The position numbers and the translations under genes were made by a program. Below the pieces are notes generated by a model that made no database searches, was not told where the DNA came from, and saw only the letters and a list, made by a program, of their open reading frames with translations. Shown here piece by piece: positions 1-38,660 of a stretch of DNA of 38,660 bases; positions within the stretch are counted from its first letter, which is position 1, and every line of letters starts with the position of its first letter. The stretch is from the IMG/VR virus record IMGVR_UViG_3300003375_000062, positions 1 to 38,660 of that record; one strand, written 5' to 3'. This DNA is from a virus. Lineage: Duplodnaviria; Caudoviricetes.

Positions 1-240
1 CACGGTCAGTACAAAGGACACATTTATACCCATTATCTTGGATGGCTATACGGCGGTCAGATGATAGCAAAAAACATTTCTCTGCCAACGCATCATTTAA
101 AATTTGATAACGTAAAAGCGTGTGTTGATTATGTCAGGGATAAGGTCTTGGTTTATCTAACCGATTACGACAAAACCGAGGCACGCAAAGCGTTTGAATA
201 TACACTTAAAATATATCAAGAACTTTATGAATTGCATTGA
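1..240 (+). CDS. hemO: Heme oxygenase, C-terminal part (5'-truncated by window edge; not in ORF track)
   Basis: Frame 1 reads HGQYKGHIYTHYLGWLYGGQMIAK...EARKAFEYTLKIYQEL*. Matches the HO distal-helix motif H-x-Y-x-x-Y-L-G-D-L-S-G-G-Q and the C-terminal E-A-x-x-A-F helix. Overlaps the bilin reductase start. Confidence 0.85.
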   Translation, partial: HGQYKGHIYTHYLGWLYGGQMIAKNISLPTHHLKFDNVKACVDYVRDKVLVYLTDYDKTEARKAFEYTLKIYQELYELH

Positions 241-841
241 TACGGTTGACAGCATAGCTAGAAGATTACTGCATGTAATCCAGAATCAGCACGATGCGTA
301 TGCAATAGACACCCATGATTACGGATGGGAAAATTACAGATATCGCAGTCCTAAATTTAGATTAGGACATGTACAAATTTTCAAACAACAGAAATTTGCT
401 GCAATACATTGCTGCGTGTTTCCGCATTACAATGATCCGGCTCCAATTTATGGATTTGATGTTGTGGCCGGTGAAAATAAAATAACCGGTGTTTTTATGG
501 ACCTTAGCCCAATCGTCGCGCCAACTAAACCATTCACCGAAATAAACATAGGTCGCATACGGGATCGCCCCGAATGGGGCGATATATTTTCGCCACATTG
601 GCTTGCATGTCGGCCATCGATGGAAGAAATGCATGAAATCGGCAATGAAGCTGTAAGGGTACTGACCTGCTATCTCTCCACGCTGGGAGATATAGCTGAC
701 CGAGATGCTGTGATAACAGGTCAAAATCATTACTGCATGCAACAACAGCGCAATCAGCACACACGGCGAGCGTTGTCAAACATCCTCGGAGAAACCGGTG
801 CAGATGACTACATGAGCAAGATTTTGTTTCCTACAATTTGA
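227..841 (+). CDS. Ferredoxin-dependent bilin reductase, PcyA/PcyX lineage
   Basis: FRLGHVQ...IHCCVFP...PIYGFDVVAG...FMDLSP...RPEWGDIFS...QNHYCMQQQRNQHTRRAL follows the PcyA pattern. ATG 227 overlaps the HO end. Confidence 0.9.
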   Translation: MNCIDTVDSIARRLLHVIQNQHDAYAIDTHDYGWENYRYRSPKFRLGHVQIFKQQKFAAIHCCVFPHYNDPAPIYGFDVVAGENKITGVFMDLSPIVAPTKPFTEINIGRIRDRPEWGDIFSPHWLACRPSMEEMHEIGNEAVRVLTCYLSTLGDIADRDAVITGQNHYCMQQQRNQHTRRALSNILGETGADDYMSKILFPTI

Positions 842-954
842 CTTTACCACTTTGTGCTTACATAAATACATTGTAATCGATGTGATATCGGTTGCAATGG
901 TAGCGAAGACCTAGAGGTGATTCTAGGCATGTGATAAAACCAAAGGAGGAAAAC

Positions 955-1716
955 ATGAATCTACCCAATCCGTTCCCTGGCATAGCAGTGAATGCAGCCG
1001 CAGCAGGCCAAGTTTCAACCCCAACACCAGAAAATTATAAATTCAAGAAAGCTGGCAAGAATGGCACGCTTATTACCATTGTGCTGGATGAAAGCGGCAG
1101 CATGAATAGCTGCTGGGATACAACCATCTCAGGCTTTAATGAATTTGTACAAGGTCAGCGCAGCGCGGAAGCCAGCGCAGGAGCAGGATATCTGACCCTT
1201 ATCAAGTTTGATAGTCCACATATCAAAACCGTTTTCAACAATCGTCCACTAAATGAAGTTCCGCTGCTAGACAGGAAGAACTACACTCCAAATGGCGGAA
1301 CCAATCTGCTTGACGCCATTGGCAATGCTATTGAGTCAGTTAACACGGTGCTATCTGCCAGCAAAAAGAAGGACCGCCCCGGCGTCATCATCACCATCAT
1401 GACTGATGGTGCCGAAAATGCATCAACCAGATACAACAATGAAAAGATCAAGGCAATGGTTGCAGCGGCAGAAAAAGCTGATTGGACCTTTACTTTCCTT
1501 GGTGCAAACATTGACGCATTTGCGGTAGGCAGCACTTTTGGTATGAACGCCAGTAACAGCGTGAATTACAGCACTAACAACATGACAGCCACGATGACTG
1601 CCCTTAGTGAAAGCACATCGCGCATGCGATTTGCAAAAACCGCTGGAGTAAGCACGGCTGACCTTTATGCCCAGGGCCTTTATACGTCCTCTGAGCTAAA
1701 AAGCATGAAGGAGTGA
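955..1716 (+). CDS. von Willebrand factor A (vWA) domain protein
   Basis: MIDAS motif LDESGSM, GGTNLLDAIG, IMTDGAEN, FLGAN; AGGAGG RBS before ATG 955. Confidence 0.9.
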   Translation: MNLPNPFPGIAVNAAAAGQVSTPTPENYKFKKAGKNGTLITIVLDESGSMNSCWDTTISGFNEFVQGQRSAEASAGAGYLTLIKFDSPHIKTVFNNRPLNEVPLLDRKNYTPNGGTNLLDAIGNAIESVNTVLSASKKKDRPGVIITIMTDGAENASTRYNNEKIKAMVAAAEKADWTFTFLGANIDAFAVGSTFGMNASNSVNYSTNNMTATMTALSESTSRMRFAKTAGVSTADLYAQGLYTSSELKSMKE

Positions 1717-1722
1717 TCCAAA

Positions 1723-2601
1723 ATGTTTGATACCACAAGACAATATGAGCTTACTGTTCGGCCTTTGGGTAGAAATCCAGCGGATGAATACTTCCATAAT
1801 GGTGCAATCTGGATCGAAGGGCGAGAAGGCAATAGCTATACCATCGATTTGACCAACAGATCCAACCATCGGGCACTGTTTATCCTCAGCGTGGATGGTC
1901 TCGATGTGCTGGAAGGTAAGCCCGCTGGGCTGGACAGCCAGGGATATGTGATTCCTGCAGGTCAGACCATTTCCGTCCCCGGATGGAAGGTGAATGACCA
2001 GCAGGCTGCTGAGTTCTTCTTCAGCCGCAGCAGAGAAAGCTATGTCAACAGCATAGGCGGATCTACCACCAATACAGGTGTTATAGGTGCCATGGTATTC
2101 CAAGAATATCAAGATCCAGCAATCAGCCCGTTTGACATTGTTAGGTATTACAGTGGTAATTCTACTAACCATAATACACGCATGTATTCTCCAATCGTTC
2201 CTAACAATACATGGATTAACAACAGTCTATCCGCTGGTACGCCAATAAATTCTGCAACAGTTCAAGCTGCTGTGGCAAATAATGCAATGAACGAAGCTTA
2301 CCCTTGTGTTGGCGAAGTAAAAACCAGCGGAGGTATTTTAAGACAAAACTATGTAAGCCAAGAAGTTGGCACAGGTTTTGGTAATGCTACAGAGTGGCAA
2401 ACGGTATCAACCCAATTTAGGCGCAATAATCCTACCCAACCAGACACGATCATGGCCATCTATTACAATACCGCAAGGAACTTGGAAAAGATGGGCATTA
2501 GGCTCCGTAGAAAAAACGACGTACAATACAAAGCCAATCCATTTCCAGCATACTCATCAACCTCACCGGGGTGCCCAACACCACCGGGTTGGAAACCGTA
2601 A
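1723..2601 (+). CDS. Conserved hypothetical protein (LSVDGLDV...GYVI...VPGW family)
   Basis: 292-aa ORF, GAAGGAG RBS, coupled to the vWA gene, followed by a hairpin. Confidence 0.75.
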   Translation: MFDTTRQYELTVRPLGRNPADEYFHNGAIWIEGREGNSYTIDLTNRSNHRALFILSVDGLDVLEGKPAGLDSQGYVIPAGQTISVPGWKVNDQQAAEFFFSRSRESYVNSIGGSTTNTGVIGAMVFQEYQDPAISPFDIVRYYSGNSTNHNTRMYSPIVPNNTWINNSLSAGTPINSATVQAAVANNAMNEAYPCVGEVKTSGGILRQNYVSQEVGTGFGNATEWQTVSTQFRRNNPTQPDTIMAIYYNTARNLEKMGIRLRRKNDVQYKANPFPAYSSTSPGCPTPPGWKP

Positions 2602-2607
2602 TATAAA

Positions 2608-2645
2608 GGCGGAGGGATATTAACCCCTCCGCCAAACTCTTTATT
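2608..2645 (+). terminator. Probable intrinsic terminator
   Basis: GGCGGAGGG-atattaac-CCCTCCGCC stem just after the stop codon; weak T-tract follows. Confidence 0.65.
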
Positions 2646-2699
2646 GCTATACCCATTACAGGCACAACACTATTCAATCTACTTACAAGATGACCTGTT

Positions 2700-3130
2700 A
2701 TAGTGGTAATTGGCAACCACTTGCGGAAGGGACGGTACCCCGTCAGGAACGCAAAAATATGAGCGCATCATCCGCTCGACCGGGAAGTATCGACTGTCCT
2801 TATGGTGAAAATATCTCCAGTCCGAGCCCGGTATAGTCTGACCAAGTAAAGGAATAGGTCATCAAAATCATCGCGCTATGTGAAGCATAGCATACTAACG
2901 GATCGCTCTATCTACCATTGATAACGATCAAGAGCATGCAAGGTTGATCGGTTCCCTTGTGTGTTTTCCGCTGCTGAACATTGAGTTCAGGATGTGCATG
3001 TGATGCTGGTACCGGGCAACCGCCAGCGATTTAAAAAAAAATCAAGCATGAAAACTGGTCTGTGATTACTGCCTGTACGCAGAGTTTTTCATAAAACATT
3101 CTCCTTCGCTAACGCGAGGGAGATATGGTC
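2700..3130 (+). ncRNA. Candidate large structured non-coding RNA, family unassigned
   Basis: ORF-free gap with about ten consecutive hairpins, G-U pairs and a GCAA tetraloop on the + strand; extended -10 element TGnTATAGT at 2696-2704. Confidence 0.6.
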
Positions 3131-3242
3131 TATGAACCCAACCAACCGCAAAAGTCCTAGAAGAAGAAAGATATCTGCATCACAGGCAACAGTATCTTAT
3201 AATCAACTCACGCAAGATCGCCCAAACTATCAGGAGATACAT

Positions 3243-4457
3243 ATGTTACCCACACAAAAAATCGCAGTAATTGGTTCAGGAATCGCTGGTATAACAGCAG
3301 CCTATCAGCTAGCCCGCAGAGGACACAGCGTAACTGTCTTTGACAAGGAACGATACCCCGCAATGATGACCAGCTATGCCAATGGAGGGCAGCTGAGCGT
3401 GTGCAATAGCCAAACATGGAACACCTGGAGCAACATGGCCAAGGCAATGGCATGGCTCTTCAAGAAAGACGCTCCTTTGTACATCAGTCCCTCCATGGAT
3501 CTTGATAAGATACAATGGCTATATCACTTTTTCGTCACCACCGCCAGGGGTCAATTTGAAAAAAATACCGCAGAGACCATTCGCCTAGGATTGGCCAGCC
3601 GCTGGGAGCTGCTTGAAATAGCAGCAACAGAAAACATAAGTTTTGATCATGTAAGCAAGGGCATACTGCACATTTATACCAACCGCAAGAGCTTCACCTC
3701 CGCGTTTGACAGCGAGCGCATCATGCTCGCAAATGGCTGCGAGTGGCACATAATAAACCCGCAGGAGTGCATGCGCCTAGAACCATCATTGTCTAATCAA
3801 CCTGCATTGATAGGTGGTGTTTACACCAAAAGTGACAGCACGGGCGATATACACATGTTTGTTAATTCACTTGCTGATGTGTTGCAAAGGAAATACAACG
3901 TGGCCTTTTGTTTTGACCACGATGCAAATGATGTCAATGTAAGTGATCACGGGGTTGTCATCAAGGACACCGCGTTTGACAGGGTGGTGGTGGCTGCCGG
4001 TGTGCAGAGCCGAATGCTCAGCAAGAAGTTTGGCGATAATTTTCCAATCTATCCTGTCAAGGGTTACAGCATAACGGTTTACCTGCTTGATGATCGCAGC
4101 CGCGCCGCTGCCCCTTGGGTGAGCCTGTTGGATGAGGATGCAAAAATAGTCAGTTCCAGGTTAGGACCAAATCGCCTCAGGGTGGCAGGTACGGCTGAAC
4201 TATCAGGTTATAACCTTGATATCAAGCAGGAAAGGCTACAGCCGTTGCTCAACTGGACTCGCAATTGGTTTCCGGATATAGATACCAGATCATATCGTCC
4301 ATGGGCCGGTTTGCGACCAATGATGCCCAACATGATGCCCATCGTTGGCCCGGGCAAACATCCCCGCGTATGGTATCATACCGGTCATGGACATTTGGGT
4401 TGGACCCTATCGGCAGGTACCAGCGTGGATCTCGCAAACATGATGGAAAACGGTTGA
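3243..4457 (+). CDS. dadA: D-amino acid dehydrogenase (FAD-dependent)
   Basis: IAVIGSGIAGITAAY, TSYANGGQLS, IYPVKGYS, WAGLRPM, GHGHLGWTLS; AGGAG RBS at 3232-3236. Confidence 0.9.
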   Translation: MLPTQKIAVIGSGIAGITAAYQLARRGHSVTVFDKERYPAMMTSYANGGQLSVCNSQTWNTWSNMAKAMAWLFKKDAPLYISPSMDLDKIQWLYHFFVTTARGQFEKNTAETIRLGLASRWELLEIAATENISFDHVSKGILHIYTNRKSFTSAFDSERIMLANGCEWHIINPQECMRLEPSLSNQPALIGGVYTKSDSTGDIHMFVNSLADVLQRKYNVAFCFDHDANDVNVSDHGVVIKDTAFDRVVVAAGVQSRMLSKKFGDNFPIYPVKGYSITVYLLDDRSRAAAPWVSLLDEDAKIVSSRLGPNRLRVAGTAELSGYNLDIKQERLQPLLNWTRNWFPDIDTRSYRPWAGLRPMMPNMMPIVGPGKHPRVWYHTGHGHLGWTLSAGTSVDLANMMENG

Positions 4458-4481
4458 CATGCATGAAATTCATGCTATTGT
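4454..4481 (+). promoter_or_regulatory. Sigma70-like promoter with palindromic spacer
   Basis: TTGACA-16 nt-TATTGT; spacer contains GCATGAA-A-TTCATGC. Confidence 0.45.
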
Positions 4482-4509
4482 AATGGCTGAAACACCGAGG
4501 GATGATACC

Positions 4510-5862
4510 ATGAAAACCGCTGCTGATGTTGTTTTGGCCCTGGAGGCTACGTCCGGACGTCTTGATAAGGAGCGCATCGTGCAGGCCGCCTGGGACGCTG
4601 GTATCCTGGAGTTTTTCCAGGGTGCGCTCATGAGCCTGGATGCGCTACGCACCTATGGGGTCAAAAAAGTGCCATTGATTGAAGGTGCGGATGATCCAAA
4701 CTTTTTATCTGGCCTTACATGGGACAAGTTTGTGGACATTGCTGGCAAGCTTGAGGCTCGCCAGCTGACTGGAAATGCAGCTCGCGATGTTTTGCGCGCT
4801 GCTGCGTCAGCAGCATCGGCAAAGGATTGGAACGGTTTTTACAGGCGTGTGCTGCTGAAGGATCTAAAATGTGGTGTCACCGAAACCACCATCAATAAAA
4901 TACTGGAAAAAAATGGTGACAGCGCGGCTCCATATATCATTCCGGTGTTTTCTTGCCAGCTGGCCAAAAATGGCGAAGACCATCCAAAGAAAATGTCAGG
5001 ACCAAAGCTGCTGGATATCAAGCTTGATGGGGTTAGGATCATCAGCATCCTTGATAAGGAAAAGAATACTGTTACCCAGTACAGCCGAGATGGACGTTTG
5101 AATGAAAATTTCCCGCATATCGCTGCACAACTGGCCAAACTGCTGCCCTCCATCACAACCAGCATGGTATTTGATGGCGAAATGGTCAGCCGTTCATTCC
5201 AAGCCCTGATGAAACAACTGAAACGCAAGGATGATGTTGATACAACTGATGCCAAGCTGGCGCTGTTCGACTGCTTGCCATTGTCGGATTTCCTTGCAGG
5301 CGAATGCACGCTAACGCAAACGCAACGCCATGCTGCATTGGTTGAGTTTCAGCCCTTGCTGGCGCAGATCAGCAACGGCAGCGTTTATGTCGTGCCCAAG
5401 CTTTCGGTGAATCTCAGCACTGAGTCAGGACAGATCACGTTCAAGGAGTTCAATCGTGATACGGTTGCAGCTGGTTATGAGGGTATCATGATCAAGGATC
5501 CCCAGGCTACCTATCGTACCAAACGCACGGATGCTTGGTTGAAGATCAAACCCTTCATCACGGTTGATCTTGCCATCGTTGCGGTTGAACCAGGCGAACC
5601 TGGTTCAAAATTTGCCAACACCATGGGCGCTGTTTTGTTTGAAGGCGAGGACCAGGGGCGTAAGATCCGTGTCAGCGTTGGCAGCGGATGGAGAGATGAT
5701 CTACGAAACGCGATCTGGGCCAATCGTTCGTTGGTGATTGGTAGGATCTGTGAGATCAAAGGTGATGCACTGACCCTAAACCAGAGCAGCGATGACGTAT
5801 ATAGCCTGCGTTTCCCTGTCTTCATGCAGTTTCGAGGCTGGGAACCCGGGGAAAAGATCTAA
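4510..5862 (+). CDS. lig: ATP-dependent DNA ligase
   Basis: KLDGVR adenylation motif, FDGEM, EGIMIKD, WLKIKP, SLRFPVF. Confidence 0.95.
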   Translation: MKTAADVVLALEATSGRLDKERIVQAAWDAGILEFFQGALMSLDALRTYGVKKVPLIEGADDPNFLSGLTWDKFVDIAGKLEARQLTGNAARDVLRAAASAASAKDWNGFYRRVLLKDLKCGVTETTINKILEKNGDSAAPYIIPVFSCQLAKNGEDHPKKMSGPKLLDIKLDGVRIISILDKEKNTVTQYSRDGRLNENFPHIAAQLAKLLPSITTSMVFDGEMVSRSFQALMKQLKRKDDVDTTDAKLALFDCLPLSDFLAGECTLTQTQRHAALVEFQPLLAQISNGSVYVVPKLSVNLSTESGQITFKEFNRDTVAAGYEGIMIKDPQATYRTKRTDAWLKIKPFITVDLAIVAVEPGEPGSKFANTMGAVLFEGEDQGRKIRVSVGSGWRDDLRNAIWANRSLVIGRICEIKGDALTLNQSSDDVYSLRFPVFMQFRGWEPGEKI

Positions 5863-6071
5863 TGTGCGTCGCGTTCGTGAATGAATTTTCTGATGACGTC
5901 AAGCAGCTAGCGCTTGACTGCGTTTATGACAAAAATCTATACGATAAACACAGCGATCACATGCTGGTGTATGCTGCATTCGTAGATAACGAGGTACAAA
6001 ATTATCTACATGTTCTGGCAAAATGTGAATGGGATACAACATGGGCGTCGCTTGTATGGGATCACAAATGA
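5862..6071 (+). CDS. Hypothetical protein
   Basis: TAATG stop/start coupling at both ends. Confidence 0.6.
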   Translation: MCVAFVNEFSDDVKQLALDCVYDKNLYDKHSDHMLVYAAFVDNEVQNYLHVLAKCEWDTTWASLVWDHK

Positions 6072-6361
6072 TGCATGATGAAACATTTGAGGGATATCCA
6101 AGACCCGATCTCATCCAGTACGTGATGGATTCATCCGTTGTCATTCCTGAGGAAAAGATGCAACACCATGACGACATGGTCCAGTGGCTGACTGAGAAAT
6201 TTGAAGAGCCGCGTGCAGGTGATATTTTATGGGAAGCAATGGAAGGCCACCTGGACTATTTTGAAGGTGCTTGGTGCTTTCTACACGGTTATCAGCCTAG
6301 CTCACTGGTTTGGTTTGCCAGGAAGCAGGATCGCACGCTTTTTTCATTGACATGGTTATAA
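6071..6361 (+). CDS. Hypothetical protein
   Basis: Coupled ATGATG start; ends WFARKQDRTLFSLTWL, typical of small phage proteins. Confidence 0.6.
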   Translation: MHDETFEGYPRPDLIQYVMDSSVVIPEEKMQHHDDMVQWLTEKFEEPRAGDILWEAMEGHLDYFEGAWCFLHGYQPSSLVWFARKQDRTLFSLTWL

Positions 6362-6375
6362 GGTAGACAAATACC

Positions 6376-6711
6376 ATGGGAAGATTTATAGAAATAACCG
6401 CATTGAAAGATCACCAAGCATCCGAATGGGCGATTCCTAGGAATTTGTTGGTATTTGACCAACGAGAGCCGCGTTGGCCAAATGATTTGTTTCCCTATGA
6501 GCATACAATAAACGATTTTTTCTTACAAGATGGGAAGATCAAGGTAGCAATCCGTAGATTTTGCGAAAGAAGCTGTCAGGGAGACGTGGCGGTGGAAAAT
6601 ATCTATACCAATAACGGATATAGATCATCATGGAGATTTTGGTTTGAGCTTGACACTGACCAAAAAATGTTTTATGATGCATGGCAAAATCTCATACTGG
6701 AATCAATCTAA
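6376..6711 (+). CDS. Hypothetical protein
   Basis: AAGG RBS; stop overlaps the uvsE start. Confidence 0.6.
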   Translation: MGRFIEITALKDHQASEWAIPRNLLVFDQREPRWPNDLFPYEHTINDFFLQDGKIKVAIRRFCERSCQGDVAVENIYTNNGYRSSWRFWFELDTDQKMFYDAWQNLILESI

Positions 6712-7733
6712 TGACGCAGCGCATAGGATTTGCATGCAAATACATGCTTAACTCTGATGTCAAGAAATCCAAAGCCATCCTAGAATCTGAACGTGCGGTT
6801 AACACCGGCAGCACAACAGTTGCATGGCTCAATCGCCAGCCAAGGGCAGCGGCCGAATTGAAGCTCTGGCAGGTCGCAAAGCACAATCTAACCAGTGTGC
6901 AAGGTGTTTTGAAGCTGGTAGCAGGCATGGATCCATGCCTGCGCATGATGCGCTTGTCTAGCGATCTGTTACCAATGTATACCGAAGCAAACTGGGGTTA
7001 TTTTTGGCAACAGCCGGATGTTAAAAGATTTTGCGAAAGAGAATTTGCTATAATTGGCGATTTTGCCCGCGCACATGACATTAAATTGAGCTTCCATCCC
7101 GGACAATTCTGTGTTTTGGCCAGCTCTGATGCCCAAATAGTTGAACGTAGCATTGCCGAATTTGAATATCATGTGGACATGGCGCGCATGATGGGCTATG
7201 GTGCCACATGGCATGATCATGGTTTCAAGATCAATGTCCACATTTCGGGCCGAGAAGGTCCGTTTGGTGTTCTTGGTGCACTCCACGTAATGACGCCCGA
7301 AGCACGCAATCTTATTACAATTGAAAATGACGAAAATAGCTGGGGAATTGACGCAAGTCTTGAGCTGGAAAAGCATGTTGCGTTGGTTCTTGACATACAT
7401 CATCACCTGCTGCACAGCAGCGGCGAGTATATCAAACCATCAGACGATCGCTGCAAGCGTATCTTTGATAGCTGGCGCGGGGTAAGACCAACAATACATT
7501 ATAGTCTCAGCCAGGAAGAGCTCATCGGGCAGCAATCACAAGCTGGATTGCCCAACTGGGACCAGGTGTTAGCCAAGCACAGCAAGGCCAAGCTGCGTGC
7601 TCACAGCAATGATGCGTGGAATGAGCATTTTAACCAATGGGCACTTGAATTCTGGCCCTATGCTGACATCATGGTCGAAGCTAAATTCAAGAATCTCGCT
7701 AGCCATAGGTTGCTCATGCAAGCTGTTGCCTAG
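6711..7733 (+). CDS. uvsE: UV damage endonuclease (UVDE)
   Basis: RIGFACK, RLSSDLLP, LSFHPGQF, ITIENDE, LDIHHH, RAHS, MVEAKFKNLA. Confidence 0.95.
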   Translation: MTQRIGFACKYMLNSDVKKSKAILESERAVNTGSTTVAWLNRQPRAAAELKLWQVAKHNLTSVQGVLKLVAGMDPCLRMMRLSSDLLPMYTEANWGYFWQQPDVKRFCEREFAIIGDFARAHDIKLSFHPGQFCVLASSDAQIVERSIAEFEYHVDMARMMGYGATWHDHGFKINVHISGREGPFGVLGALHVMTPEARNLITIENDENSWGIDASLELEKHVALVLDIHHHLLHSSGEYIKPSDDRCKRIFDSWRGVRPTIHYSLSQEELIGQQSQAGLPNWDQVLAKHSKAKLRAHSNDAWNEHFNQWALEFWPYADIMVEAKFKNLASHRLLMQAVA

Positions 7734-7767
7734 TCGCTAAATAAGGCTACATTATTTGGAGACTGCA

Positions 7768-8712
7768 ATGAATCTTGGCCAGCTTAGTAATCCAGTTATA
7801 GCCTTAATTACGCCGCGTATGCCTATTGATATGGATGCGGTATCGAGCCTCAGTCCGGAGATTGCACGCCATCTCAATGCGTTGTGTAATCTCTGCGATC
7901 ACATACCAAATAGCGATAATCTTAAGGGTCAAATAGAAGACCTAAAATCACTTTTTGCTACCTATGTGCCCATGCAGGACAATATGTTGGAAAAGGATGC
8001 AGTAGCAGAAGGCGTTGTGTATCGGGTTGATGACGAGGACCCAATGAATAAAAGCGAAATCAAAATACTTGGTGGTGCAGGCCGTTATTCCATGGCAGGT
8101 CTTCGTAACAAAGCGGCGCGTGAAGCGGCACAGCTAGCAGACGATCTATCCGGCAAATATGTTGATTACAAGGGTGCAGCCCATGCGGTAAAACAGGTCG
8201 CCAACACCATAAACACCATGGTAGCAGCACTTGAAGAGCTATCAGAATATGAATCAGAACCATATCTTGAAGAACAAATGGTCAGGCACGACGCCCTTAA
8301 ATCCGTTGGTATGTTGCGCAACGAACTGGTAAAATACGGTCGTACCGGTAAACCGTTGACGGATGAAGCTGTTAATAAAATAATGCAGGATGTGCTGAAT
8401 AAAACCGAGCACACTGATATTAACAGCCTGTTACAAACATGGAAAAGCAGTAAAGCAGGCCTAACCCCGTTGCAATGGGCCCGTCAATCACCTGATATAC
8501 ATGATAAAACCATACATAATACCCAAGTCAATGCACCAATAGATGAGAGCGTTCGCGATCTCTGCGTGATTGAAATGTACGAAACCATGAAAGTTGGCCT
8601 TGGAGACCGTGCCTGGGTGGCAATTTCGAAACGTCTCAAGGCCGAAGGACATGATCCTGGGTTGATCGAGGCAGTTATAAATCGTGCAATTGTGCTGTGC
8701 TCAGGTGCCTAA
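7768..8712 (+). CDS. Hypothetical protein (late, possibly virion)
   Basis: GGAG RBS; TAAATA at 7738-7743 upstream. Confidence 0.65.
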   Translation: MNLGQLSNPVIALITPRMPIDMDAVSSLSPEIARHLNALCNLCDHIPNSDNLKGQIEDLKSLFATYVPMQDNMLEKDAVAEGVVYRVDDEDPMNKSEIKILGGAGRYSMAGLRNKAAREAAQLADDLSGKYVDYKGAAHAVKQVANTINTMVAALEELSEYESEPYLEEQMVRHDALKSVGMLRNELVKYGRTGKPLTDEAVNKIMQDVLNKTEHTDINSLLQTWKSSKAGLTPLQWARQSPDIHDKTIHNTQVNAPIDESVRDLCVIEMYETMKVGLGDRAWVAISKRLKAEGHDPGLIEAVINRAIVLCSGA

Positions 8713-8792
8713 TTGCGTGTTTTTCTATGTAGCGTTTTTATATCCTGCTGAACCATAAATAACAACAGCTACATAAGGGATAAGGCGTACCA

Positions 8793-9143
8793 ATGCGTGC
8801 TAGAGAACTTTTTGAAAAAACCCTAAAAGGTGCTGATCTTCCATTTGGTTCCAGAGAAGCCTTGCCTCCGTCAATGGTTGTACCTGATCTGGAGCCAAAC
8901 TACGAATACTATCGCCTGCTCACGGCACTGGCTGGTATGCCAGATGACGATGCCATACCTTTAAACAGCGTGTTAAAAGATAAGCCACTTATCATTCCAT
9001 ATACCAAAATAGAACATGATCATGTTATGAAGATATTGTCCAAAATGGACAAAAATCCACAGCCACTTACAAAAGCCCCGAGCATTGAAACTGATGATGT
9101 TCACAAAATCAGTCCCGTAAGAACATTCAAGGACTACAAATAA
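8793..9143 (+). CDS. Hypothetical protein, paralog of 9143-9511
   Basis: TAAATA at 8756-8761; shared LPP-x3-P-x-L, Y-x2-YR and V-R-x-FKD motifs with the next ORF. Confidence 0.75.
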   Translation: MRARELFEKTLKGADLPFGSREALPPSMVVPDLEPNYEYYRLLTALAGMPDDDAIPLNSVLKDKPLIIPYTKIEHDHVMKILSKMDKNPQPLTKAPSIETDDVHKISPVRTFKDYK

Positions 9144-9511
9144 TGCGTATTAAAGAACTTTTAGAAGGTTATAAAACTCCGCCGCTGCGCCTTGATGTTA
9201 AGGATACATTACCGCCAACGGTTACCATACCTGAGCTACCTAACAGCAATGGCTATGATCAATACAGATATCTATTGAACATGGCTGCGGCTGAAGCAGT
9301 GGCCCGCGGAGAGGTAAAAGTTGATCAAGAAAGTTCATTTAACCAATCCATTACAGTGGTGTGTTACGCACCACAAGAAATGGAAATCGTTAAGAAAACA
9401 GACGAGCTAATGGGTGTCAAACACCAGGTCATGGTTGCAACCGCAAGCCGCGAGCCTAGATGGGTAAATTCGCAAAGCACCGTTAGGGCATTTAAGGATC
9501 TGGACCGCTAG
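9143..9511 (+). CDS. Hypothetical protein, paralog of 8793-9143
   Basis: TAATG coupling; same motifs as the preceding ORF. Confidence 0.75.
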   Translation: MRIKELLEGYKTPPLRLDVKDTLPPTVTIPELPNSNGYDQYRYLLNMAAAEAVARGEVKVDQESSFNQSITVVCYAPQEMEIVKKTDELMGVKHQVMVATASREPRWVNSQSTVRAFKDLDR

Positions 9512-9585
9512 CAACCAAAATTGTGCTTGATTTTGCGTTCATGTTGTGCTAAAAGTACAAATGTACTATTCTAAGGAGCGCAATC

Positions 9586-10527
9586 ATGGGTGGTAATGTC
9601 TTTGAGGGCAGGACTGCTTGCATCAAACGAGAGAATATAACCCCAACTATTGACTCTTATTTTTCAGAGCTTGCACGTATTTTCCCAAATAAGTCAACAA
9701 TCTTCAATGTTAACCATTTCCAACCCGTAGGGTCGGTTGGTAAAAAAGCTGAGTCAGGCGATATCGATCTTGCGATAGATACGACTTCCATCCTTGATGC
9801 GGACATGAGTGCGTCTTCCATCATCCAATGGGGTATGAATCCAACAGATGTTGATGCTGAGTATGTTATTTTAGAAAAACGTGCAAGAACCTCAACGCCA
9901 TCGCAACTTCGTATGAAAGCGTTCCTAAAGATCCTTTCAGCTTATGTAAACGAACATTCAAATACGATCCTTTTCAACCATAAGAAAACAACAGACGGCA
10001 ATTTATTCAGCTGTCATCCACAGATTGATCAATATGGCAATCTTCTTGGCGTTGATGTACAGATTGATTGGATGATTGGAGACCTCAAATGGCTGAAATT
10101 CTCCTATTATTCCGCTCCAATGCCGACCGGGTCCAACGTAAAAGGCCTGCATCGTACACAGCTGATGCTGGCTGCATTCAAGGTAGCCAATCTTTCATTC
10201 AACCATGTGAATGGTATAAAGGACAAGGAAACGGGTATGGTATTGGCCACCGATCCTAAGCTAGCCTTGCAAATCCTTAGCTCCCGTTTGGGAATAAATC
10301 TCACAGAGTCGGATGCTGAAAATTACTACATCCTGCATGAGGTACTGCATAAAGGGTTAAGCCATGATCACTACTGCACGCTAATCGATATCTATTTTAA
10401 GATATTGGACTCAACACGGGCAGACATACCAGACGATCTGCAGGCTTATTGGCTAGCCAAAAGGCATGCGCTGGATCTAACCGGTAAGTTTCTACCCGAT
10501 AACTCTAAATTAAAGGATTATGCCTAA
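9586..10527 (+). CDS. Pol-beta-superfamily nucleotidyltransferase
   Basis: PVGSVGKKAESGDIDLAI (GS...DxD) plus third acidic residue in VQIDWM; AAGGAG RBS. Confidence 0.75.
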   Translation: MGGNVFEGRTACIKRENITPTIDSYFSELARIFPNKSTIFNVNHFQPVGSVGKKAESGDIDLAIDTTSILDADMSASSIIQWGMNPTDVDAEYVILEKRARTSTPSQLRMKAFLKILSAYVNEHSNTILFNHKKTTDGNLFSCHPQIDQYGNLLGVDVQIDWMIGDLKWLKFSYYSAPMPTGSNVKGLHRTQLMLAAFKVANLSFNHVNGIKDKETGMVLATDPKLALQILSSRLGINLTESDAENYYILHEVLHKGLSHDHYCTLIDIYFKILDSTRADIPDDLQAYWLAKRHALDLTGKFLPDNSKLKDYA

Positions 10528-11441
10528 TGTCTGGGGTTGCAGGTGCTACTAGAATTAAATCTAGAATCGATTTTTGCCAATTTATTGATAGTTATAGCAA
10601 ACTGATTGAACAATTCCCGGGGTTTGTTAGCCTTCGCGCATCAGGAAGCTTCAATTCAGATAGCTCAAAGCAGGATTTTGGTGATATTGACCTGATCGTG
10701 CATATCGACTCTACAAAACCAAAGCCCGCTTTAAAGAAAGACATGCAAAAGTTCTTTGAGGCCCAATCTGATAGTGTTATCGTACCGTTTACGTCCCAGA
10801 AATATAACGGTAAACGCAGCTATAACAGCGGTGAAATTGTTACCGTGCGGTATTTTGACCCAAATCTGGGTTACAGCGTGCAAATTGACAATATCATTGC
10901 GTTAGATGCAAATGAAGCTGATTTTAAACAACATTTTTTAGATTTTACAGCAACAAAACAAGGGCTAATCTTAGGATTGGTTAAAATCTCCACTGTTGAA
11001 ACAGAGCCAAAAGAACTTTTTGCTAGACTTGGAATTGATATCGCAGTATTAGATCCTGGGGGACTTATACATGTTGAAGCCCCATTTGGAAGTGACTATG
11101 ATCAAGAATATGAGTTCAATCTCAGTAGCAGTGAATTGCAATTGAGAAAAGTAACATATGTACATAGTTCATATGCACAGGCATATAGAACAGTGATCTG
11201 GAAATCACAACGCATACAAGATTTGGCTTCATTGCTGTATCAGTATGATTTGAATGCTGATTTTGATTCACTTTTGTTGCAATCAAAAACCACAGTTCAT
11301 AATTCTCGAAGTTTTAAGCGCATCCCTGGTGTGTTCACCAGCATGATTAGCGTTAAATCTGGCGAGGTTGGTACCAAAAAAGGTGATGAAAAGACACTGG
11401 CCATTAAAAAAGTGCAGTCAACTTTTGCGGAGATTGCGTAA
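10527..11441 (+). CDS. Pol-beta-superfamily nucleotidyltransferase (second copy)
   Basis: ASGSFNSDSSKQDFGDIDLIV and VQIDNI; coupled to the previous gene. Confidence 0.75.
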   Translation: MSGVAGATRIKSRIDFCQFIDSYSKLIEQFPGFVSLRASGSFNSDSSKQDFGDIDLIVHIDSTKPKPALKKDMQKFFEAQSDSVIVPFTSQKYNGKRSYNSGEIVTVRYFDPNLGYSVQIDNIIALDANEADFKQHFLDFTATKQGLILGLVKISTVETEPKELFARLGIDIAVLDPGGLIHVEAPFGSDYDQEYEFNLSSSELQLRKVTYVHSSYAQAYRTVIWKSQRIQDLASLLYQYDLNADFDSLLLQSKTTVHNSRSFKRIPGVFTSMISVKSGEVGTKKGDEKTLAIKKVQSTFAEIA

Positions 11442-12020
11442 ATGCAAGGAAAAACCGTTGTCATTTATCCAGGAAGATTCCAGCCCTTCCATCGAGGACA
11501 TGCTGCAATGTATTCGCTACTGGGCATGTGTTTTCCCTACGCCGATCGTTGGATTGCCACCAGCGGAAAAGTTGGTCCGGATAGTCCTTTTAATTTTGAG
11601 GAGCGTAAATCGCTTGCACAGTTGGCTGGAATACCCGGCGATCGCATTGCAGAAGTGAAAAATCCATATATCGCCAGCGAGATATTGGCAAACTACGATG
11701 CAACAACGGACCATGTTGTCTTTGTTGTAAGTGAAAAGGACGCCAATAGGTTAAAATTTGGTGTCAAAAAAGATGGATCTCCGACATATCTGCAAGAATG
11801 GCAACAAAACGTAGAAATGAAGCCGTTTGATACCAAAAATGGTCATGCATATGTGACCATAATGCCGGTTGTGCCCTTTGAAGTTGCAGGTGATACAGTA
11901 TCAAGTGCAAGTGAAATACGTACCATGCTGGCAGATGAATCAAAAAAACAGCAGGTGATTGAGAATTTATATGGCGATAATGCTGGCCGGGCTGCGAGCA
12001 TTATCGCCATGCACTTTTAG
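11442..12020 (+). CDS. HxGH-class nucleotidyl(cytidylyl/adenylyl)transferase-like protein
   Basis: YPGRFQPFHRGH, SPFNFEERK, SSASEIR. Confidence 0.85.
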   Translation: MQGKTVVIYPGRFQPFHRGHAAMYSLLGMCFPYADRWIATSGKVGPDSPFNFEERKSLAQLAGIPGDRIAEVKNPYIASEILANYDATTDHVVFVVSEKDANRLKFGVKKDGSPTYLQEWQQNVEMKPFDTKNGHAYVTIMPVVPFEVAGDTVSSASEIRTMLADESKKQQVIENLYGDNAGRAASIIAMHF

Positions 12021-12021
12021 T

Positions 12022-12390
12022 TCAAGCCTGCCGAACAAAATAGTGGATTCGATTGCTTGTTTTTCCAAAATAATCCTCGCAGCACTTGAGTACAACATCG
12101 TTATCAAATGTTTTGCATGAAAATACATCTAGATAGAATGCCGTGCCGCCGTTGCCGTCATCTTCCACATAATGGCAGCAAATGTTTGACGTTTCGATGA
12201 GCTGTACCAATGTTATACCTGCCTTGTTACCGCTGCCAAAGCTAACAACCTGGGGCTCGCCAAATGCCACCATATCGATGCGTTTGACAAGGTCCTTGGC
12301 AAATTCTGTAACGTTTGCAATGCTGCTAATGGCTTCTAGTTTTGGTCCTGCAGCATCAACTGCCAAATGGTATCCCCAATAATTGCTCAT
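12022..12390 (-). CDS. speD: S-adenosylmethionine decarboxylase (phage type)
   Basis: WGYHL, QLIETSNI self-cleavage region, YLDVFSCK; AAAGGAG RBS and TATAAATA (12430-12437, minus) upstream. Confidence 0.85.
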   Translation of the reverse strand: MSNYWGYHLAVDAAGPKLEAISSIANVTEFAKDLVKRIDMVAFGEPQVVSFGSGNKAGITLVQLIETSNICCHYVEDDGNGGTAFYLDVFSCKTFDNDVVLKCCEDYFGKTSNRIHYFVRQA

Positions 12391-12498
12391 ATCATGTATT
12401 CTCCTTTGATGTACAATTGGTGTAGGCGGTATTTATAAGGTGTATTTGTGAAATATGCAATGTATGATAAATATCGCACATGTAAAAGGTTACCGGCA

Positions 12499-13338
12499 AT
12501 GAAACTATTTGATTTTCTCAATAATAATCCAATCCGTGAGAATGACATCCAAGTCAAACCGGATCACCCACCTTACCCCGGCCAAAGTTCCGGCCGGTTG
12601 AAAAAGTTTGTCAAGCGTCATTACGGCGGAAAAATGTCCTGTGCAAAAGCAATACGGGCAATAAATGACCCTGATGCAAATAATTTCTACAAAAAGCGCG
12701 CCGTTTGGTACAAAAATTTGCATTGCAATGGACGCAAGCAAATCCGGGAAGACGACAACACCGCAGCACTGACTATTTTTGACATTGACGATACCTTAAT
12801 GCGAACATCTGCGTCCGTGTTTGTAAAAAAACCAGATGGTACAAAACAGAAGCTTAGCTCAGCTGAATTTAACCAATACAAGTTAGAACCAGGTGAAGAG
12901 TTTGATTTTGGACAGTTTAGGGATGCAAAACTTTTTAGAAATACCAGCAAACCAATTGAAAATCTCTGGCGTACGGCCCAAACGATCCTATCCAACATAG
13001 GCCTGCGGCCAAATTCTCGTGTTGTCATTGTAACTGCACGGGGTGATATGGATGATAAGGATGAATTTCTGCGTGCATTTGAAGACCATGGATTGGACAT
13101 GAGCAAGATACATGTTTTTAGGGCAGGTAATCTCAATGCCGGAAGCTCTGCAGAAAATAAAAAAATCATAATACGTCATTTGCTCAAAGATGGCCAGTTC
13201 ACTGAAACTAGATTGTTTGACGATCATCAGGACAATTTGCGTGCTTTTCTGAGCCTTAAGGAAGAATTTCCCGATATAACATTTGAAGCCTATCCTGTTG
13301 GTGCATCTGGTACGATCGGCACTCCAATTATTGTTTAA
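12499..13338 (+). CDS. HAD-superfamily phosphatase with an N-terminal basic extension
   Basis: FDIDDTL (motif I), IVTAR (II), K, LFDDHQDN (IV); TAAATA at 12468-12473. Confidence 0.8.
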   Translation: MKLFDFLNNNPIRENDIQVKPDHPPYPGQSSGRLKKFVKRHYGGKMSCAKAIRAINDPDANNFYKKRAVWYKNLHCNGRKQIREDDNTAALTIFDIDDTLMRTSASVFVKKPDGTKQKLSSAEFNQYKLEPGEEFDFGQFRDAKLFRNTSKPIENLWRTAQTILSNIGLRPNSRVVIVTARGDMDDKDEFLRAFEDHGLDMSKIHVFRAGNLNAGSSAENKKIIIRHLLKDGQFTETRLFDDHQDNLRAFLSLKEEFPDITFEAYPVGASGTIGTPIIV

Positions 13339-13384
13339 TTGCGGCGTTGGATGTTATTTTTAATCCATATGTTTGGAGATAAGC

Positions 13385-13942
13385 ATGCCATTGCTGATTG
13401 CACACCGAGGACTGGTTGACGGTCCTGATATCAACAAAGAAAACACCGTTTCAGCCATATCGTCAGCCAGACAGGAAGGTTACGATGTTGAAATTGACGT
13501 TTGGTACCACAATGGATCTTGGTGGTTAGGACACGACGGACCGACCACGCCTGTAGAATTTGAATGGTTGATGGGCATGGACAGGGATGATGGTATTGAT
13601 ACACACCATGTGTGGATACATGCCAAAAGCATAAAAACCTTGTATCAATTACAAGCGCAAGAATGGCCAGGACATGTATTTTTCCACGAAAATGATCCGG
13701 TTGTATTAACAAGTTCTCGGTATATGTGGACCTTTCCTGGCCAAGAACTTACGCCCTTGAGCATTTGCGTAATGCCGGAAAATACAGATGTGATAAATCA
13801 TTGTCGAGAACTGGATGTGTACGGATTCTGTTCGGATTGGATACACAAAATAGACAAGGATTTGCACCGATATGCATCCGGTAAATATTTGATATCAACT
13901 GGGGCAATAGATGCAAACCATATTAGTAGCAGGTGTTCTTAA
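13385..13942 (+). CDS. Glycerophosphodiester phosphodiesterase-like protein
   Basis: LIAHRG...ENT...VEIDV...GHD; GGAG RBS. Confidence 0.75.
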   Translation: MPLLIAHRGLVDGPDINKENTVSAISSARQEGYDVEIDVWYHNGSWWLGHDGPTTPVEFEWLMGMDRDDGIDTHHVWIHAKSIKTLYQLQAQEWPGHVFFHENDPVVLTSSRYMWTFPGQELTPLSICVMPENTDVINHCRELDVYGFCSDWIHKIDKDLHRYASGKYLISTGAIDANHISSRCS

Positions 13943-14909
13943 TCAACCGTTTGGCAGTTGGCCTTCGGCAAGCCAGAGTGACGACGGAGTTATATGGACG
14001 CAGATGTCCGCTCCATTTGCAGTGAACGATTTTTGTACAGCGTTGGCAACAGATGGGACCACCACAGCGGTTTCAAACCAGAGAGGATATCTATCAGCAA
14101 CCACGGATATGTTTAACTGGACACAGGGTGAGATAAATGATGGTTTTGGAACCACTGACCTAGCACAGGCCGTGGATGCAAATTCAAATCCGCACTGGCT
14201 GGCGGTAGGTAGTTACAACTACATAAACGGATACGGCCCATATCCTGCACAAACAACGGTAGCACAGATATACAGGTCCGGCTCTGCCACCTCCCTATGG
14301 GAGATGGTTTGGACACATCCAAACAATAACAGCGAATTTTACCAAGTTGCATATTTTCAATCAGCACCAATAATTGACGCTGAGATTGATAATGTATGGG
14401 TAACAGTTGGCAATGATGGTCTTGGTCAAGGCAATGCATATTATAGCCTTGATTATGGATTATCCTGGACACCGGTGTTGGTTCCATCCGGCGTAGGTAT
14501 AATATACAGCGTCAACACCTATACTTTAGACAACACAACAGTTTGGATATGGGGATGTTCTGGTAAAATATTCGTATCGTCGACGCTTCAATCGTCAAAC
14601 TGGTCTGAAGTGTTGGTAAACGGTAATGATAACATTATTGGCATCACTGTTGATGCAAATAATGTCATGGTTTTAAACGGTGTGAATAATCTTTACATTA
14701 CATTTGATGGAATAGAATATTCAACATTTAACCAACCTGGTTATGTTTTTAACAATGTTGCGGTTTTTCAATACGATTCAAATTATAGATGGTTGGCGTT
14801 TGCTCGCAGTAACCTTACCCAATACACTATGTGGTACACGGACGATTTAAAAACCTGGATCCCAATAAACAACGGCATAGAAGTGCAGGGTTCTGCCATA
14901 AACGCTTGA
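13911..14909 (+). CDS. Beta-propeller-like protein with Asp-box (BNR) repeats, possibly virion
   Basis: SDDGVIW, SLDYGLSW, TDDLKTW repeats; TAAATA at 13882-13887. Confidence 0.6.
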   Translation: MQTILVAGVLNQPFGSWPSASQSDDGVIWTQMSAPFAVNDFCTALATDGTTTAVSNQRGYLSATTDMFNWTQGEINDGFGTTDLAQAVDANSNPHWLAVGSYNYINGYGPYPAQTTVAQIYRSGSATSLWEMVWTHPNNNSEFYQVAYFQSAPIIDAEIDNVWVTVGNDGLGQGNAYYSLDYGLSWTPVLVPSGVGIIYSVNTYTLDNTTVWIWGCSGKIFVSSTLQSSNWSEVLVNGNDNIIGITVDANNVMVLNGVNNLYITFDGIEYSTFNQPGYVFNNVAVFQYDSNYRWLAFARSNLTQYTMWYTDDLKTWIPINNGIEVQGSAINA

Positions 14910-14968
14910 TTGACACTGCCAGGATGTAAAACGCATGCTTGTTCTATATAACAAGAGGAGAACATAGC

Positions 14969-15241
14969 ATGTCAATAGGTTCACTATCAAGCGGAGACAA
15001 GGCCCGGCTACAGAGTCTGATTAATGAAGGTGTTCAGGCAATGGTAGACATTGCAGCAATGAAGGATGGTCTTAAGGAGACTATAGAAAACATTGCAGAG
15101 GAACTGGACATTAAAAAATCGGTGCTCAATAAGGCAATAACCATTGCGTTTAAGAACAGCCAAAACAAGGACAAGCTTACCGAAAGCCGCGAAGAGCTTG
15201 ACGAAGTTGAACAGGTTCTCATGGCAGCCGGTAGGGCCTAA
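14969..15241 (+). CDS. Small dsDNA-binding protein (T4 DsbA-like)
   Basis: Helical ~90-aa protein LKETIENIAEELDIKKSVLNKAITIAFK; GAGGAG RBS. Confidence 0.55.
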   Translation: MSIGSLSSGDKARLQSLINEGVQAMVDIAAMKDGLKETIENIAEELDIKKSVLNKAITIAFKNSQNKDKLTESREELDEVEQVLMAAGRA

Positions 15242-15247
15242 TACTAC

Positions 15248-16252
15248 ATGGCCAAATGGATCTTTATAACAGGCGGATGTGGTTACATTGGTAGCCACGT
15301 TGCTGCGCAAATCAAGGACCAAACCGACTATTCGGTAATGCTGATTGATCGCCGAGCCAAGCAACTGACACATACCACCCGATTTTGCGATATGGTAGCA
15401 GACGAAGATTTTGCAAGTCCGGTTGTGCGAGATGCAATACGAGACTATTGCCCAGAAGCTATAGTGCACCTTGCGGCTGACAGTACAATCGGACCAAGCA
15501 TGATCAATCCAGCAAACACTTGGAACAATAACGTGGCAAAGACCCTGTCTTTGCTGGAATGCTGTGCCAACAGCAATGTGCGCAATTTTATATTTGCTAG
15601 CTCAAGCAGCGTTTATGCAGATCAAGAATTTGCCGTGGACGAAACCAGTCCGTTAGCTCCGTATAGTCCCTATGCGTCAACTAAAATGGTTGGCGAAATG
15701 ATGCTAAAGGACTGGTACGGTGCCCATGGCTTGCGCAGCGTTAGTTTTAGGTTTTTTAACGTGGCTGGATCGCATAACAGATACGATTTAGGCGAACTTA
15801 ATGGTAGCTCTCATCTGTTGGCCAAGATAATGGAATCGGCCGTGCATGGCACGGATTTCACGGTGTTTGGCAAGGATTGGGCAACCGCTGATAAAACCGC
15901 AATACGCGATTACACGCATGTTCTGGACATTGCAGACGCAATCGTCAAGGCGATAACCTGGTTGCCAACCAATCCCGGTGCACATGTGATGAATCTAGGT
16001 GGCGGCCAGGGTTACAGCGTGCAACAGGTGATTGATACGACGGAAATGCTGATTGGCAAAGACCTACCATATCGGTACGGTCCTCGCAGGGATGGCGACT
16101 CTGCAATGAGATTCTCAAATAATGCCAAAGCACTTGGATTGCTTAATTGGAAGCCCATGCACTCTTTAAATGAAATGATATTAGATAGCTATAAGTGGTA
16201 TAGCAGCCAAATGTATCAGTCTCTTACACAAGCAAATATAAGATACAGCTAA
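15248..16252 (+). CDS. galE: UDP-glucose 4-epimerase
   Basis: TGGCGYIGSH, FASSSSVY, PYASTK (YxxxK), RFFNVAG, RDYTHVLD. Confidence 0.9.
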   Translation: MAKWIFITGGCGYIGSHVAAQIKDQTDYSVMLIDRRAKQLTHTTRFCDMVADEDFASPVVRDAIRDYCPEAIVHLAADSTIGPSMINPANTWNNNVAKTLSLLECCANSNVRNFIFASSSSVYADQEFAVDETSPLAPYSPYASTKMVGEMMLKDWYGAHGLRSVSFRFFNVAGSHNRYDLGELNGSSHLLAKIMESAVHGTDFTVFGKDWATADKTAIRDYTHVLDIADAIVKAITWLPTNPGAHVMNLGGGQGYSVQQVIDTTEMLIGKDLPYRYGPRRDGDSAMRFSNNAKALGLLNWKPMHSLNEMILDSYKWYSSQMYQSLTQANIRYS

Positions 16253-16309
16253 TATCTTGCTATCAACCGATAGCAAAGCTAACATGATATATTGCCAGGA
16301 GACACAAGA

Positions 16310-17995
16310 ATGTATATCGATGCCTTTTTAGAACGAGAAAAAAATCAAATCCTGGTTGTTGAAAGAAACAAAGCTGGTAAGCGTATATTCAACGTCCATA
16401 ATACCAAGTATTCTGTTTATTGGCCGGGACCACGTGGAAAGATACCAAACATACATGGAAATCTCTGCGAAAAATTCCAAACAAGCAAGCTAAAGGAATT
16501 TACTCGAGAGATCAACATGCTGCCTAAAAACAGCTTGCATGAGAGTGATATCAATCCTATTTTCCGTTGTTTGTATGATAATTATAAGAATGCCCCGTCA
16601 CCTGAGCTACACGTTGGGTTCTTCGATATTGAGGTGGACTTTGACCCTTTGCGGGGTTTCTCAAGTCCAGACGATGCGTTTTCACCAATCACCGCCATTT
16701 CAGTATATTTGGCATGGATGCAACGCAATTTCACTATGGTTATCAAACCAAAAGGAATGTCGCAGGAAACAGCTGAAGAGATCGTTGCAAAATTTGAAGA
16801 CACCGTGCTTTGCGAAAGCGAAAAAGAATTACTGGAAATATTCCTTGATCTGATAGATGATGTGGATATTTTAAGCGGATGGAATTCAGAAGGCTTTGAT
16901 ATACCCTACATCCACAACAGAATCGTGCAGGTATTGGGTAAGGAAGAAACCCGTAGATTGTGTTTATGGGGCAAGTTTCCCAAGCGTAGGGAATATGAGG
17001 CGTATGGAAGAGAAACCATAACCTACGATTTGGTAGGACGCATACACATGGATTACCTACAGCTTTATCGCAAGCACACATACCATGAAATGCATAGTTA
17101 TCGCTTGGATTTCGTTGGCGAATACGAAGTTGGAGACAAGAAAACACACTATGAAGGTAGCCTAGATTCGTTATATAACAATGATTTTGAAAGATTTATC
17201 GAATATAACAGGCAGGACGTACTGCTGTTGGTTAAGATCGACGCAAAAAATAAGTTCATCGATCTTAGCAATAATCTTGCACATGAAAATTGTGTTCTGT
17301 TGGCCACCACAATGGGTGCAGTTGGTCTCATAGATCAGGCCATCGTAAATGAAGCATGGGATCTTGGTTTCATCGTACCAAATCGTAAAAGGGATGATTT
17401 CCGCAACGACTCCGGATCAAGTGATGACGATGATGAAGAGATAAACATAAACGGTGTGGTGGGTGCGTATGTTGCGGATCCAAAACCTGGTATGCATGAT
17501 TGGATTGGCGGTGTCGACATCAACAGCCTGTATCCTTCGGCAATCCGTGCCCTTAACATGAGTCCTGAAACGATTATTGGACACATACGGCCGGAAAGCA
17601 CTGACAAGCTTATTACCAAGCGCATGCGCGATGAAAAGAAAAGCTTTGCAGACGCATGGAACGGCATGTTTGGCACGCTTGAGTACAACCAGGTCATGAA
17701 CCAGGATCTAACGCCGGTTACGGTTGATTTTGAGGATGGATCGACCTCAACCGTATCCGCAAGTGAGCTTTACGATTACGTGTTCAACAGCAGTAAAAAG
17801 CTAACGCTGTCGGCAAACGGAACCATCTTCACCCTGGAAAAATCTGGTATCATTCCGGGACTGCTTGCACGCTGGTATGCCGAGCGCAAAGAACTACAGG
17901 CCAAAGCCAAAACTGTTAATAGCCTCATTGATGGTATAGAAATTCCACCAGAATTATTAGACAAGGTTCAAAAATTATTAAGCCAAACTAAATAA
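16310..17995 (+). CDS. polB: Family B DNA polymerase, N-terminal subunit (3'-5' exonuclease + motif A)
   Basis: FDIEVD, GWNSEGFDIPY, YNRQDV, GAYVADP, DINSLYPS; ends in the first fingers helix (WYAERKELQ) plus a short tail; AGGAG RBS. Confidence 0.92.
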   Translation: MYIDAFLEREKNQILVVERNKAGKRIFNVHNTKYSVYWPGPRGKIPNIHGNLCEKFQTSKLKEFTREINMLPKNSLHESDINPIFRCLYDNYKNAPSPELHVGFFDIEVDFDPLRGFSSPDDAFSPITAISVYLAWMQRNFTMVIKPKGMSQETAEEIVAKFEDTVLCESEKELLEIFLDLIDDVDILSGWNSEGFDIPYIHNRIVQVLGKEETRRLCLWGKFPKRREYEAYGRETITYDLVGRIHMDYLQLYRKHTYHEMHSYRLDFVGEYEVGDKKTHYEGSLDSLYNNDFERFIEYNRQDVLLLVKIDAKNKFIDLSNNLAHENCVLLATTMGAVGLIDQAIVNEAWDLGFIVPNRKRDDFRNDSGSSDDDDEEININGVVGAYVADPKPGMHDWIGGVDINSLYPSAIRALNMSPETIIGHIRPESTDKLITKRMRDEKKSFADAWNGMFGTLEYNQVMNQDLTPVTVDFEDGSTSTVSASELYDYVFNSSKKLTLSANGTIFTLEKSGIIPGLLARWYAERKELQAKAKTVNSLIDGIEIPPELLDKVQKLLSQTK

Positions 17996-18017
17996 TCTCT
18001 ATACGGAGGTATTAATA

Positions 18018-19220
18018 ATGAATATACATGAAATAGAATTGGTATTATATAACAATAAAAATATACGGTCGCAATTACATTTACAGAGATATTTTAAATT
18101 AATAAAATACTATCAAAATAATGCTTGTATAAAAGTAAAAGGGTCAAATGGTGCATATGAGAGACATCATATTTTACCAAGGAAATTATATCCTGAATAT
18201 AAAAATTCCAAATGGAATATAATAGTGTTACCGACAAAAGCACATTATTTGGCTCATTATTTTTTATATAAGGCGCTAAGTGACAAATCTTGTGTATATG
18301 CTTTTAATCAAATGCGTAGAATATCCAAAAAGAATGGTAAAACTAATTGCAGATTGTATGAATCTGTTAGAAAAGAGTTTGCAAAACTAATTAGTGAAAA
18401 TAATACGGGCAAAGAAGTAAGTGAATCGGCAAGACTCGTATTAAGTAACCGTCATAAAAATACAAACACTTATAGAAATAAAACAACAGGTGAATTAAAC
18501 AGGCTTACAGTAGGACAACAGCCAGATGGATGGGAACCATTTCAAACGGGTAGAATACGAACTACAGATTCAAAGAATAAAATACGGCAAGCAATGTCAG
18601 GTAGAATGTGGCAATTTAATAAAGAAACAAAAGAAGTAAGACTGGAAAAAGAGTTATTACCGGGTTTTACTTTGGGATATCCAGACTGGTATGATAATGG
18701 CTCTGAGCTAATAAAAGGATATGTTTGGATACACAATCCAGAAACAAAGGTTCATTATAGAATACCAAAAAATGACCAGATACCAGATGGATTTGTGATA
18801 GGAAGAAGTTACAACAATGTAGGATTTGCTAAAATTAATCAGTCAAACTTGTTGCGGTTGATCGATTTATCAACAAAATGTTTTGTTATAATTGATAAAA
18901 AAGATTTTGACCCAAAATTACATCTGAAAACAGGTCAAAGTCTAGAAAAAACATTTGTTTATGATTATAAAAATACTGTATATTTATCATATTGTGACTT
19001 AATAAACGCTTGTCCCGAAATTCCACAGGTTGGCAAACGTAACGACAGTCTAAATCATCTGACAGTTCCAAAACCGCATTACAATATGAAAGAGGCACGA
19101 AAAGAATTTTGCGCAATAAATGTAGGAAAAACTATGAATCAAATTGGACTAAAAGTTATAAAAATAGCAGACTATGTATATGATAGGAGGACCATTTATG
19201 TTAGATGCAACAGTGATTAA
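18018..19220 (+). CDS. Free-standing HNH homing endonuclease inside the polymerase locus
   Basis: ERHHILPR...NIIVLPTKAHYLAH; AT-rich; own TAAATA (17989-17994) and GGAGG RBS. Confidence 0.85.
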   Translation: MNIHEIELVLYNNKNIRSQLHLQRYFKLIKYYQNNACIKVKGSNGAYERHHILPRKLYPEYKNSKWNIIVLPTKAHYLAHYFLYKALSDKSCVYAFNQMRRISKKNGKTNCRLYESVRKEFAKLISENNTGKEVSESARLVLSNRHKNTNTYRNKTTGELNRLTVGQQPDGWEPFQTGRIRTTDSKNKIRQAMSGRMWQFNKETKEVRLEKELLPGFTLGYPDWYDNGSELIKGYVWIHNPETKVHYRIPKNDQIPDGFVIGRSYNNVGFAKINQSNLLRLIDLSTKCFVIIDKKDFDPKLHLKTGQSLEKTFVYDYKNTVYLSYCDLINACPEIPQVGKRNDSLNHLTVPKPHYNMKEARKEFCAINVGKTMNQIGLKVIKIADYVYDRRTIYVRCNSD

Positions 19221-20689
19221 TCAGGCTATACAGTCTGGTGATGCTGAAACACTTGCTACACTGATTAAGGAACAAAATTTAGAAATAAAAGATGGCAAAG
19301 TTGTTGCTGGCCCCAAGATAGTAAAACAATCTTTTGATTTTTGGGATCAACGCCAATTGATTAAGAAAATTCTACTAAATTCGTAAATATTGCGACGTGA
19401 ACAGGTAACTGTTTAATGAAAACCGCTCTAATTGCTGGAAACTCCTTGATAAGGACAATCAGCAGCCAAGCATCGAAAGATGAAGGTTCAACGACTAGGT
19501 TGAAAGACCGTAGATCCAAGTGGATCGAAACGGGCGGCATCCAATTTAGTTGGATGGTGATATAGTCTCCTCTGCATGGTAACATGCAGCAGCACGTAAT
19601 GGTGCGGAATATGGCTTAACGAGCATATTTGAAGATTTGGTATATGGTGCACTAGGCAACCCTGGGTCAAGGTTCTTCGATGCAAGAGTAGCACAAAGCA
19701 CTACACTAAGCGGACGCTGCATCGTGAAGCATATGTGTAGTAAGATAAACGAAATTATCACAGGTGATTATGATTATAAAGGAATAGCATCAATTTACTC
19801 TGATACTGACTCGAATTATTTCTCTGCTTATCCTGTCATGAAAGATCTTCCAGAATTCAAGGACTTTGAGTGGACCAAGGAAAACGTAACCGATCTATAT
19901 GATAAGATTGGCGACATGACCAACGCAAGCTTTCCTGAGTTCATGAAGAAAGCATTTAACTGTCCGGAAAAAAACGGAGCCATAATCAGTGCAGCACGCG
20001 AGCTTTGTGCAATCAAAGGATTGTTTATCAAAAAGAAAAGATATGCCGTGCTTATCTATGATAAGGAAGGCAAGCGCAAGGATACAAACGGTAAAAAAGG
20101 CGAAATCAAAGCAATGGGGCTTGACCTCAAACGCAGTGATACACCAAAGATCGTACAGGAATTCCTCAGTGATATCCTGGTTGATGTGCTCACCGGGGCA
20201 AACGAAGCTGACATCCAAACAAAGGTGTTGGAATTCAGAAAGGAATTCCGCAGCTGGCCAGGGTGGTTGAAAGGTTCTCCAAAACGAGCAAACAAGATAA
20301 CCTATTATGAAGGCATCTTGAATTCTCAAACAACAATGGATTGGAAAACTCCTTCCAGTGCTAAAAAAACAATACCTGGTCATGTTCTGGCCAGCATAAA
20401 CTGGAATAGATTGAAAAAGATATATAACGATCACTATAGCATGCCTATCCAAGACGGATTCAAGGTTATCGTATGCAAACTACGCCCTAATCCCAGCGGA
20501 TTAACATCGGTTGCGTACCCAGTGGACGAAATGACCCTTCCACAATGGTTTAAGGATCTGCCGTTTGATGACGAAACGATGGAAGAAGTGCTGATAGACC
20601 AAAAAGTCAAAAATTTGCTTGGTGTTCTTAATTGGGATCTTGATGCAAACAAAAATGCCAATAGTTTTGGCGATCTATTCAGTTTTTAA
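19198..20689 (+). CDS. polB: Family B DNA polymerase, C-terminal subunit; join(19198..19384,19641..20689), 411 aa
   Basis: AGGAGG-ATG at 19198. Splicing restores motif B KKILLNS-L-YGAL. Motif C YSDTDS, KKKRYA and MGLDLKRSD follow. Confidence 0.9.
19385..19640 (+). mobile_element. Group I self-splicing intron, ORF-less (IA2-like)
   Basis: P1 UCGU|A...UGCGA with U-G at the 5' splice site. Core: P AATTGCTGGAAA (19430), Q AATCAGCAG (19457), R GTTCAACGACTA (19486), S GATATAGTC (19559), P3 CCGCTC/GGGCGG. Terminal G 19640; removal gives an in-frame T+TA Leu codon. Confidence 0.92.
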
Positions 20690-20703
20690 CAAAAGGAAAA
20701 TAA

Positions 20704-20898
20704 ATGAATAAAAAAATATATACGCCAGACGAACTCAAAACACTTGTTGACGCGCTCAATGGTGCACCGTCATACTTGTCAAAGCGATTCGTATTAAAGT
20801 ATCTATGCGGTTGGTCAGACGATATGATTGCAGAGAACGCGAAACTATGGCAAGAGGAAAATCAAGCAATGAAGATGGGAGAAAAAATGTGGCGCTAA
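20704..20898 (+). CDS. Small hypothetical protein resembling a portal-protein C-terminal segment
   Basis: AAGGA RBS; YLSKRFVLKYLCGWSDDMIAENAKLWQEE. Confidence 0.55.
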   Translation: MNKKIYTPDELKTLVDALNGAPSYLSKRFVLKYLCGWSDDMIAENAKLWQEENQAMKMGEKMWR

Positions 20899-21632
20899 AG
20901 GATTATGTAAAGGATCTTACAACTTATGTAACCCCTACAGGGTTTTTTGATAAGATCAAGATCACTGCTACCAATAAAGAAATCTCGGCAGAAGGTATGG
21001 AAAAGGAAAAGGAAGTAATCCTCAAGGGGAAGTTTTCCAAGCCTCTAGCCGAGCTTGAAGGAGAATTTGGATTGAGCAATCTTTCGTTGCTACAAACCAT
21101 TTCAAACGATCCTGAGTTTTCGTCCAATGACAGCACAATGACCATTGTGTATGATACCAAGGCAGGAGAAAAGGTTCCAACTGAGCTTGCGTATCAAAAC
21201 AAAAGCAAAAGTTATATCAATTATCGTTTCATGAATAAGCAGTTGGTACCAGACCAACCAAAGTTCCTGGAGCCAAAGTGGGATGTTGTTATAACTCCAA
21301 GCAAGTCAAACGTCCAGCAGTTTACATGGGCAGCCAACGGTCTTGGTTCATATGAACAGTATTTCATACCACGCATTGTTGATGGCGATCTCAAGTTCTT
21401 TATCGGAGAGGACGATGCTGCAACACAACGTGGTGGCGTGGTGTTTGCAAGCGATAGAAAGGAAACATTTGACAGCACCCATAAGTGGAAAATTGCACAG
21501 ATTCTTGCGGTGTTGAAGGTAGCTGATACCTGCGATTGTGAAATGGCATTTTCAACCAAGGGTGCCATACAAATCACTCTTAATACCGGGGTAGGCAGTT
21601 ATAGGTATATCTTCCCTGCAAAGGTTCGATAA
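20889..21632 (+). CDS. Probable DNA polymerase sliding clamp (gp45-like)
   Basis: ~247 aa, GTG start after GGAG, beta-rich, ends YRYIFPA, lies next to polB. Confidence 0.6.
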   Translation: MALKDYVKDLTTYVTPTGFFDKIKITATNKEISAEGMEKEKEVILKGKFSKPLAELEGEFGLSNLSLLQTISNDPEFSSNDSTMTIVYDTKAGEKVPTELAYQNKSKSYINYRFMNKQLVPDQPKFLEPKWDVVITPSKSNVQQFTWAANGLGSYEQYFIPRIVDGDLKFFIGEDDAATQRGGVVFASDRKETFDSTHKWKIAQILAVLKVADTCDCEMAFSTKGAIQITLNTGVGSYRYIFPAKVR

Positions 21633-21641
21633 GTCAATCAA

Positions 21642-21671
21642 GTAGCCCGGATGATTTCCGGGCTACTTTTT
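21642..21671 (+). terminator. Intrinsic terminator
   Basis: GTAGCCCGGA-tgatt-TCCGGGCTAC followed by a T-run. Confidence 0.85.
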
Positions 21672-21691
21672 GTTTTGATAAATATCACTGC

Positions 21692-22480
21692 ATGAAATTA
21701 AAAAAACACTATCGCACCATTGTAATAAGCGATTTACACATGGGCAGCAAAGGTTGCAAAGCAGCACTGCTGAATGATTTCCTGCGTAATCATACCTCAG
21801 ACTATCTATATCTAAATGGGGACATTTTTGATTGCTGGAAGATACAGCAAAATAAATGGTATTTCAATCGGCCACAAAGCAAGGTCCTGCGTAGGTTGCT
21901 TAAAATAAGCCTATCTAAAACACAGGTTGTTTATGTACTAGGCAACCACGACGATTTTTTCCGTAATTTCATAACATATAACGTCAATCTTGGCAAAATA
22001 CTTGTTGTAAATGAGCATACCCATATTGGAGCCAATGGACAAAAATTCTTGGTAACCCATGGCGATATGTTTGATACCGTAACCCGAGTGCACAGATGGG
22101 TCAGTTTTCTTGGTGACAAGGCCTATGACTGGTTATTGCGCATGAATGGCGCGGTCAACGCCTGCCGTAGATTGATCGGTTTGCGGTACTGGAGCTTGAG
22201 CCAATATCTTAAAACCAAAGTAAAAAAGGCCGTTAACTTCATTTATGATTTTGAAGAAACCTTGGCCAGATATGCCAAATCTAAAAATTACGAAGGCGTT
22301 ATCTGCGGACATATACATGTGGCAGAGATAAAAGATCTACATGGTATAACCTATCTCAACAGCGGTGACTGGGTTGAATCATGTACGGCACTGGTTGAAG
22401 ATGATACTGGCTGCTGGTCCATAATACACTGGCATAAGACAGATAACGAACTTCGCAATCTAACCAATACCATCAAATGA
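21692..22480 (+). CDS. plcP: PlcP-type phospholipase C (LpxH-like metallophosphoesterase)
   Basis: ISDLHMG, GDIFDCW, GNHDDF, HGDMFD, LGDKAY, YWSLS, KVKKAVNFI, CGHIH, NSGDWVESCTAL. Confidence 0.8.
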   Translation: MKLKKHYRTIVISDLHMGSKGCKAALLNDFLRNHTSDYLYLNGDIFDCWKIQQNKWYFNRPQSKVLRRLLKISLSKTQVVYVLGNHDDFFRNFITYNVNLGKILVVNEHTHIGANGQKFLVTHGDMFDTVTRVHRWVSFLGDKAYDWLLRMNGAVNACRRLIGLRYWSLSQYLKTKVKKAVNFIYDFEETLARYAKSKNYEGVICGHIHVAEIKDLHGITYLNSGDWVESCTALVEDDTGCWSIIHWHKTDNELRNLTNTIK

Positions 22481-23490
22481 AAATATGCTTAGTTACGGAT
22501 ACGTGGAACAATGTAAACGGCGTTGTAACAACCCTCAACGCCACGGTTCATGAGCTTGAACAACGGGGCCATACCGTAAAAATATTACATCCAGGGCTTT
22601 TTAAAACATTTTCAATGCCCAGCTATCCTGAAATAAAATTGAGCTGGAATCTTTGGAATCTTGGTTCCATGATTGAGCAGTTCGATCCTGATGCAATACA
22701 CATTGCAACAGAAGGTCCTCTTGGCTGCGCAGCTCGATGGTATTGCAAGGTTAGAAAAAGACAGATACCACACAATACCAGTTACCATACCAAATTTCCT
22801 GAATATCTGAAAATACATCATGGGATACCATTGTGGATAGGATATTGGTTTATGAGATTATTCCACAAGTTTAGTTCCAGGGTATTGGTCACAACCGCAA
22901 CGGTTAAAAATGAACTTACTGACCGTGGATTGACCAATTTGGTGGTATGGAACAGAGGAGTTGACCATGCTGTTTTCAATTCCAGCGGTCGTTGTGAAAC
23001 CTTGGCCAGCAAGCCAGTGTTGTTATGTGTCAGCCGTGCAAGTTATGAAAAAGGACTGGATGAGTTTTGTTCATTACAAACGACTGGGACAAAAATACTT
23101 GTTGGCGATGGTCCGTATCTAGAAGATCTAAAACAGAAATATCCAGATGTGATTTTCACAGGCTATAAAACTGGGAAAAATTTGCAGCATTACTATGCAA
23201 ATGCGGATGTTTTTGTTTTTCCTAGCAAAAGTGACACATTTGGAGTAGTTATGTTAGAAGCAATTGCATGCGGAACACCTGTAGCAGCGTATCCAGTTAC
23301 TGGGCCCATTGATGTCTTAACACCCGGTGTTAATGGGGCAATGGATACTGATCTCTACGTTGCAATTGAATCTGCACTGAAACTAGATAGAACCGTAGTT
23401 GAAAACAGCAGCCAGTGTTTCACTTGGGCTGCGTGCACCGATGTTTTTGAACGAAACTTGGTTAAAATAAAGAACCAGCAAACAAGTTGA
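22477..23490 (+). CDS. GT4 glycosyltransferase, Agt-like diacylglycerol glycosyltransferase
   Basis: VTDTW..VNGVV, IHIATEGPLG, TSYHTKFPEY, FVFPSKSDTFGVVMLEA; ATGA overlap with plcP. Confidence 0.85.
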   Translation: MKICLVTDTWNNVNGVVTTLNATVHELEQRGHTVKILHPGLFKTFSMPSYPEIKLSWNLWNLGSMIEQFDPDAIHIATEGPLGCAARWYCKVRKRQIPHNTSYHTKFPEYLKIHHGIPLWIGYWFMRLFHKFSSRVLVTTATVKNELTDRGLTNLVVWNRGVDHAVFNSSGRCETLASKPVLLCVSRASYEKGLDEFCSLQTTGTKILVGDGPYLEDLKQKYPDVIFTGYKTGKNLQHYYANADVFVFPSKSDTFGVVMLEAIACGTPVAAYPVTGPIDVLTPGVNGAMDTDLYVAIESALKLDRTVVENSSQCFTWAACTDVFERNLVKIKNQQTS

Positions 23491-23541
23491 TTAACCGCTT
23501 GCAGTTGATTATCATCACTAATAACAGCGGAGAATGACAAT

Positions 23542-23586
23542 ATGACAACAGAACCGACAAGTAGAATGATTTATGTGACATTTTGA
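23542..23586 (+). pseudogene. 5' stub of the QueD-like gene (MTTEPTSRMIYVTF*)
   Basis: GGAG RBS; MIYVTF aligns with FVYCTF of the 24426 protein and then hits TGA. Confidence 0.6.
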
Positions 23587-23629
23587 ATGATTTATGTTAC
23601 CTTCGTTAAATAAATCGGAGGTAACCAAC

Positions 23630-24433
23630 ATGTATTACATTTATGCACTGATTGATCCGCAAAACTACCAATATTTCTATATTGGGAAAGGAAAAAGAAA
23701 GAACAACCGACATTTGGATCATTTGCGTGAAAAACACGGAAAGATTAATCCATTAAAATGGCATCGAATTCAAAAAATTCGATCATTGGGTATGGATGTA
23801 TTGTTTGAAGTTATTATTGACAATATTCTCGATGAGAACATAGCTTACGATGAAGAAACTCGGCTAATTAAATTATACGGTAAAATTGTTGACGGAACCG
23901 GAATACTCACTAATATTATAGATGATGCTAAACCTCCGTCTTGGAAAGGGCGTGTTAAGTCAGAAGAGCATCGTAAAAACTTGTCTAAAGCACACCTCGG
24001 TAAAAAGCTCAGTCAAGAAACTATTGATAAAATCCGCGCAACAAAATTGACTAATGGAACACTTGTATCTAATGGAATGACCGGAAAAACTCACTCCGAC
24101 GAAACTAAAGAAAAAATTCGACTACGGAAAATAGGTACCATTATGTCACAAGAAAGTAGTTTGAAGAAAAGTGAAAAAACAAAAGGGCGAACTTGGTCTG
24201 AAGAAAGACGTCTAGCAGCTATGAATGGTAAAAAGACTGGGCCAAAAAGTAAAACTTGGTCCGAGGCTAGAAGAGCTGCTCATAATAAATGCAAAAGTAA
24301 GGAAGATAAACCAAATGACAACAAATCCGACAGTTTAAATGATGTACACGACGTTTCAAAAAAAGATGGATCCACAAGTATCCAGAAGCACTTAACTGAT
24401 ACGATGATTATCAAGGAGACCGACTATGAATAA
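23630..24433 (+). CDS. GIY-YIG homing endonuclease with NUMOD3 repeats
   Basis: YYIYAL...FYIGKG..R, KSEEHRKNLS, HSDETKEKI; TAAATA at 23607 and GGAGG RBS. Confidence 0.9.
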   Translation: MYYIYALIDPQNYQYFYIGKGKRKNNRHLDHLREKHGKINPLKWHRIQKIRSLGMDVLFEVIIDNILDENIAYDEETRLIKLYGKIVDGTGILTNIIDDAKPPSWKGRVKSEEHRKNLSKAHLGKKLSQETIDKIRATKLTNGTLVSNGMTGKTHSDETKEKIRLRKIGTIMSQESSLKKSEKTKGRTWSEERRLAAMNGKKTGPKSKTWSEARRAAHNKCKSKEDKPNDNKSDSLNDVHDVSKKDGSTSIQKHLTDTMIIKETDYE

Positions 24434-24803
24434 GAAAACATTTGTCTATTGCACATTCCAGAAAGAGGCTTATCACAAGTTCCCAGGGGCCGATACAAAT
24501 CCCAAATATGCAACTGGCGATGAGTATGATGTAAGCCATCTTGGATTTAGGCATATGCACTACTTCAATTTTAAGGTGTGGGTTCAAGTGACCCACGAAA
24601 ATCGTCAAATTGAGTTCATACAAATGCGGAGATGGATCGAGAATCTTTACTCAAAAGGTATCCTTGAGCTTGATAATCAAAGTTGCGAGATGATGAGTGA
24701 TGCCTTGTATGAAAAACTTATCGATCGCTATCCTGGCATGGAGATTAAAATAGATATTAGCGAGGAAGGCATTAACGGTTCGTATACCGAATATCAACCC
24801 TGA
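24426..24803 (+). CDS. QueD-like T-fold protein (DpdL-like)
   Basis: LGFRHMHYF (cf. LxxxHRHxF), IEFIQ, SCEM, ISEEGING; AAGGAG RBS inside the endonuclease 3' end. Confidence 0.7.
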   Translation: MNKKTFVYCTFQKEAYHKFPGADTNPKYATGDEYDVSHLGFRHMHYFNFKVWVQVTHENRQIEFIQMRRWIENLYSKGILELDNQSCEMMSDALYEKLIDRYPGMEIKIDISEEGINGSYTEYQP

Positions 24804-25782
24804 TATTGTGTTTTGAAAGCCAACTAGGGTTGTATAAGTTGTTGGCTTTTGATCCACCATACGTTGTAAATAAGAACAACGCAGTATCGACTCTGCCTCC
24901 TGTAAACACCTTCAGACCGTCTTTATAAATCTCATAAATCTTGCTATTTTTCTTTCCAGATTTACTCCTTGCATCTTTCAATCTACAAACTGTTTCGCTA
25001 TCATACAGCTCTTCGTATGTTTTTCCTTTCATTTTCTTGCTGGGATTATTTTGTTTTAGTTGTGTTGATCTTTTTAATTTGATTTGGTTGGATTTCTCTA
25101 TGCCATATATCTCTTCATAAGATTTACCGGCGTTTTTGTTTGGTGTTGACTTTCCTTTTAACATACTACCTTGATGAAATCCGGTGGGAGGTAATTCACT
25201 AGGTTGTAGTCTTATATTAGAAATGCCGTTTGTATATACAATCCAACCTCTATTATTAGTATTAGCATTAAATGATTCAATTATATTGTTGATATGCTTT
25301 GAAGATTTTTTCTTGCCTTTTAGAGCTGCTGAAACTTTTTGTCCGTGTCCTTTTGGTTTTTTGGGTCCCTTCAGTTCTCCAAGACCTAAAGATACTATTA
25401 CTTTCGCAAATGCAGTCTCCATCCATTTATATTGGTTAAAAGAATATACATACACAAGCTTCCTTCCAAGCAATGGGTGTTGTCTTGAATCAAACGTAAC
25501 TCCATAGCTGTTATTCAACCATTTTGGATTATCTATAACTTTCATCCGGCGTAGAACTTTATCTTCCCACATTCTCGCATCTTTACCTGATTTAAATATT
25601 TTTCGAACTTTGTAATCAAATGAATCCTTACCCAATAATTCTATTCTTTTGGCTATCTGCACAGAGCTTGTAAAATACTTGACCCATAATTCAGACGGAT
25701 GGCATCCACGGGCGTACCTTACGCCATAGTATACTTCTCCAGTTGGTATGCATTTGATCAAATATGTATATGGGGTTGTCAT
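24772..25782 (-). CDS. GIY-YIG-type homing endonuclease with NUMOD-like repeats
   Basis: PYTYLIK...YYGVRYA...YFTSS...WEDKVL; repeated GK(S/T)YEE(I/L)Y; AT-rich; TAAATA on the minus strand at 25813-25818. Confidence 0.85.
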   Translation of the reverse strand: MTTPYTYLIKCIPTGEVYYGVRYARGCHPSELWVKYFTSSVQIAKRIELLGKDSFDYKVRKIFKSGKDARMWEDKVLRRMKVIDNPKWLNNSYGVTFDSRQHPLLGRKLVYVYSFNQYKWMETAFAKVIVSLGLGELKGPKKPKGHGQKVSAALKGKKKSSKHINNIIESFNANTNNRGWIVYTNGISNIRLQPSELPPTGFHQGSMLKGKSTPNKNAGKSYEEIYGIEKSNQIKLKRSTQLKQNNPSKKMKGKTYEELYDSETVCRLKDARSKSGKKNSKIYEIYKDGLKVFTGGRVDTALFLFTTYGGSKANNLYNPSWLSKHNIRVDIRYTNR

Positions 25783-25974
25783 CACATTCTCTTGGTTATG
25801 TCCATCGTCATATATTTATCTTGACAATACCATTAATTTCTTCACATCATAGTATGATACAGTAAGATTTATAAAATTAAAACAAAATTTAATGTCGACA
25901 CACAACTAGTTGAATAACAAAGGTATAAGTGTCAACTGCACCAACTGCACCGATTGTGCAGTTGAGCTAATGCT

Positions 25975-26013
25975 ATTAGCGAAGATGGCAAAAACTGTGT
26001 AACATTAGAATAA
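25975..26013 (+). pseudogene. 3' stub of the QueD-like gene (ISEDGKNCVTLE*)
   Basis: att agc gaa gat ggc aaa aac versus att agc gag gaa ggc att aac at the end of the 24426 gene. Confidence 0.6.
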
Positions 26014-26027
26014 ACAAAGGATACGTA

Positions 26028-26285
26028 ATGAAGAACACTAAATTTGATCCAGTAACTGGTGAACTAGAATATACCCATAATGGTTATATTTTCCGTCTTA
26101 CATCAGAAGCCGTCATTGACGCTCTCAATTATCAAGGAATTGACATATTACATCACGTGTCAACGATAGTAGATAGCTTCGCTCCTGGTAATGGCGAAAG
26201 AATACGTGTAACCATACACCGAGACTTAGCAGATGATATTAGTTGGATAGAACACACTATACGAGTATCAAAGGTGCAACAATGA
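26028..26285 (+). CDS. Hypothetical protein
   Basis: AAGGA RBS; ATGA overlap with the next gene. Confidence 0.65.
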   Translation: MKNTKFDPVTGELEYTHNGYIFRLTSEAVIDALNYQGIDILHHVSTIVDSFAPGNGERIRVTIHRDLADDISWIEHTIRVSKVQQ

Positions 26286-27460
26286 GAAAACTTTTCTATA
26301 TGTCGTTGGAGTCATACAACTCAAGATACACTTACCAGCTAACCGAATGGACTCGTCGAGTCTTTGATCGCCGGGAGATCGACTATGTGATTGTGCCGGG
26401 TCAAACACTTGATAACAGCCAAGCCATTGTCACAGGACAAGTCTTGGATGCACATGGACGCAGCTACTTCTCCATGAGCCAGATGATGAACTTGGTTCAG
26501 ATGATGAAGAATGGACAGGTCACCGGCGAGGACGTGGTCTTCTTTGAAGACATGTTCTCACCAGGTATTGAGAGCCTGCCTTATATCATGAATCAGATTC
26601 CCGAGAAGATGCGTCCGCGAGTCTATGTTCGATGCCTGGCTCAAACCATTGACCCTGATGACTTTGTGCATGTGTGGGGCATGAGTAAATGGATGAGCCT
26701 CTACGAAGCCATGGTCAATGAGTTTGTCACAGGTGTGTTGGCCACTAACGAAGAGATGGTGGCTCACATGCGGATCGCCAACTGGACTGCACCTATCTAC
26801 AATATCTCAGGCTTGAGCTTTGGTAAGAATGAAGTGCTAGAGCGCATAGGCGGCGCAGATAATATCAAACCGTTTAACGAACGTGCGATTAGGGTAGCGT
26901 TTTCTGCAAGATTTGACCAAGAAAAACAACCAGAGTTTTTTATGGATTTAATTGAACTGGTCAAGTCAATTAGGCCGGAGATTGAATTTTGCGTGCTAAG
27001 CGGAGGTACGTTGCGTAGCAATGCACCTGCAAGCCTAGCCAGAGCAAGAAACTTGCAGGAACAAGGATTGTTGGTAATTAAAGAAAATCTCAGCAAAAAC
27101 GAATACTACTCACTGCTTAACGATACTAGGGTGCTGTTCAATTGTGCATTACAGGATTGGGTAAGCAACACGGTAAGCGAAGCTGACACGCTTGGTGCAA
27201 ATGTGCTTTATCCTGCATATCGTAGTTTTCCAGAAACGTTTGCCAATGATCATTCCAGGCTTTATGTTCCGTGGAGCATGGATGATGCCATCTCAAAGCT
27301 GTTTGTGCTGCTCGACTCGCCGCATGGCAAACAAGGTAGCATAAGTGATTGGAATGACGGGACTATTAATCGCATTATTGACATAATAACCGGTAATGGA
27401 GAACAATGGCGTAGGGACGGCGTTGACTATCGCCAACACACAAGAGGATCAAAATACTAA
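26282..27460 (+). CDS. GT-B fold glycosyltransferase in the deazaguanine cluster
   Basis: FSARFDQEKQPEFF, LSKNEYYSLL, QDWVSNTVSEA, YPAYRSFPE (GT-B C-terminal domain pattern). Confidence 0.75.
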   Translation: MRKLFYMSLESYNSRYTYQLTEWTRRVFDRREIDYVIVPGQTLDNSQAIVTGQVLDAHGRSYFSMSQMMNLVQMMKNGQVTGEDVVFFEDMFSPGIESLPYIMNQIPEKMRPRVYVRCLAQTIDPDDFVHVWGMSKWMSLYEAMVNEFVTGVLATNEEMVAHMRIANWTAPIYNISGLSFGKNEVLERIGGADNIKPFNERAIRVAFSARFDQEKQPEFFMDLIELVKSIRPEIEFCVLSGGTLRSNAPASLARARNLQEQGLLVIKENLSKNEYYSLLNDTRVLFNCALQDWVSNTVSEADTLGANVLYPAYRSFPETFANDHSRLYVPWSMDDAISKLFVLLDSPHGKQGSISDWNDGTINRIIDIITGNGEQWRRDGVDYRQHTRGSKY

Positions 27461-29043
27461 TGGTTAAAAAGAAACAAGCGTCTGAAATACTGGATCTAAC
27501 CGCTTCAAACTCTGATTATGCGGTGTTCTTGCCCAGTATCAGTTCGATATATGTGAAAATACAAAGCCAGCAGCTCCTAGGCAAACGTCCTGCATTACCA
27601 CCTGGTATGAATAGGTCCTGGGACGATTTGGATTTCCTTTGTCGCAATGGTGATTTGTTCACCTATAAGTGGGCACTGTACAGTGCGGGTCATGCGCAAT
27701 TGGATGTGATCCGCACAGACACTGAAGAAAGCATGGTACAAAAGAGAGATCGTGCAAATACCGTGTTGATCGGCGACAGCGGCGGGTTCCAGGCTGCAAC
27801 TGGCGTTCTTAAATGGCCGTGGAAGCCAAAGAAAGGCCAGGACGATGCAGCTTGGCATGCTGATCAGGATAGCGTGCGAATGAACATACTACGATGGTTG
27901 GAACATACCGCTGATTGGAGCATGATTTTTGATTTTCCTCCGGGTGGTATCGACCGGTTTGGTTATGATGAAAAAACCGGAGAAGCCAAGCATCCTGGAC
28001 TCAAGAGCTATGCAGATTGTTTGAAAGGCAGCATTGAAAATGCTGAGTTCTTCATGAAGCACCGCAGGCATGGCGACACAAAGTTCCTTAACGTGCTGCA
28101 AGGTCGTAACCTGGAGGAAGGTGACGAATGGTGGGATATATGCAAGGATTGGCCCTTTGAAAGCTTTGCCTTTGCAAACATACAAGGCCATAGCATTGCA
28201 CTAAACATGCGGCGACTCATCATAATGCGAGATGGCGGATATTTGGACAAAGGGCAGGATTGGTTACACTATCTTGGCAATGGCAAGATCAAGGCCGCAT
28301 GTAGCTTAACGAACATACAACGTGCGTTGCGCAAACATGTCAACCCAAATGTTACATTGAGCTACGATGCCGCATCACCGTTTGTAATGACGGCAAAAGG
28401 ACAAATTTACAACACATATGCAATCAATCCAAACCAAATGGGATTCAAAGGCAGCAGCATACCTGATGCAAAGGAATTGAAAGGCAGCACAACATTGCTG
28501 AAGGATTGGATCATGGGTCAGATGCTGAAAAACAAGCAGTATTCCAACGAGATCAGCACGTTTGATAGTTTATTTGAACATAATTTAACCGACAGAACAC
28601 AAGCAATAGAAACTGCCATTAGCCGTAAAATCACCCTTGGCGATATTTGTGTCAAGGGTTATGAGGATGTGAATGGTAAGGATATTGAAGCAACCAACGA
28701 AGCCATACAGCAAGAAATGGGACTATTACAATACGACCAATTTGAAACCCGTAAGAAGAAATACCCAAGTGCGCTCGATGGCATGAGTTATGTTTTGTTG
28801 ATGAATCATAACGTTGAGCTGCATATTCGTGCATGCCAGGAGGCGTGTTATTGGATGGACCAGCCTCTTTCCATTGCAAGGCAACATTTGCCCAGCGATG
28901 TATTGGAATTCAAGGACCTTTGCGAGGAAATCTTTATTTCGGAAAAACCAATGGACCTGATCAACAAACACTGGACCATGCTGACCAATGGTACGGGCAT
29001 GAATGCGGATAACGAGTTACGCATAGATATTAACAAGATATAA
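27460..29043 (+). CDS. TGT/DpdA-like guanine transglycosylase
   Basis: IGDSGGFQ catalytic motif, MIFDFP, NVLQG, HYLG, SYDAASP. Confidence 0.75.
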   Translation: MVKKKQASEILDLTASNSDYAVFLPSISSIYVKIQSQQLLGKRPALPPGMNRSWDDLDFLCRNGDLFTYKWALYSAGHAQLDVIRTDTEESMVQKRDRANTVLIGDSGGFQAATGVLKWPWKPKKGQDDAAWHADQDSVRMNILRWLEHTADWSMIFDFPPGGIDRFGYDEKTGEAKHPGLKSYADCLKGSIENAEFFMKHRRHGDTKFLNVLQGRNLEEGDEWWDICKDWPFESFAFANIQGHSIALNMRRLIIMRDGGYLDKGQDWLHYLGNGKIKAACSLTNIQRALRKHVNPNVTLSYDAASPFVMTAKGQIYNTYAINPNQMGFKGSSIPDAKELKGSTTLLKDWIMGQMLKNKQYSNEISTFDSLFEHNLTDRTQAIETAISRKITLGDICVKGYEDVNGKDIEATNEAIQQEMGLLQYDQFETRKKKYPSALDGMSYVLLMNHNVELHIRACQEACYWMDQPLSIARQHLPSDVLEFKDLCEEIFISEKPMDLINKHWTMLTNGTGMNADNELRIDINKI

Positions 29044-29106
29044 TGGTTAATTTGTATTTCCATTTGATACCGATTACAACATTGCAAATGCCAACGGAGG
29101 TCAACC

Positions 29107-29634
29107 ATGAAACGCGACTATACTAACGGAATAAAAGATGATGTGGAGTTCTTTGTTGGCACGGAAGTTGAACACACACCTGCGTTTGGACTTAAAACAC
29201 TGTTTGTAACCGGGGTGAATCCCACCGAAACCATCCAACGTTTAGTGGCACAGCATGGATGCGAACACATCTATCTTGGTGCAAACATGAGTTTTGATCC
29301 GGGCAACTTTCTTGAGGATCCAACCAGTAGCGATGCCTGGGACCATATGATTAAATCCGTATTGGAATTAGGGGTGTTAACCACCCTTGATTTTGACGTG
29401 AAACATGTTGAATGGGTTTTGGAAGGCTGTTATGCGGAGCATGACAATTTCATACCCCAGATTTCCGTTAAAATTCCATATATCGAGCAGTTGCGTTACA
29501 ATGCGACATTGAAGATAGATGACAAGGATTTTAAAGCAAGCAATCCAGGTGTTTGGTGCCATAGCTTGCACGATCTACTGGATAGGAAAGCTTTTACACC
29601 ATGGAACAAATATACAAAGGATGAACCTTTATGA
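29107..29634 (+). CDS. Conserved hypothetical protein
   Basis: GGAGG RBS; EVEHTPA..KTLFV, HIYLGANMSF, KIDDKDF..SNPGVW. Confidence 0.8.
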   Translation: MKRDYTNGIKDDVEFFVGTEVEHTPAFGLKTLFVTGVNPTETIQRLVAQHGCEHIYLGANMSFDPGNFLEDPTSSDAWDHMIKSVLELGVLTTLDFDVKHVEWVLEGCYAEHDNFIPQISVKIPYIEQLRYNATLKIDDKDFKASNPGVWCHSLHDLLDRKAFTPWNKYTKDEPL

Positions 29635-30089
29635 CAGACCCAACATTGGAATTTTTTGAACAATACCGTTCTAAAAAGACAGAAATTGAAAATTTAAAAT
29701 CACAGCTAAGGGTTTTAGATGAGGATGCCCAACGTTTAAGACACAACATAAGAACCATGAATGAAGAAGTTGAGTCAATGCGTAAAATTATTACCACCAT
29801 GGTTGACAATGGTTGGGACCCGGTTGAAGCCAAGCTTCGAACCGAGGAAACTGATAGGCAATTTTCATTTTGGACTGAACTAGGTGAGGAATCAGATACA
29901 ATATCAAGCATCACAATACATTCAGCAATTCCCAGTTCAATAAGTCAGCTAACGGTCTCGTCGCAGTATAATTGGGGTGCAACCGGAGCCACAGGTTCAA
30001 TTGGATCAACAGGGGCAATTGGTGCAATTGGTTCCATGCAGGGATGTTATAGTTACCCTTACGGTGCCAACGGTTCAACTGGTGCATAA
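29631..30089 (+). CDS. Hypothetical coiled-coil protein with G-x-x repeat tail
   Basis: ATGA overlap; GATGATGSIGSTGAIGAIGSMQG. Confidence 0.65.
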   Translation: MTDPTLEFFEQYRSKKTEIENLKSQLRVLDEDAQRLRHNIRTMNEEVESMRKIITTMVDNGWDPVEAKLRTEETDRQFSFWTELGEESDTISSITIHSAIPSSISQLTVSSQYNWGATGATGSIGSTGAIGAIGSMQGCYSYPYGANGSTGA

Positions 30090-30170
30090 ACACACAAAAT
30101 GATGGTTGAATATTGCCTTTCATAATTTTTACAAATACACTAACATCATAGGCTCTTAAGGATCGAAGCA

Positions 30171-30842
30171 ATGACAGCAGTTAGCAACAAGATACGCAAT
30201 CGGATAAAAGAAAATGGTGGAAAGTTTTTCTGTAATAATAACATTTCAGAATACATCCAGCCAAACGAAATAGATCTTCTCATAGATGAAGTATCTGTAA
30301 AGATGGAAAGCGTCTTACAAAGCTTGGTCATTGATACCGACAACGATCATAACACAAAAGATACCGCACATCGTATTGCAAAAATGTTTTGCACTGAGGT
30401 GTTTGCAGGTAGATATCTACCTAAACCTAAGATCACTGCATTTCCCAATGCCAACTCATACGATGAGGTATATGTGACCGGTCCAATTTCAGTCAGATCA
30501 ACATGTGCGCATCATTTCCAGGCCATCAAAGGTAAGGCATACATTGGTGTTTTTCCGGGTAAGAATGTAATTGGGTTATCAAAGTTCAATCGCATGGTTG
30601 ACTGGATTGCAAGCCGTCCCCAGATACAGGAAGAAATGACCATACAGATTGCCGATCTGGTTGAAGCTGAAACACAAGCTGAGGGTGTAGCTGTGCTTAT
30701 CCAGTGCGAGCACGGGTGCATGACCATGCGAGGTGTGCGCGAGCACGAAAGCGACATGACCACTTCAGTAATGCGTGGAGCATTCCGTGAACACCCACAT
30801 ATTAAACAGGAATTCTTCAATATCGTTTCTAGGATGAAATGA
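30171..30842 (+). CDS. folE: GTP cyclohydrolase I
   Basis: STCAHH, IGLSKFNR, RPQIQEE, HGCMTMRGV. Confidence 0.95.
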   Translation: MTAVSNKIRNRIKENGGKFFCNNNISEYIQPNEIDLLIDEVSVKMESVLQSLVIDTDNDHNTKDTAHRIAKMFCTEVFAGRYLPKPKITAFPNANSYDEVYVTGPISVRSTCAHHFQAIKGKAYIGVFPGKNVIGLSKFNRMVDWIASRPQIQEEMTIQIADLVEAETQAEGVAVLIQCEHGCMTMRGVREHESDMTTSVMRGAFREHPHIKQEFFNIVSRMK

Positions 30843-30846
30843 TATC

Positions 30847-31311
30847 ATGACCTTTGGTATTGGGTATCAAGAGTATCGTAAAAAGCGTGTGATGAATGAA
30901 AATTTACGGTATGGTGACATAGAAAAAACCGGCAACGAACGATACATAATTTACTTTGGTTGGGCGCATGTGATCGACCATCTATCAAATACAGAACATA
31001 CAGGGCCTCTGAAGATCGGTCGAGGTAAGTTTGCCACAGCATTGATGCGAGGTAGGAACCAGCCCGGTATAGATTTTAGGATTTATGCTGAAATAGTATT
31101 GGAATCAAATGAAGCAACATACGCTGTTGAAAATCTGATAAAATCAAAGCTTGGTGATAGAAACATGACATTATCACAAAATCAACAGGAATGCTATAAC
31201 ATAACAAACCAAGAGCTTCCTCAAATCGTTGAATCCATATTATACGATGTAAAAGGAACAATGAAACAATATCCGATACTTGAGGTTAATATCTTTCTAA
31301 ATACCACGTAA
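30847..31311 (+). CDS. Hypothetical protein, possibly GIY-YIG/T5orf172-like
   Basis: YIIYF...LKIG...R...VENLIK pattern; start uncertain. Confidence 0.5.
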   Translation: MTFGIGYQEYRKKRVMNENLRYGDIEKTGNERYIIYFGWAHVIDHLSNTEHTGPLKIGRGKFATALMRGRNQPGIDFRIYAEIVLESNEATYAVENLIKSKLGDRNMTLSQNQQECYNITNQELPQIVESILYDVKGTMKQYPILEVNIFLNTT

Positions 31312-31318
31312 ATATCTC

Positions 31319-31389
31319 GGTGGTCTTTGACGCTCACCCCACTTTAAACATTCTGCGTGTCATCAAACTCGCTCAAAAGGAGACAAGAG
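31319..31389 (+). promoter_or_regulatory. Candidate pseudoknotted cis-regulatory RNA (preQ1-I-like) upstream of the ancestral queD start
   Basis: GTGG(31320-23)/CCAC(31339-42) stem whose loop TGACGC pairs with GTGTCA (31357-62); lies between TAAATA and the AGGAG RBS. Confidence 0.5.
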
Positions 31390-31470
31390 ATGGCGAAATT
31401 TATTAGTACAAAGACTTATAGACAGATTGGGCCTGTTGCATACCGCCAATGGCGGGCTGACATCATATGA
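31390..31470 (+). pseudogene. queD: 5' stub of queD (MAKFISTKTYRQIGPVAYRQWRADII*)
   Basis: Aligns with KFTSTKEYIDEFPCAYKQWKAD of 32485-33003; breaks just before the H-C motif. Confidence 0.8.
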
Positions 31471-31516
31471 CTTAATGAAATGCGTATCCGTGCATAAATA
31501 ATACAACATAAGGAGC

Positions 31517-32488
31517 ATGGATATGCCAATGACGTTGCAGGATTACATAGACAAATACGGTGAAGCGTCTGGAACTAAACGATATAATGGAGTTCGTAAA
31601 CTATTAGCAAGCCGCAAAAAAACTTATGATTCGCAGCCATACACACGATTTACTAAAGAATGGTTTATCTGGAAATATCCAGAAGATGGGATAGATCGAT
31701 TTAATGAACATGTTAATAAGTCGCGTCAATCAGAAGAAAATATGATTAAACGTTGGGGAGAAGAACTTGGTAAGAAAAAGTGGCAAGAGACTATTGCTAA
31801 AAAAAATACTGTAGCACTAGTTAGAGCACAAAAAGGTGAAATTGGGGTGACAAATATGTCACAGAAGAGAAAGGAAAGCTTATCTAAATACTGGAATGAT
31901 TTATCAGAGGCAGAACAAATAGAAAAACGAGCAGCTATTAATGCTAAATCTAGCGCTACAAAAAAAGAACGATATAGCAGCAAGACAAAATTAGAACTGT
32001 ATTTAGAAAAATACGGAGAAGACGGACATATAAAATATGCCGAATTTCTTCAAAACACCTTCAAATCTATCGGTTACTCTAAGGAAGCAGAAACTTTAAT
32101 TAAAAATATTATCTTCGATAATCCTTGGTTACTAGATTATACTATATACTATAGAGATTCTGAAGATAAGACAAAGTGTGAATGGTTTTTAAGTTCTAAA
32201 GAAGGGGTCAACTTTTATGATTTTTGTGTCAAGGAAGCAAAGGCGATATTAGAATATGATGGGTTAAGATGGCATCCAACTGAAGAACAAGCAAACGAAT
32301 TAAAATCTGAACTAATGGCAATAACTGGGCTAACATACAGTCAAAAATATTGGAAAGATCAAGAAAAATTAAAAATGGCCATAGACCGCGGATTCAAAGT
32401 CTTTGTACTACGATCTGATTTTGCAGAACAACACAAATCAAGCATAATAAGTCAATTTATTAACTACATAAAGGAACAGCTAACATGA
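31517..32488 (+). CDS. Free-standing putative homing endonuclease (Vsr/DUF559-like C-terminal domain)
   Basis: Repeated K(Y/W)GE elements; FYDFC...ILEYDGLRWH...D..K...A..RGFKVFVL; AT-rich; TAAATA at 31495 and AAGGAG RBS. Confidence 0.8.
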   Translation: MDMPMTLQDYIDKYGEASGTKRYNGVRKLLASRKKTYDSQPYTRFTKEWFIWKYPEDGIDRFNEHVNKSRQSEENMIKRWGEELGKKKWQETIAKKNTVALVRAQKGEIGVTNMSQKRKESLSKYWNDLSEAEQIEKRAAINAKSSATKKERYSSKTKLELYLEKYGEDGHIKYAEFLQNTFKSIGYSKEAETLIKNIIFDNPWLLDYTIYYRDSEDKTKCEWFLSSKEGVNFYDFCVKEAKAILEYDGLRWHPTEEQANELKSELMAITGLTYSQKYWKDQEKLKMAIDRGFKVFVLRSDFAEQHKSSIISQFINYIKEQLT

Positions 32489-33003
32489 CATATCAGCTGG
32501 TAGCATACAAGTTTACATCAACAAAAGAGTATATTGACGAATTTCCATGCGCCTACAAACAATGGAAGGCCGATACCCATTGTTCAAAAAACCATGGTTA
32601 CTCACTTAGTATGAAATTCTATTTTGGCGCAAATGAATTAGACAAAAGAGGATGGGTTTGTGATTACGGCGGCCTTAAGGAACTTAAACAAATTTTAAAA
32701 GACCAGTTTGATCATCGCACACTTATTGCTGCTGATGACCCAGACATTGAAAAATTTCGACAACTTGAGAAAGATGGAATCTTAGATTTAACAGTGCTAC
32801 CTGCTATGGGATGTGAATGTATAGCCGACATGCTATACAAGTATGTAAATGGCATTTACATACCTGAATATCTTGGTAAGAGTGAATCAGATCGAATTTG
32901 GTGCTATCGAGTTGAAGTTCGTGAAACTGCATCGAACATGGCTTTCAGAGAAGGTCATAGAGAATGGAACGAAGACTTGTTTGAAGGGATCGGCTATGAT
33001 TAA
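32485..33003 (+). CDS. queD: 6-carboxy-5,6,7,8-tetrahydropterin synthase
   Basis: HCSKNHGY, WVCDYGGLK, FDHRTL, GCE, VEVRET. Confidence 0.9.
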   Translation: MTYQLVAYKFTSTKEYIDEFPCAYKQWKADTHCSKNHGYSLSMKFYFGANELDKRGWVCDYGGLKELKQILKDQFDHRTLIAADDPDIEKFRQLEKDGILDLTVLPAMGCECIADMLYKYVNGIYIPEYLGKSESDRIWCYRVEVRETASNMAFREGHREWNEDLFEGIGYD

Positions 33004-33188
33004 AAAAAACCAAGTTGTGGGTCGCCAATATTGAAAACGATCCAAGCGATCCAGACGGCGCCTTGCTAACGTTTCCTGCTGAATTTTTAGAATCGGTAGG
33101 ATGGCACGAAGGTGATACGATTATTTGGAAGGCCAATGCCGATGGTACTTTTACATTAACCAAGAAAGAGGAAATCGAAAATGTCTGA
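32996..33188 (+). CDS. AbrB/MazE-like DNA-binding protein with a frameshift at an A8 run
   Basis: LLTFPAEFLESVGWHEGDTIIW lies in the +1 frame relative to ATG 32996; A8 at 33002-33009. Confidence 0.6.
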
Positions 33189-33213
33189 AAGAAGACCCGT
33201 ACCAAATGACACC

Positions 33214-33372
33214 ATGGCAACTTCTTACCTAGGCAAAGTTGCTGAAGAAAATGGAAAAACCATACTGGTTTTTCCTCCATCGATGTTAACGGATCTAGGC
33301 TGGACGGAAGGTGATACCATCGTGTGGGATATCCGCAGGGATGCTGTTGTGGTACGTCAATCGGATGGCTGA
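33214..33372 (+). CDS. AbrB/MazE-like DNA-binding protein (paralog)
   Basis: ILVFPPSMLTDLGWTEGDTIVW; start could be 33181. Confidence 0.65.
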   Translation: MATSYLGKVAEENGKTILVFPPSMLTDLGWTEGDTIVWDIRRDAVVVRQSDG

Positions 33373-33622
33373 ATGGATTTATGAATCGCCTGATGGAGGA
33401 ATAACCGTTACAAGGCGTGTGTTTGGCCAGCATGATAATAAGCCGGATGGTAAGCATTTCAAGATTGGGCAGGATGCATGGTTACCGATGGGCCATATGA
33501 TAAAAATTGCACAACAACATATCAAGGAGCAATCATTGCGCGACGAATATCCCGTCCTTGACGATTTGTGGAAGCAGTATCGTACCATGCTCTGGCTGGT
33601 ATCTGCAGGAGATAGCAAGTGA
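33365..33622 (+). CDS. Hypothetical phage protein
   Basis: MAEWIYESPDGGITVTRR; coupled at both ends. Confidence 0.7.
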   Translation: MAEWIYESPDGGITVTRRVFGQHDNKPDGKHFKIGQDAWLPMGHMIKIAQQHIKEQSLRDEYPVLDDLWKQYRTMLWLVSAGDSK

Positions 33623-34305
33623 GTGATGTTTGGAATAAAATTTGGTCAATGGTTTGGTCCTCCGAATCATCCAATTCGTCTGATTCGTCTAGGACGAGCA
33701 TTTCCAATGTTGGAGATGGTGTTGGGTCTGGCAATGTTGGTTCTATTACCGACATCAATTTGAACAATACCACCTGTACGGTCACGGCAGGAACCGTTAC
33801 CACGGCTGCAACCACATACACCAGTCTTGTACCAAACGGTGGATATTCAGTTGGCGTAAATGTTGCCGGAACCGTGGCTGGTAATTATACATGGCCAAAT
33901 AATTTTGGCAATTACAATGTTATTTCCAATACTGGTGCGCTTTATCCAAATACCATATTGGGTACAAACTCTTTACAGCAAAATATCACGACCTCGGCCA
34001 TTACAATAAATGGGTCAACGGGTACAGCGTTATCCATATATTATGACGGCCGGGTAGAATGGACCGGCCCATTAAGCAAAAACGCAGAGGCGTTTGTTAA
34101 CGCAGTGTCTTTCAACATTGATAAAAACGCAGCAGGTGAAAACGCGCTGGCTAGAAGCTATAGAAAGGCAATAGAGCGCTGTCTGCGCCAGATCAAAACC
34201 ATGAGCAAGGAGGAATTCATTGCAATGCTTGAAACTGAAGTTGAAGCACGTATGAGCAAGGCGGTGCTCATGGCCTTGATGGAGGAAGCGTCTGATGATG
34301 AATGA
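33619..34305 (+). CDS. Hypothetical protein, S/T/G/N-rich N-terminal half
   Basis: AGGAG-GTG start overlapping the previous stop. Confidence 0.65.
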   Translation: MSDVWNKIWSMVWSSESSNSSDSSRTSISNVGDGVGSGNVGSITDINLNNTTCTVTAGTVTTAATTYTSLVPNGGYSVGVNVAGTVAGNYTWPNNFGNYNVISNTGALYPNTILGTNSLQQNITTSAITINGSTGTALSIYYDGRVEWTGPLSKNAEAFVNAVSFNIDKNAAGENALARSYRKAIERCLRQIKTMSKEEFIAMLETEVEARMSKAVLMALMEEASDDE

Positions 34306-34543
34306 TCTAGCAGAAGAATCCTTATTTGTTTTGTGGGATCGCCTCAATCATGACGAAATGCAAGAAAGGATCAACTGGTTGCGAGAAAATTTAGCAGCAG
34401 GCACTGATTGGGGATTTTGCGGCGAACGAAGAACACTGGTACTGACGAACAAATCTTCCAAATTTCTATACAAGATGAGATGGTTTGAGCCAGGTCAACA
34501 GACTTTGGCAACTGATATCAAGATTGGTATGGATGACGAGTGA
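34295..34543 (+). CDS. Hypothetical protein
   Basis: GGAGG RBS, overlapping start. Confidence 0.6.
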   Translation: MMNDLAEESLFVLWDRLNHDEMQERINWLRENLAAGTDWGFCGERRTLVLTNKSSKFLYKMRWFEPGQQTLATDIKIGMDDE

Positions 34544-34607
34544 AGTTGACGATCGCGATCTGCTGCAACAAACTACTATAAAGAAACAGATTAAGGATTT
34601 TTTTTCT

Positions 34608-36464
34608 ATGTTTGGACATAACCAAATTGTTGGTGAAAAGTATTTTAAGGATGCTGGCGAGAAACTGTTTGTAACCAGCATCTTCTATACCTTGCAGGGG
34701 GAAGGCCCTTATCGTGGTGAGCCGGCAGTGTTTGTGAGGCTCGCCAAATGCAATCTCAACTGCTCGTTTTGTTTTGTACCGTCTACTCCCATTCTAATGG
34801 GAGACGGCACGACAAAAAACATAGTTGATGTTCAAGTAGGCGATATGGTTATGTCGTGGAACGGAACACAATATCTACCGAAACCTGTCATTCGAAAATA
34901 TGAAAGTATAGCCAACCGTATCATGAAGGTTGAGGCTGGTGCCCGTAAATTTTGGGTAACTCCGGAACATCCGTTCCTCACTTCAAACAGAGGATGGGTT
35001 GATGCACAAGATCTCACACAGGGTGATATACTTGTTCATTTCAGTGTAAGTGATCGCATGAGCATGTTCAATCCAGTTCTCCAAGATGGGTTTCTTCGCA
35101 AACCTCTTTCGCCAGATGCTGCACAAAAAGCTCGAGAAAATCTTATCAAGCTGTGGAAAGATCCAGAGTTTAGAGCCGCTAATACTGCTAGAATGATTGA
35201 CAGCAATCCAATGAAAGACCCTGCGGTCGCTGCAAAAGGATTCATTTCAAGAACACATCATAAGAAAAGTGGAGTTGAACTCCGTTTTGAAAAAATATGT
35301 GAAGGGCTTCCGATCACTTATATAGGTGACGGAAGCGGCGAAACTATTGCACATCGCATACCAGATTTTATTGTCGACGGGCAAAAGAAAGTAATTGAAA
35401 TTTGGGCTGCTGATGCAGACTTTGCTAAAGACAGAGATGACACGTGGGTTGCTAATCGACGCAAACTTTTTGAAAAGAATGGGTACGAAACCATGTTCCT
35501 CCCGTTGATGCCAACTGATCTGAGAAGTGATAATCATCAACGTCTCAGAGAGAAAGTTGCATCGTTTGTCCACAACGGTATAGTAATCACCAAAGTTTCC
35601 GAGGTAAAGGATGGTAGAGGATTTGCTCGCCTGTATGGATCAAAGACTGCTGAACGAACCGTTTATAACTTAGAGGTAGAGGATACCCACACATACCTTG
35701 CCAATAACTGTGTAGTTCATAATTGCGACACCTTCTTCGATGACGGTGACTGGCTCACCATCGAGGAGATTGATGCTCGCATTGAGAAAACCATTTCAGA
35801 CTACTTTGAAGGAGATGTTCCGCTTTGGGCCCGCGAACTGTGGGGTGGAGTTGGCGTGGAAGGCGATGCTGGTCCACAAGTACCACTTAAGAAAAGAGAA
35901 ATGGTGCTGGTGGTCACCGGTGGCGAGCCCATGCTGCAAAAGAATCTTGTGCCCTTCCTGGAGTATATGAACAAACGATTTGACAAGACTCAGATCGAGA
36001 GCAATGGTACCATTGTGCAAAACATTCCCGCAGAAACCACATTGGTAGTAAGCCCCAAGTGCAGTGAAAAACACGGTGTGGCAATCAAATATCTGGAGCC
36101 AAGACCAGAGATGCTGGCCCGCGCCAACTGCCTCAAATTCGTGATGAGCGCGGATGCTGAGTCGCCGTACAGTGTGGTACCAGACTGGGCGCTGGCATGG
36201 CGTCAACAAACTTCAAACCCTGTGTTTGTTAGTCCGATGAACATTTATAATTCTGAGCCACAAAAAAGCAAGCAGCTACGGGCAAATACCAACCAGATTA
36301 CCTTGGCAGAGCGCAGCACGGTCGACGAGGTAATTTCCTTTTGGGAAGAAGGATTGCTGAACATGCCTGAGAACCAGAAAAATCATGAATACACTGCTAG
36401 ATTCTGTGCAAAACACGGATTGATCTTGAATTTACAGATCCATCTCTATGCAAGTCTGGCCTAA
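34608..36464 (+). CDS. queE: 7-carboxy-7-deazaguanine synthase (radical SAM) with an intein
   Basis: SIFYTLQGEG...VFVRLAKCNLNCSF[intein]CDT, VTGGEPMLQ, IESNG, VSPK, LQIH. Confidence 0.92.
   Translation: MFGHNQIVGEKYFKDAGEKLFVTSIFYTLQGEGPYRGEPAVFVRLAKCNLNCSFCFVPSTPILMGDGTTKNIVDVQVGDMVMSWNGTQYLPKPVIRKYESIANRIMKVEAGARKFWVTPEHPFLTSNRGWVDAQDLTQGDILVHFSVSDRMSMFNPVLQDGFLRKPLSPDAAQKARENLIKLWKDPEFRAANTARMIDSNPMKDPAVAAKGFISRTHHKKSGVELRFEKICEGLPITYIGDGSGETIAHRIPDFIVDGQKKVIEIWAADADFAKDRDDTWVANRRKLFEKNGYETMFLPLMPTDLRSDNHQRLREKVASFVHNGIVITKVSEVKDGRGFARLYGSKTAERTVYNLEVEDTHTYLANNCVVHNCDTFFDDGDWLTIEEIDARIEKTISDYFEGDVPLWARELWGGVGVEGDAGPQVPLKKREMVLVVTGGEPMLQKNLVPFLEYMNKRFDKTQIESNGTIVQNIPAETTLVVSPKCSEKHGVAIKYLEPRPEMLARANCLKFVMSADAESPYSVVPDWALAWRQQTSNPVFVSPMNIYNSEPQKSKQLRANTNQITLAERSTVDEVISFWEEGLLNMPENQKNHEYTARFCAKHGLILNLQIHLYASLA
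34770..35723 (+). mobile_element. Intein (318 aa) with a Vsr/DUF559-like endonuclease domain
   Basis: Block A CFVPSTPILM, block B VTPEHPF, blocks F/G VYNLEVEDTHTYLANNCVVHN|C; internal IPDF...VIEIW...NGYETMF. Confidence 0.92.
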
Positions 36465-36477
36465 GGAGAATATACGC

Positions 36478-37077
36478 ATGCATAAACCATTGTTACCTTT
36501 TGGATTTTGGCCCGGTCACTGGGGATTAAAGGGCAAAACTCGCGAGATTGCCAAAGCAGAATATGAAAGCTCAACGCCCTACGAGCTGGACGTTAGGCTG
36601 CTAGAAATCAATCATGGTGATGATAGCGCAGCCATGGCCCGAGGCAAGCTGGACCTAGATCTCAAACACGGTTATCTCACGGATTATGAATACCGGCAAA
36701 AGCTAGCTGATATAGAAAATAATCATGATGACACGCTCGCCGCCATTGCCAAGCTAGACATAGATCTAGAACATAAAAAGATCACGCAACTGGAATATGA
36801 TCGTAAAAAGGCTGACTTACTCGAAGAGCCTTGGGTAAGCATGCCAACCATTAATTGGGACCCTGCTGTCAGTAATAGGACTTATTTTCAGCTTGATTAT
36901 AATGATTATTTTTATAAAAATCTCCTTGCAAATGGATACGAAGGTACCGAAGACGACGTTATCAACAAGTGGTTGAACGACATTTGTATCAGCATCATTG
37001 AAGAAATCAATGGTATGGAAGCCGAATTGGTTACGCCAACACGCAGGGCAGATTTAACGGACGATGGCGACGAATGA
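36478..37077 (+). CDS. Conserved hypothetical protein
   Basis: AAGGAG RBS; EPWV...YFQLDYNDYF...GYEG...INKW. Confidence 0.75.
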   Translation: MHKPLLPFGFWPGHWGLKGKTREIAKAEYESSTPYELDVRLLEINHGDDSAAMARGKLDLDLKHGYLTDYEYRQKLADIENNHDDTLAAIAKLDIDLEHKKITQLEYDRKKADLLEEPWVSMPTINWDPAVSNRTYFQLDYNDYFYKNLLANGYEGTEDDVINKWLNDICISIIEEINGMEAELVTPTRRADLTDDGDE

Positions 37078-37084
37078 TTTAAGC

Positions 37085-37112
37085 TTGACTACGATCTAAC
37101 CAACGCTATAAT
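37085..37112 (+). promoter_or_regulatory. Sigma70-like promoter
   Basis: TTGACT-16 nt-TATAAT upstream of rnh. Confidence 0.6.
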
Positions 37113-37140
37113 AAATTATAGCAATCTGATCGGATCAAAC

Positions 37141-38145
37141 ATGTCACAGACTTACATCATAATTGATACCCAAAATTTATTCATGCGTGTGCGTCACGGT
37201 GTTAAAGCCCCAGACACCGAACAGCAACTGGCGTTGGCCCTGCACATTATCTTCAGCAGCATCAAAAAGGTATGGAACCAATTTGATGCTGCCCACACGG
37301 TATTTTGTTTGGAAGGTCGCAGCTGGAGGAAAAATGTCTATGCACCTTATAAGGCCAATAGAAAAGTAGCTGCAAACAAGCGCTCTCCTAGAGAAGTTGA
37401 AGAAGATACCATTTTCTTTGAAGTCATGGACGAGTTTGTGCAGTTTGTTAGCAAAGCAACCAACTGCACGGTTCTTCGCCATCCAGAAGCTGAAGCAGAC
37501 GATATGGTCGCACGTTGGATTGGTTTACATCCAAACGACACACATGTGGTCATCAGCAGTGACAGTGACTTCCAGCAATTGATTGCTGATAATGTGATGA
37601 TCTACAATGGAATTTCAGGGTTGTTGCTGACCAAAAATGGAATTTTTGATAAAGATGGTAAGATTGCCAAAAACAAACATGGTGTTGACTTAGCTGTTCC
37701 AAATCCTGAATGGCTTCTGTTTGAAAAGTGCATGCGGGGAGACGATGGCGACAACGTGATGAGTGCATTCCCTGGTGTGCGCACGAAAAAGCTACAGGAT
37801 GCATACGAAGATCGTCATAACAAAGGATTTGCCTGGAACAATTTAATGCTGAGCAAATGGACGGATCACGAAGGCGTTGAACACAGGGTCAAGGACGACT
37901 ATGATCGAAATCGTTTGCTGATTGATCTTCAACAGCAACCTGCTGATCTAGCTGAGAAGTTTGATGAAACGGTAAGGACCAGCATCGTAACGGATCCCCG
38001 GCGGCAGGTCGGTCTAGCACTGATCAAGTTTTGCAATCGGCACGGGTTGGTTAAGATTGAAAAAACCAGCGCAGAATATAGCCCGTGTTTCAGTTCGGTA
38101 TACGCCGGGACCTTGTTATCGTCTGCCGCGCAGGATTTGGATTAG
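37141..38145 (+). CDS. rnh: T4 RNase H-like 5'-3' exonuclease (FEN family)
   Basis: IIDTQN, SWRK...YKANR, EADD, SSDSDFQQL, GDDGDNV. Confidence 0.92.
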   Translation: MSQTYIIIDTQNLFMRVRHGVKAPDTEQQLALALHIIFSSIKKVWNQFDAAHTVFCLEGRSWRKNVYAPYKANRKVAANKRSPREVEEDTIFFEVMDEFVQFVSKATNCTVLRHPEAEADDMVARWIGLHPNDTHVVISSDSDFQQLIADNVMIYNGISGLLLTKNGIFDKDGKIAKNKHGVDLAVPNPEWLLFEKCMRGDDGDNVMSAFPGVRTKKLQDAYEDRHNKGFAWNNLMLSKWTDHEGVEHRVKDDYDRNRLLIDLQQQPADLAEKFDETVRTSIVTDPRRQVGLALIKFCNRHGLVKIEKTSAEYSPCFSSVYAGTLLSSAAQDLD

Positions 38146-38159
38146 GAGACAATAAGAAA

Positions 38160-38639
38160 ATGGCAGCAAAATATAGCCTTAAGCCGCTGGGAGATAACAG
38201 TTGGTTGTTGTTGGCAGATGGGGATCGCCTTGGGCTTGTAAATGAGATTGATGGCAAAATCACCGTAATTGGAAAGATTGAACCAAAATCATATGAAAGC
38301 ATATCTGCATTAGAAAAACATCTGGGCAGTAAGATTACAATTGAGGAGATTACAGTACTTACCAAGGAACCGGTCTCAGGAGATATCAATGGCTATCCAA
38401 TCAAGCATTCATCCTATTCAAATGTAGACCTGGAACCGTTTCCTAGCTATACCAAAACCGAGCGTACCAAGGAAAGATATGCAGCAGGGTATTGGGCATT
38501 GAAATTCCAGCAAGGATGGACACATGCATTTTGTCCACGATTGTCTACCCTAGCAGAGTACGATAACATCGGTCCGTATACAACCAGGCTGGAAATGTTG
38601 CATCAAATATCACAAAAAAACAAGGAAATTCAGTTATGA
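38160..38639 (+). CDS. Hypothetical protein
   Basis: AGGAG RBS; YTKT...YAAGYW...FCPRLSTL..Y...GPY. Confidence 0.7.
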   Translation: MAAKYSLKPLGDNSWLLLADGDRLGLVNEIDGKITVIGKIEPKSYESISALEKHLGSKITIEEITVLTKEPVSGDINGYPIKHSSYSNVDLEPFPSYTKTERTKERYAAGYWALKFQQGWTHAFCPRLSTLAEYDNIGPYTTRLEMLHQISQKNKEIQL

Positions 38640-38660
38640 GCACCGCTGCACTGGAAGTTT

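Follow-up and report, generated by a model that had tools for sequence, protein, structure and literature searches.

A predicted class of large structured RNA in giant phages, with a pseudoknot core that recurs in sister RNA classes

Large phage RNAs and a new element

Large ornate RNAs are rare in bacteria and phages, and to our knowledge only a handful of classes exist. Those with a known function either are catalysts of ancient origin or belong to central machines. ColE1 RNA II is an R-loop origin transcript, which has its own promoter and no terminator. The origins of phage T4 depend on an unwinding element rich in A+T and on no particular RNA sequence, according to the accessible portion of PMC3016281. 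In the case of ROOL and GOLLD, the covarying kissing loops proved to be partly intermolecular (PMC12286853, accessible portion). In the catalogues of structured RNA candidates, the available part of Weinberg 2010 (PMC2864571) lists only a 141-position motif, Polynucleobacter-1, and that of Fremin 2023 (PMC10690425) lists candidates from IMG/VR of at most 151 nt.

The stretch of DNA analysed here (the window) is a virus record of 38,660 nt, with genes that include a ligase, a family B polymerase, UvdE and a deazaguanine cluster. On the evidence of sequence, it contains an element that represents a new, predicted class of ornate phage RNA; at least three classes, this one included, share a single core. 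A first-pass annotation had proposed a phage-encoded large non-coding RNA or ribozyme, possibly of an undescribed class, and homologues and covariation support a large structured non-coding element of a class absent from Rfam. In an Rfam cmscan no match was found at the gathering score for the element in the window, and the only hit at E up to 10 was a chance one to SNORD98 (E 8.8); for the homologues there was likewise no match, in 16 loci at the gathering score, in 8 loci at E up to 0.5, or in locus L511. Rfam 15 includes ROOL, GOLLD, OLE, raiA, RNase P, group I and II introns and riboswitches, and none of its models matched at the gathering score, unlike the real group I intron of the window (19375-19589), which Rfam detects. 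The claim that tRNA and tmRNA hallmarks are missing also held, as ARAGORN finds none in the window or in 31 loci.

The first homologue was reached by a protein search with the upstream gene, which led to a locus where the element is present at 74% identity. From four motif scans of IMG/VR and iterated profiles came 255 loci with 23 distinct copies, a metagenome scan covering 25 of 64 parts gave matches in 11 of 116 loci and brought the number to 32, the window included, and a third copy in genome G001 brought it to 33. All of these lie on viral or metagenomic contigs, and the 31 copies that were compared show pairwise identities of 44-98% (mean 56%). With queries from the window, from L199 and from the sister class, blastn gave no real match among 50,697 cultured-phage records; the core patterns occur in none of the four complete records of Melnitz, Phosso, XbC2 and PBECO4; and a pattern scan of GTDB gave 13 hits, none matching the element's model (R1) at E up to 1. 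The element was found nowhere described in the open literature, a scope that leaves subscription papers and bioRxiv supplements outside. Since the candidates in the available part of Fremin 2023 do not exceed 151 nt, the whole RNA is not among them, though fragments may be listed; six motif strings were absent from six of the nine supplementary files of that paper.

The nearest complete relative among the genomes compared is G001 (452,799 nt, CheckV 100%), to which the window has identities of 78% in the polymerase and 68% in the ligase. It encodes 43 tRNAs, two of them with CUA anticodons, and a two-piece tmRNA; such two-piece (permuted) tmRNA genes were observed in two complete giant phages (G001:111695-112033 and G007:287900-288233). 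Virion proteins beside other copies of the element have 30-35% identity to those of Sinorhizobium phage Phosso and of Asteriusvirus and Mimasvirus phages, and Atu_ph07, Phosso and Xoo-sp13 have matches to a small gene from the SbcC/baseplate locus. On account of these matches, which concern few genes, the carriers are probably giant phages of a wider group related to Atu_ph07, Phosso and PBECO4. Other features of the window were noted in passing. Its group I intron (+ strand, RF00028, 104 bits) splits the family B DNA polymerase (16292-17995 / 19637-20689) and goes with a homing-endonuclease ORF at 18018-19220. An intein-bearing radical SAM (QueE-like) gene occupies 34485-36464 (+), and the GTP cyclohydrolase I and PTPS genes near it form a 7-deazaguanine pathway cluster. 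A ferredoxin-dependent bilin reductase gene (194-841) and the D-amino acid dehydrogenase-like gene at 3243-4457 are unusual cargo for a giant phage, and two free-standing GIY-YIG-like endonuclease genes, with weak Pfam matches, lie at 23594-24433 (+) and 24772-25785 (-).

Extent and structure of the predicted RNA

The element is real and larger than first noted, extending from about 2678 to 3150 on the + strand as a predicted RNA of approximately 470 nt, with ends set by the promoter position and the limit of conservation. The original span of 2700-3130 does lie within it and missed about 20 conserved nucleotides at each end. Upstream, a GC-rich terminator-like hairpin (2608-2633) closes the preceding gene; the terminator reported ahead of the element is present as a hairpin, its terminator-like call being on the - strand only, and a hairpin with changed arms occupies the equivalent site in L001, L166 and L171. 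A predicted sigma-70-type promoter follows on the + strand (-35 at 2644-2649, -10 at 2666-2671) and is conserved upstream of the homologues. When the best sigma-70-type match within 60 nt upstream was sought in 28 copies, each against its own shuffles, the match began with TTG in 23 and scored above the shuffles in 26, and in 24 of the 28 its -10 ended 44-57 nt upstream of the GGAAGGG anchor. This position places the transcript start near 2678. The extended -10 previously read at 2696-2704 lies within the conserved RNA and is unconserved in the homologues, the promoter that is kept being some 30 nt further upstream. At the other end, conservation stops at about 3150 in a C/A-rich 3' tail (3129-3150, + strand); no terminator follows in the window or in most of the copies examined, and in several copies a separate promoter-like signal stands between the RNA and the next gene. 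From the promoter conservation and the G-U and compensatory patterns we infer that the element is transcribed.

There is no ORF of 50 aa or more between 2717 and 3131, in agreement with the ORF-free gap that had been recorded, and in the various copies the longest reading frame inside it has between 25 and 91 codons. Insertions, deletions and compensatory changes occur all along the alignment, and these fit an RNA and not a protein. The + strand of 2700-3130 folds with an MFE of -140.5 (z -3.53), and none of 100 shuffles folded equally well. The L001 homologue alone folds weakly (z -1.34), and for this reason folding energy is not the chief evidence for the element. This comes instead from a set of 27 full-length copies (A2), from which the truncated copies L242, L249, L283 and L305 and the near-duplicate L005 were excluded. 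Across this set, 79 named pairs are 93.5% standard, a value obtained for a structure chosen from the same sequences and including one off-register helix at 61.7% paired. Changes on both sides were found in 58 of the 79 pairs; none of 500 shuffles attained this, and slid controls reached only 35-39%. In an unbiased ranking by mutual information, the top 17 column pairs were all helix pairs, with 89-100% standard pairing. Covarying homologues therefore exist for the whole length of the element. Two short similar segments (3073-3084 and 3140-3150) were also seen to co-vary in the manner of a direct repeat, with high mutual information and no pairing.

The stems that had been read by eye were located in the sequence where they had been placed, and most are backed by covariation in the 27 copies. 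The 5' part begins with hairpin P1 (2702-2721, + strand like all that follow; 2702-2706 with 2717-2721), which had been overlooked together with four long-range pairings; it is paired in 100% of copies, with two-sided change in four of its five pairs. P2 (2723-2752, inner arm 2731-2744) is likewise 100% paired around an invariant 5x5 purine internal loop (2726-2730 / 2745-2749); of the stem previously drawn at 2721-2754 this core stands, whilst the outer pairs 2721:2754 (14/27) and 2722:2753 (8/27) are poorly held. P3 (2760-2778) contains the top-ranked covarying pair, 2761:2777. P4 (2780-2831) is formed by 2780-2784 with 2827-2831 and by an inner helix, 2792-2796 with 2818-2822, and its loop carries two tertiary contacts. 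P5 (2839-2861), hairpin P6 (2875-2891, with an invariant closing U-G) and P7 (2901-2929) are also supported by covariation, and are followed by hairpin P8 (2933-2965). The core shared with other RNAs (2968-3027) consists of an invariant CCGCU (2968-2972), P9 (2975-2989), P11 (3005-3010 with 3022-3027) and a pseudoknot between 2970-2974 and 3016-3020, and the final hairpin, P12, lies at 3103-3119; P9, the stem at 3005-3027 and P12 all covary. Two of the earlier stems did not survive. Within 3005-3027, the inner CGG-GCAA-CCG tetraloop stem has its pair 3015:3020 in only 12 of 27 copies, its loop bases pairing with 2970-2974 instead; and the stem proposed at 3048-3092 is paired in only 6/18 to 13/18 copies per position, 3054-3060 pairing with the P8 loop. 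A helix between 2997 and 3049, checked across the alignment, was unsupported.

Because variable loops align badly, long-range pairings were assessed by a cognate-partner test, which compares how well a loop pairs with the partner in its own copy and with those in other copies; its permutation ignores relatedness. Six long-range pairings pass, each with p=0.0002, and four unrelated control pairs, which share the weakness as to relatedness, fail (p 0.08-0.22). Two of the six had been foreseen in the first-pass annotation: the kissing loop of 2797-2801 in P4 with 2849-2853 in P5 (own partner better in 24/26, with a covarying pair at 2800:2850), and the pairing proposed between 2811 and 3119, which is formed by 2812-2818 with 3119-3125 (25/27). 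The others join the P7 loop 2915-2918 to 3125-3128 (20/27) and the P8 loop 2946-2952 to 3054-3060 (27/27), so that P8 and its partner span 2933-3060; a long-range helix of 2989-2995 with 3096-3102 (26/27) encloses the core hairpin; and the last is the core pseudoknot itself, paired at four positions in 27/27 copies, with an invariant C-A mismatch within it in all 27. The 3' end is engaged in three pairings as far as 3128. In the same test, two proposed pairings between the 5' and 3' ends, one of the P1 loop and the 3' tail (p=0.11) and one of the 5' leader and the 3' end (p=0.08), were unsupported, as was a pairing of the 2696 region with the 2864 junction (p=0.53). No kissing loop was found that is self-complementary and would thereby oblige molecules to pair with one another.

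Genomic setting and the shared core

In the window, the element stands directly upstream of a D-amino acid dehydrogenase-like (DadA) gene (3243-4457, + strand, its start placed from a 404-aa homologue in L001), which lies outside it. The same arrangement in L001 would suit a cis-regulatory leader or riboswitch of this gene. DadA, however, follows only these two of 32 copies; elsewhere the element is followed by ligase, methylase, PurM-like, virion or small unknown genes. In at least 7 of 31 loci the closest ORF call on the downstream side runs towards the element, and divergent arrangements also occur. As the neighbouring genes vary, and as several copies have a separate promoter-like signal before the next gene, a DadA leader is hardly credible and is largely refuted by gene context; a riboswitch or leader in general was rejected for want of a consistent same-strand downstream gene. 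No tRNA gene was found in 31 loci (flanks of up to 3 kb, some short), and the copies of G001 fall outside its tRNA cluster at 379-414 kb. G001 carries three intact copies (at 15 kb and 315 kb on the - strand and at 365 kb on the + strand) with 66-71% identity, which form one clade (98/97). G002 carries two, one on each strand; its site orthologous to the one before the ligase gene is empty and the RNA is found at two other places. In L166, a truncated 5' copy retains the old promoter and a full copy has a new, duplicated promoter and 5' part. A 216-aa gene that looks like GIY-YIG by eye, with no Pfam hit, was observed between the two (L166:3100-3990), and in L171 (3100-3270) this gene is absent and both RNA starts remain. 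The L166 duplication, which left a whole copy, suggests that the phage may need an intact RNA. The varied context, the multiple copies and the L166 duplication together argue that the element does not depend on the genes around it, that it duplicates and that it is maintained intact.

The hairpin-motif scan also returned RNAs that have only their 3' part in common with the element. The pseudoknot core of the 3' part (2970-2974 paired to 3016-3020) is found again, bearing compensating changes, in two further classes of large RNA, both of which sit at the SbcC/baseplate locus in phages of this group. The core pattern is estimated to match approximately 860 IMG/VR stretches, and among the matches listed, 120 loci, there are 101 distinct cores. 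In 98 of these 101, the base that follows the first block of the pattern, and so lies outside the search pattern, pairs with the middle base of the loop. The element itself contains both the core pseudoknot, in which CCGYUGY pairs with the GGUAC hairpin loop, and the upstream-loop pseudoknot. The abundant sister class (L373-L492, L042, L072) comprises RNAs of approximately 420-450 nt, the 5' third of which is Rfam Polynucleobacter-1 (RF01718) in 13 of 20 sister loci scanned (L072 and 12 of 19). In this class the upstream-loop pseudoknot covaries in the same place (p=0.0002, n=26), and the final hairpin is followed by GU(A/G)UG. The third class is represented by two examples at the SbcC/baseplate locus, G001:213180-213620 (-) and G002:224069-224471 (+), between which the core pseudoknot is fully compensated (AACG:CGTT against AGAA:TTCT). 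Model R1 aligned end to end with L042 (29.9 bits) and L381, and over the core only with 12 others, which had been preselected by the core pattern. Further sister subtypes without the Rfam domain appear to be present in L378/L381/L399/L412/L440, L042 and L045/L067, and the core of L067 (1478-1521) has a sub-threshold match to the alpha_tmRNA 3' end (18.3 bits against 50, E 0.037) that may be chance or a shared module.

Candidate relatives were also sought in cultured phages. PA5oct, a jumbo phage of the wider group, expresses four RNAs of 236-619 nt, ncRNA001-004 (PMC7318152, accessible portion). Segments of ncRNA004 are shared, by eye, with a non-coding stretch beside the Holliday-junction resolvase and SbcC genes. 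Well-folding non-coding stretches of 0.7-1 kb were observed at this resolvase/SbcC/baseplate locus in L543:4339-5354 (Phosso), L544:5009-5707 (Xoo-sp13) and L545:4900-5900 (Paride/PA5oct); the Phosso stretch adjoins RNase HI, and that of Paride partially matches three or four places per genome. The PA5oct RNAs and the Phosso, Xoo-sp13 and Paride gaps fold with z -2.3 to -5.4 (12 shuffles). The four PA5oct RNAs gave no match to either family profile at E up to 2, and in the RNAs and gaps taken together neither profile matches and the general core pattern finds no core.

The persistence of one core raises the possibility of a new large ribozyme, in which the nested pseudoknot core would be an active site for RNA cleavage or joining, at its own 3' end or on a substrate in trans. 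The invariant unpaired and mismatched bases are concentrated in the core (the C-A in 27/27, the U-G and a bulged AC), and the core is kept in three classes with differing peripheries. Conserved cores with differing peripheries are known from the group I intron subgroups and the RNase P types. Moreover, with no terminator the 3' end must arise in some other way. The element nonetheless interrupts no gene and has its own promoter, and is thus not an intron; it matches no Rfam ribozyme model; and no conserved cleavage-site context, guide segment or evident substrate was seen. The group I architecture has a P3/P7 pseudoknot, with the 5' strand of P7 between P6 and the 3' strand of P3. Here the would-be P7 strand, which follows the last hairpin, pairs instead with a loop (2915-2918) that lies 5' of the entire core, and on this ground and the absence of an interrupted gene a group I intron was rejected. 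We regard a new ribozyme as unlikely.

A selfish, non-autonomous mobile RNA or nuclease scaffold, comparable to HEARO or omega-RNA and served by a small GIY-YIG protein, would account for the variable sites and the lineage-specific gain of copies. It draws also on the sister class, in which the RNA lies downstream of or beside a short SegE-like GIY-YIG gene, within 1.5 kb, in 69 of the 73 loci with at least 1 kb of upstream DNA. No scanned flanking protein of the present class, however, is a short SegE-like protein; five carrier records have no match to one, and G001 has only longer matches of the homing type and no SegE beside its third-class RNA at the SbcC locus. In the sister class, other genes frequently separate SegE from the RNA, and Melnitz has a SegE-like protein without the core, so that the adjacency looks like shared gene order and not a cassette; an obligate SegE cassette was rejected for this class and is weakened for the sister class by the inserted genes. 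Neither a variable guide segment nor a target-site repeat was found, and a HEARO- or omega-RNA-like nuclease RNA was rejected for want of such a segment and of a fixed adjacent nuclease gene. Mobility of this kind we consider improbable.

Possible function and comparison with known systems

The preferred reading, to which a probability of only about 0.4 is attached, is that the element encodes a stand-alone, compact, trans-acting RNA that would work like ROOL and GOLLD whilst being neither. The host polymerase would transcribe a stand-alone RNA of approximately 470 nt from 2678, and its 3' end, as no terminator follows, is proposed to be set by trimming back to the folded body. The six long-range contacts would lock the 5' half onto the 3' half to give one compact body, with the core (2968-3027) as its working centre and the variable 5' half as a scaffold. 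Such an RNA would act in trans during infection and bind a partner from the phage or the host, or further copies of itself, and some of the kissing contacts may join separate molecules. Covariation along the whole length, a promoter at a fixed distance, varied flanks and intact paralogues count in favour of this reading. Against it, cis-acting origins or mobility would account for dispersed paralogues no less readily, catalysis would be just as compatible with an invariant core that has a fixed mismatch, no tRNA gene lies nearby, and the related SbcC-locus RNAs are set in origin-like surroundings.

These surroundings bear on a further explanation, that the RNA is a cis-acting origin primer: made from its promoter, it would leave a persistent 3' hybrid that is trimmed and extended by the phage polymerase, and several copies would mean several origins, as in T4. 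It has been reported that T4 uses no fewer than five dispersed origins and that two of these work via promoter-made R-loops (PMC3016281, accessible portion). The element resembles these in having its own promoter, no terminator and two or three dispersed copies per genome, along with a related RNA at the SbcC locus. The sister class, in addition, adjoins recombination genes and has short repeated DNA motifs (GAGCG-N-AGCGA-type) downstream in 76 of 86 cases. In this class the motif, which was defined on the sister set, occurs downstream in only 1 of 28, and this lack, together with the C/A-rich tail, argues against an origin role in cis. The downstream DNA is only 58% A+T (next 200 nt), the 3' end is paired until 3128 ahead of its C/A-rich tail, and the copies lie in both orientations, two on the - strand and one on the + in G001 and one on each in G002. 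The T4 origins, moreover, have no common local motif or R-loop sequence requirement in the accessible portion of PMC3016281, unlike the invariant core seen here. The cumulative GC skew of G001 has its minimum (314,310) beside the copy orthologous to that of the window; the third-position skew, however, keeps its sign on both strands along three genomes, so that the minimum is a gene-strand effect, and GC skew was rejected as origin evidence because it tracks gene strand. An origin primer is, on balance, unlikely.

Beyond the single class, giant phages of the group related to Atu_ph07, Phosso and PBECO4 may carry a superfamily of RNAs of 420-470 nt in which one pseudoknot core, as the active site of a new ribozyme or RNA machine, is combined with interchangeable outer domains. 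The superfamily would comprise at least three classes, with up to four genes per genome, and would be as standard in these phages as tmRNA; we consider this broad view possible, with the odds against it. The new class arrives with a structure model fixed by covariation, and the 15-year-old orphan motif Polynucleobacter-1 is linked through it to a larger and very common candidate superfamily with one core. The common core pinpoints 60 nucleotides for mutation, and because the RNA can be made in vitro, its fold, oligomer state, catalysis and origin activity are directly testable.

Amongst described systems, the R-loop origin transcripts of T4 (oriF and oriG) are similar in their own promoter, absence of a terminator and several dispersed copies, those of the element being in a T4-related giant phage; the element differs from them in its strongly conserved sequence and tertiary structure and in downstream DNA that is not notably A+T-rich. 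The Polynucleobacter-1 RNAs share with it the core pseudoknot, the loop-to-linker pseudoknot and the final hairpin with GU(A/G)UG. The element, by comparison, has no RF01718 match, its 5' half is made of different helices, its enclosing AGAU/AUCU helix is placed differently, and it is neither tied to the SegE/SbcC locus nor followed by the downstream DNA motifs of the sister class.

With regard to ROOL and GOLLD, whilst these are often near tRNA islands, no tRNA gene accompanies the element in 31 loci, and it is shorter, matches no Rfam model and occurs as several diverged copies per genome. ROOL and GOLLD form nanocages (PMC12286853, accessible portion); the element is predicted to fold into a compact particle. 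It is like them in being large (several hundred nucleotides), widely covarying and phage-encoded, with many kissing loops, several pseudoknots and no fixed protein partner, and its resemblance to GOLLD extends to a conserved 3' domain joined to an exchangeable or divergent 5' domain (PMC12286853, accessible portion).
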